Assembly: GCA_025057955.1 (NCBI GenBank)
Contig: JANXER010000003.1
Coordinates: 2,181-66,180, forward strand
DNA: 64,000 nucleotides
Direction: 5' to 3'
Source: Candidatus Methanomethylicaceae archaeon
GTDB taxonomy: Archaea; Thermoproteota; Methanomethylicia; Methanomethylicales; Methanomethylicaceae
This document shows, one piece after another, positions 1 through 64,000 of this stretch; the stretch's first letter is position 1; the number at the start of each line of letters is the position of its first letter. Below the pieces are notes generated by a model that saw only the letters and a program-made list of their open reading frames with translations, made no database searches and had not been told where the DNA came from. The translations under genes were made by a program, and so were the position numbers.

Positions 1-189
1 CAATTGTTTAATAATTTTTATGCATGTAGAAAGACCAATATCCATTAGAGACTTAAAAACTATACTACCAGCAGTCAATCCATCTGCATCAAGATGAGAG
101 AATATTAATACTTCTTCATCATCAGGAATATTCTTAACTAATTCAGCAACATATTTAATTTTATGGAAAAATTCTTCATGTCCAGACAA
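1..189 (-). CDS. DHH-family phosphoesterase (RecJ/NrnA-like), N-terminal fragment running off the window; probable TTG start
   Basis: Reverse-strand translation ...FSHLDADGLTAGSIVF... matches DHH motif I/II (DxD / HxDxDG); the ORF is open to the window edge. Confidence 0.5.
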   Translation of the reverse strand, partial: MSGHEEFFHKIKYVAELVKNIPDDEEVLIFSHLDADGLTAGSIVFKSLMDIGLSTCIKIIKQL

Positions 190-199
190 GCTATCCCCC

Positions 200-646
200 T
201 TATTTTACTAATATTGAGATCTTCTCTGGAACATACTTCCAATCTGAGGGCAATTTTCCAACTTTGATATAATACTTTGCAAGTCTCTTTATTTTAGATT
301 CCACTAATTCAAGGCCCCTCTTTGAGCTCATATCTTTAGGATGTTCTTCTAGATGTCTTCTAATCATACTTGCACGTTTAATCAAATTAGCCAAATCCTC
401 AGGGAGTTTAGGTGCCAGTCCTTTCTCTTCTAATATTTCACATATTTTCTTTCCAGTAATTTGCTTTACCAAGGGAATTCCATATTGATCTCTAAGAACC
501 ATTCCAATTTGTGAGGGAGGAATACCCTTCTTCGCAAGATCTACAACTAAGAACTCCACTTCCTCTGGTGAGCTTCTTACCCATTTAGGCATTCCACTTA
601 AAGGTCTTGTGGAATGGGATTTTCCTTTTTCTTTGCTTTTTCTCAA
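200..646 (-). CDS. rps15: 30S ribosomal protein S15 (uS15/S13e)
   Basis: 148-aa ORF with the typical archaeal S15 N-terminal extension and C-terminal S15 fold sequence. Confidence 0.9.
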
Positions 647-684
647 GCACTTTCACCCAAGTAAGCAAATAGAAAAGTAAACTA

Positions 685-1299
685 TTATTTAAGGTTTAAT
701 ATATTACTAATGTACCATTCTCCAAATTTTCTAAAGGCCTTTCCTCGATGAGATAGTCTGTCCTTATCTTCAGGAGGCATTTCAGAAAATGTTAATCCAT
801 TTCCAAATTTTGGAATGAATATAGGATCAAAACCAAAGCCGCTATTTCCACGAATTTCAAATGATATTTCACCATAAACTATGCCCTCAAATATGATTGG
901 CTTAGAGTTTGGTTGACAAAATGATACTACGCATTTAAATAAAGCGGTTCTATCATTAATATCATTCATAAGTTTTAAAATTCCCTCACAACCCAATTTA
1001 TCATAGACATAGGAAGAAAAGGGACCAGGAAAACCTTTTAATGCCTTTATGAAAAGTCCAGAATCCTCAACAATAACTGGTTTGAACATCCTCTTTGTAG
1101 CAAAAAGAGCAGCATATTTTGCTATCTTTTTGAGAGATTTAGATTGAATTTCCAATTTTATGAAATTTGATTTTATCAACTCTATTCCAAATGGTGAAAG
1201 AATGCGATTTGCTTCCTTTACTTTATGATCATTATTAGTAATGAAAAATATCTTATGAGTGTCTGCCAACATATCTGCCTCTCTTCCTAATTTCCTCAA
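685..1299 (-). CDS. Non-canonical purine NTP pyrophosphatase (Ham1/ITPase); true start probably the internal Met near 1272
   Basis: Ham1-family motifs: FITNNDHKVKEA, SGFGFDPIF, SHRGKA. Confidence 0.85.
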   Translation of the reverse strand: MRKLGREADMLADTHKIFFITNNDHKVKEANRILSPFGIELIKSNFIKLEIQSKSLKKIAKYAALFATKRMFKPVIVEDSGLFIKALKGFPGPFSSYVYDKLGCEGILKLMNDINDRTALFKCVVSFCQPNSKPIIFEGIVYGEISFEIRGNSGFGFDPIFIPKFGNGLTFSEMPPEDKDRLSHRGKAFRKFGEWYISNILNLK

Positions 1300-1894
1300 C
1301 TCTTTTCAATATATCAATCGCTTCTTCTTTCATTATCTCTTTATAGCCTAATATGAAGCTTTCATATGCTAATTCAGAATAGAGATAATGTGAGCTCTCT
1401 AAAGCCCTTCTCATCAAATGGATATCTACCCCCCTTGCTTCAATATCACAAGTATATTCACTCAAACCGAAATCAATGAAGAAAATTCTATCATCTTGAA
1501 GAAGCATATTTGATGTAGTCAAATCACCATGAACTATTCCGCCCTTATGAAGAATTCCAACTAATCTTCCAACCTCTATGAATAACTCCTTTAATTTTCT
1601 ATCATTTAAATTAGGAAGTACGTTTTTTAATGGAGGGCCGGGAATATAGCTCATTATTATTTCAGCTTCATCAAGATTTACATCATAAACGATAGGTGTT
1701 GGAACACCTAAAGTCCTAGCATTTGCTAAAGACTTTGCTTCAAGGCTAGTCCTAGTAGTACGTATATATCTATCTAAATCTGGATTGCGATATGGCTTAG
1801 CTATTCTACGCTTAATAATAACTTCTCTTTCCATCCATCTTCCTCGATATAGTTCAGCCTCAGCCCCCTTCTTTATTAACATCATTTTCTCCAA
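1253..1894 (-). CDS. bud32: KEOPS complex kinase Bud32/PRPK
   Basis: Small RIO-like kinase with HGDLTTSN and DFGLS motifs; overlaps kae1 in the conserved arrangement. Confidence 0.85.
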   Translation of the reverse strand: MEKMMLIKKGAEAELYRGRWMEREVIIKRRIAKPYRNPDLDRYIRTTRTSLEAKSLANARTLGVPTPIVYDVNLDEAEIIMSYIPGPPLKNVLPNLNDRKLKELFIEVGRLVGILHKGGIVHGDLTTSNMLLQDDRIFFIDFGLSEYTCDIEARGVDIHLMRRALESSHYLYSELAYESFILGYKEIMKEEAIDILKRVEEIRKRGRYVGRHS

Positions 1895-2862
1895 GGTATC
1901 TCTACCTCATCAAGGCGCCATTTCGATTTTATATAGCTTGATTCTATTGGAATAGTAACATTTTCCTTAAATGCTAAGTAACCAGTCCAAGCAATCATAG
2001 CACCATTATCACCAGCAAGTTCTGGAGAAACAACATAGAATTTTGCAGAATGTTCCTCACATACTAATTTTAAAATTCTTTGTAAGCGAGGACTTCTTGC
2101 AACGCCTCCTGTTAAAAGTAATGAAGATTTCTCAGTATGTGCTAAAGCTCTTTCGGCAACTTCTGCAAGCATGCCATAAGCCACTTCCAATAAACTCATA
2201 CTTAAGTCAAATTGATCAAACTGACCAATTTTTCTAATGGCTGTAGTTAATAAACCAGAATAGGAAACATCTTGTCCCTTAACAATATAAGGAAGGGGAA
2301 TGAAATTTCTTCCTTTTTCTGCCATGGCTTCCAACTTAGGAACTCCTGGATGTTGAAGACCAAGATGTCTAGCAAATACATCAAGACAATTACCTAGGGC
2401 TATATCCAAGGTCTCCCCAAAAATTCTATAACGTCCATCTGAAAATGCAGAAACTATAGTATTTCCTCCAGATACGTATACAACAAGAGGATCCTCCTCT
2501 CCAGTTATCAAGCGACCTATCTCAATATGAGCTATACAGTGATTCACAGGTATCAATGGCTTATCTAAAAGAAGAGCAAGAGCTCTAGCAATGGTTGCAC
2601 CAGTTCTTAAACATGGGCCTAAACCAGGGCCTAGTGATATAGCAATAGCATCAACTTCATTTAGATTAATCTTCGCCTCTTCTAGAGCTTTTTTTATTGT
2701 AGATGAGGCCTTAAGTGAATGATGCTGGCTAGCCTCTCTTGGATGTATTCCACCAGAGGGAGGAACATACTCAGATTTTACATTTGCTAAAATCTTTCCA
2801 CTTGATGTTACAATGCCGCAGCCAAATGTATGAGCGGTTGATTCGATGCCCAATATTATCAT
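1882..2862 (-). CDS. kae1: tRNA N6-adenosine threonylcarbamoyltransferase Kae1 (KEOPS)
   Basis: MIILGIESTAHTFGCGIV... with ASKH-fold and His motif; full-length 326 aa. Confidence 0.95.
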   Translation of the reverse strand: MIILGIESTAHTFGCGIVTSSGKILANVKSEYVPPSGGIHPREASQHHSLKASSTIKKALEEAKINLNEVDAIAISLGPGLGPCLRTGATIARALALLLDKPLIPVNHCIAHIEIGRLITGEEDPLVVYVSGGNTIVSAFSDGRYRIFGETLDIALGNCLDVFARHLGLQHPGVPKLEAMAEKGRNFIPLPYIVKGQDVSYSGLLTTAIRKIGQFDQFDLSMSLLEVAYGMLAEVAERALAHTEKSSLLLTGGVARSPRLQRILKLVCEEHSAKFYVVSPELAGDNGAMIAWTGYLAFKENVTIPIESSYIKSKWRLDEVEIPWRK

Positions 2863-2865
2863 AGT

Positions 2866-3036
2866 TCATCTTATGAAAATCGTATATCCACAATATCCAC
2901 AGGCCCATCTTGGATTTGGTTTGAGATGCTTTGCCATGAATCTTCCACATCTTGCACAAACTTTGTTTTTTGGCTTTATTGTTCGAGTTGTATAATCATA
3001 TTCATACATATCACAGGCCCTTGTTTTCTTTGTCAT
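2866..3036 (-). CDS. rps27ae: 30S ribosomal protein S27ae (eS31), 56 aa, missed by the ORF track
   Basis: Hand translation gives MTKKTRACDMYEYDYTTRTIKPKNKVCARCGRFMAKHLKPNPRWACGYCGYTIFIR, a C4 zinc ribbon. It sits in the conserved rps24e-rps27ae-kae1-bud32 context. Confidence 0.8.
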   Translation of the reverse strand: MTKKTRACDMYEYDYTTRTIKPKNKVCARCGRFMAKHLKPNPRWACGYCGYTIFIR

Positions 3037-3046
3037 TTTGAGTCAC

Positions 3047-3358
3047 CTATTTTTTACTTTGCTCTTCTGAATTTCTCAATTGTATATATTTGGGTTCTAT
3101 TTGTCTTGCACGTTCTGCATCCTTATAAATGTGAATTCTGCAGATTGATCTATTAGTACCGAAGGAAGTTATACAACTTCTAACATATATACAGTCCAAT
3201 GGTACTTTAAAGATAGTAGCAAGTGCTTTTCTAAGTTCAACTCTTTTTGGAGTTGTTTTAGAGGTTACCTCTAAAGTTAGTTCCCTTCTCTCAATTAAAG
3301 GGTTATACTTATCTTCTATGATTGAAATTTGGCTTTCTTCAATGGACATTAGCATCAC
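3047..3358 (-). CDS. rps24e: 30S ribosomal protein S24e
   Basis: ...NPLIERRELTLEV... S24e signature; directly upstream of S27ae. Confidence 0.9.
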   Translation of the reverse strand: MMLMSIEESQISIIEDKYNPLIERRELTLEVTSKTTPKRVELRKALATIFKVPLDCIYVRSCITSFGTNRSICRIHIYKDAERARQIEPKYIQLRNSEEQSKK

Positions 3359-3490
3359 TCTTGTAAAGAGAAGAAAAATCCCCTTTTTTAGCTTATCGTT
3401 AAAAATTCAAACTAACATAAATAAGCCTTAAAATCATTCAAAAAATTTAAATCAATCACCGGCAAATACTTACCGTATAGGTGAAACATA

Positions 3491-4735
3491 TTGGCCGAGA
3501 AAAACCCATACCAAATGGCGCTCGAGCAACTAGAAAAGTGCGCAAAAATAATGAACTTGGATCCAAATATACATGAAATTTTGAAATATCCAAAAAGGGT
3601 GCTTTGCGTCTATATTCCAGTTAGAATGGATAATGGGAAAATAAAGGTATTCAAGGGCTTTAGATCTCAGCATAACGATGCACTCGGTCCCTTCAAAGGT
3701 GGTATAAGATACCATCCAAATGTTACAATGGATGAAGTAATAGCTCTATCCATGTGGATGACTTGGAAATGTTCAGTGGTTGGATTGCCATATGGAGGAG
3801 GAAAAGGAGGAGTAATATGTAATCCAAAAGAAATGAGCATAGGAGAGATTGAAAGACTTTCTAGAGGATACTTCTATGCAATTTCAAAAATAGTTGGACC
3901 GGAGATAGATATACCTGCAGGTGATGTAAATACTTCTAGTAGAGAAATGGCATGGTTTATGGATGAGTATAGCAAGCTAAAGGGCTATAATGTTCCAGGA
4001 ACTATTACTGGTAAACCCGTGGAAATAGGAGGCTCGGAGGGAAGAACGGAAGCTACAGGGCTTGGTGTAGCAATTGTAGGAAGAGAGGCTGCAAAATGTT
4101 TAGGAATAAATCTGAAGGGAGCAAAAGTTGTAGTTCAAGGGTTTGGAAATGTAGGCTATTATTCTGCATACTTCTTGGAGAAATTAGGCTGTAAAATTAT
4201 AGGGGTTAGTGATTCAAGAGGAGGAATTTATAATAAAGAAGGATTGAAATTAGATGCCGTTCGAGAGTTTAAAGCAAAAACTGGATCTGTTGTAGGATTC
4301 CCAGGGGCGGAAGTGATAACTAATGAAGATCTACTTGAGCTAGAATGCGATATCCTTGTGCCCTCAGCTTTGGAAAATCAGATAACTGAAAAGAATGCAA
4401 ATAGAATAAAAGCAAAACTAATTCTCGAGGGAGCAAATGGCCCCACTACACCAGAGGCTGATGAAATACTTCATAAGAGAGGTGTAATGGTTGCACCAGA
4501 CATATTAGCAAATGCTGGTGGAGTAAGCGTATCCTACTTCGAATGGGTTCAGAATTTACAAGGGTATTATTGGAGCAAAGAAGAAGTGTTTGATAAACTC
4601 GATAAACTTCTTGTAAAGGCATTCAATAAAGTTTATAGGATCTATGAGGAATATAAAGTTGATATGAGGATGGCTGCATATGTCTGTGCAGTAAGCAGAG
4701 TGGCAGAAGCTATGAAAATAAGAGGTTGGGTTTAA
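3491..4735 (+). CDS. gdhA: Glutamate dehydrogenase
   Basis: GGGKGG Glu/Leu/Phe/Val dehydrogenase motif and Rossmann GFGNVG; 414 aa. Confidence 0.95.
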   Translation: MAEKNPYQMALEQLEKCAKIMNLDPNIHEILKYPKRVLCVYIPVRMDNGKIKVFKGFRSQHNDALGPFKGGIRYHPNVTMDEVIALSMWMTWKCSVVGLPYGGGKGGVICNPKEMSIGEIERLSRGYFYAISKIVGPEIDIPAGDVNTSSREMAWFMDEYSKLKGYNVPGTITGKPVEIGGSEGRTEATGLGVAIVGREAAKCLGINLKGAKVVVQGFGNVGYYSAYFLEKLGCKIIGVSDSRGGIYNKEGLKLDAVREFKAKTGSVVGFPGAEVITNEDLLELECDILVPSALENQITEKNANRIKAKLILEGANGPTTPEADEILHKRGVMVAPDILANAGGVSVSYFEWVQNLQGYYWSKEEVFDKLDKLLVKAFNKVYRIYEEYKVDMRMAAYVCAVSRVAEAMKIRGWV

Positions 4736-5244
4736 GGAACTCTCTCAAATCTATTAATAATTTCATAAACTTTTCTCTTTATTTCTTCATTTACAACTAC
4801 TAAAGCCATTCCCTTATCAGGAACTCCATATATTATGAAAGATCCTATTGGAGAATAAAGAATGGCAGGAAGTGCAAGTAAATCTTCTTCTCCATCCACA
4901 TAGATGATATAGTTACCATGAGAATTAAGTAATTTTTTTATTATGGAAATAGCTTCATAAGATATATGACCAGCTGGATTTTTCACAACCACATCTGAAG
5001 ATATTTTCAAATCAAAGGGCAAACGTCTACTCCTTCTATCATATATACCTAAGTTAGGAGTAATACCAAATTTTAGAAAATTGGAAAGAACAATATCACC
5101 AATTAATACAACCTTAGGAGGAGATTTTTCCTTTATCAAATTTATGACAAATTCAATATTTTTATTAATGTCATCAGTCAGAAGAAAGCCTAAAGATTTC
5201 GAGAGCTCCGCCCTCATATTCTCTGGAAGTTTGAGCATTTTCAA
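4732..5244 (-). CDS. DUF359/COG1909 protein (family of archaeal GTP-dependent dephospho-CoA kinase)
   Basis: 170 aa with a ...YVDGEEDLLALPAIL... motif. It occupies the conserved position downstream of rpoE-spt4. Confidence 0.6.
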   Translation of the reverse strand: MKMLKLPENMRAELSKSLGFLLTDDINKNIEFVINLIKEKSPPKVVLIGDIVLSNFLKFGITPNLGIYDRRSRRLPFDLKISSDVVVKNPAGHISYEAISIIKKLLNSHGNYIIYVDGEEDLLALPAILYSPIGSFIIYGVPDKGMALVVVNEEIKRKVYEIINRFERVP

Positions 5245-5247
5245 GCC

Positions 5248-5457
5248 CTAGCGAACCTTTATAGCATATCTTCCAGGCTTTTTGGCTCCAATAATTTCAG
5301 CTATAGCAGAGGAAGTATCAAGTATTATTATTAATCCATCCCAATCCTCTGTTATATCCATGCCTCCACATATGGGACATTTGGGTTCCTGCTCGCTAAG
5401 TATATATTTACATCTTCTGCATGCAAACTTAGTAGAAGAAGGTCTATCCTTTCTCAT
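5248..5457 (-). CDS. spt4: Transcription elongation factor Spt4 (RpoE'')
   Basis: CRRC...CPICGG zinc ribbon followed by the NGN-binding segment; immediately downstream of rpoE. Confidence 0.8.
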   Translation of the reverse strand: MRKDRPSSTKFACRRCKYILSEQEPKCPICGGMDITEDWDGLIIILDTSSAIAEIIGAKKPGRYAIKVR

Positions 5458-5463
5458 ATTTCA

Positions 5464-6042
5464 TCACTTCTTTGGAGCTTGAGACTTCTTAATACTCTCC
5501 TCAATCCAAGGTAAGGCACCAAGAAATGGTTGGCGCATAGTAAGTCCTATCTTGCTACTCTTAGATTGACCACTACCCAAGCTTATAGTAATTATTCTCG
5601 CTCTAACCATCATACCCTTTTCTAATACCTTCTGCGTCTCTTTTCCAATCAATGCTCCTCTTTTCTCATCATATGTTATAAAATCATCGATAATTTGAGA
5701 TACATGTACTAATCCATCCATTGGACCTATTCTAACGAACACACCAAAATCTGTAACATCTATTACTTCTCCCTCAACAACTTCTTGAATTGTAGGAACA
5801 TATACAAGCATATCAAAGGAGGCCTTATGATAAATTCCTCCATCTCCAGGAAGAATCTTTCCCACGCTTGAGACCTTTACATTTAAAACAGCTATAACAG
5901 CTCCAAATTCACGAGTTACTATTCCCTCATATGTAGATCTCAAGACCTCTGCAGCCACTTCTTCAAGTGGCATATCAAATTTATCTGGAGGGATTCTTAC
6001 GACATCATTAACTTGTAGAAGCTTAAACATTAATCTCACCAA
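5464..6042 (-). CDS. rpoE: DNA-directed RNA polymerase subunit E' (Rpo7)
   Basis: N-terminal Rpb7-like domain plus a C-terminal S1 domain (GEVIDVTDFGVFVRIGPMDGLVHVSQI). Confidence 0.9.
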   Translation of the reverse strand: MVRLMFKLLQVNDVVRIPPDKFDMPLEEVAAEVLRSTYEGIVTREFGAVIAVLNVKVSSVGKILPGDGGIYHKASFDMLVYVPTIQEVVEGEVIDVTDFGVFVRIGPMDGLVHVSQIIDDFITYDEKRGALIGKETQKVLEKGMMVRARIITISLGSGQSKSSKIGLTMRQPFLGALPWIEESIKKSQAPKK

Positions 6043-6088
6043 GTATGTTGATTTAGAAGGATTTAAAGCTATATATAAAATTTAATAT

Positions 6089-6526
6089 TCATTTACTATT
6101 AATTTTACTATTAATTTTAGTAACAAGATCTACTTCAGCAATAAGACGCTCATCCTTTAAATATATCACAGGTAGACCATTTTCTCTAAGCTTTTTTCTT
6201 ATATCTGAATCGCAAGTAGCAATAATATATCCTTTCGTTTTTGCCAAAAATAATAGCTTTTCATCCACACCTCCAGATATAGGAGGATCTGGCTCAAATT
6301 CAAAGTTCTCACAAATTTTTAAAGCTAGTTTTGCATTACGCCTCTCCTTAACTCCCCCCATGATAGCCAATTTCTCTAATTCTTTTTTCACACTTTCAAT
6401 AATAATAATTCTAAAGAATCCAAGTTCTATAAGCTGATTAGTAATATCAAAGGGTTTCTCTGTAGAATACATTATTATATTCGTATCGAGGATAACAGTT
6501 ATCAAATCTTTATTGCACATAACCAT
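6089..6526 (-). CDS. PIN-domain protein, Fcf1/Utp24-like (COG1412)
   Basis: VILDTNIIM start, acidic PIN residues, and the conserved position between aIF2-gamma and rpoE. Confidence 0.7.
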   Translation of the reverse strand: MVMCNKDLITVILDTNIIMYSTEKPFDITNQLIELGFFRIIIIESVKKELEKLAIMGGVKERRNAKLALKICENFEFEPDPPISGGVDEKLLFLAKTKGYIIATCDSDIRKKLRENGLPVIYLKDERLIAEVDLVTKINSKINSK

Positions 6527-7742
6527 ATCCTATTAGTCTCCATCTACCAGTTATCATTCTACTAATTGCAACCCTCATTCCAGACTCAGCGCAAACTGGA
6601 CGTTTTAAAATTAAATTTACCTCATCTCTATGTACTGAGGCTACTGTGCCAAGTGTTACAGCTGATCCTACAACAAGCATAAGATTCTCCCTAGGCTTCA
6701 ATTGTTCAACTCTGTGAAGTTCTTTTGTTCCAACAGCTCTTTCCAATAGGGAAAATTTTATGGTCAAATTATCCTGAATGGGAGGAAGAGTTCCAGGCTT
6801 GCCAACAATGTTTCCAACAAGTCCATCCGCTTTAGTTATTGTAGGATCTAAATATGTTCCAACACCTATGAGGCCGCCTGGTCCTACTTCTTCTAGGAAA
6901 TGTCCTCCTGCCATTAGACTAGAAACATACGTATATATTGGCTCATAATAGACTTTGCCTCCTTGTTCCACCTTAAGTCCCGGACTAATTTCTATCTCAT
7001 CACCTACTCTTAATCTTCCCTGAATTAAAGAGCCTCCAAGCACTCCGCCCTTTAAATCCATAGGTCTAATTCCAGGTTTATTTATATCAAATGATCTTGC
7101 TATATACATTCTTGCTGGTTTGGATGAATCTCTAGGAGGAGTTTTTATTCGATCCTCAAGAACTTGAATTAAATAATCAATATTTGTACCATAGATAGAG
7201 GATATAGGGATTATAGGAGCATTTTCTGCAATTGTGCCTTTAATAAATGATAAAATCTGATTATAGTTCTCAATAGCCTTCTGCTTATCCACAGCATCTA
7301 TTTTATTCTGAACAATTACAATATTTTTTATTCCTATTATTTCTAAAGCGACTAAATGTTCTCTAGTCTGTGGCTGAGGACATTCCTCATTAGCAGCTAT
7401 TACCAATATAGCACCATCCATTAAAGCAGCTCCAGATAACATAGTAGCCATTAGACTCTCATGACCTGGAGCATCAACAAAAGAGATTTTTCTGAGAAAT
7501 ATCGTTGGAATATTATGTATTGGACATATCTCTTTCGTGGTGAAGCATTCAGGAGGAGGGCATTCAGGACATCTTCTAAAAGTAGTATCAGCATATCCCA
7601 GCTTTATTGTAATTCCTCTTTTTAGCTCTTCACTATGACGAGCTGCCCAAACACCACTAAGAGCAGCTACAAGAGTAGTTTTTCCATGATCTACATGACC
7701 GGTCAAGCCTATATTACATTCTGGTTGCTTATATTCAACCAT
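6510..7742 (-). CDS. eif2g: Translation initiation factor aIF2 gamma subunit
   Basis: GHVDHGKTT P-loop, zinc knuckle CPxC...C, EF-Tu-like domains II/III; 410 aa. Confidence 0.95.
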   Translation of the reverse strand: MVEYKQPECNIGLTGHVDHGKTTLVAALSGVWAARHSEELKRGITIKLGYADTTFRRCPECPPPECFTTKEICPIHNIPTIFLRKISFVDAPGHESLMATMLSGAALMDGAILVIAANEECPQPQTREHLVALEIIGIKNIVIVQNKIDAVDKQKAIENYNQILSFIKGTIAENAPIIPISSIYGTNIDYLIQVLEDRIKTPPRDSSKPARMYIARSFDINKPGIRPMDLKGGVLGGSLIQGRLRVGDEIEISPGLKVEQGGKVYYEPIYTYVSSLMAGGHFLEEVGPGGLIGVGTYLDPTITKADGLVGNIVGKPGTLPPIQDNLTIKFSLLERAVGTKELHRVEQLKPRENLMLVVGSAVTLGTVASVHRDEVNLILKRPVCAESGMRVAISRMITGRWRLIGYGYVQ

Positions 7743-8091
7743 TTTTTTCCTCCTTGAGAACTAAGTTTATCTGAACTATATCTTCAGTTATCATGTTTCC
7801 TCTTACTAACTTCCTCCTCCTCTCACCTTTTCTTTTGGGATGATAGCCAGGAGGGCCAGAAAGAAGTATGTATTTCTTAGCTCCTCCTGGTATATCTGGC
7901 CTCATTGGAATACCGCTTTTATCACTTCCGCCTGTTATTACAAGCTTTTTGCCAGGGTGACCAAAGACCTCACCATCAACATGGTCGCCTATTTTTAGAC
8001 CAATGAAAATTTGTGCCATTTCATCCTTCACATTAAGCGCTTTGGATGTACCATCTTCTGGATTAGATATAACAAGTTTAAACTCTACCAA
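7735..8091 (-). CDS. rps6e: 30S ribosomal protein S6e
   Basis: S6e family sequence (GFPMRPD-like IPMRPDIPGGAKK). Confidence 0.9.
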   Translation of the reverse strand: MVEFKLVISNPEDGTSKALNVKDEMAQIFIGLKIGDHVDGEVFGHPGKKLVITGGSDKSGIPMRPDIPGGAKKYILLSGPPGYHPKRKGERRRKLVRGNMITEDIVQINLVLKEEKNG

Positions 8092-8152
8092 CCAGTTTCA
8101 CCTTTATCAAAGTTCGAAGTTAACAATGTTTATAACTCTTTCGCAAATTCTA

Positions 8153-9956
8153 TTATTCAATATTCTTCAACTCTCTATCTAAGTAAATCTTTAGAATTTT
8201 ATCAAGAAGTTCTAGCTCCTCTTGTGAAAGTCTATCCTTGAACTTCTCCTTAAGTAGGAATATATCATTTTCACCAACTGCTACATAAAGAATTTCGCCT
8301 TCCTTAACTTGACGTCCCACTATAAAATCACCTTTAACAGATATTGCAACTTTATCTCCTCTCTTTGCCATTTCAATATTGATTCCACGATCTTGTATCT
8401 GTAAAATTTCCCCAATGATTTCTCCATTTTCCTTCATTAATGGATAGCCTGGTTTTATGTAACCAAGTAAAACTTCGATACCAAATATCGGTGGAGAGCT
8501 CCTTCTAAATACATATCCAGGTAAAATTCTTAAAACTCCAGGAAGGATTATTTGACTAAACTCCCTGGAACGCATTTCCTCGATAGTCTTAGTATACCAA
8601 GCTTTGAAATCATCAACTATATGATATATTACATTACTAACGAAAATAGGAATCCCTCTATTTTTAGCTTCTATACTTGCTTCATGAGTCACATTGATAT
8701 TAAATCCTAGAATAGCTCCGAACTCAGGCTTTTTCCTCTTAACAATAGATGCTTCTATTATATCCTTTTTTCCAATTGGACCAATATCAGAAATTCTCAC
8801 CGGAATACCTGAATTTCTTAGAAATTTCACAAGTGCTTCTAAAGATCCCAGTGTATCTGCCTTTACCACAACACCATTTATATCGGAGTAGAATCTCAGT
8901 TCTGCCATTTCTTCACTTATCTTATTCTTTGCAAGCTCAATGGATGCTTCATCATTTGCTACTATTACTGGAGCACCACTAATTGCATCCTCTAATCCAG
9001 GTGCTACAATCTTTACACCAGCAGCTGCAAAAATTTTTTCAGTAGAAATGAATTTGTCCTCGGGATCTCTTATTTCATTTAATGGTTTAGGAAGTAAAAT
9101 AGCTCTGATCTTAGTTACAATTGGTCCATTCAATCCACCAACTACAATTGTATCACCCTTCTTTAATATTCCATTGAATAATATTACATCCAGGGTCTTT
9201 CCTAATCCAGGATCCTCCTTTGTTTCAAGCACCACTCCTTCACCAGGACCTTCTGTGGTGGATAATCTATTTGTTAAATAATGTTGTGCAAGCCCACAAA
9301 TTAAAGCAAGAAGCTCAGGAATACCCTCTCCAGTAACAGCGCTTGTAGGCACAATGGCGATCGTTCTGGTGAAATCTCTTATTCTATCATATCTATCAGA
9401 GGAAAAGCCATATCTTGCAAGCTCACCAATTACTCTATTTATCATATCATCTAATCGCTCTCTCACATAGGATTCTTGAAGCTTATAAGATTCAATAAAA
9501 GATTTATTTGGATGAGATTTCCATCCTGGGATTCTATCAATCTTATTTGCTGCAACTACAAAGGGAGTTTTACGAGATTTTAAAATTTCAATACATTCTT
9601 CAGTTTGCCGCTCAACTCCTTTTTGAATGTCAATAACAAGTATTGCAATATCCGATACTGAGCCTCCTCTAAATCTTAAATTAGAAAATACCTCATGACC
9701 AGGCGTATCTATAAATAATATTCCTGGTACTTTCAATTTAGCTTCAAATCCCTTTATAACAGAGCTACAATACTTAACAATAACATCCATGGGTAAGAAG
9801 CTGGCACCGATATGTTGGGTTTGCCACTGCTTAGATAGCAGTCATGGCCCCAACCTCGCGTGCCATTACACTAGTCCCCCTAATCCTATCTAGTAATAAA
9901 GTCTTTCCAACATCAACATGACCAAGAACAGTAACTATTGGCTGTCTAATTGGCAT
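8153..9956 (-). CDS. infB: Translation initiation factor aIF5B (IF2 homologue), interrupted by a predicted 22-nt BHB intron at 9821..9842; exons 9843..9956 and 8153..9820
   Basis: The upstream ORF 9831..10013 encodes the G1 region ([36 protein letters not shown]-). The downstream ORF 8153..9790 encodes the rest (TQHIGASF...DTPGHE...). They are in different frames, separated by an insert that folds as a canonical BHB; removing it restores the frame and the conserved motif. Confidence 0.85.
9821..9842 (-). other. Predicted bulge-helix-bulge (hBHBh') splicing-endonuclease intron within the aIF5B mRNA
   Basis: mRNA fold GUUGGG-GCCA-[UGA]-CUGC-UAUCUAA-GCAG-UGGC-[AAA]-CCCAAC: 6-bp outer helix, 3-nt bulge, 4-bp central helix, 3-nt bulge, 4-bp inner helix, 7-nt loop. 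Cleavage after the 2nd nucleotide of each bulge excises exactly 22 nt. Confidence 0.75.
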
Positions 9957-9990
9957 TATTCTCACCCTGTAAATATAATTAAAAAACCTT

Positions 9991-10440
9991 TTAATAAACA
10001 AAAGCTTCATCAAGACGAGAATATTTCAAAAAATCTGAATTTTTGAAAAATATGGAGAGTTCTCTCTCAGCACTTTCTAAAGAATCTGATGCATGAATTA
10101 TGTTCATGCTTTTTGAGCATGAGAAATCGCCTCTTATTGTTCCAGGAGGAGCTTCTTTTGAGTCTGTAGGACCAATAATTCTTCGCATTATAGATATAGC
10201 ACTTTCTCCCTCTATGGCCATAATAACGACTGGTGCAGATCTTATGAAATTTACTAAATCTTTATAAAATGGTTTATTTTTATGAACCTCATATAATTTT
10301 TCTGCTTCTTCTTCAGATAAATTTATCATCCTCATACCTACTATCTTCAATCCTTTCCGCTCTATTCTGGAGATTATTTCACCTATAAGACCACGAACTA
10401 TGGCATCTGGCTTTATCATGACAAAAGTTCGTTCTATCAT
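9991..10440 (-). CDS. ndk: Nucleoside diphosphate kinase
   Basis: FVMIKPDA..., NIIHASD active-site His motif. Confidence 0.9.
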
Positions 10441-10619
10441 TTACTTACCGCCTCTGAGGCCCACTTTATATGCCTTGGATTTCTTTTAAGATATAACATA
10501 TTCTTTCTACACTTACTTGAACAAAAGCGTAATATTGTGCCATCATTTTTCACGTACATTATACCAGTGCCAGGCTCTATTTTTTTGCTACAAAAGGAGC
10601 ATTTGAATATTGTAACCAT
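10437..10619 (-). CDS. rpl24e: 50S ribosomal protein L24e
   Basis: C4 zinc motif CSFC...C..C and the L24e fold. Confidence 0.9.
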
Positions 10620-10640
10620 AGAAATTCACCAGTGTAAAAA

Positions 10641-10862
10641 TTACCTTGGTGTTAATTTCTTAGCCTCGCGCTCAGTTTCCCTTAGCATTAGTATATCTCC
10701 AACCCTCACTGGTCCCTTAACATTTCTTGTTAGAATTCTTCCTTTATCCTTCCCTTCAAGAACTCGAACTCTTACTTGTATAACCTCTCCAGTAACACCA
10801 GTTCTACCGATTAATTGAATTACTTCAGCAGGATAGGCCTCACTGGATTCACTGCTCATCAT
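10641..10862 (-). CDS. rps28e: 30S ribosomal protein S28e
   Basis: [21 protein letters not shown]... S28e signature. Confidence 0.9.
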
Positions 10863-10874
10863 TTATCCCCAGAG

Positions 10875-11360
10875 TTATTTCTCTGCTTTTTTCCTCTTTG
10901 GTTTCTCTTCCTTCTTAGGTGCTTCCTTCGGAGCTTCTGCTTCTTTTGGAACCTCCTCCTTTGCTTCTCCCTTGAATCTTATCTCAGAAACCTTTGCAAT
11001 GATTTCATCCATTAATGGTTTTCCCTTTCCAGGATCTAATATAGCAACAGCTGAGGCTGAAACCTCTATGCCAGCAACCTCTCCAAGCTTGCTTTTTGAA
11101 TCTACATAAACATATGGAATTTTCTTCTCATCTGAAAGTAAAGGTAAATGAGCTACTATCTCTGGTGGATCTACATCTTGTGCAATTACAAGTAGTTTTG
11201 CTAAGTTTCTTTCCACTGCCTTAGTAGATTCGTTTGCGCCCTTCTTTATTTTTCCACTTTCAGCGGCTAGTTTTACACACTCGTATACCTTTTCCATTAG
11301 CTCCGACGTCACCTCAAAGGTAACATATATCGGCTTGGACATATCCCTCAACCTCTTCAT
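10875..11360 (-). CDS. rpl7ae: 50S ribosomal protein L7Ae (K-turn binder) with an unusual ~30-aa Lys/Glu-rich C-terminal tail
   Basis: L7Ae core ...[29 protein letters not shown]...VYVDSK... followed by [30 protein letters not shown]. Confidence 0.9.
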
Positions 11361-11410
11361 CGTTCATTTTCTAGAAAATGAAGTAGAAAGGGGTTTATGA
11401 GCTTTTTGGT

Positions 11411-13126
11411 CTAATCATGGCTATAGTATCCAATAAGCTCTTCATTAACTTTATAGAGTCTAACAAATCCAAATCTATAGAATTGAAAGTTATTTGGAAA
11501 GTCCTCTTTCAATATATGATCATCCACTATTCCCTTAATTTTGCTGCCATCTCTCATTATTATTGAGATTTCAATTCCTACTCCATAGGGTAACCATTGA
11601 ATTATTGGAAATTTTTTAATGGCAAGTATATCTTCACTAAAGAAGGAATACTCTGATGAAGATATTTTCTTTACATTAAATAAATTCATGAGCCTAAAAA
11701 TTGATCCTTCACTTAAACATGATATATCCTTAGATTGTACTAAGACTATGTTTGAGCCAGGGCCAATTTTATATTCAATGTTGCCCCATTCAGGGTGATC
11801 TGGATGAAGAGGAATTTTCGCTTGAAATTCCTTTGGAATATATTTTATTTCAATAGCTATTGGATCTTGAATAAATATAAAACGTTTAGCAATTGGATCT
11901 AAAATTTTTCTATTTATTGCTTCCAAATTCTTCCAGCTTATTGTGGCTTCAGATGGCTTTATTCCCACTTCCAATATTATTTGTCTAATGGTCTCAGGTA
12001 ATATTCCACGCTTCCTTAGAGCTGCAATCGTACCAAGCCTTGGATCACTCCAATCCATGAATTTTCCTTCCTCTATGCCTTGGCGCATCTTAGATTTGCT
12101 TAGCATGGTTCCTTCTATTTTAAGACGACCATAATGTATAACTTCAGGATATTCCCATCCAAAATATTTGTAGAGATACATCTGCCTAATAGTATTGATC
12201 TCATGCTCCTTTCCACGTAATATATGAGTAATACCCATTAAGTGATCATCAATAGCACATGCGAAATTATAGAGAGGCCATACACGATACTTGATACCTT
12301 GTAAGGGGTGGGGTTTAGGATCTATTCGCATGGCAGGCCATTCTCTAACCGCTGGATTTGGATGATTCAATTCTGTCTTAATTCTCATAACTGCCTCGCC
12401 TCTTTTAATTGCACCACTTAACATTCCTTCCCATCTTTTTAGATGTTCTTCCACTGGAAGATCTCTACAAGGACACGGTATACTAGATATCAACAATTTA
12501 CGAAATCTCTCCGGCTTACAAGTACATATGTAAGCTTTATCTAGTTCGATTATCCTTTTTGCATAATCATAATAAATTTCCAATCTCTGCGACTGAATAT
12601 ATTCCTCTTGCCAATTAATTCCAAGCCACTTAAGATCCTCGCGTATAGATTCATAAGCCTCAAGCATGGGTGGTTTTACCGATGGAGAAGTATCCTCAAA
12701 TCTAAGTATGAAAATTCCATTATACATTTTCGCATATTCATCATTCAATATGGCTGCACGAGAATTGCCAAGATGAATAGCGAAATCTGGGTTGGGTGCA
12801 AATCTTACTCGAATTTTAGAATATTTATGAGCGTTTGGAAGGGGTGGAAGCAAATGTTTTTCCTCTTTCACTTTCTCCTTTAATACTTGTACACCAAGCT
12901 CCCTTGCTAAATTTTGCTGATCAAATAAACTCATAGAATTTATTTCTGAGACAATTGCATCTGATAATCTAAATATTTCTTGTATCATTTGTCTTAAATC
13001 TGGTCTCTCTGACAATACCTTTCCAACAACTGATTTTACTTCAGCTTTACCTCCATATTTTATAGCATTTAAAAGAGCATGCTTTCTAATCAATGGGATT
13101 AATTCCTCATGATTCATTGCAATCAC
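11411..13126 (-). CDS. gltX: Glutamyl-tRNA synthetase (archaeal GluRS, class I)
   Basis: Class I HIGH-like HLGN and KMSKS-like MLSKSK; 571 aa, Glu/Gln-RS catalytic core. Confidence 0.85.
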   Translation of the reverse strand: MIAMNHEELIPLIRKHALLNAIKYGGKAEVKSVVGKVLSERPDLRQMIQEIFRLSDAIVSEINSMSLFDQQNLARELGVQVLKEKVKEEKHLLPPLPNAHKYSKIRVRFAPNPDFAIHLGNSRAAILNDEYAKMYNGIFILRFEDTSPSVKPPMLEAYESIREDLKWLGINWQEEYIQSQRLEIYYDYAKRIIELDKAYICTCKPERFRKLLISSIPCPCRDLPVEEHLKRWEGMLSGAIKRGEAVMRIKTELNHPNPAVREWPAMRIDPKPHPLQGIKYRVWPLYNFACAIDDHLMGITHILRGKEHEINTIRQMYLYKYFGWEYPEVIHYGRLKIEGTMLSKSKMRQGIEEGKFMDWSDPRLGTIAALRKRGILPETIRQIILEVGIKPSEATISWKNLEAINRKILDPIAKRFIFIQDPIAIEIKYIPKEFQAKIPLHPDHPEWGNIEYKIGPGSNIVLVQSKDISCLSEGSIFRLMNLFNVKKISSSEYSFFSEDILAIKKFPIIQWLPYGVGIEISIIMRDGSKIKGIVDDHILKEDFPNNFQFYRFGFVRLYKVNEELIGYYSHD

Positions 13127-14091
13127 TTTACTCTTGATATAGCATAATTTGCAAGCTCAATTAAATCATATTTTGCTTCTGATTCTGGAAATTTGGCTAT
13201 GGAATCTATGGCCATTTTTATATAGCGCTTAGCTTTATCCAAAGTATATTCATCTATACCTTCTTGCTTTATTCCATCAATTAATTTACGAATTTCTTGA
13301 TCTGAAATATTTTTCTTTCCTAAAATTCTTAATATATCCTCTCTAAGTTTAGAGGAAAGAGCTTTTATAACAATTAATGTTTTCTTCCCCTCTCTTATGT
13401 CACTACCTATGGGCTTCCCTAGAACTTCTTCTCTTGAGAATATCCCAAGATAATCATCAAATATTTGAAATCCAATGCCTAAATTACCACCATATCTCCC
13501 TAAGAGCTCAATTGTAGTTTCATCTCCTCCTCCTATTAGCCCGCCAATTTCTGCACATGCTTTGAATAGTGCACCAGTTTTTTTATAAATCATTGTTAAA
13601 TATTCCTCCTCACTTACATCAATTCTAGCCTCAAAAGCCATATCAAGACTCTGCCCCTCACATATTGTAACTGTAGCATCTGCCATAATTTTCGCAGCTT
13701 TTATTAAACAATCATAATTAACATTAGGGGAAGATAATAAAACTTGAAAAGCTTTTGCAAAAAGCATATCGCCAGCCAATATTCCCATGGGAATGCCCCA
13801 TAAAGTATGTACCGTTGGAATGCCCCTTCTCAAAGAATCATTATCCATTATATCATCATGTATAAGTGTGAAATTATGTAGTAGCTCTACTGCAGCAGCA
13901 GTAAAAATCGCTTTTTCAAAATTGCCACCAACTAATTCGCATGATTTAATTACTAAGAATGGACGCAATCTTTTTCCTCCATGACTTGGAAGATGATATG
14001 CAGCTCTATATACTATATCAGCTTCATTTAAGCAATTTTTTATTATTGAATCAATTAAAGAAGAGGTTTGTCTAAGCTTTGATTCTATCAA
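13123..14091 (-). CDS. idsA: Geranylgeranyl diphosphate synthase / polyprenyl synthetase
   Basis: FARM LIHDDIMDND and SARM FQIFDDYLG aspartate-rich motifs. Confidence 0.85.
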   Translation of the reverse strand: MIESKLRQTSSLIDSIIKNCLNEADIVYRAAYHLPSHGGKRLRPFLVIKSCELVGGNFEKAIFTAAAVELLHNFTLIHDDIMDNDSLRRGIPTVHTLWGIPMGILAGDMLFAKAFQVLLSSPNVNYDCLIKAAKIMADATVTICEGQSLDMAFEARIDVSEEEYLTMIYKKTGALFKACAEIGGLIGGGDETTIELLGRYGGNLGIGFQIFDDYLGIFSREEVLGKPIGSDIREGKKTLIVIKALSSKLREDILRILGKKNISDQEIRKLIDGIKQEGIDEYTLDKAKRYIKMAIDSIAKFPESEAKYDLIELANYAISRVK

Positions 14092-15163
14092 GCCCTCTCA
14101 CCTTAAGATTTCTTTGAATAATCCAATTCAATAATTCCCCTTTTATAACAATAGGTGTGGATTTTAGCTCTTTAAGATCTCGACATCCAACTAAAACTAG
14201 TATTGTTTTAAGTTCATTAATTATGTTATTCAAATAGTTAACTACTTCCTTATATCCAGAAAAAGCAAGCGGTAGTAGTGGTCTAGCAATACCTGCTAAA
14301 TCAGCACCTAGGGCAATGGATTTTGCAATATGAAGTCCAGTTCTTATGCCACCAGAGGATATTATTGTTATTTTCGATCCAAGTGATAATACTTCACATA
14401 GGCTCATGGCAGTAGGAATGCCCCAATCCCATAAAGCTTTGGCAATTATTGCTTTTGATTCATTTCCCTTCTGTTTTGCATTATAAAACTCTACAGCAGC
14501 CCAGCTTGTTCCACCTGAGCCTGCAACATCTATAGCATGAATCCCCACGTTCACTAATTTCTCTGCTACCTCCTTTGATATACCACATCCAGTTTCCTTT
14601 ACAACAATTGGAACATTCACCCAATCTACAATATTGGAAAGAATCTTTAGTATCCCTCTAAATTTTGTATCCCCCCCGGGCTGCACAAGCTCCTGTAATG
14701 GATTTAAATGAATTGAGAGAGCATCAGCATTTATCATGGATATTGCCTTCTCTACATAATATTTATAGTTCTCAGTTAGAAGCTGAGTACCTCCTATATT
14801 TGCAATTACTAGAATTTCACTAGATACCTCTCTTACAATGCGAAAAGTATCCTCAAGTTTTGGATTTTCAATAGCAGCACGTTGACTCCCAACATACATT
14901 CCAATATTAAGTTCTGATGCTGCTCTTGCCAAATTTTCATTCAATTTCTTTGTCTCCTCATGTCCTCCAGTCATTGCTGAAATCAATATTGGGGCTGAGA
15001 GGGGTTTCCCGAATAAATTTATTGATATATTCACATCTTCTAAGTCTAATTCTGGAAGAGCAAAATGTATCAATTCCACATCATCTAGATATGTACTCTT
15101 TCTATAAGAGACATCATAATCTCTGCAAATGATGGTATGAAATAGTTTTCTATCTGATATCAA
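14072..15163 (-). CDS. fni: Isopentenyl-diphosphate delta-isomerase type 2 (FMN-dependent)
   Basis: TIM-barrel IDI-2 sequence (GKPLSAPILISAMTGG..., GGTSWA...). Confidence 0.9.
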   Translation of the reverse strand: MISDRKLFHTIICRDYDVSYRKSTYLDDVELIHFALPELDLEDVNISINLFGKPLSAPILISAMTGGHEETKKLNENLARAASELNIGMYVGSQRAAIENPKLEDTFRIVREVSSEILVIANIGGTQLLTENYKYYVEKAISMINADALSIHLNPLQELVQPGGDTKFRGILKILSNIVDWVNVPIVVKETGCGISKEVAEKLVNVGIHAIDVAGSGGTSWAAVEFYNAKQKGNESKAIIAKALWDWGIPTAMSLCEVLSLGSKITIISSGGIRTGLHIAKSIALGADLAGIARPLLPLAFSGYKEVVNYLNNIINELKTILVLVGCRDLKELKSTPIVIKGELLNWIIQRNLKVRGLDRIKA

Positions 15164-15927
15164 TTAGCATCAACTCTTGTGCAGATTATTTCCTCTCCTA
15201 TTAGTAATTTAGTAAGTAAACCCGGACGAGTTATATTAAAGATTATGGAGGTTTTTCCACCTTTACCTAAATAATCTTTTATCTCTAGGAGTTTACCAAC
15301 CATTCCTCCTGTTACATCATATTTTGAATTACCTATTTTTGGTAGTAAAGAATTTATTTCTGAGAATTTTACTTTTGATAATATTCTTCCATTGATTATA
15401 ATTCCATCAACATCTGTTCCAAATATTAAAGCCTTAGCATTAAATCTAATTGCAAGCATTGAAGCAATTCTATCACCAGATAATATCTTGAAATCATTCA
15501 ATTCATCAATTATTACATCCCCACCAAGTATAGGAATCATATTATGTTTCAATGAAAGCTCTAAAGGATTCAAAAAGTATTTTAATTCATCATTAGTAGT
15601 AAAAAAAATACTAGATGAACTTATTGGAAATATTGGAACTCCATACTTCAGAAATTTTTCTGAAATGATTTTAGCTAGAGAGAGCATAGCACATCTAACT
15701 TCTGAGACTCCAATGCAATCCTTTAATTTACCATTTTTTAGATATTTTTTAGCAGCAAAATGACCAAAAGATCCTCCACCATATACTATAATCATTGATG
15801 GTAAATGTTTCAATTTGGAAAGCTCAAATGCAATGTTTTCAATAACTTCAATATTAGGAGTCATGGGAGAATCTTTTTTTGTAATAGCACTTCCTCCAAG
15901 CTTTATTACATATTCAATATTACTCAA
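15160..15927 (-). CDS. ipk: Isopentenyl phosphate kinase (amino-acid-kinase family)
   Basis: VIKLGGSAITKKD N-terminus, ~255 aa, sitting within the isoprenoid gene cluster. Confidence 0.8.
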   Translation of the reverse strand: MSNIEYVIKLGGSAITKKDSPMTPNIEVIENIAFELSKLKHLPSMIIVYGGGSFGHFAAKKYLKNGKLKDCIGVSEVRCAMLSLAKIISEKFLKYGVPIFPISSSSIFFTTNDELKYFLNPLELSLKHNMIPILGGDVIIDELNDFKILSGDRIASMLAIRFNAKALIFGTDVDGIIINGRILSKVKFSEINSLLPKIGNSKYDVTGGMVGKLLEIKDYLGKGGKTSIIFNITRPGLLTKLLIGEEIICTRVDAN

Positions 15928-16732
15928 TTTCAGTCACCCCATGATCTATGAAATAATATTTTTGAAAGGCTCCATATTGTGAGAAATCCTTTGGTGTTAA
16001 TATTATATGACCAACTATATCTCCAGCAGATATAACCTTTGCACCATAAATATTTTTAATTTTAGAGATTTTAAGTAGCTCTTTAGGTTTTATTAGGCCT
16101 AAGGTGAGGGAAAGACCAGATTCTATTGATAGAAGTCGTCCTAGCTTTTCAAAATCTCCTCTCCTTATAGCTTTTCCTCCCTCTATAGTTAAATGTCCTA
16201 TAGTGTGTAGAATGGGTTGATATAACTCTGGAAAATCATTGGCAAGCCTTTTGAGGATTTTATTTGAAAATTTTCTTCGATTCTTTATATTAATAAGAAT
16301 AGCAGAGTCCAAGCTACCATCTATTGATATTGCCCCCTCACTCTTTCTAAATATTACAAAACCTCCAGAAAGAGAAGTAAGAGCTCTCATTAATGTAATT
16401 AATGACGCCCCATGCAACTTATCCATTAGATCGATAATATCATCTTTAAAAAATTCGTAGGCTGAATATAATATAGATGTTAATGATAAGAAGTCATCAT
16501 TTGAAGGGATTACATTAACCTCAAAACAAAATCCCTTCTCTGTGAGATATTTTTCCATAACCTTCTTTATGAATTTATCGAAAATAGGAAGACTTGCTCT
16601 ATGGAAACTATTTAGTGAAATCTCAACCTCTCTAATGAAACTTATTGTTGAGAATAAAGTAGGATTATTAGTATCTATAAAGGCCTCACCAAGAATAGGA
16701 ATGGAAAATGGTATTCTCAGCTTACTTTTCAC
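15920..16732 (-). CDS. GHMP-kinase family protein, mevalonate-kinase-like, with a degenerate phosphate-binding loop
   Basis: N-terminus SIPILGEAF (compare MVK KVILFGEHAV); C-terminal GHMP motif IYGAKVISAGDIVGHIIL. The expected PxGxGLGSSAA loop reads IPSNDDFLSLTS instead. Confidence 0.6.
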   Translation of the reverse strand: MKSKLRIPFSIPILGEAFIDTNNPTLFSTISFIREVEISLNSFHRASLPIFDKFIKKVMEKYLTEKGFCFEVNVIPSNDDFLSLTSILYSAYEFFKDDIIDLMDKLHGASLITLMRALTSLSGGFVIFRKSEGAISIDGSLDSAILINIKNRRKFSNKILKRLANDFPELYQPILHTIGHLTIEGGKAIRRGDFEKLGRLLSIESGLSLTLGLIKPKELLKISKIKNIYGAKVISAGDIVGHIILTPKDFSQYGAFQKYYFIDHGVTEIE

Positions 16733-16739
16733 TCAATGT

Positions 16740-17591
16740 TCACCTAATCATTACATAAGATCCATAGCCAACTACTTCATACTTTGGACCTGAAGTGTCT
16801 CCTGATGTAGCATAACATAGACGCTTGCATTCCTTTGCTCCCAACTCTTTAGCAGCAATTATAGTAGTCATAACAGGCCCTGGACCACACATGCTTATAT
16901 CTTCCTTCATTACTACTTCACTTAAAGCTTTAGCATCCATCCTCAATATACATACTTCTACTAATGCATCTTTTCTATAGGCTTCAGAGTAGGGGACATA
17001 ATGTGAAAAATCTGTACTTGCAATTATTAATAAAGATTTATTATGAAGTACCTTTGCTAAAGCCCTTCCAAGCTCAAAAGAAGTTTCATAATCTTGAAGT
17101 AACATGCATATGGGTAGAATTTTAAATTTTTCCTTATATATGAATTGAAGAAAAGGAATTTGAACTTCAATTGAGTGCTCATATAGGTGTGCTGCCTCAT
17201 CTATTTCTACAATACCTTCTTCTGCTAATCTCTCAGCTGATTCCGAGTCCGTTTCAATTTCACCTAATGGAGTTATCCAAGTTCCTCCACCCCATACTGA
17301 GACTCCAGCACCCATACCTGTGTGATTTGGACCTATTATTACAACGATTTCAGGTATAGGCTCCCTAGATATATAGTAGTAACCATGAGCTGCAACTGGA
17401 CCAGAGTAAATATAGCCAGCATGAGGGGATACTAAACCTATACATGTTCTTCTATCTGTTTCAATTCCTTTAGGAAGAACCTTTGGACCAATCTTATGAA
17501 GAAAGCACCAATTCAATTGTTTTTTTAATCCTTCAGAGGAATATTCATAGAAGCTTCCAGCCACGGAGGGACGTCTATTCTTCAACCTCAT
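16740..17591 (-). CDS. MEMO1-family protein (AmmeMemoRadiSam system protein B-like)
   Basis: RPSVAGSFY... Memo signature and His/Asp metal-binding residues; start chosen at the Met preceding RLKNRRP. Confidence 0.8.
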
Positions 17592-18228
17592 ATCCTCCGT
17601 ATTCCTCTTCACCCACAAGTACCTTTGATTCAAAGTCTTCTATAGTTGCTGCAAGTTCTGCAGTAGGTGCAATTTCTCCTCTCTCTCTTAGAATCTGTCT
17701 AGCTAGAAGCCAATATACTAAAGCTAGAGATTTTCTTCCCTTATTGTTTATTGGAATAGTCAAATCAATAAATTGACATCTATTATCAGTATCACATAAT
17801 CCAACTATAGGAATGCCCACTTTTGATGCTTCAATAATGGCCTGCCAATCTGCACGAGGATCTGTTACTATTATTACTTCAGGTTCTATATATGTTGGAA
17901 GTTTTGGATTGGTAAATGTCCCAGGAATAAATCTACCAGTAACCGCTTTCCCACCAATAGTATCTGCAAATTTTTCAACAGGCTTAAAGCCATATTGTCT
18001 TGCAGAAACTGCAAGTACTTTCTCCGGTCTAAATCTAGAAATAAACTTTGCAGCTATTCTAATTCTTTCATCAGTTTTCTTAACATCCAATACATAAAGT
18101 CCATCAGGTCTAACTCTATATATGAATGGACGCATATCATTAGTCTTAACATGAGTTCCAATATGAATGCCCGCAGCTAGATAAACTTCAAGAGGAATTA
18201 GTAACTCTGCAGCTTCTACTGTTGCCAT
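17575..18228 (-). CDS. rps2: 30S ribosomal protein S2 (uS2)
   Basis: ...[13 protein letters not shown]... S2 signature. Confidence 0.95.
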
Positions 18229-18265
18229 ATTCTTACCCTCACTTAGGATTATAATGTTAATTTAT

Positions 18266-18493
18266 TTATTTTTCGCTCTCACCTTTTCTATAAGCATAAT
18301 ATTGAAGAACCTCATCTATTAACTCTATATGAGAGAGAAACATCCTTCTACAACAGTATCTAGTTATATTTAATTCATCAAGGACTTTTGCAGGATCTCT
18401 TCCACTCATTATGGCTTTCTTATAACTCTCCCACTTATCTCCAATCAATTTTCCACATGTAAAGCATCGTATTGGTATTATCAAATGAATCAC
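18266..18493 (-). CDS. rpoN: DNA-directed RNA polymerase subunit N (Rpo10)
   Basis: [11 protein letters not shown]...YCCRRM zinc-bundle motif. Confidence 0.9.
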
Positions 18494-18900
18494 CTATATG
18501 ACTTTTGCTTCTTCCTCCTAGCACTATATCCTCCATATTTCTTAGGTTCAGTTCTTCTTGGATCTTCAATAAGCATCCTCCTATCATATTCCAAGAGTTT
18601 TCTTCTAACTTCCTCTCCTCCGAATTCAGCTAGTATTTTAGAAATAACTATTCTAGCAGCTTCTGCTTGACCCATGATTCCTCCTCCTTTAACCTTCATA
18701 TATATGTCTAGCTTAGAAGCTACACCATTGCCTGCAACAATAACTGGTTCCATTATCTTCATTCTAGCAATTCTAGGTTCATATATTTCTAATGGTATTC
18801 CATTAATCAAAATTTTGCCATTACCTTCATAAGCAGTAGCTCTTGCAATAGCAGTCTTTCTTTTTCCACTTACAACTACAACTTTCATTATCCACTCCAC
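18490..18900 (-). CDS. rps9: 30S ribosomal protein S9 (uS9)
   Basis: S9 family with the basic C-terminus ...[10 protein letters not shown]. Confidence 0.95.
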
Positions 18901-19328
18901 CCTAGACTTCTTGAAATTTCTTCAAGCGTTACATATGGACCTCTTAAATATTTCACATGAGCTTCCTCTATTTGAATAAAATTAGCAGATTTAAGTTCAT
19001 CGGGAATGCCAATATATACCTTTAATCTTTTTAATGCCTTTATACCAGAGGGCTTTTTGGGCAACATATTTCTTATAGCATAATATACTAATCTATCTGG
19101 TGATCTATGATGCTTAGGACCTACTTTTTCTGGATTCTTCCAAGTCCTTAAACTCAACCATCTTCTATAATCCTCGATTACTGTATTTCTTCTTCCTGAA
19201 ACTACCACTTTCTCAACATTTACTATAACAACCTTATTACCATTAAGTAAATACTTTGCCACTCTACTTGCCATTCTTCCCAATCTTAAATCAGTTCCAT
19301 CAATATAGATTACATCAGTCATAATCAT
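18888..19328 (-). CDS. rpl13: 50S ribosomal protein L13 (uL13)
   Basis: IDGTDLRLGRMASRVAKYLL... L13 signature. Confidence 0.95.
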   Translation of the reverse strand: MIMTDVIYIDGTDLRLGRMASRVAKYLLNGNKVVIVNVEKVVVSGRRNTVIEDYRRWLSLRTWKNPEKVGPKHHRSPDRLVYYAIRNMLPKKPSGIKALKRLKVYIGIPDELKSANFIQIEEAHVKYLRGPYVTLEEISRSLGWSG

Positions 19329-19703
19329 CTACCTCAATATTCTAACATTTTTACCCTTTGGATTCATGGCAATTAATTCTTCCAGCGTTAAAGCCCTTCC
19401 TCCACTTTGAGCTATTTTCAATTTTGCAGTTTGACTGAAGGAAAGAGCAGCTATATCCACTTTTTTGGAAAGATTTCCAAACCCTAGAACCTTTCCAGCT
19501 ATAACTACACAATCTCCTTCCTTAGTCAATTTATCTATCTTACCTAGGTTTATCACAATTCTTCTTCTGCTTGGAATGCAAAGGGCTTCCGAAAGAGTCC
19601 TCCATATTTTAACTCTATGTATATTAGAGGCTTTTCTCAATAGTCTTATCAAACGCCTCGTTCTTGGATTAGTTGGTAGTGTTCTCTTTACCATTCGATA
19701 CAC
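19329..19703 (-). CDS. rpl18e: 50S ribosomal protein L18e
   Basis: PTNPRTRRLIRLL... L18e family. Confidence 0.9.
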   Translation of the reverse strand: MYRMVKRTLPTNPRTRRLIRLLRKASNIHRVKIWRTLSEALCIPSRRRIVINLGKIDKLTKEGDCVVIAGKVLGFGNLSKKVDIAALSFSQTAKLKIAQSGGRALTLEELIAMNPKGKNVRILR

Positions 19704-20511
19704 CTTCCATTATGGATTTAATGATTTCACGAAGTTCACCACATCTTTGAGCCAGATAATTACAAGCCATTAATAATAGCTCTTCATTGGTTCTAGAGCC
19801 AGTGGTTTCCAAGGTCAATCTAGCACTTCTATCATTATATGAAACCTTTATTGCAGCCTTAGGACAAACCTCCTCACATACCTTGCACAAAGAACATGCC
19901 CAAATTGATTTCACTACTAATTTGTTCTCTTTTATCTCTAATACTTTTTTTAGACATTTTTCTACACATATACCACAGAGATCGCAATTTTCATTAATTG
20001 ATATCACAGGCTCATACTTTACAACACATATAGAAACTGGTTGCCATTTTGCATGATATCTCCCCTTTCCCAATCTAGCGTAAGCTACTAATGATATTTT
20101 TTGTCCTGCATTAAGCTTGACTATAGGGATATCATTATTTACTGGATAGACATTGCCTTCTGACTTCAATCTACCGGAATATACAATAGAGAAGTTCTCC
20201 TTTGCCTCCACATCAAGTGAAAGAGCTACCTCACAAAAAGGACAACCTTTGCCATTACAACTACATTTTTCAGGAATATTTAGATTCTCTCCACCCCTAA
20301 GTGGAATCATACTCAATCTATGAGCAATTATCTCATCATATAATACACTAGTATTCTCGGCTATGTACACTTTATCAATGGCAGGAATATAGAGATCCGC
20401 CATTATAATTCTCCTTATGGCATTAACAAAAGCAGGATGAGCTCCTTTAATTATAACATGAAGCTTATCATTCTCTGAAGTAATAGATTCAACTTCCATG
20501 AAAATCCCCAA
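19669..20511 (-). CDS. rpoD: DNA-directed RNA polymerase subunit D (Rpo3) with a ferredoxin-like Fe-S domain
   Basis: Rpb3/RpoD dimerisation domain plus CDLCGICVEKC ... CSLCKVCEEVCP (two CxxCxxCxxxC motifs). Confidence 0.9.
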   Translation of the reverse strand: MGIFMEVESITSENDKLHVIIKGAHPAFVNAIRRIIMADLYIPAIDKVYIAENTSVLYDEIIAHRLSMIPLRGGENLNIPEKCSCNGKGCPFCEVALSLDVEAKENFSIVYSGRLKSEGNVYPVNNDIPIVKLNAGQKISLVAYARLGKGRYHAKWQPVSICVVKYEPVISINENCDLCGICVEKCLKKVLEIKENKLVVKSIWACSLCKVCEEVCPKAAIKVSYNDRSARLTLETTGSRTNEELLLMACNYLAQRCGELREIIKSIMEGVSNGKENTTN

Positions 20512-20513
20512 GG

Positions 20514-20915
20514 TTATACTCTTCTTCCCTTCCTTCCACCAGGCCTTCTTGTGGTATCGTGTGGAATGGGGGTTACATCCTCAATTCTTCCAATGATTAA
20601 ACCTGCTCTGGCAAGAGCTCTGATAGCTGCTTGAGCACCAGGTCCAGGTATCTTGCTTTTATGACCACCTGGCGCTCTAACTTTTATATGTATAGCATTT
20701 ACACCCTTCTCAAGGGCTGCTTGAGCTGCCCTTGTTGCAGCCATCATAGCAGCATATGGAGATGGTTTATCTCTATCTGCTTTAACTATTCTACCTCCAG
20801 ACTGAATAGCTATAGTCTCTGTCCCAGTGATATCAGTGATGTGAACTATGGTATTATTGAACGAACTATAAATATGTGCAATTCCCCATTTCAAATCCTT
20901 ATCCATCTTAGACAT
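20514..20915 (-). CDS. rps11: 30S ribosomal protein S11 (uS11)
   Basis: ...HIKVRAPGG..., S11 signature. Confidence 0.95.
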
Positions 20916-21405
20916 TTCTTATTTCACCTGCAATTGGTAATTTACAGGTTACTAGAGATTCTTCCTCGCGGCTTACCATATATCCAGGTATTGTCACTCT
21001 CCTATCATTAATGTATATATGACCATGAGTTATAAGCTGTCTAGCTTGATAGGGAGTTTTTGCTAATTTCAATTTAACAACAATAGATTGTAAACGCCTC
21101 TCAAGTATGTCCTCAACTGTAAGCCCCAACACATCATCTAGTATTGCATTTTCCGATAATAAGCCCATTTTATAAAGCTTATTTATTAAAATTCTCTCCT
21201 CTTTTTCCTTTTGCTCCTTTTCAAGACCTAGAATGGAAATAGCTCGTCTTCTTATTACTTTTAGTATAGAATTGGCAATCCATAATTCTTTTTTATTTCT
21301 AAGCCCATATTTTCCCATTAATATTAATTCCTTTTGTAAAACATCTCTTCTCCATGGATGATGAGGGCCTTCCCAACGTTTTCTGCATTTTTTAGGATCT
21401 CCCAT
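20908..21405 (-). CDS. rps4: 30S ribosomal protein S4 (uS4)
   Basis: S4 RNA-binding domain (...[17 protein letters not shown]...). Confidence 0.95.
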
Positions 21406-21414
21406 ATTTTCTCA

Positions 21415-21882
21415 CTACTCCTTCTTCTGTTGCTGTTGTGCGGATTTCCTTATTACACCTACAGTCATTCCAAATCTTCCTGTGGTTCGAGTGCATTGAC
21501 CACGCACTTTCAAACCAAGAGCATGGCGAATGCCCTTCCAGCATTTTATCTTCTTCATTAAGTCTATATCCATCTTCATTGAAAGAACAAGATCAGAGCC
21601 TAGTAGATGAATATTTTTACCAGTTGCAGGATCCTTTCTTCTATTGAGTAAATAGGGGGGTAAATGTGAACTTAAATTTAATATTGTCTCCTCTATTCTC
21701 TTTACATCACCTTCTTGTAAATACCCCACCCAATTATCTGGATTTATATTACAAATACGTAATACTGCAAAAGCAGTATTTACTCCAATGCCCCTTATCT
21801 TTGATAGAGCATAACCTACTTTTTCATCTCCTTTCAAATCGGTATCCAATATCCTAACTATGTGTCTATATGAGGTACTCAA
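21415..21882 (-). CDS. rps13: 30S ribosomal protein S13 (uS13)
   Basis: ...KIRGIGVNTAFAVL... S13 signature. Confidence 0.95.
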   Translation of the reverse strand: MSTSYRHIVRILDTDLKGDEKVGYALSKIRGIGVNTAFAVLRICNINPDNWVGYLQEGDVKRIEETILNLSSHLPPYLLNRRKDPATGKNIHLLGSDLVLSMKMDIDLMKKIKCWKGIRHALGLKVRGQCTRTTGRFGMTVGVIRKSAQQQQKKE

Positions 21883-21949
21883 TTTTTATCGCCCTAGAGC
21901 AAAGAATAACATAGATAAAGAATATTTAAGAATTTCTCATTTCGATAAT

Positions 21950-22049
21950 TGGCGCCGAGGGGGGGATTTGAACCCCCGAGCCCATAATGGGCACAGGCTC
22001 TCCAGGCTTAAGCAATCTTCTGCTCCCTACCAGACTAGGAGACCTCGGC
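21950..22049 (-). tRNA. tRNA-Ser (anticodon GGA), type II, with an encoded CCA end and a predicted 12-nt non-canonical intron (22008..22019) at position 29/30
   Basis: Acceptor GCCGAGG/CCUCGGC, G73, T-loop GGGGGUUCAAAUCCCCC, long variable arm GCCCA-UUA-UGGGC. Removing AAGAUUGCUUAA gives a perfect anticodon stem CAGGC/GCCUG with loop CUGGAGA. Confidence 0.7.
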
Positions 22050-22084
22050 TCAATTCAATATTTTAATAAAATAATCCTTTAAAC

Positions 22085-22693
22085 TCACCGCTTTATTGAT
22101 TGAAAAACGCGATAGCCAGATTTTTTGATTATAATATTAACATTTCCAAAGGTTTCAGCCATTTTTCTGGATATAGTATTATGACCCTTTTTCAATACTA
22201 AAATAATACTTCCATTTTCTTTCAAGTATTCTTTAGCTCCTTCTATTAAGGAGAATACAACCTTATAGCCAGCAGCTAATGGAGGATTTGAAACTATAAA
22301 ATCGAACTTCCTTCCCTTGAGTTGAGAATATAAATCGCTTCTTATGATGGTAACATTAGAAAGTCCATTAATCTCCACATTTTTCCTCGCTAATCTTATA
22401 GCAATTGGATTAACATCAACCATAGTTATATTTGCTTTTGGACGCATTTTTGCTATGATGATTCCAATTACTCCATAACCACAGCCTAAATCAAGCACAT
22501 CAAATTCCTCTGGCATTTCCATACACTCAAATAACGCTTTTAATAATATTTTCGTACCAGGATCGATATGAGTCTTAGAAAAAACTCCATCACTACTTAC
22601 AAATCTTACAGTATTTCCTGCGAAGTCAAATTTTATCTCATAGCTTCTTCTCTTATCACCAACCTCCCCTGTGAAGTAGTGTGGATTATACAC
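22085..22693 (-). CDS. Class I SAM-dependent methyltransferase (RsmC/MJ0882-like, SNPP motif)
   Basis: LDLGCGYG SAM motif I and SNPP motif IV, typical of N-methyltransferases acting on rRNA or protein. Confidence 0.7.
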   Translation of the reverse strand: MYNPHYFTGEVGDKRRSYEIKFDFAGNTVRFVSSDGVFSKTHIDPGTKILLKALFECMEMPEEFDVLDLGCGYGVIGIIIAKMRPKANITMVDVNPIAIRLARKNVEINGLSNVTIIRSDLYSQLKGRKFDFIVSNPPLAAGYKVVFSLIEGAKEYLKENGSIILVLKKGHNTISRKMAETFGNVNIIIKKSGYRVFQSIKR

Positions 22694-22727
22694 ATGAAAA
22701 ATTTGATTGTAATCTCTTATATACCTA

Positions 22728-23690
22728 TCAATTCCAACTCTTAGGATAAGTTCCAGGCTCCATTACTATTCTTTCCATATCTACAACAATTCCATGATCA
22801 GACTCTAGTATCTCCCTACTTGATTTTAACGCCTTTCCTATGCCTATCAACTCTCCCTTCAAAGTCATAATACAAACAAAATCTCCAGCTTTTATATTCT
22901 TACTAATGCGTAGAACACCAGGAGAGGCAAGATTAGCACCATGACAAAGAGCATCTACAGCAGAATCTCTAACATATATCTTTGGAATGTCTAATAATGT
23001 TTCTTCTATTGGCAAAATTATTCTCCTCAAAAGGGATTCATCATTCCTTTCCTTCCATAAAGTTATAGCATCTAAAAGAGAATGAAGAGTTATAGAATTC
23101 TTTTCAGTGAACGGTCCAGCTCTAATCCTCCTAAGTTCTTTCATATGTGCACCACAGCCCAATACTTCTCCAATATCATGACAAAGCTTTCTTATATAAG
23201 TTCCAGCTTCACAATCCACCTTCATAAGCACATATTTTCCAATTCTCTCAAGTATTTTTATGGAATTTATAGTTCTAATTCTTAATGCTCTTTTAACAGA
23301 TGATCTTATTGGAGGAAGCTGATATATAGGGCCAATAAATTCTTCAATAACCCTTTTAAGATTATAATCGCTCACATCTCCATGTAATTCCATTATAGTT
23401 ACATATTCCTTCCCAGACTTCATTATAAAGGAAACAAGCCTTGTTGCTCTTCCAAGCGTTATTGGTAAAACTCCTGTAACCTTTGGATCAAGTGTACCTC
23501 CATGTCCTGCTCTATCTAAAGAAAGAAGTCGCTTCACCCATGCTACTACTTCATGACTAGTTGGTCCAGGAGGTTTATCTAAGTTTATAACACCAGTTTG
23601 TATATATTCTTTTATTGGTCTTAATCTAGGGTACCATCCAAAATTCAAATCCGTGGATTCTTCATCCTTTATAAGTTCTTCATTCTTCAA
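22728..23690 (-). CDS. cbf5: H/ACA RNP pseudouridine synthase Cbf5 (TruB family plus PUA), uninterrupted
   Basis: ...KPPGPTSHEVV...GHGGTLDP... catalytic Asp motif and C-terminal PUA domain; 320 aa in a single ORF. Confidence 0.95.
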   Translation of the reverse strand: MKNEELIKDEESTDLNFGWYPRLRPIKEYIQTGVINLDKPPGPTSHEVVAWVKRLLSLDRAGHGGTLDPKVTGVLPITLGRATRLVSFIMKSGKEYVTIMELHGDVSDYNLKRVIEEFIGPIYQLPPIRSSVKRALRIRTINSIKILERIGKYVLMKVDCEAGTYIRKLCHDIGEVLGCGAHMKELRRIRAGPFTEKNSITLHSLLDAITLWKERNDESLLRRIILPIEETLLDIPKIYVRDSAVDALCHGANLASPGVLRISKNIKAGDFVCIMTLKGELIGIGKALKSSREILESDHGIVVDMERIVMEPGTYPKSWN

Positions 23691-23693
23691 AAA

Positions 23694-24251
23694 TTAACAC
23701 CGCAGCTTTAGATATAAGTCTATTATTTGTTTTAATAATAAAATTATCTCTTCCTTATTCCATTTGGCTGTATTTATCACAAAATCATAAACAGATAAAT
23801 CATCTATATCAATGTTATAAAGAGACTTATAACGAATTTTTTCACTTAATTCTCTCATTTTAGTACGCTTTTCAGCCTCATTAAGGCTTATTCCCTCTCT
23901 TGAGGCAATGCGTTTAATTCTCTCTTCAAAAGGAGCATTCAAATAAAAACTCAATTTATTTGGATAGGATCTAGAGAAAAATAAAACAAGTCTACCTTCG
24001 ATTATACAACCACCTTTTTTTGCTAATTCCATAGTTCTTCTATCTAATTCTCCATCAATTGAAGGATCCTTCTCTGCAATTTTTGAAAGCTCCTCTATTG
24101 TAAGATTTCTTTCCATTGCTATTTTTCTGAATAGTTGACCTATAGAATAGTGAGGAATACCATATATTTCAGCGAGCTTAGATGCACAATAGGATTTACC
24201 AGCTCCAGCTGGACCACTTATGATTATCAATAATGATTTAACTCCATTCAA
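23694..24251 (-). CDS. cmk: Cytidylate kinase (archaeal type)
   Basis: P-loop GPAGAGKS and the archaeal CMP kinase fold. Confidence 0.85.
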   Translation of the reverse strand: MNGVKSLLIIISGPAGAGKSYCASKLAEIYGIPHYSIGQLFRKIAMERNLTIEELSKIAEKDPSIDGELDRRTMELAKKGGCIIEGRLVLFFSRSYPNKLSFYLNAPFEERIKRIASREGISLNEAEKRTKMRELSEKIRYKSLYNIDIDDLSVYDFVINTAKWNKEEIILLLKQIIDLYLKLRC

Positions 24252-24261
24252 TTAAAACACC

Positions 24262-24819
24262 TTAATCCTGAGCTGATGGTAAATCGAATATCCTTTGAAT
24301 TAATGCTGAAAAACTTATTGATGTAAGTATATACCAAGTTATGAATGTAAATTCCCTTCCAATAAAAGGTATAGTAAGGGGAGAGATTGCAACAATCATG
24401 TGATTATAATCAAATACTCCAATGAATAAATAGTAAATTAACATAAATGGTATTAAGGTGAATATTAAAGGCTTAAATTGTTCACGCATCATTTCAGATT
24501 GAAGTCTCTTTATAATAGCTTCTTTCTTCTTAAGTTTTTCAATTTGCTTCATATCCCTTGCTTTTACAGCACTCATGTAAGCGCTCTGCCATTCTCTTAC
24601 CTGACCCATTATTCTTCTTACTTTTTTAACATCTGTAAATAATCGAGTGACAATCGATGAGAAAAGGGCCATGGCTATTGCGATAATAAGAATTGTTATA
24701 GAGGAAATAGGAAATTCTCTAGCTGGTCCTAAAATTGTGGATAAAAATGAAACTATAGAGAAGTAGAAATTCTCCAAAATTTCAAAGACCATAATTTCAC
24801 CCTTTGAATAATAGGGCAA
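24262..24819 (-). CDS. DUF106 membrane protein (archaeal Oxa1/YidC/EMC3-like insertase homologue)
   Basis: Three predicted TM helices with a coiled-coil loop, in the conserved position between adk and cmk next to secY. Confidence 0.7.
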   Translation of the reverse strand: MPYYSKGEIMVFEILENFYFSIVSFLSTILGPAREFPISSITILIIAIAMALFSSIVTRLFTDVKKVRRIMGQVREWQSAYMSAVKARDMKQIEKLKKKEAIIKRLQSEMMREQFKPLIFTLIPFMLIYYLFIGVFDYNHMIVAISPLTIPFIGREFTFITWYILTSISFSALIQRIFDLPSAQD

Positions 24820-25396
24820 TTATCCTTCCCAATTCATCATAAGCACCCTCTTTATTTTCCAATATTAAAACCGTACAGCCTGTTAAAATAGCTAAGGAGG
24901 CTGCTCCTGCTCTTCCTATTAGTTGATGTTCATAGATTTTTTCCGGGCTATCATCCTCTCTAATCCTTACATTTGCATCTTTTCTTCTTCGCTTAGAAAT
25001 CTCCTCAGGATTTGCCTCTATTAAAACAATTGAATTTGGCATTAGGATTTCAGCAATCCATGCAGGAATGCCAGCCATATAACCACTATTCGTCCTTATG
25101 AACATATGAGTATCAAGAATAACATTTTTATCTTTAGCGATTTCGCTTATTTTATTAGCAGCATTTAATTGTAAATCAATTTGATCCTTTATAGAAAGTT
25201 TTCGAATTTCATCTCTATTACTAACCAAACCTCTCGAAAGAGCTTCCTCAAACATTAAATCACCATAATTTATATACTTAACTTCAATTCCAAATTCCTT
25301 ACAGTAATTCATGGCTGAGTTTAATACTGTAGTTTTCCCAACGCCAGGTATTCCTGTTACTATAACAAGTTTACCCCTTCTTTCCATCCTTTTCAT
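24797..25396 (-). CDS. adk: Adenylate kinase (archaeal AdkA type)
   Basis: P-loop GIPGVGKTT and the archaeal AK family sequence. Confidence 0.9.
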   Translation of the reverse strand: MKRMERRGKLVIVTGIPGVGKTTVLNSAMNYCKEFGIEVKYINYGDLMFEEALSRGLVSNRDEIRKLSIKDQIDLQLNAANKISEIAKDKNVILDTHMFIRTNSGYMAGIPAWIAEILMPNSIVLIEANPEEISKRRRKDANVRIREDDSPEKIYEHQLIGRAGAASLAILTGCTVLILENKEGAYDELGRIIALLFKG

Positions 25397-25402
25397 CTTA
25401 AA

Positions 25403-26827
25403 TCACTCCCTACCTAAGAGTCTACCAATTCCAGGATATAATTCTTCTAAGTGCTCTCTAGCAAGGAATTGATAATATTGATAGATTATGCCAACAGAGA
25501 GAAGAATTCCAATTCCAGTTCCAATCGCACCAAGCATATCAGCTATACCTGCCAATAAGCCAATAGTTACACCGCTTATAATTGTTAGTGGTGGAATATA
25601 GCGACTTAATAGTTGTTCAATAACTATAGGAGATCTTCTGAAGCCAGGTATCTGTAATCCAGCTCTTACCAATTGATCTGCTTGTGCCTTAGCACCCATT
25701 CCTGCAACCTCAACCCATATTCTAGCAAATAATACGGAAAAAGTCACTAGTATTATTATATAAATGATAGCATGTAATGGATCCTCTATTACATGTAACA
25801 TGCTTCTTGGAGAGGTGATATAATATAAAAAGCATCCAGGAAGCACATTTTCACCAGTAGCGGTTGCATTTATCATAACAAACCAATTCAACCAAGGATT
25901 ATTATTTAAGAAGTTGAAGTTTTGCCATAGCAATCTTCCAAACATATAGAAGTTGGCAAATAGAACAGATGTTAATATTATGGGGACATTGGATACATAT
26001 AACAATTTAAGTGGAATTTTGGCACGAAGTCCTCCATATTTTGGATGAGCGACTGGAATTTCTATTCGCATTCCTTCTAAATAGACTACAAGCAAAAATA
26101 TTCCTAACATGGCTAGAAAGCCAGTCATATCAGGATATGGATACCTTATAAATGCATTAACTATGTTATCTCCGCTAATTAGAGTCTGGAAGAAGGCTAA
26201 AATTGCTCCAAGCGATTTTCCATCTGGAAGAGGGCCTATTGGAGAAAATGAAAGCCAAATAATCTGTTGAGAGACTCCTGCAAGTATAAATAAGCTAACA
26301 CCACTTCCAATCCCCCAACCCTTTTGTATTAACTCATCCATCAATATTACAAGAATGCCGACCATAGTCAATTGAGCAATTATTATTATTGAGAGCATTA
26401 AATCAGGTCTACCATAACTTCCACCAATTAAGAATGCAGTAGCCTCAAATATGGTCATGATTATAGCAAGAAACTTTTGAGCACCAGTAAATAGTGCACG
26501 ATCTCTTGGATCGCTTAAATTTACATTTATAAGCTTTGAACCAGCAAGTATCTGCATTATTAGACCTGCTGTAACTATAGGACCTATACCCAAATCCATC
26601 AATGATCCTTTTTTTGAGGCAAAAATTATTCTATAAATTAAAAATTGCTCATATTCCTCAGTAAAAACAGGCACTCCATAGAGGGGTATTTCACACATTA
26701 TCAAGTAGAGTGATAGAATTAATCCAGTCCATAATAACCTTTGTCTTAATTCAAGCTTACGTTGAGGCTTGGGAATTTCGGGGAGGATTCGCATTATTGG
26801 TTCAATCAAATCTAAAAAACGAGCCAT
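25403..26827 (-). CDS. secY: Preprotein translocase subunit SecY
   Basis: 10-TM SecY/Sec61-alpha sequence at the end of the r-protein operon. Confidence 0.95.
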   Translation of the reverse strand: MARFLDLIEPIMRILPEIPKPQRKLELRQRLLWTGLILSLYLIMCEIPLYGVPVFTEEYEQFLIYRIIFASKKGSLMDLGIGPIVTAGLIMQILAGSKLINVNLSDPRDRALFTGAQKFLAIIMTIFEATAFLIGGSYGRPDLMLSIIIIAQLTMVGILVILMDELIQKGWGIGSGVSLFILAGVSQQIIWLSFSPIGPLPDGKSLGAILAFFQTLISGDNIVNAFIRYPYPDMTGFLAMLGIFLLVVYLEGMRIEIPVAHPKYGGLRAKIPLKLLYVSNVPIILTSVLFANFYMFGRLLWQNFNFLNNNPWLNWFVMINATATGENVLPGCFLYYITSPRSMLHVIEDPLHAIIYIIILVTFSVLFARIWVEVAGMGAKAQADQLVRAGLQIPGFRRSPIVIEQLLSRYIPPLTIISGVTIGLLAGIADMLGAIGTGIGILLSVGIIYQYYQFLAREHLEELYPGIGRLLGRE

Positions 26828-26840
26828 AGCTCCTATTACC

Positions 26841-27278
26841 TCAGCTTATTAGAATTACCTCCCCACCAGCTTTAGTAATTTTCTTCTTTGCAATTTCAGA
26901 TGCTTGTTTTACTTTTACTACAATAGGTAAGTCTATTTTTCCACTCCCAAGAAGCTTATCATATCCCATTTCATTCAAATTAACAATAATTCTGCCCCTC
27001 TCATCTTTCTCAAAAATTTTATTTTCAATTATTGATGTTATTGCTCCTACGTTTATACAATTCTTTTGCTCAACTACAGCCTTAGGTCTAATAAATCCAA
27101 ATTTTCCAAAGTAATCCTCTCCATATTTAACAGTCCAAGACCATTTATGCTTATGTAGACCTGCATTACCAAATCCTCCACGCATTCCTGATTTTCTATG
27201 TTGTCCTACAGTGCCCCAGCCGTAGGTTCTTGATCCACGCTGTCTTCTAACTTTTTTATCTCTTCGAACCACCATCAT
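26841..27278 (-). CDS. rpl15: 50S ribosomal protein L15 (uL15)
   Basis: Gly/Arg-rich N-terminus of the L15 family. Confidence 0.9.
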   Translation of the reverse strand: MMVVRRDKKVRRQRGSRTYGWGTVGQHRKSGMRGGFGNAGLHKHKWSWTVKYGEDYFGKFGFIRPKAVVEQKNCINVGAITSIIENKIFEKDERGRIIVNLNEMGYDKLLGSGKIDLPIVVKVKQASEIAKKKITKAGGEVILIS

Positions 27279-27330
27279 TAATACCTCTTTGAAATTGATG
27301 ATTAAAAAAAATGAATTCTTTTATATATTT

Positions 27331-27789
27331 TTATATCATCTTGAGTAGAAGTTCATTTATGGCTTCTCCTCTATATCCTAATTCACCCCTCTCCCCAAAG
27401 TGCCTAGTTATTTTGCCTTTAAATCCACCGCTAGGAGGGGTGAGTCTGAAAATTTTCTTAATCATTTTAGGCAATTTACCTTCTTCAAGTATTTTATCTG
27501 CTAATTCCTCAAAGCTTGATACTCCAAGTTTATTTAAATCTTCTTCTGTAATTCTCTTATCACCAATAAGTCTGCCCCTTTTCTTGAGAAGGAGAATCAA
27601 AGTATCTCTATTTATCTCGCCCCATGTTATATAATCCGAGGCTTTTTTTAACATACCAACCATAGAAGGATTATCTGGTACTAAGCAAGCATTATGCTTT
27701 CTATTCAAGTTTAATCTCTTTAAGGTTTCAGCAATATCTGGATGAAGACCAATTCTTCCTCTTATCCTTATGGCAACATACAATTTCAT
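27331..27789 (-). CDS. rpl30: 50S ribosomal protein L30 (uL30); start taken at MKLYVAIRIRG
   Basis: L30/L7 ferredoxin-like domain. Confidence 0.85.
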   Translation of the reverse strand: MKLYVAIRIRGRIGLHPDIAETLKRLNLNRKHNACLVPDNPSMVGMLKKASDYITWGEINRDTLILLLKKRGRLIGDKRITEEDLNKLGVSSFEELADKILEEGKLPKMIKKIFRLTPPSGGFKGKITRHFGERGELGYRGEAINELLLKMI

Positions 27790-27799
27790 TATGAAACAC

Positions 27800-28405
27800 C
27801 TACTTCTTGAAGAGATAGGTCTTTCTAAGAGCTTCATAAACAGCTCCTGCAAAATTCATTGTAGTTCTAGTTTCTCCTCTGGAAACAACCCAAGCATCTT
27901 TAATACCTGCAAAATTAAGTATTGTTTTGGCGATTTCCCCTGCTATTAATCCAACGCCTTTGGGAGCAGGCAATATTGTTATTTCTACACTTCCCTTCTT
28001 ACCAGTTACAGCAAATGGAACACTATGTGGATTACCACATGGACATCTCCAATGTCCGCAGCCCCGTTTTACAGGAATTATATTTAGCTTAGCATCAGCA
28101 ATAGCTTTATCTATAGCAAATCTCATTTGCTTTGATTTTCCTGTGCCTAAACCAACATAACCATCGAAATTCCCAATGATCACGCCTATTTTGAATTTTG
28201 TAATCTCACCTGCATCTGTTTGCTTTTGAACCATTTTGACATCTAATATTTCATGCTTTATTCCAGGGAGTAAAACATCAATTATTTCTGGTTCTTTTAT
28301 GGGAATATTCTTCTCGAAAACTTCATTTAAGTTAGTTATTTTACCCTCTAATACAAGCTTACCAAGAGTTGTTCTAGGAACCCATTGAGTTTGTTGATAT
28401 GCCAT
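27800..28405 (-). CDS. rps5: 30S ribosomal protein S5 (uS5)
   Basis: S5 dsRBD plus C-terminal domain (...GIKDAWV...). Confidence 0.95.
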   Translation of the reverse strand: MAYQQTQWVPRTTLGKLVLEGKITNLNEVFEKNIPIKEPEIIDVLLPGIKHEILDVKMVQKQTDAGEITKFKIGVIIGNFDGYVGLGTGKSKQMRFAIDKAIADAKLNIIPVKRGCGHWRCPCGNPHSVPFAVTGKKGSVEITILPAPKGVGLIAGEIAKTILNFAGIKDAWVVSRGETRTTMNFAGAVYEALRKTYLFKK

Positions 28406-28411
28406 AGAATT

Positions 28412-28999
28412 TCACCCCTTCAATATTTCTTTTTTGATATTCTCAAAATGCTCAACTATATCTTCTGGAGCTAGTCCCATTCTCAAATAATTGGAGAAGT
28501 GCATTTGATATTTACTTGGATTCTCCTTTTTTAGAAGTTCAGCATAATCAGCAATATGCTTGCCTCTTATGCGATCTTCATCTGGTAGAATCTCCTCGCT
28601 ATGTGGTATTTCCATACCAGCATCCAATGCTCCTTTCAAAGCTGCAAATAGACGATTTCCCTCGGTTATGGAATACATTCCTAAATCCAATATGGCATAG
28701 TTGTAGCCTTTTTCTAAAGCCCTTTTCCCAAGCAAAAGTCCAGCTAAATATGCAGCACAAAGATTTCCAGTTCCACCCTTCCATCCATATTTAAAGAGTT
28801 CCTTCGTATTAGCATGTGCTAATACTCTATCTCCATCTACTTTTGCTTCTATTAATTGAAGATATAGATGCTTTAAAGATTTTCTAATCACCAATCTAAT
28901 CTTCTTGCTACTTACCAACTTCTTCCTAAGCCTATAGTCTGTTTTTTTCTCCCTTCTTCTTCTATATGGAACTCTATAGGTACATGATCTTGCCATCAT
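28412..28999 (-). CDS. rpl18: 50S ribosomal protein L18 (uL18/L5e)
   Basis: L18/L5e family sequence. Confidence 0.9.
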   Translation of the reverse strand: MMARSCTYRVPYRRRREKKTDYRLRKKLVSSKKIRLVIRKSLKHLYLQLIEAKVDGDRVLAHANTKELFKYGWKGGTGNLCAAYLAGLLLGKRALEKGYNYAILDLGMYSITEGNRLFAALKGALDAGMEIPHSEEILPDEDRIRGKHIADYAELLKKENPSKYQMHFSNYLRMGLAPEDIVEHFENIKKEILKG

Positions 29000-29434
29000 T
29001 TACCTCCTCGCAAGTCCATGTTCTTCTATATATGCTTTTAGTTGTCGTCTATCATGAAATGTTCCACTTTTTACTTTCATATAGAGCATTCGATATACCT
29101 TTGGAGTAATAATTTTTCTCTTTTTCAATAGGCGAAGGAAGCGCCTCATTGCTCTAACTCTATAAATCCAATCTTCTGACTCAACTGGACCTTTTCTACT
29201 TCCAGGACCTTTTCTAAGACCTTTTCTTCTTTGCTTTTTTATAAGACGCCATCTACCTCTACTTACTCCCATTTCAGGTTTAGCTTTTATAACACCTTCT
29301 TCAATAAACTTCCTTATTTCCTCTCTAGTAATTGCAGTACTAACTTCACTTATTTTTTCAGGATTTATCCAAACTCTTTTTTCCCCTACACCAAGAACTT
29401 CAGCAGCAAGCCTTCTTTGTACTTTTAAATTCAT
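29000..29434 (-). CDS. rpl19e: 50S ribosomal protein L19e
   Basis: MNLKVQRRLAAEVLGVG... L19e signature. Confidence 0.9.
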   Translation of the reverse strand: MNLKVQRRLAAEVLGVGEKRVWINPEKISEVSTAITREEIRKFIEEGVIKAKPEMGVSRGRWRLIKKQRRKGLRKGPGSRKGPVESEDWIYRVRAMRRFLRLLKKRKIITPKVYRMLYMKVKSGTFHDRRQLKAYIEEHGLARR

Positions 29435-29865
29435 TCAGATCCCTCCGATTTTTTTTCTAATAGAACATCAGCACTCGTATTAACTACCTTAAAATTCATT
29501 GCCTTAGCCTTTTTGATTATCTCTAGACGCTTTTTTCTTCCAACACTTGATGCTATTCTTACAACATAAAGTGAGGGATTTAATCCATCCAACTCCTTTG
29601 GATTATGAACTAGAATTTCCCTCTTTCCACATGGATGAAACCCTCTAACAATTCTCGGTCCTCTATATCCTGGCTCCACAATTGCAGCTCGACCTGCTTT
29701 CTTCAAACGCATTTTTGATCTTGGACCCTTTGGTGATCTCCATTTCTCACCAAGCCTAGGAAATCTATTAGCCTCCTGCCTAGTGAAGTCAGGCCTCCTT
29801 CGTGAAATCTTTTCTCTAAGCTCAAGAGCCTTTTGAACATCAGAAGTGGAGCTCATGAAATTCAC
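29431..29865 (-). CDS. rpl32e: 50S ribosomal protein L32e
   Basis: L32e family sequence. Confidence 0.9.
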   Translation of the reverse strand: MNFMSSTSDVQKALELREKISRRRPDFTRQEANRFPRLGEKWRSPKGPRSKMRLKKAGRAAIVEPGYRGPRIVRGFHPCGKREILVHNPKELDGLNPSLYVVRIASSVGRKKRLEIIKKAKAMNFKVVNTSADVLLEKKSEGSE

Positions 29866-30398
29866 CTCTTCTCAACAAGGTATATGCCATCCTGAAAAAC
29901 TCTTGGATCCATCTTTTTTATATGGGTTGCTAAATGTATATTTGCAGCAGTTTGACCAACAGCTTCTTTATCTAGACCTTCTATAATTATTTCATCTCCA
30001 CGTACTGTTACCTTAACATCACCAACAATTTTTGCAATTCTTTTGTCTCTCTCCCCCATAAAATTCTCTATATGAATTTCTCTTCCAACAATCTTAACAT
30101 TTATTGGAAAATGAGCATAGACAATTTTCATACGATATATGTGCCCCTCTTTAACACCCTTTATCATATTTTCAATGTGGGCAGCTATTGTACCTATCAA
30201 TGCTTTGGGCCTTCTACCTCTTCCCAAAGCCTTCAATAATATTTTATTATTGAGATATTCAATGCTTATATTAGCATGAGAGAAATCCTTTGTAAGACTG
30301 CCCCTTGGTCCAAATAAAGTTATAATTCTTCCATTTATTGTTACTTTCACATCATCAGGAACTGATATGGCGTTAGAGATTTCAGTCATTTGTATCAC
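29862..30398 (-). CDS. rpl6: 50S ribosomal protein L6 (uL6)
   Basis: Two L6 alpha/beta domains. Confidence 0.9.
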   Translation of the reverse strand: MIQMTEISNAISVPDDVKVTINGRIITLFGPRGSLTKDFSHANISIEYLNNKILLKALGRGRRPKALIGTIAAHIENMIKGVKEGHIYRMKIVYAHFPINVKIVGREIHIENFMGERDKRIAKIVGDVKVTVRGDEIIIEGLDKEAVGQTAANIHLATHIKKMDPRVFQDGIYLVEKR

Positions 30399-30794
30399 CT
30401 AGTAAACATAAGCTAACAACTGCCCGCCTATCCTATTAGCTAAAGCTTCTTTATGAGTCATTAAACCCTTTGATGTTGTCATTATCAATATGCCAAGATT
30501 TTTCCCTGGAAGGAACTGTCTAACCCACTCATCTATTTCTCTATAGGATATACTAAATCTTGGCTTTATAACTCCACATCTATTTATTCTCCCAAGGAGC
30601 TGAATTCTAAACTTACCAAATCTTCCATCATCAATAAATTCAAATTCGCCAATGTAACCATTTTTTTGAAGTAATCTTAGAACATTCGCTACTAATTTAG
30701 GAGCGGGGGAGACTATACACTCTTTCTTTCCTCTTTCCTCGTTATTCATTATTGTTGCCAATGCAGAAGATAAAGGGTCACTCATTTCAATCAC
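30399..30794 (-). CDS. rps8: 30S ribosomal protein S8 (uS8); ATG at 30785 is the probable start
   Basis: S8 family sequence (...[13 protein letters not shown]...). Confidence 0.9.
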
Positions 30795-30928
30795 CTATGT
30801 TTATTAAAACCTAACGTTCTTGCTACTTCTCTGAAACACTGCCTACATAAATATAGTCCATATTTTTTAACAAGTGAGCCCCCTTTAGAGCCGCAACGCC
30901 TACATGAATTTACAATACTCTTTGACAT
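30791..30928 (-). CDS. rps14: 30S ribosomal protein S14 type Z (uS14), 45 aa, missed by the ORF track
   Basis: Hand translation gives [45 protein letters not shown] (CxxC...CxxC zinc motif), in the canonical slot between L5 and S8. Confidence 0.8.
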
Positions 30929-30929
30929 T

Positions 30930-31466
30930 CTATCTCCTCCTCTCAATAGTTACTCCCAATTTCTCTCTAAAGAAGGCCATGGCCTCCTCTCTTGTTACTC
31001 TATGTTTTCTTCCTATCTTTGAACGTCTATTCTTCCTTACAGCAACTCTATATCCTGGACGTTCTAGGACTACACAAACATTCATTCCAAATATTCCAAG
31101 TGATGGATCATATTTAGTGCCAGGAATATTTATGTGCTCAGATATTCCAAAGGATATGTTACCAAAATCATCAAAGCATGATTCTGAAAGCCTAAATTTT
31201 TTCACTTCCAATACTCGTTTTAGGAAAGGTTCAATTTTCTCCTTTCTCAATGTGACCTTACATCCAATATTTTCACCCTTTCTTATTCCGAAATCCCTTA
31301 TGGTGCGCTTTGCTCTTGTAGGACAGGGTTTTTGTCCAGTCAATTGCTCTAAAACTTTCATGGCTTTTTCCAGACGCTCTCCACTCTCCCCTACACCCAT
31401 ATTCACTACTACTTTTCCAATTCTTATATTTCTCATAGGATTTTCCTGAATTTTTTCCACAAGCAT
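30930..31466 (-). CDS. rpl5: 50S ribosomal protein L5 (uL5)
   Basis: L5 family sequence. Confidence 0.95.
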
Positions 31467-31467
31467 C

Positions 31468-32199
31468 TCAGACTACTCCGCCTATCATTATAGATGGGCT
31501 TTCTCTACCTATTGGAAAAGCATACTTAAGTGTAACGGTTCTTTCATTACCCTCAAGTAATATTCTGGCCAATTGCATTGGTTTTCTACTAGTTGGTACT
31601 TCTAATATTTTACCGTATTTTCCAATATTTTCTCCTCCAATTATAGCAATCATGGTATCCTTCTCAAGTGGGATATGCTCATGAATTTCTCCATCTGGAA
31701 GAGTTATCTTCATGGAGTCAAATATTTTGTATGCAACATTATGATTGAAAGGATCCTCAAGCTTTATAACATAACATCGCCCATCATGGAAGTTTAATTG
31801 CATATGACCATTCTTTACCGTTCTCTTTCCAATAATTCTCACTAATTTGAATGAGGCATCCTCAGGTGGTATTTTTACTAACGATAAGATTTTAACCGGA
31901 TGTGGAAGCACTCTATAATATTCATCAGAGGGCCGAATATATATTACATCCATTAGGCCAACTGGAAACTTATGATCAGTTCTTACCCTTCCATCTACCA
32001 TTACTTTTCTCTCAGAGAGTATTTTCTTAACTTCGGACATATTAAGAGCATACTTTAGTATGTCCCTCAAAATTAAACCCAATGGTATACAGAACGATAG
32101 AGGATGGGGGCCTGGGCGTGGTCTTACTGTAAATTCTCTCTCTTTAATACTTATGTGCCAAAATCTTGGCGCTGGATAAGTTTTTAAATGTTTTTTCAA
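31468..32199 (-). CDS. rps4e: 30S ribosomal protein S4e
   Basis: S4e family sequence with KOW domain. Confidence 0.95.
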   Translation of the reverse strand: MKKHLKTYPAPRFWHISIKEREFTVRPRPGPHPLSFCIPLGLILRDILKYALNMSEVKKILSERKVMVDGRVRTDHKFPVGLMDVIYIRPSDEYYRVLPHPVKILSLVKIPPEDASFKLVRIIGKRTVKNGHMQLNFHDGRCYVIKLEDPFNHNVAYKIFDSMKITLPDGEIHEHIPLEKDTMIAIIGGENIGKYGKILEVPTSRKPMQLARILLEGNERTVTLKYAFPIGRESPSIMIGGVV

Positions 32200-32528
32200 G
32201 CATTCTCCCTCCCTTTCGATTCAAATTTTTCCTTTCTCCATTCATCTGTAAGATCAAGCTTTGTTATCATAACTTTAGAGGGATGTATTGGTACAGGTCT
32301 AAGAGAGCCATCGGTTTTTTTCACATTTATTCCCTCAATAGTTATTCTATTTTTTGAATAATCCACTGAGACCACTTTACCCTCATGTCCTTTATAATCT
32401 CCCCTCATAACTAATACGGTATCTCCTTTTCTAACGGTGGCGGTTCTAAATCCATACTTCTCCCTAAGTTCTTTGGAAAGAGGAGCGCGCACTAATTTCC
32501 TAGGGATGGTCATATTATGGGTGGGCAT
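32196..32528 (-). CDS. rpl24: 50S ribosomal protein L24 (uL24)
   Basis: KOW motif KGDTVLVMRGDYKGHEGKV. Confidence 0.9.
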   Translation of the reverse strand: MPTHNMTIPRKLVRAPLSKELREKYGFRTATVRKGDTVLVMRGDYKGHEGKVVSVDYSKNRITIEGINVKKTDGSLRPVPIHPSKVMITKLDLTDEWRKEKFESKGRENA

Positions 32529-32540
32529 ATTTTAATCACC

Positions 32541-32969
32541 TTAAATTACTATGGATGCAAGAGCAGCAACTCTTGGCCATCTCTCTGCAGCTTCCTTTGC
32601 AACAGGTCCTCTAATTTCAGTCCCCTTACATTCACCATCTTCAGTAACTATTACTGCAGCATTATCTTCAAATTGAATCCAGTATCCATCCATTCTTCTA
32701 AAGGGCTTTCTCTGTCTTACTATAACCGCATGAAATGTCTGATGTCTTACTTCAGGAGTGCCCTCCTTAACAGTAACAATTACTTTATCACCAACACATG
32801 CAGAAACTAATCTTCTCAATCTCCCCTTCAATTTAGGTATTCCAATTATTTGAACTATTTTTGCTCCACTATTATCAGCACAAGTGAGATATGCGCCTAT
32901 TGGAAGACCAGCGCTTACACCAGGTCTATAGGTAATACCTTTTCCTAAACCCTTTCCTCTCTTCGCCAT
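32541..32969 (-). CDS. rpl14: 50S ribosomal protein L14 (uL14)
   Basis: L14 signature. Confidence 0.95.
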
Positions 32970-32971
32970 GG

Positions 32972-33274
32972 TTATCTCACATCCTTCTCTATAACTACAA
33001 ACGATACTGTCTTGCTAAGTGGACGACATTCAGCTATTTTTACAATATCTCCTTTAACAGCATTTATGCAAGATGGATTATGAGCGTGAATTTTTGACCT
33101 TGATCTTGCATATCTTTTATACTTAGAATAATATCGAAGATAATCCACTTGAACTACAACAGTCCTTTGCATTCTATCGCTTACCACCTTTCCAGTCAAT
33201 ATTTTACCTCTGATTGAGAGATTTCCATGAAATGGACATTTCCTATCAACACATGTGGATCTTTCAACAGTCAT
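32972..33274 (-). CDS. rps17: 30S ribosomal protein S17 (uS17)
   Basis: OB-fold S17 sequence. Confidence 0.9.
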
Positions 33275-33281
33275 AAGGCGC

Positions 33282-33560
33282 TCACTTCCCTCTTTTGATT
33301 CTTTTCAATCTTTCAGCAGGATTATATGCAATTTCCTCTCCTCTGACAACTATGGGATTAGGTATGAAGAAGGTGAAAATACAATTTCTCTTTGGAATTT
33401 TCTTAACTTTATTATCCATTGTAGAGATTATAAGGAGATTGGCAGTCTCATCTACTACAATACCCCTGACGCCAATTTGTGTAGGATCAGTGGAAGAAGT
33501 AACCTCAATATTAAGGCCAACCAAATTATGATAAATTAGATTAGATGGATTATGCTTCAT
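33282..33560 (-). CDS. rnp1: RNase P protein component 1 (Rpp29/Pop4 homologue)
   Basis: Sm-like Rpp29 sequence in the conserved slot between L29 and S17. Confidence 0.8.
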
Positions 33561-33797
33561 TTACTTCTCCTCCGTACCTCTTTTCAATCCAAGCTCCTCC
33601 TCTTTATTTATAGTTAATATTCTTGCAATTGTTCTTCTGATTAACCTTATTCTTGATGGATTCTCTAGAGACCCACCCATAGCTTGTAGTGCTCTAAGCT
33701 TAGCTAGCTCAGCTCTTAATTCAGTTAATTTTTTCATTCTTTCCTCTTTCGTCATCTTTCTAATCTCATTGATTCGCAACAGCGCCAACAGTCTCAC
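33561..33797 (-). CDS. rpl29: 50S ribosomal protein L29 (uL29)
   Basis: Helical L29 with ...ELRAELAKLRA.... Confidence 0.9.
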   Translation of the reverse strand: MRLLALLRINEIRKMTKEERMKKLTELRAELAKLRALQAMGGSLENPSRIRLIRRTIARILTINKEEELGLKRGTEEK

Positions 33798-34395
33798 CTT
33801 GTTGCGGTTTAACTATGGATATATCATCTACGGTGTTAACTGGTAAGAAGATATTTACCTTTATACCATAAACTCCTGGCTTTAATAATACATGAGCTAC
33901 TGCTCTATCCACAGCGTATTTACTAGGTTCACCAGCTTTTAATACTGTACCAGCTCTGAACTTTTCATATCTTGCTCTTTCGCTGGTCAATTTCCCTCTA
34001 ATTATAATTTCTGCACCTCTTGCACCAGCTTCCATGATTTGTCTTAAGGCAACAAATGCCGCCCTTCTAAAGTGAATTCCCTTCTCCAAAGCCATGGCAA
34101 TTCTATTTGCCATAATTCTAGCATTTAATTCTGGAACTTGAACTGGAACAACAGCTATTTGCGGATTTTCAAAGCCAAACTTAACTTCTAAAACTCGAGC
34201 AAGTTCCTTTATAGTTAATCCTTGTCTACCTATTACCAAACCTGGTCTCTCAGCATATATAACTACTCTATCTCCTAAAGGAGTCTTTTGAAATTCCACC
34301 CCAGCATATCCTGCTCTCCTAAGCTCTTTTTGAAGGTAATTATCAATAAGCATATTCTTTATTGATTTATTTATGAAGAACTTCACAACACTCAT
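33766..34395 (-). CDS. rps3: 30S ribosomal protein S3 (uS3)
   Basis: KH domain plus the S3 C-terminal domain. Confidence 0.95.
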   Translation of the reverse strand: MSVVKFFINKSIKNMLIDNYLQKELRRAGYAGVEFQKTPLGDRVVIYAERPGLVIGRQGLTIKELARVLEVKFGFENPQIAVVPVQVPELNARIMANRIAMALEKGIHFRRAAFVALRQIMEAGARGAEIIIRGKLTSERARYEKFRAGTVLKAGEPSKYAVDRAVAHVLLKPGVYGIKVNIFLPVNTVDDISIVKPQQGETVGAVANQ

Positions 34396-34868
34396 CCGCT
34401 CACCTCTTCAACAACGACCTCAACATGAGTTAAGGGATGGAAAAAGGGGGTTGCTCTACCAAAGGCTCTAGGAATATAGCTTTTAATTTTTGCCCCCTTT
34501 TGAGCACATATATGAGATATTCTTAAATTTTCAACATTAAGACCTTTATTTTCAGCATTAGATCTTGCATTCTCTAAAACCTTCAAAATCTCTTTACAAG
34601 CCTTTATAGGATATCTGCCTGATGGGATTCCAAAGTTCTCCCCAAGACCAGCTTTATGTGCAATTTTCTTTTTATAACGTCTATATGGGATTGGTTCTTT
34701 TTTAGCAATAACCCTCTTTAAATACTCCATGGCATCTTCTAGGAGCATATATCTAATCGCATTACAAACCTCTGTAGCCTCCTTTGGTGAAATACGAAGA
34801 TCTCTTCCACTAGCTCTAACCATTCTATCAGGATCGTACTTATGAGTGGAGTAACCCCATTCAGGCAT
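34392..34868 (-). CDS. rpl22: 50S ribosomal protein L22 (uL22)
   Basis: L22 family sequence. Confidence 0.9.
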   Translation of the reverse strand: MPEWGYSTHKYDPDRMVRASGRDLRISPKEATEVCNAIRYMLLEDAMEYLKRVIAKKEPIPYRRYKKKIAHKAGLGENFGIPSGRYPIKACKEILKVLENARSNAENKGLNVENLRISHICAQKGAKIKSYIPRAFGRATPFFHPLTHVEVVVEEVSG

Positions 34869-34962
34869 TCTACCACTTCCAGCTTCTCATCATGCGTAGG
34901 TTTAAAACCTTTAAGAAATATAAAAAGTTTTTTACAATGAGGTTCATTAAAAATATAAAAAA

Positions 34963-35376
34963 CTACTTGAGAGGTACAAACATAGAACTTCTTGTAGCCT
35001 TCAAACCAGGAGCACCGTGAACTACCTTGGCCGTAGTAATAGCAAATTCTCCTAAATAGTGACCTATCATTTCTGGAAGAATTTCCACAGGAACAAATTC
35101 CTTCCCATTATGTACACATATAGTTAATCCTATCATTTCTGGAAGAATTACCATATCTCTACAATGTGTTCTTATAACAACTTTTTTACCCTTTGCCAGA
35201 AGAGCTCTAGCTTTTCTTATTTTTTTAAATAGAGTTCTTTGCTCTGGTGTTAATCCTCTTAAGAGCGATCTTCTTTGTCTGCTTGGAAGCAATCTAATGA
35301 ATTCATCCATTGGCATATTCAATAGCTGAGATAAATTATAACCTCTATAAGTAAACTCTTTGGACATAATCATCAC
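34963..35376 (-). CDS. rps19: 30S ribosomal protein S19 (uS19)
   Basis: ...[33 protein letters not shown]... S19 signature. Confidence 0.95.
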
Positions 35377-36092
35377 CTCTTCTTCCTACCTGTTCTCTTT
35401 GGTGAAATTATACCAACTTTCTGTCCTGGTGGAGCGTTTCTACCCACAGGGGTTCCTCCTTTTGGATGACTTCCACCACCATGTGGATGAGAACATGGGT
35501 TCATAGCCTTTCCTCTAACGGTTGGATATTTTATAGATTTTGCTTTATACTTATAATAATTAGCACCAGCCTTTAGTAGTGGCTTTTCAATTATTCCTCC
35601 AGAAGCAACTATGCCAATTGTTGCTCTGCATAAACTACTTAAAGATTTCACTTTACCAGATGGCAATTGCACTAGAACAGATTCTCCAGAGTGGGCAATT
35701 ACAATTCCATAACTTCCAGCTGATTTTATAAATTTTCCACCATCTCCAGGATGACCTTCAATATTACATACTTGAGTGCCATCAGGAATATCTCTAAGAG
35801 GAAGAACATTTCCAACATTTACTGGAGATTTCGGTCCAATGTATATCTTTTGACCAACAAAAAGTCCTTCTGGTGCTATCATAAGCGCATTTTTACCTTT
35901 ATTATCAGTTATTATTGCAACAGGGGCTCCTCTGCCAGGATCATGAACAATATCCTTAACTATGAATTCAATAGAGGAATCTTCCAGAGGAGGATATTTA
36001 ACATCTCCAACTCGCTTCCAAGAGGGAGATTTAAATACCGATCCTCCACGACCTCTTCTCTGAGCCAATATACGCTTTCCCATTTTTCTCAC
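35373..36092 (-). CDS. rpl2: 50S ribosomal protein L2 (uL2)
   Basis: L2 signature ...GGGSHPKGG.... Confidence 0.95.
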
Positions 36093-36383
36093 CTATAGTA
36101 AGCCCAACTTAGTAGCCAATTCTGAGGCGCTATATTCCTTATTAAGCTTTATTATTGCTCTTTTCTCACCTTTGGGAGTAATATAAGTATTCACCCTTTC
36201 CACTTTCACACCATATAATTTCTCAAAAGCATCCTTTATCATTTTCTTATTTGAAGTGATATTAACAATGAAAATTAGTTTATTCTCCCTTTCTATTCTC
36301 TCTATGGCAGATTCTGTTGAGACAGGTCTTATTATTATTTCATGAGGATCCAAGAACATCACCTCATCCAAAAATCTCTTCAA
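36093..36383 (-). CDS. rpl23: 50S ribosomal protein L23 (uL23)
   Basis: L23 family sequence. Confidence 0.9.
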   Translation of the reverse strand: MKRFLDEVMFLDPHEIIIRPVSTESAIERIERENKLIFIVNITSNKKMIKDAFEKLYGVKVERVNTYITPKGEKRAIIKLNKEYSASELATKLGLL

Positions 36384-37137
36384 GCTTTTTTATGGCGGAT
36401 TCAGTCCATATAGTAAGTCTTCCAGGAGCCCCTCCAGGAGCTAAAAGTTCAACATTTAATAAATCAACTGATGCATAATCCACTCCAGGGAAGTTTCTTG
36501 CTGAAAGTCTAATTGGTGGATTAATTTCATCCGTAACTAAAAGAATAGATTTTGCTTTCTTCCAACGTCTACCTCTATACTTTCCCTTACCAGGACGTTC
36601 CTTGATATTATTCTTGGCTCTATCTATTTCCTCTAGTAAGGACAATTTACTCAAGAAGTCTTTAAATTCCTTCGCCTTCTTCAAATTCTTAATCTCGTCT
36701 GAAACAACTATAGGTAAAGAAATACCATCCTTAATCTTATGTCCTCTCTTAATAACTAGTTCTTTAATACGAGTAGCAGCTATAGCCGATTTTAAAGCAA
36801 TTCTTCGCTCCTTTTTGTTTATTCTTTCGTGAATTATTTTCTCTACCTTTGGTGGAAATGCCAATCTTCCACCAACAACATTAGGTACAAAGGCTGCACG
36901 TAAACCTCCCTTTATACGAGGTACTCTGGCTAAATCTAATCCAACACCCAAGCTTTCAGCAGTAGTTCGCTTTCCAGCCATTGGATCTCTTCCTTTTGGC
37001 TGTATCCTTGCAGTTATTGAGGATATTACTGCACGTCTTATCAAATCTGGTCTAATCTCTTCGTAAAATACGCTAGGTAGGGGGATTTCTCCTTTAATAC
37101 TACCATCCAAGGAATAAATAGGGACGCTATTGGGCAT
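36364..37137 (-). CDS. rpl4: 50S ribosomal protein L4 (uL4/L1e)
   Basis: L4 family sequence. Confidence 0.95.
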   Translation of the reverse strand: MPNSVPIYSLDGSIKGEIPLPSVFYEEIRPDLIRRAVISSITARIQPKGRDPMAGKRTTAESLGVGLDLARVPRIKGGLRAAFVPNVVGGRLAFPPKVEKIIHERINKKERRIALKSAIAATRIKELVIKRGHKIKDGISLPIVVSDEIKNLKKAKEFKDFLSKLSLLEEIDRAKNNIKERPGKGKYRGRRWKKAKSILLVTDEINPPIRLSARNFPGVDYASVDLLNVELLAPGGAPGRLTIWTESAIKKLEEIFG

Positions 37138-37139
37138 TT

Positions 37140-38150
37140 TTACACCCCTTGTTTTGAGGAGAGGCTTATTTTAACGATCTTTGGAGGTTGAATAACATGC
37201 TGTTTCGCTCTAATGGCATATCTAAATCTTATAAGTCTTTTTGCTGGACCGGGAATTGATCCTGCTATAATTACATAATCACTTCTAATCAATCCATAGT
37301 GTAAAAATCCACCAGTTAAATTGATTTCAGAGGGATTTTCTCCTAATTTCAGTACCAATTTATTATACTCTGTTCTTTGATGAAAGCCCATTTTGCCAGG
37401 ACGAGGTACAGTAAACATCATGCTTGGAGTAGATGGGCTTATAGCACCAACAACCCTATGACCTTTTCTATGCTTGTGCCATTTTGGCATAATCTTTACA
37501 CCAAATCGCTTAATCACACCAGCAAAACCCTTGCCTTTTGTAACTGCAATTACATCTATTAGAAGGCCATCCTTAAAGAACTCCTTTGCTCTAACTTCCT
37601 TTCCTAGAAGGCTTTTAGCATATTCATACATTGCCCTTATATTATCGCCTCCAATTTTAATCTCCAAAACTTCAGGAGTTTTCTTTCTAATTCCACTTTT
37701 ATGAGGTTGAGTTAGAGCAAGAACTCTTACATCAGAAATTCTATCTAAATTTTCCTCTATTTTCTTTTGATTCTCTGAGAAATCAACATCCTTTGGAACT
37801 GTGATAATTCTTTCAGCATACTTAGGTAATGGAAGGCTTAAGAATTCTCCAAAAGTCTTCAAACCTTTATATGTCTTAACATAAGCCCTTATACCAAACA
37901 CATATATAGGCGGAATCTCAACCACGGTTACAGCTTTTATAACCTCTCTACCATAGAGAGGACTTTTTGGCTTATTATCAATCATAACAATATGAGTCAT
38001 ACCAACTTTATATCCAGCGAATCCTAACAATCTTGGTTCGCCCTTAACTTCGGGCCAGTTCCTTATTCTACCAGTTATTCTTCTGGCTCTAACTCTAGGA
38101 TAGTACATTAATGAGCCTCTTCTGGGCGCACTTTTCTTTCTATGTCCCAT
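37140..38150 (-). CDS. rpl3: 50S ribosomal protein L3 (uL3)
   Basis: L3 family sequence; first gene of the super-operon. Confidence 0.95.
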   Translation of the reverse strand: MGHRKKSAPRRGSLMYYPRVRARRITGRIRNWPEVKGEPRLLGFAGYKVGMTHIVMIDNKPKSPLYGREVIKAVTVVEIPPIYVFGIRAYVKTYKGLKTFGEFLSLPLPKYAERIITVPKDVDFSENQKKIEENLDRISDVRVLALTQPHKSGIRKKTPEVLEIKIGGDNIRAMYEYAKSLLGKEVRAKEFFKDGLLIDVIAVTKGKGFAGVIKRFGVKIMPKWHKHRKGHRVVGAISPSTPSMMFTVPRPGKMGFHQRTEYNKLVLKLGENPSEINLTGGFLHYGLIRSDYVIIAGSIPGPAKRLIRFRYAIRAKQHVIQPPKIVKISLSSKQGV

Positions 38151-38219
38151 TCCATTTCCCCTTCCTAACTGTAGTTCGATAGATTATGAGAACTAAAATA
38201 TATTTCTATCCATTATGAC

Positions 38220-39050
38220 TTAAATCAATTCAATCACTGAAATTATTGCTAAAGATATTATTAGAGCTTCCTCAGTTCTTACTGTAGCAGTTCCTTGATT
38301 TGGAACCATATTAACAACTATATCCGATACAGCATTTATATCTATAGAATCTTTTCTCAATATCTCATGAAGTCCCTCATAAGGGGATCCAAATAAGATA
38401 GCTATTCTTTTCTCTGGCTTAAGAATATTCTTAATTTTATCAATAATAGAGCATATAGGAGTACCAAGCCTTGATGTTGAAATTATATGATCATATTTGA
38501 AATTCTTGAGGTGATGCCCAAGCCCTTTCACATCCAAAAAAACTTCATAGCCCCAATAGTATGGAATTTTCTCTCTTTCAATTGGAACCCATGAGCTACC
38601 ATTTCTTCTCATGGATACCCTTTTATTCTGTGGAAGCTTAAATGGACACTCAATTGGATTTTTCAAGCCAATATCTACCACTGAGCGTTCAAATTCACTC
38701 TTAAGCACATATCCATCTCTGAACTCTATATCAGAGTCAATAGTTGGATGGTGTGGAGTTCTAAGGGGGGGAATTAAGCCAGCGTATTTCAAATTCTGAG
38801 ATAATGGGAATAGATATCGCCTCAAATACTGCGGAGTCTCAGCATATTCCAATAATTCTTTCATAAGATTAGCGTCTTTTCTATTGCTATAGCTATCCAA
38901 ATATACTACTACTCTTTCCACTCGATATATGGAAAGAATTCTAGCAATTAAACCTGCAATTATAGTTTTTTCAATTAATGTATCAACTACTGAAAATACA
39001 GAAGAAGGAATACATATCGTTAAATCGTAACTTCTTTTTGGAGGATACAT
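38220..39050 (-). CDS. SPOUT-class methyltransferase (COG2106/DUF171-type), conserved upstream of rpl3 in archaea
   Basis: 276 aa with the knotted SPOUT C-terminal region (ILFGSPYEGL...) and the conserved position ahead of L3. Confidence 0.65.
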   Translation of the reverse strand: MYPPKRSYDLTICIPSSVFSVVDTLIEKTIIAGLIARILSIYRVERVVVYLDSYSNRKDANLMKELLEYAETPQYLRRYLFPLSQNLKYAGLIPPLRTPHHPTIDSDIEFRDGYVLKSEFERSVVDIGLKNPIECPFKLPQNKRVSMRRNGSSWVPIEREKIPYYWGYEVFLDVKGLGHHLKNFKYDHIISTSRLGTPICSIIDKIKNILKPEKRIAILFGSPYEGLHEILRKDSIDINAVSDIVVNMVPNQGTATVRTEEALIISLAIISVIELI

Positions 39051-39266
39051 TTATTTCTTCTTCTTCCCTTTTTCTTCTTCTTTTGATATTGATTCAAGTA
39101 TAGTTGTTCTCTGTCTTCCTCCCATATTCTCACCCATAAAAAATAATGAACTATAAAATTTATTTTTATCTTCTGCATATTTGAATATGGCCGATGATGA
39201 AATTGCCGAGTTCGGAATTAAAAATGGCGATGAAAAAATCAGAGGCCACTTGAAAGGGGATAGATC

Positions 39267-39644
39267 ATGGAAATTGATAGAAATGATCTAATGCGAATAA
39301 TAAAATATGCGAAAAAATTTTGTGAAGATAGATGTCCAGCAGAAAGAGATCCAGACGTATGCTTGGCCTTAATAGAAATATGTAGAGAACTTAATATAGA
39401 ACTACCTTCATGTGTAGAGGAGACTGATGGTTTTGTTAAATCTTACTTCATAGCAAAGATAAGAGAGATAGAAAGCAGATGGAAGAAAAGTGTAAGGGAG
39501 ATAATTAAGGAGATAGAAGTTAGAGGAGCAAGACATTTTGAGGAAGAGTTGGATAGAATGGAAGCAGAGTTTGCAGTTAAAGCAATAAAGGCAATAGACA
39601 ATAGAGTTCTTGAGAAGGAACTTCGCAAAAAATCCCAATTCTAG
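39267..39644 (+). CDS. Hypothetical small protein (125 aa, Cys-containing helical), co-transcribed with valS
   Basis: Clean ORF with a 12-nt gap to the valS start; no recognised family. Confidence 0.5.
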   Translation: MEIDRNDLMRIIKYAKKFCEDRCPAERDPDVCLALIEICRELNIELPSCVEETDGFVKSYFIAKIREIESRWKKSVREIIKEIEVRGARHFEEELDRMEAEFAVKAIKAIDNRVLEKELRKKSQF

Positions 39645-39655
39645 GAGGGCAACTT

Positions 39656-42052
39656 TTGGAAAAGCTCTATTCACCAAGGACTATTGAAGAGAAATGGCAA
39701 AGGGCATGGCTATCGCCAGAGTATTACTCAGTTTTTAAATTTAAGAATGATGGAAGACCAACCTTTATAATAGATACTCCACCGCCCTTCACTTCAGGAG
39801 AATTGCACATGGGACATGCATATTGGAGTGTAATAAATGATACAATAGCCAGATATAAAAGAATGAAAGGCTTTGATGTTCTATTGCCACAAGGATGGGA
39901 TACACAAGGCTTACCTACTGAGCTTAAGGTTCAATATAAATGGAAAATACCCAAAGACAATAGAGAACTATTTAGAAGTAAGTGTATAGAATGGACGAAA
40001 ATTATGATAGAAAAAATGAAGGAAGGCATGATAAAGCTGGGCTATAGGCCAGATTGGGAGCAATTTGAATATAAAACCATGGATAGGGAATATTGGAGAG
40101 CTGTACAATATAGCTTAATATTGATGTTTGAGAAGGGATTAATCTATAAAAAGGAGTTTCCTGTACATTGGTGTAGTAAATGTGGCACTGCACTTGCTCA
40201 AGCAGAAACTGGTTATATTCAAAGAAAGGGGAAGTTATATTACATAAAGTTTAGGATGGATAATGGATATATTTTGATTGGAACTACTCGTCCAGAGCTT
40301 CTAAATGCTTGTGTAGCTATTGCAGTTAATCCAAAGGATGAAAGATATAAGAATATTATAGGAAAAGAGGTAGAAGTTCCAATATTTGGTCAAAAAGTAA
40401 GGATTTTGCAGGATGAAAACGTTGATCCAAAGTTTGGAACAGGAATTGTGATGATTTGCACATATGGTGATGAACAAGATATAAAGTGGCAGCAAAGGTA
40501 TAATTTACCAATAATAAAAGCAATAGATGAAGAAGGCAGAATGATAAATGCTAAGGAATATAATGGACTTAAAATCGAAGAGGCTAGGGAAAGAATTGCC
40601 AAAGATCTTAGGGATTTGGGATTTTTAGAAAAGGAAGAGGAAATTCTACATAATGTATTGGCACATACAGAGAGATCAGATTGTATGACACCCATAGAAT
40701 TCCTCATTAAGGATCAATGGTTCTTAAAATCAAAGGAACTAAAAGATATGGTAAAGGAAGAGGCAGAAAGAATGCAATGGATACCTAAATATATGAAACA
40801 ACGCTTAATAGATTGGATAAATAATATAGAATGGGATTGGGTAATATCAAGACAAAGAGTGTTTGGGACACCAATACCATTCTGGTATTGTAGAAACTGT
40901 GGTTTTATTATACCACCAAAAAAGGAAGATCTTCCAGTGGATACTACAAAGGATAAACCTCCAATAAATTATTGTCCAAACTGCAATAGTGAGGATATTA
41001 GTGGAACAAGCGATGTTTGTGATTGTTGGATAGATTCCAGCATTACTCCATTAATTATTACTGGATTCTTTAAAAATAAGGAAATATTTAATAAAGCATA
41101 TCCAGTGGATGTGAGACAGCAAGGCCATGATATTATAAGGACTTGGTTATATTATACTGTTTTGAGATGTAGAATTTTGACTAATAATGGTCCCTTCAAA
41201 AGCGTTGTAATAAATGGACACATTTTAGGACCAGATGGTTCAAGAATGTCCAAATCAAAGGGAAATGTAATAATGCCTGAGGAAGGCATATCAAAGTATG
41301 GAGCAGATTCTCTAAGACAAGCTCTCCTACTATTGACACTGGGTTCAGATTTTCCATTTAGATGGGAGCCAGTTAAATATGGAAAGTCCTTTCTACAAAA
41401 GCTTTGGTCTTCAGTAAGATTTGCAAGTCAATTTATTAATGATAAAATCGAGATAAATTATGAAAACTTAAGCGATATAGATAAATGGATTTTATCAAGG
41501 CTAAGAAATGTTATAAAAATAGTAAGTGAGGCTATGGAAAACTATCAATTCCATATTGCTGTTGATGCACTACAGCAATTTTATTGGCACGACTTTTGTG
41601 ATCAATATATTGAAGCAGTAAAACCAAGACTTTATAATTCAAAAAATCAAGATGATTTCAATACCGCAAGAGCCGTTATTTATAAAGTGATATGGGTTTT
41701 CATAAGAATGTTTGCACCAATATGCCCACATATAACCGAGGAAATATATCATAGAATATTCAAAGAATATGAAAAATTCATTTCAATAAACATAGCGCCA
41801 TATCCAACTATGAATGAAATTCCAGAATTGGATGGAGATAATGGAGAGAAGGTAATAAAAATAATAGCAAAACTTAGAACAAAGAAAGTGGAGAGAAGAG
41901 TTTCACTATCCTCACCCATAAAATATGCAGTAGTAAAAGATAGAAAAGAGATGCTTGATGCTTATAGAAGAAATGAGTGGCTAATTAAGGAAGTTCTTCA
42001 TATAGAGAAAATAGATTTCTTAGAAGGAGAGCCAAGTCTGGAACTAGAGTAG
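39656..42052 (+). CDS. valS: Valyl-tRNA synthetase (class I)
   Basis: PPPFTSGELHMGHA (ValRS-type PPP..TG.LH.GH), ...WVISRQRVFGTPIP..., KMSKS as RMSKSKGN; 798 aa. Confidence 0.8.
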   Translation: MEKLYSPRTIEEKWQRAWLSPEYYSVFKFKNDGRPTFIIDTPPPFTSGELHMGHAYWSVINDTIARYKRMKGFDVLLPQGWDTQGLPTELKVQYKWKIPKDNRELFRSKCIEWTKIMIEKMKEGMIKLGYRPDWEQFEYKTMDREYWRAVQYSLILMFEKGLIYKKEFPVHWCSKCGTALAQAETGYIQRKGKLYYIKFRMDNGYILIGTTRPELLNACVAIAVNPKDERYKNIIGKEVEVPIFGQKVRILQDENVDPKFGTGIVMICTYGDEQDIKWQQRYNLPIIKAIDEEGRMINAKEYNGLKIEEARERIAKDLRDLGFLEKEEEILHNVLAHTERSDCMTPIEFLIKDQWFLKSKELKDMVKEEAERMQWIPKYMKQRLIDWINNIEWDWVISRQRVFGTPIPFWYCRNCGFIIPPKKEDLPVDTTKDKPPINYCPNCNSEDISGTSDVCDCWIDSSITPLIITGFFKNKEIFNKAYPVDVRQQGHDIIRTWLYYTVLRCRILTNNGPFKSVVINGHILGPDGSRMSKSKGNVIMPEEGISKYGADSLRQALLLLTLGSDFPFRWEPVKYGKSFLQKLWSSVRFASQFINDKIEINYENLSDIDKWILSRLRNVIKIVSEAMENYQFHIAVDALQQFYWHDFCDQYIEAVKPRLYNSKNQDDFNTARAVIYKVIWVFIRMFAPICPHITEEIYHRIFKEYEKFISINIAPYPTMNEIPELDGDNGEKVIKIIAKLRTKKVERRVSLSSPIKYAVVKDRKEMLDAYRRNEWLIKEVLHIEKIDFLEGEPSLELE

Positions 42053-42580
42053 AATTTCAGCATTAGAGAGAGCTATTTTTATTATTTTTGATCCATCCTT
42101 TCTTATATAGCCTCCATGCCCTGGAAATATGGATTCAATTTTTAAGGATGAGAGAAGACGAAGGCTACTCTTCATATCATCATTGTTCCCTCCAGGAAGA
42201 TCTGTTCTACCAAAACATCCATCAGAAAATACAGTATCTCCGCTTATTAGAAAAGCCTCAGACTCTGAATAGAAGCATGTGCTTCCAGGGGTATGACCGG
42301 GGGTGTGTATTGATCTTAATCCAAATTCCTCAAGAAGTTTTTCACCATCATGAATATCCAAAACTGAATTCACATGCAATAAATAAAGATCGCTATAGTC
42401 AATATAACACTTGATATTATATCTATTGAGGGAGCATATGCCCATTACATGATCAAAGTGTCCATGAGTAAGAAAGGCACCAACTATTTTTTCCCTATTT
42501 ATGCCAGCCTTTACTAAAAAATCTATGAGATCTGGATGTCCACTAGTATCAAATATACAATATTTATCATTTGACTTCAA
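42044..42580 (-). CDS. Metallo-beta-lactamase-fold hydrolase; N-terminus probably extends upstream of the annotated TTG
   Basis: THGHFDH zinc motif, ...HTPGHTPGS..., C-terminal ...GHGG.... The in-frame upstream sequence encodes LIIIHEESFEGVGLSSNVYIL, which looks like the first MBL beta-strands. Confidence 0.7.
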   Translation of the reverse strand: MKSNDKYCIFDTSGHPDLIDFLVKAGINREKIVGAFLTHGHFDHVMGICSLNRYNIKCYIDYSDLYLLHVNSVLDIHDGEKLLEEFGLRSIHTPGHTPGSTCFYSESEAFLISGDTVFSDGCFGRTDLPGGNNDDMKSSLRLLSSLKIESIFPGHGGYIRKDGSKIIKIALSNAEILL

Positions 42581-42660
42581 TATATAAACATTGGAGGATA
42601 ATCCTACCCCTTCAAAGGATTCCTCATGAATTATAATTAGTTTATCTAGCTCCGATGTAA

Positions 42661-44124
42661 TCAGCCCTTGGTCACCCCTATTGGAATCATTCTCGCCACA
42701 AGTGTAGCAATTCCAAGCTTATGAGAAACCTCTGCTACTCTATCCACATCCTTGTATGCTCCTGGCGCTTCCTCGGCTATAACTCTTATATTAGCTGCTC
42801 TAATCAAAACTCCCTTATTTTCTAACTCTCGCTTAACTTCATTGCCCCAATATTTCTTCATAGCAGCTTCCCTACTAAGATATCTTCCTGCTCCATGAGC
42901 AGTAGATCCCCAGCTTAGTTCCATAGCTGCTGGTGCACCCAAGAGTAAGTAAGATGCAGTACCCATGCTTCCAGGTATTATGACCGGTTGACCTATATCC
43001 CTATACTCTTGAGGAAGTTCAGGGCGACCTGCAGGAAAAGCTCTAGTGGCACCCTTTCTATGAACATAAACGATCCTTCTCTTTCCATCATAAATATGTT
43101 CTTCTCTCTTTGCTAAATTATGTGCAACATCATAAACTAAATGCATTCCTAGTTTTTCAGGATCCATCTTGAATACTTTTTGAAAAGCCTCCCTCGTCCA
43201 ATGTGTAATACATTGTCTATTTGCCCATGCGTAATTGCATGCTGCAGACATAGCTGCAAAATAATCTCTGGCCTCTGGACTGTTAGCAGGAGCACAAGCA
43301 AGCTCCCTATCTGGAATTTTTATCTTATATTTTGAAACAGCATGATCCATTACATGAAGATAATCGCTACAAACCTGATGACCTAATCCTCTACTTCCTG
43401 AATGTATCATTACTACTACTTGACCTTCATGTTCTATTCCAAAAGCCTTAGCAACCCTTTGATCATAAATTTTGTTTACTACTTGAACCTCAAGGAAGTG
43501 GTTTCCACTTCCAAGCGTACCAAGCTGACTTGCTCCTCTGGATTTCGCACTAGAAGATACCTTAGTATGATCTGCAGTTTTCATGCAACCCTCTTCCTCA
43601 CATCTTCTAGCATCTTCATCCCAACCATATCCTTGCTCTATCGCCCATTGAACACCCATCTCAAGCACACGATTTTGTTGCGTTGTATCTAAACGTATTC
43701 CACCCTTACTTCCAAGGCCAGATGGAACTAAGTCGAATAGAGCATCTATCAATTTAGAGAGATGAGGGCGAACATCCTTTATGTCTAGATTAGTTAATAC
43801 TAACCTAACTCCACAATTAATATCATATCCAACTCCACCAGGGGAGATTACTCCCTCCTCTGCATCAAAAGCTGCAACACCACCTATTGGAAATCCATAG
43901 CCTTGATGTCCATCTGGCATTGTAATTGAATATTTTAAGATTCCAGGAAGATGTGCAACATTTGCACATTGCTGAAGTGTTAAATCCTCCTTCATTTTTT
44001 CAAGAAGATATTCATCTGCATACACTCTGCAAGGAACCCTCATATTTGGATTATAACTCTTTGGAATTTCCCAAATGTACTCATCTATTTTTTTAAGTGG
44101 AATGTTTGTCATGTCCATCACCAA
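42661..44124 (-). CDS. rtcB: RNA-splicing ligase RtcB (3'-phosphate/5'-OH tRNA ligase)
   Basis: 487 aa, no intein; RtcB motifs (...[10 protein letters not shown]..., ...[11 protein letters not shown]..., ...HGAGR...). Confidence 0.95.
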
Positions 44125-44193
44125 TAAATCATAAATATTTTTCCTTAATTGTAATATAGTAAGGATATAATTAAATTTTAATGAGGATGAAGT

Positions 44194-44616
44194 ATGGTAT
44201 ATTATTACTTAGATCATACATCTGACGTCTATATTCATGTAATATCAAACAAATTAGAGGGAATATTTGAAGATGCAGCAAAGGCTACCTTTGAAATTAT
44301 GATAGATACATCAAGTGTAGAAGAAAAAGAGATTATAGATTTAGAGGTTGAAGGGAAGGATCTTGAACAATTGCTCTATAAGTGGATAGATTGTATTTTA
44401 CTTATATTCGATTCGAAAAGCTTTGCTCTTAATAGAGCTAAAGTTGAAGAAATAAAGAAGAACGAAAACTATCATATAAAAGCAAAGCTCTATGGAGAAG
44501 AGTACGATCCAAAAAAGCACGATCATAGAACTGGAGTTAAAGCTATGACCTACTCCTTAATGAGGATATTTAAGAGCAATGATCATTGGGAAGCTTATTT
44601 TGTAGTAGATATATAA
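44194..44616 (+). CDS. Archease (RtcB activator)
   Basis: [14 protein letters not shown]...[16 protein letters not shown] matches the archease N-terminal signature; divergent from rtcB. Confidence 0.85.
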
Positions 44617-44651
44617 AAGAATTTAACACTGAAAGTATTATTAAATAATGG

Positions 44652-44756
44652 GCCGGGGTGGCTGAGTGGTTAAGGCGCCGGCCTCGAGATCTCATAAAAG
44701 GGACAGGTGAGCCGGTCCCCCTATGGGGGTCAAGGGTTCGAATCCCTTCCCCGGCG
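44652..44756 (+). tRNA. tRNA-Ser (anticodon CGA), type II, with a ~21-nt canonical (37/38) intron at about 44689..44709; CCA not encoded
   Basis: Acceptor GCCGGGG/CCCCGGC, G73, anticodon stem CCGGC/GCCGG with loop CUCGAG[intron]A, variable arm CCCCC-UAU-GGGGG, T-arm AAGGGUUCGAAUCCCUU. Confidence 0.85.
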
Positions 44757-44767
44757 CCCCTTTTTGG
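44757..44767 (+). terminator. Oligo-T stretch immediately after tRNA-Ser(CGA)
   Basis: ccccTTTTTgg directly 3' of the tRNA; archaeal terminators are simple T-runs. Confidence 0.4.
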
Positions 44768-45269
44768 TTTAGAATCACTTAAGTCCTCAGGATTCATTTA
44801 GGTGAAATAAGAAGTAGGATATATAATTATGAGGATATATTGAGGAGATATAGGCATTTAATCGCTAGATTGTGTTTCTATCAAGCTGCTTTTTAGTATA
44901 TTTTCTTCAATTCCATTCTCAATTTTTATAATGATTGCTTAAATTTTAAAGGAGTGAAAACTTTAAATGTACCTTTAGCCATTCAGGCTACGGCTTTTAA
45001 CTATCATGACCGACGTTGCTATCAATATCAGGCCATAGACTAATAGAAGCAGCAAAAGTTTGTCCATTAATGAAGATAGTTCTTTGAGCCATTCATTTAT
45101 GACGTTAATGCCTTCGTAGGCAGTTATTTTTGAGTGATCCACATCCAATATAGCGTTTCTAATAGCATCTCGAACAAGGGAAGTTATAACACCCTGAAAG
45201 ACTACATCCTAAAAAGGAGAAAAGGAGAAAGATGAAAATCGCAATGGAATTAAAGCTAAAATAATCTCC

Positions 45270-45578
45270 TTAAACCAATTCAATCTCAATATAAACATTA
45301 TCTGGTATTTGTATACGCATCATTTGACGCATTGTGCGCTCATCGGCATCTATATCAATTAGGCGCTTATGAATGCGCATTTCCCATTTTTCCCAAGTTT
45401 TAGTACCTTCACCAGCGGTGGGTCTAAAGGAAGGTACTATGAGTTTTTTTGTTGGAAGTGGAATTGGTCCAGACATCTTCACTCCAGTCTTCTCTACAAT
45501 TCTCTTAATTTGTGCGCATACATCTTCTAATTTCTTATAATCGGTGCTGCTCAAAAATATTCTAGCTTTTTGAGGCAT
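45270..45578 (-). CDS. rps10: 30S ribosomal protein S10 (uS10)
   Basis: S10 family sequence, downstream of tuf. Confidence 0.95.
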
Positions 45579-45600
45579 TTAATCATAACCTCAAAAAAGT

Positions 45601-46911
45601 TTATTTGGTGAGGGTTGCTGGCTTAACCTCGACCACTATGCCTGCAGCAATAGTTCTTCCCATGTCTCTTATAGCAAACCTTCCAAGTTGTGGAATGTCC
45701 TGATAAACTTCTAAAGCCACTGGCTTAATTGGTTTAAATGTTACAATAGCACTATCACCTTGTTTTAAGAAGCTTGGTTTATCTTCAATTACAGCTCCAG
45801 TTTTTGGATCAATTTTCTTTTCAAGCTCTAGGAAAGTGGTTGCCATTGTTGCTGTATGAACATGAAGTACAGGAGTATAGCCTGCAGCAATTGCAGTTGG
45901 ATGATATAATACGAATATTCTACCCTTGAAAGTCTCAGCTACTGTGGGTGGTTTATTGAGATCTCCACAAACATCTCCTCTTTTTATATCAGTTTTTGCT
46001 AATCCTTTCACGTTAAATCCAATGTTATCCCCTGGGAGGGCTTCATCAATTCTAACATGATGAGTTTCTATAGATTTTACCTCACCGACTTTATTTGCAG
46101 GCATGAATATAACATTCATTCCAATTTTCATTATTCCTGTTTCAACTCTTCCAACTGGAACCGTGCCAACTCCAGTAATAGAGTATACATCCTGTATTGG
46201 AACGCGCAGTGGCTTGTTAATTGGCTTCTCTGGAGGGATGAAGGAATCTAAAGCTTCAAATAGAGTTGGTCCCTTGTACCAAGGAGTATTTTGACTTGAT
46301 TTCATAATATTATCTCCCTTCCATCCAGATATAGGTATGGCGCTAATCTTCGAAGTATCATAGCCTATCATCTTAAGGAACTTAAATACACCATCCTTAA
46401 CTTCATTATATCTCTTCTCATCATAATTCACTGTAGCATCATCCATTTTGTTCACTACTAGAATTAGCTGATTTATACCTAGGGTTTTAGCTAGAAATGC
46501 ATGTTCTCTTGTTTGACCGCCTGCGCTCATTCCAGCTTCATATTCACCTCTCTTCGCAGAAACTACAAGAATTGCACAATCAGCTTGAGAGGCGCCTGTT
46601 ATCATGTTCTTTACGAAGTCCCTGTGACCGGGAGCATCTATTATAGTGAAGAAGTACTTTGGAGTTTCGAATTTCCAGAAGGATAAATCAATGGTCATAT
46701 CTCGCTCTCTTTCTTCCTTCAATTTATCCCCAAGCCAAGCAAATTTTGCAAACTCCTTACCAGACTTCTTTGCTTCTTCCTCTAATGAAACTAAGTATCT
46801 TGGATCAAGGTTTCCCGCAAGAAATAATAAGTGGCCTACTAAAGTGCTCTTTCCATGATCTACATGCCCCATTACAAGCAAGTTCAAATGTTCTTTCCTT
46901 TGGGAAGACAT
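45601..46911 (-). CDS. tuf: Elongation factor 1-alpha (aEF-Tu)
   Basis: [22 protein letters not shown]-motifs; 436 aa. Confidence 0.95.
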
Positions 46912-46975
46912 TAAATACCACCTTCTATAGACAGTTTAATGTTAAGACCTACTAGTAATATATAAAGTTTAGGAA

Positions 46976-47536
46976 TTATCTAGCTGACATTGCAATACGT
47001 TCTATTTCTTCTCTTTTCTGTATACTATAGCTCTTAGGATCGTTATTTGCAGCCATTATAATTTCATCAGCAAGACATTCATCAATTGGTTTATTACTAC
47101 CAAAAGATGCCATTCTCGCTCCTTCAGTTATGAACCTAAGAGCTAAATCCAATCTGCGTTGAGGTGAGGGATCAACAGATTGAGGATAAATTATACCTCC
47201 ATAAGTTATTCTAGTAATTTCCTCCTTTGGAGCTGCATTCTCTAAAGCTCTAACTAGTACTTGAATGGGATTTTCGCCAGTTTTAAGATTTATTATCTCA
47301 AATGCATTTTCAACTATGCTCATAGCTAGAGCTTTCTTTCCTCCATTCTTGCCCGGACGCATCATTTTATTTATTAATCTTTCTACAATACAAACTTTCG
47401 CCTTTCCAAAAGGTCTATGTTCATGCCTTCCACCAGAATGTGGAAGATATCTTGGAGTTAAGCAAATATAAGCCTTTAATCCAAGATCTCTAACTTGAAC
47501 ATTTGAGAGATCCCACTTGCCAAATAGTTTTGTCAT
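46976..47536 (-). CDS. rps7: 30S ribosomal protein S7 (uS7)
   Basis: S7 family sequence. Confidence 0.95.
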
Positions 47537-47540
47537 AAAT

Positions 47541-47993
47541 TCACCTCACAGGCTTCTGTTTCTTGCCAGTCATGAGAGCGTGAAGGGAAACTCCATTAAC
47601 CTTTACAACCTTCCATCTAACTCCAGGAAGATCTCCATAAGCTTTTCCCATTGGTCCACCAATTCCCTCAACAATTACTTCATCATGTTCATCCACAAAA
47701 TTTAATGCTCCATCGCCAGGAAGAAATGCGGTTATTTGTTTACCATTCTTAATTAATTGAACTCTAACACATTTTCTAACTGCGCTATTGGGTTGCCTAC
47801 TTTCTATACCTACTTTTTCAAGTACAATACCTCTAGCTTGAGGGGCCCCCTCTAAGGGATCAGCCTTCTCATCCAACCTAAGCATTCTTCTCTTATATTG
47901 CCTAAGGTGCCATCTAAACTTCTTTCTCTTAAGTACTAATTTCCTACCTGCGAATAAACCCTTAGGCGACTTTGATCCTGGCATAAGTTGCAC
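47541..47993 (-). CDS. rps12: 30S ribosomal protein S12 (uS12)
   Basis: ...[13 protein letters not shown]... S12 signature. Confidence 0.95.
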
Positions 47994-48038
47994 CTTTGTC
48001 TTCGTTAAATATTCCCCAAGTATTTAACTTTGTCGGAC

Positions 48039-48473
48039 TTAGAGAATTATAACATTATCAATATCAAAATATCTCTTCATTAATAATCTTGCTTTTGCAA
48101 CATTTCTTCCATTCTTACCAATAGCAATACCCTTATCTTTCGGATCAACAGTCACTTGCATTAGTTTATTTTCGCTTGAATCCCTAGTTATCTTAACAGC
48201 TCTAACTTTAGCTGGAGCAACTATATTTTTAACAAAATTTTCAGGATCTTCTGCATATTCTACTAGCTCTATATTCTTTCCAATGAATTTTTTTGCTTTT
48301 TCAATATTAACACCATTCTTACCAATTGCTAGTCCCATATCTCCAGGACGAATTACAAAAATTATTCTATTCTCCTTGGGTTCATAGATGCAATCCTTTG
48401 CAACAGCACCAGTTAGTGTCTCGAATAATGCTATATAACGCATTTCATCTGCTGTCAATTTTATATTTGACAA
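48039..48473 (-). CDS. nusA: Transcription termination/antitermination factor NusA (archaeal two-KH form)
   Basis: Two KH GxxG motifs (IGKNG x2); 144 aa; positioned between L30e and S12. Confidence 0.9.
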   Translation of the reverse strand: MSNIKLTADEMRYIALFETLTGAVAKDCIYEPKENRIIFVIRPGDMGLAIGKNGVNIEKAKKFIGKNIELVEYAEDPENFVKNIVAPAKVRAVKITRDSSENKLMQVTVDPKDKGIAIGKNGRNVAKARLLMKRYFDIDNVIIL

Positions 48474-48474
48474 A

Positions 48475-48768
48475 TTATTTCACCTCCTCTAGTATAGAAG
48501 ATTCTCCAGGATCGATGATTGCTATTGAAGTTATTGTATGAGGTCTTCCACAAACACTTCCTAAATCCCAGCTTGATCCTGGAAAAGTGAAAATTGGAAT
48601 AGAGTTTCCTGCAGCTTGTTTTATTTTTATTGCCATCTTCTCAGGTATATTAGATGCCATTATTATTAATTTTGCATGCTTTCTATTTATAGCTTTAATG
48701 GTAGTTCTATAACCTATTTCAACTTTGCCAGTGTTCATTGCAACCTTCAGTTCCTTGGCTAAATCCAT
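48475..48768 (-). CDS. rpl30e: 50S ribosomal protein L30e
   Basis: L30e/L7Ae-fold sequence. Confidence 0.9.
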   Translation of the reverse strand: MDLAKELKVAMNTGKVEIGYRTTIKAINRKHAKLIIMASNIPEKMAIKIKQAAGNSIPIFTFPGSSWDLGSVCGRPHTITSIAIIDPGESSILEEVK

Positions 48769-48770
48769 AT

Positions 48771-49928
<1,158 letters not shown>

Positions 49929-49931
49929 TTA

Positions 49932-52577
49932 CTATGCCCCCATCATTTTTTCAATAATCTTATCAATGTTAACAGCTTTTCCATGATCGCTTTTAGCAGG
50001 ATCTACACCATCTTCACCATACTTAAACTGAACCACCAATCCATTTGTAGTACGAACAGTGCCATCATATTCTGCTCTTAAGTCTTGTAGAGCATTAATA
50101 AGCCTTCTCTGCATATATCCGCTTTGACTTGTCCTAACTGCAGTATCAACCAAACCCTCTCTTCCACCCATGGAATGGAAGAAGAACTCTATAGGATTCA
50201 ATCTATCCTTATAACTACTATATACAAACCCATGGGCCTTTGCACCTAGATCTCCTGGCTTGAAGTGGGGAAGAGATCTATTGTAATAACCTCTATGTAT
50301 TCTTTCACCCCTGATAGATTGTTGCCCAACACATGCCATTATGTGAGCTAGGTTCATTAAGCTACCTCTAGCACCAGTCCTCGCCATTATTAATGCGGAA
50401 TTCTTTTCACTTAAGTATTGACTTGCAATTTCACCAGCCTTCTCCCTTGCTTCTTCTAGAACCTGCATAATTTTTGTTTCCAATGTTTCTTCAAGAGTTC
50501 TTCCAGGCAGCCTCTCTAGAAGCCCATCATTATATATCTGAATGAGTTTCATAGTTTTCTGTTCTGCTTCTTCAATAATTACTCTTATTCTATCTTTTGC
50601 CTCCCTAGGCAGTTCCTCCTCATCAATTCCTATTGTAAATCCTTTTCCATCAATAAAGGTAAGGAATAACCTAAAGGCTTTATCCATGAACTCTTTAGCA
50701 ACATCAGTGCCATAATCCTTCACGAGTCTATGAAGGACACTCTCTGGTTGACCAGCGCCTATTATCTTTTTATCTAGAACGCCTGATATAAGTAGACCAT
50801 TGCGTATTATTACATATGCATCATAAGGACAATCCTCCTTTTTGCAATAATCACATTTATTACAAACATTAGCTCTTCCCACAAAATTAAAATCCTTTGG
50901 TAGGAATAGGCTTACTAATTGCTTTCCTGTCCAGCGCTCCTCAGGTTCCTTTATTGCAGGGGGAGGAAGTTCACCTTCATAATTAGAATTAATTAAAAGT
51001 TGAGAAACCTCTTCCCTTGTCAATAATGTATCCTTTCGAGTAAGCAAATATGCGCCGGAAATGTAATCTTGTATTGCTCCAATAATAGGACCACCATATC
51101 TTGGTGATAGAATTTGCTCTTGAACTAACATAAGGATGAGGGCTTCAGCTCTTGCTTCCTCACTCTGTGGTACATGAAGATTCATTTCATCCCCATCAAA
51201 ATCAGCATTATAAGGTGGACAGACGCAGAGATTTAGTCTGAAGGTCTTATATGGAAGCACTCTGACCTTATGGGCCATAATTGACATTCTATGGAGCGAG
51301 GGTTGTCTATTGAATAATACTATATCTCCATCTCTAATATGTCTTTCAACAATGTAACCTATATCAAGTGATTCAGCAATAGCCTTTCTATCCTTTGGAA
51401 ATCTTAAATCAATTCTTCTCCCATCTGGTCTTATAATATAATTTGCTCCTGGGTGAATGTCTGGACCATTTTCAATAAGCTTTTTCATTTCTTGAATGTT
51501 TAGTTTTGTAACTCTTTCGGGAATTGTGAGAATCTTGGCAACATCGAGTGGAACCCCTACTTCATTAATGCTAAGATATGGATCGGGAGATATTACAGTT
51601 CTTGCAGAAAAGTCCACTCTTTTACCAGACAAATTAGAACGAAAACGCCCTTCTTTACCTTTCAATCTTTGAGCTATGGTTCTTAGCGGTCTGCCTGATC
51701 TATGTCTCGCTGGAGGGATGCCAGAAGTTTCATTATCGAAATATGTAGTAACATGATATTGTAGCAATTCCCATAAATCTTCTATGATCAATTGAGGAGC
51801 TCCAGCATCAATATTCTCCTTAAGTCGCTCATTTATTCTAATAATATCTACTAATTTATGAGTAAGATCATCCTCAGATCTCACTCCAGATTCTAGGGTT
51901 ATAGATGGTCTTACAGAAGAAGGAGGCACTGGAAGAACTGTAAGTACCATCCATTCTGGTCTAGCAACATTAGGATCAAGTCCTAGAAGCTCAACATCTT
52001 GATCTGGAATTTTTTCTAATCTAGTTCTTACTTCACTTGGAGTAAGCTTAATATTTCCTTCGGGATGCTCCTCGTAGTAGGTAGTGGGCTTTTCAAATTT
52101 AATTTTATATTGCTTACGGCCACAATATGGACATTCTTGAAGTTTTGTCTTTTTGATTATTTTATCAGTAATCTTGTAGCAGAGATGAGGCCAACGTTCC
52201 TTGTACTTCTTCATCAGTCTAGAGTACTTCTCATAATCTTCTTTAGTAAGCAATATTCTTCCACAATTCCAACAAGTTGATTTTAATATGAGAAATATAT
52301 TTTTGGCAAAGCCAGAATGTATAACTGGCCTAGCAAGTTCTATATGACCAAAGTGACCAGGACATTGTCCAACACGATTCCCACATGTTTGGCATTTCTG
52401 TCCAGGATCAATTACCCCCAATCGTCTATCCATTAATCCACCATCTATTGGAAGGCCATCCTCATCATAAGTATCAGCTGTTACAATATTAACCACAGAC
52501 ATCTTTCTTATTTCCTCTGGAGAAAGAAGGCCAAATTTTATAGACTTTATGGATTTTGTTAGACTACTCATCTTCAC
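49932..52577 (-). CDS. rpoA1: DNA-directed RNA polymerase subunit A' (Rpo1N)
   Basis: Zinc-binding N-terminus Cxx[11 protein letters not shown] catalytic motif; 881 aa. Confidence 0.95.
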
Positions 52578-55500
52578 ACCCTCTCAGCTAGCTTTAATCT
52601 TGGAGAGAGACCCAAGCTCATTAATTCTTGAAGTAATAACTTAAAAGCATATGACATTACTACAGGAGAAATTTTAGCTTTATCTCCGCAAATTGGGCAT
52701 ATATATCTATCCTTTATTCTATCATAGTAAGCAATAAGACCGCAATCCTCGCAAACATGTACTATGGTTCTATCTGATTCATCGAGTAATCTCTCCTTTA
52801 ATAGCATAGCAGCTCCATGTCCAATTAAGCAATCCCTCTCCATTTCCCCAAATCTCAATCCACCCTCTCTTGCACGACCTTCCGTAGGTTGTCTTGTTAA
52901 TATTTGAACAGGGCCTCTAGCTCTTGCATGCATCTTATCAGCAACCATATGATGCAACTTCAGATAATATGCAATACCTATGAAAACTTCTGCTTCTAAT
53001 ACTCTACCAGTTCTTCCATCGTACATAACTTCCTTTCCAGTTGATTTAAATCCTGCACTTTCTAATAATCTCCGCATTTCTTCTTCTGTACTTCCACAAA
53101 AAGCAGTACCATCTATAGAAACGCCAGATATAGCAGATGTTTTTCCTCCCAAGGTCTCTAGAATTTGCCCAATTGTCATTCTTGATGGAATTGCATGTGG
53201 ATTTATTATTAGATCAGGCACAACTCCATCTTCAGTATATGGCATATCATACTGAGGAACTAATAATCCAATAACTCCCTTTTGACCATGTCTTGATGCA
53301 AACTTATCTCCAAGCTCTGGGATTCTTTCATTTCTAACCCTAATCTTAACAAGCTTATTTCCATCAGCTGATTCACTTATCAATACTAAATCTACAATAC
53401 CCTCCTCTCCAGCCCTTACTGCAACAGAAGTCTCCCTTCTTACCGGGCTAGTAACTTCAAACTCTCTGAACTCCTCAAGAAATCTTGGTGGGCTTGTTTT
53501 TCCTATTAATACATCTCCACCTTGAACAACTGATTCTAGCTCAATAATACCATCCTCTCCAAGGAATTTATAGGCCTCTGGAGTTCTATATCCTCTAACA
53601 TCAGGAGAGGGGATTTCAATTTTATCCTCCTGTCCTCCAGGATATTTTCTCTCCTCAACCTCATAACATCTGAAGAACGTAGATCTTGCTAATCCTCTAT
53701 CCACCGAGGATTTATTTACTATTATAGCATCTTCAATATTATAGCCAGAGTACGATAGTATAGCCACAATAAAGTTTTGCCCAGCGGGCCTTCTATCAAG
53801 CTCTAAAATTCTAGCAACCCTTGTATTAACTAATGGTTTCTGTGGATAGTGAAGCAAATGCGATCTAGAGTCTGTTCTTTCTATGAAGTTTGATGCATAG
53901 AATCCCAATGCTTGTTTTACCATAGCTGAACCATATGTATTTCTTGGAGATTGATTGGTTTCTATGAAAGGAATCATAGAAGCATTTATACCTAATATAG
54001 CTGAGGGAACTATTTCCAAATGCGTATGTTCACTAGTTAGATCCTCTGGCGATATTGCAATAAAGGCATTTTCCTCTTCTTCAGCATCTAAATATTCAAT
54101 AATACCTTGATTTATTAAGTCGCTCCAAACCCATTCGCCTGATCTCAATTTATCAATGTGCTCTTTTGTTAAGCGAGGACTGCCATTATCAACTATTATG
54201 AGGGGGCGTCTTACTCTTCCAGCATCACAATTTACATAAATTTCTTGAATTTTACCATGATTATAGTAAGCAATATTTACTTCATGATGAAGTTTTTTGC
54301 GCCTTCTTAATTTTCTTATCTCTGCAACTAAAAAGTCAGGTTTATCATGAATGCCAATCAGTCGACCATTTAATATTACTTTTGCTCCACTCATTCCCTT
54401 CTCTCTTGCATATTCTATGGGCTCAGTTCCAAGTTCATAGAGTAATTCCTCAATTGGTCTCTCATCTATGCCTACGGATATTAATGCTAATAGAGCCATA
54501 TTCTTGACAAGTCCGCAATTCGGCCCCTCAGGGGTTTCTGAAGGACATAGACGTCCCCATTGAGTTGGATGTAGATCTCTAGCTTCAAAGTGAGGTTGGC
54601 TTCTGCTTAGTGGTGATACAACTCTTCGAAGATGGCCTATTGTAGATAAATAGTTTGTTCTATCCAGTAGCTGACTTACACCAGTCTTTCCTCCAACCCA
54701 ATTTCCAGTGGCCAATGCATGACGCATTCTTTCTGTAATTACATCAGCTCTAACCAAAGTAGATATAAGAACTCTTTTACTTCTGCTTTTGGCTCTCTCA
54801 AGCTGATATTTTAAATCTCGACAGAAGCTTCTAAAAGCCACTCTAAATAGACTTGCTAATAAATCTCCTGCAAGCTTTAGTCGCTTATTTGCATAATGAT
54901 CCTTATCATCTGGTTTTCTACGTCCTAATGCTAATTCAAGAAGCTTTTCAGCCATTTGGCCTAGGAAAAATGCTTTTTTCCTTCTATCCTTTGAGCTCAT
55001 ACCTATATGTGGTAATAAATATTTGTCTATGATTTGCTCAGCCCTCTGTATTCTGAAGTCACGTGTTTGTCCAATAGCAACTCTATTTCCAATATAGTCC
55101 AAGGCATCTTCTACAGTATTAATTTCCATTCCTGCTTCTAAAGTGGGTATTAAAGCACTTTGTATTTCTGAATCGCTTGAAACAATATTTACAATCTCTC
55201 TATCAGAAGTTATTCCTAAGGCCCTCATTAAAATTGATAAAGGAATTCTACCAGGAACTGCGGGGAAAGAAACTTGAAGATCTCCATTTTTCATTCTTTC
55301 CATAACTATTGGAACTCTAAATCCAGAGGTTGCTGAAAATACCTTTGCAATATGGGTTGTTGGAGATGTACTTTCAACAACATCAACAAGAATTCTATTT
55401 ACTGCTAAATCCTCCTGAATGACAAGCACTCTTTCTGAGCCATTAATTATGAAATATCCACCGGGATCATCGGGATCTTCTCCGGCCTTTATTAATTCCT

Positions 55501-55909
55501 CTCTATTCATCTTTGAAAGGGGACATAATGAAGACTTAACCATCACTGGTAATTTTCCAATGTATACTTCTTGCTCCTCCTCTTCAATTCCGTCCTCAAT
55601 AGGAATGAGCTTCAAAAACATAGATGAAGCATATGTTAAATTTCTCTGTCTTGCTTCTAATGGAGTAATTTCCTTTTCAGATCCATCAGCTTCATAAACT
55701 GTAGGAGATTTTATTGTTAATTTACCAAATTTGATTTTAAGCCCAGGAATATCTGTATCTACTACTTCTTGTTCATTTATAATTTCTTGAATTTTGTTTT
55801 TTATAAAGTCGTTATAAGAGTCTAAATGCTGTCTTACTACACCTTTTTCCTTAAAGAATGCTTCAACAAGAACCCATCTATCATCAATGGAAACTTGACT
55901 CATATACAA
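52574..55909 (-). CDS. rpoB: DNA-directed RNA polymerase subunit B (Rpo2), unsplit
   Basis: 1111 aa in a single ORF with ...GQKGV...ED... and the C-terminal zinc motif CxxC...CxxC. Confidence 0.95.
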
Positions 55910-56149
55910 TCACCAAGGAACTACATATCTATAGGCTATAGCTTCACCAGCAACAGGACTTTTTCTTATAATTTTTATCACATCTCCAGGCTTTGCACCC
56001 AAAGCCCTACACATTGGATCGCTCCTCCTTATCCAAGGCAATTGTTCTTTTCTTATGCCATATAGCCTCCTTAGCTCTTCAACTTCTTCTTTGGATAGAA
56101 CTACAGCCTTAGGTACTAATTCATGTTTAAAAATATCGAACTTTGACAA
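55910..56149 (-). CDS. rpoH: DNA-directed RNA polymerase subunit H (Rpo5)
   Basis: RpoH/Rpb5 C-domain sequence (...KHELVPKA...PGDVIKIIR...); first gene of the rpoHBA operon. Confidence 0.9.
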
Positions 56150-56182
56150 TAACCCACCACCCGACTCCAGAGAAACATTGAT

Positions 56183-56221
56183 TTAAGCATAAAATGGAAA
56201 ATTTACCAGATTTATAAATTT
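56183..56221 (-). promoter_or_regulatory. Candidate BRE/TATA region for the rpoH-rpoB-rpoA operon
   Basis: A/T-rich TATA-like elements (TTTATAAATT, TTTAAGCATAAAAT) lie 35-70 nt upstream of the rpoH ATG, between tRNA-Tyr and rpoH. Confidence 0.35.
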
Positions 56222-56230
56222 TCCTATTTT

Positions 56231-56370
56231 TGGTCCCGCCCGCCGGATTTGAACCAGCGACCACCCGGTATTTGCCCAGCTAACGCAGGCTCATCTTATG
56301 CCCATAGGGCGGAATTACCTGCGCGACTCATAGTCTACAGCCGGGCGCTCTACCACTGAGCTAGGGCGGG
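56231..56370 (-). tRNA. tRNA-Tyr (anticodon GUA) with a ~65-nt canonical-position intron (~56269..56333) and an encoded CCA
   Basis: Acceptor CCCGCCC/GGGCGGG gives the C1:G72 pair characteristic of archaeal tRNA-Tyr, with A73. D-arm GCUCAGUGGUAGAGC, anticodon stem CCCGG/CCGGG, loop CUGUAG[intron]A, T-arm GCUGGUUCAAAUCCGGC. Confidence 0.85.
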
Positions 56371-56512
56371 ACCCTATTAGGATTAGGCTCAAAATTTCTT
56401 ATAAGTTTTTTCCGACTATATATAAATTGATTATAATCCATAGGCTTATTATTTTAGAAATGACCTTATGTTAAAATTTACCCAATAAGGCATAGATGCT
56501 ATGATCTAGATG

Positions 56513-57682
56513 CTATGGTCTCACTCCAAGTACAATAGGAACCCTAATAACTTCTCCATCTCTTATTATCGTGAGGCTTATCCTCTGACCGGGCACAGTA
56601 TTTCTTTCAAGATAGGAAACAAGGTCTTCCATATTTCTTACAAGATTCTCATTTACAGCGATTATAATATCACCATCTACATAAATTTGCCTTCCAGCAA
56701 TATTAGTTAATTTCGATCCCCCTCTTAAACCAGCCTTATCTGCAGGGCTATCTTTAGCTATGGATTGAATGAGAACACCATAAGTAAGGTTAATACCAAT
56801 GGATTTCGCTATTATATAATCAATATCAATTCCACTGATTCCAAGATATGGATGTTGATAATATCCCTTTTCCACTAAATCTTTAATCTCTCTTAATAGA
56901 GTATCAGAAGGTATTGCAAATCCAACATTTTGAGAGCCTGCGATTATAGCTGTAGTTATTCCCACAACCCTTCCATATACATCAAGAAGAGGGCCGCCGG
57001 AATTTCCAGGATTTATAGGTACAGTAATTTGAATGAGATCAGCCAGAAGATAGCCACCGGCAGTTTCTACGCTTATGGCTCTTCCTAATTGACTAACTAT
57101 TCCAGAGGACAATGTTGATTGAAAACCATATGGATTACCAATAGCAAATACTATATCTCCGACTCTTAATGTTGAGGATGATGCTACATTTAGTGGAATC
57201 AGCTTCTCCTTTGGTGCATATGGTTTTAATATGGCCAAATCGCTATACTTGTCTGTTCCAATTACATCAAAGGGATAGGCCTCTCCATTTGAAAAAACAA
57301 TACAACCATTAACAATTTTATCAATAACATGAAAGTTTGTTACTATAAGTGGTTGACTTGTTAAATTTACAATGAAGCCTGATCCTATAACCTCTTGATA
57401 ATATGTAATACCTAATATTGTGGTTGAATAAGTTAATCCTTTAATCATAACAACCGAATTTTTCACCAACTCATAAATATCAGAGAGCGATGTAGTATTT
57501 TGATAGACTATTACTTGAGGTTGAACCCTCGACTCTAAGTAAGATATTTTATTTTGAAGTGATTTAATCTCAGAAGTTAAATTTTGTAAGTTAAAAAAGG
57601 CCATAGAGTAACCAATGTATGCACCTAATACTAACATAAAGAGAGCAATTGCTAGCCCCTTAGAATTTGATATGTAGCTCAC
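56513..57682 (-). CDS. HtrA/DegP-family serine protease with N-terminal TM anchor and C-terminal PDZ domain
   Basis: Trypsin-like catalytic triad context (...TNFHVI..., ...GNSGGPL...) and a PDZ domain. Confidence 0.9.
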   Translation of the reverse strand: MSYISNSKGLAIALFMLVLGAYIGYSMAFFNLQNLTSEIKSLQNKISYLESRVQPQVIVYQNTTSLSDIYELVKNSVVMIKGLTYSTTILGITYYQEVIGSGFIVNLTSQPLIVTNFHVIDKIVNGCIVFSNGEAYPFDVIGTDKYSDLAILKPYAPKEKLIPLNVASSSTLRVGDIVFAIGNPYGFQSTLSSGIVSQLGRAISVETAGGYLLADLIQITVPINPGNSGGPLLDVYGRVVGITTAIIAGSQNVGFAIPSDTLLREIKDLVEKGYYQHPYLGISGIDIDYIIAKSIGINLTYGVLIQSIAKDSPADKAGLRGGSKLTNIAGRQIYVDGDIIIAVNENLVRNMEDLVSYLERNTVPGQRISLTIIRDGEVIRVPIVLGVRP

Positions 57683-57728
57683 ATATAATCCAGTGGATTA
57701 TGGAGTATAAATACCTAAGTTTCAAAAA

Positions 57729-57741
57729 ACTTATAAAAAAC
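57729..57741 (+). promoter_or_regulatory. TATA box for tRNA-Asp
   Basis: cTTATAAAAAAc centred about 30 nt upstream of the tRNA 5' end. Confidence 0.5.
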
Positions 57742-57764
57742 TTGCTCTATTAGAAAAACTAGAT

Positions 57765-57842
57765 GCCCCGATAGTATAGTCCGGCCCAGAATGCTGGCCT
57801 GTCGAGCCAGCGACCCGGGTTCAAATCCCGGTCGGGGCGCCA
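57765..57842 (+). tRNA. tRNA-Asp (anticodon GUC), CCA encoded, no intron
   Basis: Acceptor GCCCCGA/UCGGGGC, G73, anticodon stem CUGGC/GCCAG with loop CUGUCGA, T-arm CCGGGUUCAAAUCCCGG. Confidence 0.9.
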
Positions 57843-57853
57843 TCTATGCTATA

Positions 57854-58888
57854 TTAATTTATAATTTCTCGATATAATTTTAATATTTTATTTTTAATTG
57901 ATTCAAAGTCACCTTTAATTATTTGCTTTTCATTAAATACTCTCTTAAACACCATTGCTCCAAACTCATCATCATTTTCCACTTTTAAAATAATGGAATT
58001 GGGAGAAAATTTTGCTCCATTTATCAATCCATCTCTATCATTATCAACTATTCCGATTATTGGTATATTGAACCTTTCCAATATATCACCAACAATGGTA
58101 GTAGTATCATCACCAATGACAACAGCACAACATATTCCTTCCTCTAAAAATCTCAAAATATCATAGCCAATATGATCTATAAAAGCCACTATGTTCTTTG
58201 GTAGATAACTCAATGATGCTCTATTCTCTACTTTATCCCTCAGTAGCCTTACAGTATCTATTTTAGCATTCTTAATATCAATTCTACCAAGCCTTTTAAG
58301 TCCATGATATTTTATAGAGGCGCCCTTTATCTCTAATATCTCTCCATTCTTACAGACAAATATAACATCTCTTTCAGTAGCTTTACCAACTACTATACCA
58401 TTTACCAATATCCAATCCTCAGGTTCAACAGCTAATATTCTTCGATATTCCTTTTCTCCATCCATCCAAAATGTTTCACCAAAATCCACACCTTTAATTA
58501 ACTTGAAGTTTAAATCATTAGAAATACATTCAGCCAATTCTCTTATATCTCTCCAATAAGCAATGGTTTTGCTATTAGCATCTATACCAATTATTGGAAG
58601 ATTAATCTTTCTAGATAAATGCCAACAATCTGCAAGCATTCGATCCAAGGATGTTGTATAAGTTGCATTAACTATAACATTAAAGTTTTCTCTATTAATC
58701 CATTCCACAAATCTCTCCTTCAATATTCTTACGCTTTTATCCAATCCTACATCCATCATAGCAATAGCACCCATTGTCCCAGATACTACAGCAATAACCT
58801 CTCCATGTTTCTTAATAGATGATAAAATTTTTTCAGCCCAATTTGATTCAAAAATTCTACACATATGAAATCTTAAGCAAATTCTCAT
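57854..58888 (-). CDS. Hypothetical conserved protein (344 aa), unrecognised family, possibly two related alpha/beta domains
   Basis: Long clean ORF with N- and C-terminal segments rich in G/D/T motifs (AVVSGTMGAIAMMDVG...; VVIGDDTTTIVGD...IGIVDNDRDG); no confident family match. Confidence 0.5.
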   Translation of the reverse strand: MRICLRFHMCRIFESNWAEKILSSIKKHGEVIAVVSGTMGAIAMMDVGLDKSVRILKERFVEWINRENFNVIVNATYTTSLDRMLADCWHLSRKINLPIIGIDANSKTIAYWRDIRELAECISNDLNFKLIKGVDFGETFWMDGEKEYRRILAVEPEDWILVNGIVVGKATERDVIFVCKNGEILEIKGASIKYHGLKRLGRIDIKNAKIDTVRLLRDKVENRASLSYLPKNIVAFIDHIGYDILRFLEEGICCAVVIGDDTTTIVGDILERFNIPIIGIVDNDRDGLINGAKFSPNSIILKVENDDEFGAMVFKRVFNEKQIIKGDFESIKNKILKLYREIIN

Positions 58889-58930
58889 GCTAGAAAATAA
58901 AAAAATAGCACAAATATATTCATTTATATA

Positions 58931-59632
58931 ATGATTGAGGTATCGGTAGTAATTCCAACATACAATGAAGAAAGAAATATAGTACGTACTCTATACTTCC
59001 TTTCCAATCAAACAATTCCAAGGGAGAAGTATGAAATAATAGTAGTAGATGGAGGTAGTAAAGATAGAACTGTAGAGTTGGCATCGAAATATGCAGATAA
59101 AGTAATTTATCAAAGAAGTAGGGGGGTTGGAGGTGCAAGAAATGATGGCGCTTACATTGCTAGAGGAAGAATAATAATTCATACTGATGCTGATGTGATC
59201 GTTGAGAGAGATTGGATTGAAAAAATATTGAAAAAATTTTCTAATGGCGTAATAGCAGTTTGTGGACCTGATGATCCAATAGAAAGTACTCTAAAATATA
59301 GAATATTATATATAATAATAAATGCGATATCTTTCATAGCAGCAAAGCTTGGAATTATTTGGACTAGGGGTACAAATACAGCAGTATTAAAGAAGGCATT
59401 TATAATCGTAGGCGGATATAAGGACTATCCCTTATGTGATGATGGAGAGTTGGGAATTAGACTTAGAAGGATTGGAAAGTTAATTTATGCGAATGATATA
59501 AGAGTAAAAATGTCAATAAGACGTTTAAAAAAATATGGAATTTTAAGAGTGTTAATAAATTGGATAAAGGGAGATATTATGGTGCTTATGGGAAGAAGAC
59601 CACATGGAAGGTATCATAGGGAATCATATTAA
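58931..59632 (+). CDS. Family 2 glycosyltransferase (dolichyl-phosphate sugar synthase-like)
   Basis: VVIPTYNEE...VVDGGSKD...DADV GT2 (DxD) signature. Confidence 0.85.
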   Translation: MIEVSVVIPTYNEERNIVRTLYFLSNQTIPREKYEIIVVDGGSKDRTVELASKYADKVIYQRSRGVGGARNDGAYIARGRIIIHTDADVIVERDWIEKILKKFSNGVIAVCGPDDPIESTLKYRILYIIINAISFIAAKLGIIWTRGTNTAVLKKAFIIVGGYKDYPLCDDGELGIRLRRIGKLIYANDIRVKMSIRRLKKYGILRVLINWIKGDIMVLMGRRPHGRYHRESY

Positions 59633-59811
59633 AGTAGGTATTTTTCAAATTCTTACTTTTGAGTATATCATTATGGCTTTGAAAAATGTAATTCAATCTT
59701 CTCATGAGTATCATGAGTATAATGTTACTAAAGACATAAAATTCTCACAATACTAAGATAATTATCTTAATTCCCTTGCTCTTCATTATTACACAAGAAT
59801 TGCTTTTTTCG

Positions 59812-61242
59812 TTATTTAAGCTGATAATGATGCTCTAGCACATGATGATAAATCTCTAGAGGCATTAGAGAAAGGAAGGCTCTTTCCACAACCTCACTTA
59901 AAGAGGGATGGATATGCATTCCATTTATTATGGGTTCTGCGCTCTGATCTGGTGTATACATTAAGTTTACAATCTCTTGAATGAGAATAGATGCATAGGG
60001 GCCTATTATATGAGCGCCTAGAATTTTCAATGTATTCTTCTCCACTATTATCTTGACAAAGTAATCTTTCAAATTCATAACTCTTCCTTTTGCTGTATTC
60101 TCAAAGCGTTCCATCCCTATAAGTATATTATCTTCTCCATATTTTTCTATAGCCTCTCTTTCTCTCAATCCAACACTTGCAATTTCTGGATAGATAAATA
60201 CTGCATGAGGAATTGCATGATAATCCACTTTCACTCTTCTATTTAACACTGCATTATAATAAACTACTAATGCCTCATAATTTGCTTTATGTTTAAACAT
60301 ATATTTGCCATTTGCATCCCCTAGAGCCCAAACATTTGACTGAGAAGTCTCAAGATATTCATTAACTTCAATCCATCCTTGATTATCAACTTTTATATTT
60401 CCTCTTTCTGGCTTTAGTATATCAGTGTTTGAGGCTCTTCCAGAAGCCACAAGAATTTCCTCAGCCATTACTTCCACTTTTCTTCCATTCTCTCGATTAA
60501 TAGCAATAAGCTTTTTCATTTCAGAATCAACCTCTTCCACCGATTTTACTTCATGATTCGTGAGAATTTTCATGCTTTTCTGCAACTCCCTTTTAGCTAG
60601 TGCGGAGATCTCTGGTTCTTCTTCGGGTAGGAATTGTGGATTTCTACCAATTATGGTAACATTCGTTCCCATCGTGGAGAAAAAGAACCCATATTCTGCA
60701 GCTATATAGCCACCGCCAATTATTGCTAAGCTTTTTGGTAATTTTCTAATCTTTAGAATCGTATCACTAGTATAGTAGGGCACTTTATCTAATCCTTCTA
60801 TTGATGGAAGTAATGGTTTTGAGCCTGTGCATAATATAATTTTTTTAGCTTTTATTATTTCACCCCCCACAGACATTGTATATGGGGCAATGAATTCAGC
60901 TTTCATGGGATAGTAATCGATGTTTTCTGAGTGAGTGAGCGCATATCTTATTTTTTCAACCTCAGATTGAACGTGCTCTCTCATTCTTTCCATGATTTTT
61001 GAGAAGTCAATCTTATTGATTGTAACTTCTATGCCAAAGTCATTAGCCTTTCCAATTAGAGCTAGCAGTTCAGCTGGATACAATAGCATCTTAGAGGGAA
61101 TACAACCTCGAGTTAGACATATTCCTCCAGGATCATCCTTATCTATAACAGCAATTTTTGCCTTTGAATCTATTTGAACTATAGCCTCTACTACGATCAT
61201 AGCAGAGCCGGAGCCAACCACTATCCAATCATACTCTTTCAT
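59812..61242 (-). CDS. FAD-dependent pyridine nucleotide-disulfide oxidoreductase, dihydrolipoamide dehydrogenase family
   Basis: GSGSA FAD motif, redox-active GGICLTRGCIPSK disulfide, NAD-binding GGGYIAAE, C-terminal dimerisation domain with HPS. Confidence 0.85.
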   Translation of the reverse strand: MKEYDWIVVGSGSAMIVVEAIVQIDSKAKIAVIDKDDPGGICLTRGCIPSKMLLYPAELLALIGKANDFGIEVTINKIDFSKIMERMREHVQSEVEKIRYALTHSENIDYYPMKAEFIAPYTMSVGGEIIKAKKIILCTGSKPLLPSIEGLDKVPYYTSDTILKIRKLPKSLAIIGGGYIAAEYGFFFSTMGTNVTIIGRNPQFLPEEEPEISALAKRELQKSMKILTNHEVKSVEEVDSEMKKLIAINRENGRKVEVMAEEILVASGRASNTDILKPERGNIKVDNQGWIEVNEYLETSQSNVWALGDANGKYMFKHKANYEALVVYYNAVLNRRVKVDYHAIPHAVFIYPEIASVGLREREAIEKYGEDNILIGMERFENTAKGRVMNLKDYFVKIIVEKNTLKILGAHIIGPYASILIQEIVNLMYTPDQSAEPIINGMHIHPSLSEVVERAFLSLMPLEIYHHVLEHHYQLK

Positions 61243-61342
61243 ATTGGGGCCACAACCTTATATTTATTAATCATATTAATGTTTACCACTAATAGATGTA
61301 AATGGTGATATAATTTTCTATGGAATTCTATTAAAATTATTT

Positions 61343-61378
61343 GATGATATAATGGATATAATGATGGATATAATGTAT
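61343..61378. repeat. Short tandem direct repeats (GATATAATG x3) in the intergenic region
   Basis: tgatGATATAATGGATATAATGatgGATATAATGtatg, about 100-135 nt upstream of the DLD-like gene. Confidence 0.5.
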
Positions 61379-61450
61379 GAAAAATAAATATTAAAATCGA
61401 TTATTAGAGGTAATTCCAATTAATTATAAAAAATTATCTTAATTTTTCCG

Positions 61451-64000
<2,550 letters not shown>

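Follow-up and report, generated by a model that had tools for sequence, protein, structure and literature searches.

The question raised by this locus is how an archaeon can make a functional translation initiation factor aIF5B from a gene whose two parts lie in different reading frames. In the window, by which we mean the whole stretch of 64,000 nt analysed here, the gene appears as two minus-strand ORFs, 9831..10013 and 8153..9790, and a preliminary description of this DNA was correct in this respect, both in the coordinates and in the sequence. GenBank contains the two parts as separate entries, exon 1 as a 41-aa "hypothetical protein" (MCS7097609.1) and exon 2 as a 552-aa IF-2 (MCS7097608.1), and in all public records that we checked aIF5B consists of an IF-2 of 526-564 aa that has no P-loop and an orphan "hypothetical protein" of 41-46 aa. 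The public gene calls for exon 2 have IF-2, GTP_EFTU and GTP_EFTU_D4 domains, but no conserved start codon exists near TQHIGA, and the starts chosen by gene callers fall 10-65 residues downstream, with loss of the G2 motif. A G domain without a P-loop would not bind GTP. Deleting the 22 nt that separate the two exons on the minus strand (Table 1) fuses MPIRQ...AREVGAM to TQHIGASF..., as had been predicted, and yields an aIF5B of 593 aa. We consider it highly probable, at roughly 0.9, that these 22 nt are an archaeal bulge-helix-bulge (BHB) intron within the aIF5B coding sequence.

Table 1. Positions of the aIF5B exons, the predicted intron with its structural elements, and splicing-related genes in the window
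Feature	Position	Strand	Details
SD-like GGGUGAG	9967-9961		before aIF5B exon 1
aIF5B exon 1	9843..9956	-	38 codons, P-loop (G1 motif) inside
Predicted BHB intron	9821..9842	-	22 nt, ACUGCUAUCUAAGCAGUGGCAA
aIF5B exon 2	8153..9820	-	555 codons plus stop; first residue is the switch-I/G2 threonine, TQHIGASF...
UAA stop in exon-1 frame	9831..9833	-	in the intron loop
Whole hBHBh' motif	9814..9854	-	helices of 6, 4 and 5 bp and two 3-nt bulges
Outer helix	9854-9849 with 9819-9814	-	GUUGGG with CCCAAC
Central 4-bp helix	9848-9845 with 9826-9823	-	GCCA with UGGC
5' bulge	9844-9842	-	UGA
3' bulge	9822-9820	-	AAA
Inner helix	9841-9837 with 9831-9827	-	CUGC(U) with (A)GCAG
Loop	9836-9832	-	closed by the inner helix
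RtcB RNA ligase	42661..44124	-	487 aa; Pfam PF01139, E = 8.5e-179
Archease (RtcB cofactor)	44194..44616	+	140 aa; Pfam PF01951, E = 1.8e-42; beside rtcB, divergent
tRNA-Ser(CGA)	44652..44758	+	21-nt intron; Rfam tRNA 50.1 bits; ARAGORN intron mode (cga) i(38,21)
tRNA-Tyr(GUA)	56231..56370	-	65-nt intron; Rfam tRNA 54.2 bits; ARAGORN intron mode (gta) i(37,65)

Together with its exon flanks, the insert forms a strict hBHBh' motif, with Watson-Crick pairs throughout the outer 6 bp and the inner 5 bp, and the earlier characterisation of this structure as a textbook example is borne out. When the site is folded as a single sequence, the minimum free energy (MFE) is -24.1 kcal/mol (z = -3.07), a stability equalled by 0 of 200 shuffles. 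The register of the MFE structure is offset by one A-U pair, leaving a central helix of 3 bp, but the canonical 4-bp register lies at most 0.1 kcal/mol away, and RNAalifold applied to 38 relatives returns exactly the canonical hBHBh'. Loose BHB-like geometries occur 16 times in the real window versus about 23 times per shuffled window, whereas an hBHBh' with 15 bp, all of them Watson-Crick, is present only once, at the aIF5B site, and in none of 25 dinucleotide shuffles. For the introns of cbf5, the rule has been stated that each bulge is cut between its second and third nucleotides (PMC2738675). Applying the same rule here to both bulges restores the aIF5B frame as well as the residue count. 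As the first bases of the intron are also those of exon 2, the splice junction has an uncertainty of 2-3 nt.

An insert is present at the identical site in another 48 loci, which belong to Methanomethylicaceae and Ca. Nezhaarchaeales. The interruption is shared by about 49 independent assemblies, two of which are complete genomes. Among the insert-bearing organisms are methanogens in culture, namely Methanosuratincola petrocarbonis LWZ-6, which is an isolate, and M. verstraetei LCB70. Nineteen of the loci were collected via protein similarity and 30 via a DNA pattern, which together gave 38 distinct inserts of seven lengths; since the pattern had its exon strands fixed, the invariance of these strands in the 30 loci is there by construction. 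One pattern match in an unrelated gene (L035) and one unrelated protein that had clustered with the exon-1 ORFs (P0467) were dropped. The homologous inserts measure 22, 25, 27, 29, 30, 31 or 33 nt and are unrelated in sequence, yet all of them fold into the same BHB, and splicing of any insert-bearing locus would give an aIF5B of about 590 aa. In the alignment of relatives 95.8% of the cells are paired, compared with 27-41% when the partners are slid, and all seven inner-helix pairs covary: both sides have changed in 94 cells versus 30 in shuffles (0/500 shuffles reach 94), with a covariation score of 0.44 as opposed to 0.16. The central helix is fully paired (4/4) in all 38 distinct sequences and the outer helix (6/6) in 37 of them; the motif is strict in 33, the remaining five having one inner-helix mismatch. 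The intronic UGG and the first A of the 3' bulge are invariant across the inserts, even though they are non-coding. Looking for the motif in the aIF5B genes of related genomes, as had been proposed, reveals inserts at the same position, with the same BHB and with compensatory changes.

A stop codon in the frame of exon 1 is found within 37 of the 38 distinct introns, whereas the other two frames contain one in only 4/38 and 3/38, and every insert whose length is divisible by three has an in-frame stop (29/29). Given that the lengths span all three frames and that nearly all inserts carry such a stop, the insert is not translated. Both exons are under strong purifying selection at the protein level; for exon 1 this follows from amino acids that are invariant over 48 loci while four-fold degenerate sites are free to vary. 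The near-universal stop points to selection against translating the unspliced mRNA, a pattern relevant to the coexistence of splicing and coupled translation in cells that have no nucleus.

A comparison is provided by six lineages that lack the intron and are nested inside the clade. Their proteins read EVGAM/TQHIGA (the slash marking the junction), which is the predicted ligation product, and at the nucleotide level the junction is ...GCN ATG/ACN CAR... in all six. In the intron-bearing loci of the protein-similarity set, which is unbiased in this regard, the codons GUU GGG GCC ... ACC show no variation at their third positions (19/19), while all six intronless lineages show at least one synonymous change at these positions (Fisher estimate ~6e-6, uncorrected for phylogeny). 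Synonymous sites in the exonic strands of the helices have stayed frozen only in genes that contain the insert. On a neighbour-joining tree of aIF5B alone, this distribution suggests one old gain that was followed by several nucleotide-precise losses, and presence versus absence can differ even where the encoded proteins share 95% identity. Such precise losses raise the question of how archaea delete introns of this kind.

An additional source of insert-free sequences are Logan contigs from five sequencing runs (SRR27720083, -84, -85, -86 and -89), which are 99.94% identical to the LCB70 genome and lack exactly its 27-nt insert. One of these contigs can be aligned to the LCB70 chromosome along 13,768 nt, where the differences amount to 8 SNPs and one indel, namely the insert, and two of the insert-free contigs start 14-16 nt upstream of the start codon. 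Their junction is the one that BHB cleavage predicts. The five run assemblies probably represent spliced mRNA; a less probable alternative, given that the contigs differ from the reference by a few SNPs, is a very recent loss at the DNA level in a sister strain. We sought an intron-containing tRNA as a control for RNA origin in the 21-kb LCB70 region, and this region has no RNA genes. The unspliced exon-1 ORF is present on 23 contigs and, among the matches listed, none comes from the SRR277200xx runs. The spliced junction GARGTTGGGGCCATGACCCARCAYATHGG had no exact match in JGI metagenome contigs, and when a profile was built from residues 1-130 of the spliced proteins, all hits were short fragments belonging to other lineages, with no spliced junction among them, the best fragment (P0121) being 88% identical to an intronless relative; ten more protein clusters contained no aIF5B members of ~590 aa. 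At the CP186953.1 site, the predicted spliced join would read ...GGGGCCATG/ACCCAGCAC..., and the excised 27-nt insert would be expected to have the circle junction ...GGTGGTAA/ACCACGG....

As for the enzymes, the claim that the processing machinery is encoded nearby held for RtcB and archease, which were identified by Pfam, and not for the splicing endonuclease, whose domain was absent from the 20 window ORFs scanned with Pfam. That the organism has this endonuclease is nevertheless implied by the two tRNA genes in the window that contain introns. At gathering thresholds, Rfam detects three tRNAs in the window and nothing else, and none of them is at the aIF5B site. The remaining window ORFs (ribosomal, RNA polymerase and similar) were assigned only from N-terminal sequences and gene order, and a related locus annotated with Pfam corroborates the latter just for the initial 19 kb or so of the window. 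Judged from the ORF map, the uL5 and Rpp29 regions were further candidates for split genes, yet both are intact.

The motif, its covariation and the intronless junctions support the original proposal of a tRNA-type intron in the aIF5B mRNA, all predictions of this proposal that could be checked were borne out, and we infer from the DNA that splicing takes place in the window's own organism. In the pre-mRNA, the exonic GUUGGG-GCCA (codons Val-Gly-Ala-Met) and CCCAAC (Thr-Gln-His) would base-pair both mutually and with the insert's 3' end, thereby forming two 3-nt bulges that flank the 4-bp helix. The tRNA-splicing endonuclease presumed for this organism would cut each bulge between its second and third nucleotides, and RtcB, the enzyme expected to join the exons, would ligate them together with archease into ...GCC AUG/ACC CAA..., rebuilding a G domain in which the P-loop is joined to switch I. 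The insert would be set free, probably as a small circle. Ribosomes that engage unspliced aIF5B RNA would end at the in-frame UAA within the insert, after 41 residues.

One may also consider alternative explanations, other than splicing. The ribosome could get past the insert by hopping, frameshifting or stop-codon read-through, with the hairpin as a stimulator, and the site does combine a stop soon after the break with a stable hairpin, two features that are also found at the bypass site of T4 gene 60. However, the insert lengths would call for +1, +2 and 0 shifts in different relatives, and since they span three frames no single recoding mechanism fits. Moreover, the take-off codon would be AUG, while no insert has AUG or a near-cognate codon at its 3' end (the last codons are CAA, CAG, UAA, UAG, CAC or UAU), reading through those inserts that are in frame would add 9-11 unconserved residues to switch I, and conservation extends to the precise 3-nt/4-bp/3-nt arrangement of a BHB, which is more than a hairpin. 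Recoding is thus very improbable. We regard as equally improbable that the gene is truly split or decaying, i.e. that it gives two separate polypeptides or a truncated protein only, or that it is a pseudogene or an assembly artefact. The public annotations, with their small hypothetical protein and shortened IF-2, are what one would see in such a case, but an identical break in so many independent assemblies, complete genomes included, is not, nor is the strong purifying selection on both parts or an insert that covaries and keeps its structure. Exon 2 would also have to begin without a conserved start, from called starts that drop the G2 motif, and general knowledge of GTPases tells us that its product would be unable to bind GTP.

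Least probable of all, though by a small difference, is that the hairpin is a regulatory or DNA-level element that merely resembles a BHB and is not excised, such as a protein-binding site or the palindromic remnant of a mobile element. The insert is indeed an inverted repeat, and its inner helix is imperfect in 5/38 relatives. Such an element would leave unexplained how functional aIF5B is produced, why the relatives that have no intron agree with the BHB cleavage product nucleotide for nucleotide and why there are insert-free contigs otherwise identical to an insert-bearing genome; the region also has no Rfam match at gathering thresholds. A self-splicing group I or II intron was rejected, as the insert has 22 nt whereas a ribozyme core has hundreds, and Rfam matches nothing beyond tRNAs; an intein was rejected on account of the in-frame stops in 37/38 inserts.

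We found no paper that describes an intron in aIF5B. The observation is real, and the probable BHB intron is apparently unreported, although introns of this kind are known. That BHB introns of protein genes are essentially known from cbf5 only, as the preliminary description had it, needs one amendment: the mRNA substrates reported in archaea are cbf5 and the 5'UTR of Haloferax HVO_1309 (PMC7714728, PMC10485636), and a 2023 review counts two archaeal genes spliced by this route and expects more (PMC10485636). The closest parallel is the cbf5 intron of Desulfurococcales and Sulfolobales (Watanabe 2002; Yoshinari 2006; Yokobori 2009, PMC2738675), likewise a short coding-sequence insert (16-44 nt in cbf5) that is BHB-flanked with predicted cuts between the second and third bulge residues, restricted to certain lineages, apparently lost secondarily and routinely mis-annotated as a frameshift (PMC2738675). 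In contrast, the host gene there encodes a pseudouridine synthase rather than a translation initiation GTPase, the aIF5B intron occurs in Methanomethylicaceae and Nezhaarchaeales instead, and the motifs in cbf5 are mostly relaxed (PMC2738675) whereas the one in the aIF5B gene here is a strict hBHBh'. The cbf5 gene of the window itself (22728..23690) is one continuous, uninterrupted ORF with DKCLD, TruB_N, TruB_C_2 and PUA domains. The HVO_1309 intron of Haloferax volcanii (Schwarz 2020, PMC7714728; PMC10485636) is a case in which the archaeal splicing endonuclease acts on an mRNA and not on tRNA or rRNA, but this intron sits in an untranslated leader and leaves the frame intact, whereas the aIF5B intron must go for the protein to be made. 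If spliced, aIF5B would be the second coding-sequence substrate of the archaeal endonuclease, more than 20 years after cbf5, and in a universal translation factor. The presence of the intron in cultivated methanogens (LWZ-6 and LCB70) makes this directly testable, and the split annotation of aIF5B has consequences for marker-gene and completeness analyses in these lineages.

Compared with a canonical archaeal tRNA intron at position 37/38, the geometry is identical and the size similar (22 nt versus 21 nt in tRNA-Ser(CGA)), but the helices in aIF5B consist of protein-coding codons and a tRNA body is missing. In eukaryotes, XBP1/HAC1 mRNA is spliced in the cytoplasm by IRE1 together with RtcB or Trl1; the XBP1 intron has 26 nt, and in animals RtcB joins the XBP1 exons after a removal that switches the frame and gives the active protein. 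The likeness lies in a very short mRNA intron removed by a protein endonuclease (predicted in the case of aIF5B), although IRE1 acts there on twin stem-loops while EndA would act here on a BHB, and XBP1/HAC1 is a regulated stress switch. It is conceivable, if rather doubtful, that the aIF5B intron is an archaeal counterpart of XBP1/HAC1, a retained control point that makes aIF5B synthesis dependent on splicing, and not a neutral passenger. Lying 114 nt into the mRNA of the subunit-joining GTPase, it would tie aIF5B synthesis to the endonuclease and to RtcB/archease. In that event the near-obligatory stop would silence unspliced transcripts where translation can start during transcription, and translation initiation capacity would be linked to the tRNA maturation machinery. 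The persistence of the intron in two order-level (phylum-level according to NCBI) lineages and the frozen sites are equally compatible with a control point and with a neutral intron that is hard to lose. After excision of the aIF5B intron, the outer helix and GCCAUGA form a 6-bp stem with a 7-nt loop, resembling an anticodon arm.

The aIF5B gene of the window shows up as two ORFs in different frames. Its exon 1 starts at an ATG at 9956, with GGGUGAG ahead of it, and has 38 codons, past which the frame continues into ACU GCU AUC UAA; the second frame, from 9820, is open through to the end of the protein. Removal of the 22 nt at 9842..9821 fuses the two, as the preliminary description had foreseen, into a 593-residue aIF5B whose switch-I has the same length as that of other archaea (EVGAMTQHIGA vs the usual EAGGITQHIGA). 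Exon 1 carries the P-loop of the G domain, the rest of which lies in exon 2. The nearest database entry, labelled "IF-2" and belonging to a Candidatus Methanomethylicaceae MAG, matches at 100% identity but is 552 aa long. Such split annotation (40-46 aa plus 506-569 aa) is repeated across the Methanomethylicaceae and Nezhaarchaeales records examined; in database searches every gene call in both of these insert-bearing groups was N-terminally truncated, and other Thermoproteota were full length.

Coordinates of the aIF5B locus and of other features in the window
Feature	Position	Strand	Remark
aIF5B (annotated infB/IF-2)	between ndk (10440..9991) and the S6e gene (8091..7735)	minus	ORFs 10013..9831 and 9790..8153
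Public "hypothetical protein", 41 aa	9834..9956	minus	MCS7097609.1; exon 1 plus three intron codons
Public IF-2, 552 aa, without P-loop	8153..9811	minus	MCS7097608.1; exon 2
270-276-aa ORF	15920..16732	minus	also in the Methanosuratincola locus L071, 2677..3507
tRNA-like sequence	21950..22052	minus	
cbf5	22728..23690	minus	320 codons
125-aa ORF	39267..39644	plus	
798-aa ORF	39656..42052		
RtcB	42661..44124	minus	
Archease	44194..44616	plus	
tRNA-Ser(CGA)	44652..44758	plus	21-nt intron
tRNA-Tyr(GUA)			65-nt intron

In RNA order the insert and its flanks read GUUGGG-GCCA-[UGA]-CUGCU-AUCUA-AGCAG-UGGC-[AAA]-CCCAAC, that is, a 6-bp outer, a 4-bp central and a 5-bp inner helix with two 3-nt bulges on opposing strands, the strict form (hBHBh') of the bulge-helix-bulge (BHB) motif of archaeal tRNA-type introns. 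In cbf5 introns the cut follows the second nucleotide of each bulge (PMC2738675), and this rule, applied to both bulges here, would excise precisely 9842..9821, in keeping with the textbook motif and exact 22-nt removal proposed earlier. The ViennaRNA fold (-24.1 kcal/mol, z = -3.07) slides one A-U pair, giving a central helix of 3 bp, with the canonical 4-bp register merely 0.1 kcal/mol above this optimum, and the motif is kept in the MFE of longer contexts (151-431 nt). Loose BHB geometries are frequent by chance (16 in the window vs 15-31 in shuffles); the window has a single all-Watson-Crick 15-bp hBHBh', and 25 dinucleotide shuffles produced none.

The preliminary description had pointed to infB of related genomes as a check. 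When one genome per species was scanned under protein guidance, 29 loci were recovered; the insert is present at the identical position in 18 Methanomethylicaceae loci and in the window (22, 25, 27 or 33 nt), and absent in two family members (L014 and L027) and in outgroups. Among its carriers are Ca. Methanosuratincola petrocarbonis LWZ-6 and Ca. M. verstraetei LCB70, both with complete genomes, and also Ca. Methanomethylicus mesodigestus V1. A DNA-pattern scan of JGI metagenomes gave 30 further insert-bearing loci (22-33 nt), including a second clade with only 55-58% protein identity, whose closest named relatives are Ca. Nezhaarchaeales MAGs. NCBI taxonomy places the Methanomethylicaceae and Nezhaarchaeales groups in separate phyla; GTDB ranks them as orders within one class.

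The first alignment, of 17 distinct sequences found without reference to the motif, had 95.7% of cells paired, vs 24-47% with the 3' partners slid, and six of seven inner-helix pairs changed on both sides. With 38 distinct sequences (the exon strands of the 30 pattern-derived loci being fixed by the search pattern) 95.8% of cells paired and all seven inner pairs covaried, in 94 cells vs 30 ± 4 when shuffled (0 of 500 shuffles matched); the covariation score was 0.44, vs 0.16 shuffled and no more than 0.11 once partners were slid. The unguided RNAalifold consensus is exactly hBHBh'. The central helix is complete in all 38 and the motif strict in 33, the remaining five having one inner-helix mismatch. 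Though noncoding, the UGG (followed by C or U) on the intron side of the central helix is unchanging, and so is the A that opens the 3' bulge.

In exon 1 hardly any residue varies, yet three or four synonymous variants are seen at four-fold degenerate codons; this exon is therefore translated and under selection as protein. The helices take in the third positions of four codons, GUU, GGG and GCC upstream of the junction and ACC downstream; these are invariant in all 19 insert-bearing loci found by protein similarity, whereas each of the six intronless lineages (L014, L027, L061-L065; GGT/GCA, GTC, GGA, GCA, GTG/GCT and GTC/ACG) has at least one of them altered, a difference with a probability of about 6e-6 by our own calculation, which ignores phylogeny. 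These frozen synonymous sites are the mark of an RNA structure whose constraint on the exons is confined to genes carrying the insert. All six intronless genes have E-V-G-A-M followed directly by T-Q-H-I-G-A, with ACN straight after ATG, as in the predicted ligation product. A neighbour-joining tree of this single protein, computed without support values, unites the insert-bearing sequences from the two orders in one clade, sister to intronless Thermoproteota, with intronless members nested inside it at three or four places; intronless L027 adjoins L034 and L050, whose proteins are 95% identical to its own and whose genes have a 27-nt insert. The simplest reading is a single old gain followed by several exact losses, as likewise proposed for cbf5 introns (PMC2738675).

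Alternative explanations were considered for the interrupted frame. The insert is not coding: its 38 distinct versions are of seven lengths, with all three frames represented, and 37 contain a stop codon in the exon 1 frame (the other two frames have 4 and 3), including all 29 with lengths divisible by three. Depending on the insert, this stop falls in the loop, within the inner stem or across the 3' bulge (UGGUAA). Neither bypass by the ribosome nor frameshifting nor read-through can explain these three-frame inserts, the missing landing codon or the unconserved would-be peptide. A pseudogene or assembly artefact is excluded by conservation over about 49 assemblies and purifying selection on both exons, a self-splicing intron or intein by insert size and stop codons, and for a two-polypeptide gene the second part has no conserved start.

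One 590-aa member of the Methanosuratincola 90%-identity protein cluster is known only from Logan assemblies of public sequencing runs, where five contigs encode it (SRR27720083, -84, -85, -86 and -89). The longest can be aligned with the LCB70 chromosome along 13,768 nt, differing by 8 substitutions and one indel, the 27-nt insert (ACCACGGCTGCTTTGCTGTGGTGGTAA), and the other four share this deletion; the same species occurs in its insert-bearing form in many other samples, on no fewer than 23 contigs. The most economical explanation is that the insert-less contigs probably represent spliced mRNA, and hence candidate transcript evidence, the alternative being that the DNA itself lost the insert precisely, within a sequence divergence of 0.06%. 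Two of these contigs start 16 and 14 nt ahead of the start codon and about 37 nt past an ATTTAT element, which would suit a transcript 5' end. In one contig (L068, SRR27720089_3205) the final 28 nt (3071..3098) mismatch the LCB70 chromosome at the corresponding position, and two sister contigs stop one base short of a polymorphic site (L074:11858); these odd ends look like assembly-graph effects.

The finding is real and goes well beyond chance, and motif, covariation, intronless junctions and stop-codon rule support the original interpretation: the insert is best seen as a BHB intron in an archaeal protein gene, like those of cbf5, with which it shares the predicted bulge-cut rule (PMC2738675). 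We found no description of it in the literature searched on aIF5B, BHB introns and Methanomethylicia, which takes in few subscription-journal papers. The earlier statement that such protein-gene introns are established essentially only for cbf5 needs one addition: as archaeal mRNA substrates, reviews and primary papers name cbf5 alone for coding sequence and HVO_1309 alone for a 5'UTR, and one anticipates further substrates (PMC2738675, PMC7714728, PMC10485636). What aIF5B adds is deep conservation, a rule on stop codons and occurrence in methanogens that can be cultivated.

Of the splicing enzymes said to be encoded nearby, RtcB and archease are present, divergently paired; the endonuclease claim is unsupported, since no such domain was found in the 20 window ORFs scanned. 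The tRNA-Ser(CGA) gene begins 36 nt past the archease stop codon, so that ligase, cofactor and one substrate lie side by side. By eye, the 4-bp helix in the BHB of this tRNA contains a C-A mismatch and the inner helix is 4 bp long, making the aIF5B motif the more regular. The window's cbf5 is a single uninterrupted ORF, and no further split genes were seen in the window.

The tRNA-like sequence combines a 7-bp acceptor stem and a T-arm (GGGGGUUCAAAUCCCCC) with a discriminator base and an encoded CCA, but is called neither by ARAGORN (intron mode included) nor by Rfam at gathering score. Since ARAGORN calls Ser(GGA) or Trp(CCA) once 10-25 nt are removed at various offsets, it may represent a tRNA gene interrupted at non-canonical positions by at least one intron. 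The conserved 270-276-aa ORF, between isopentenyl phosphate kinase-like and Memo-like genes, lacks a Pfam match, whether in the window or in the annotation precomputed for the Methanosuratincola locus. The 125-aa ORF, also without a Pfam match, lies upstream of the 798-aa ORF, which from its N-terminal sequence only is read as an aminoacyl-tRNA synthetase.
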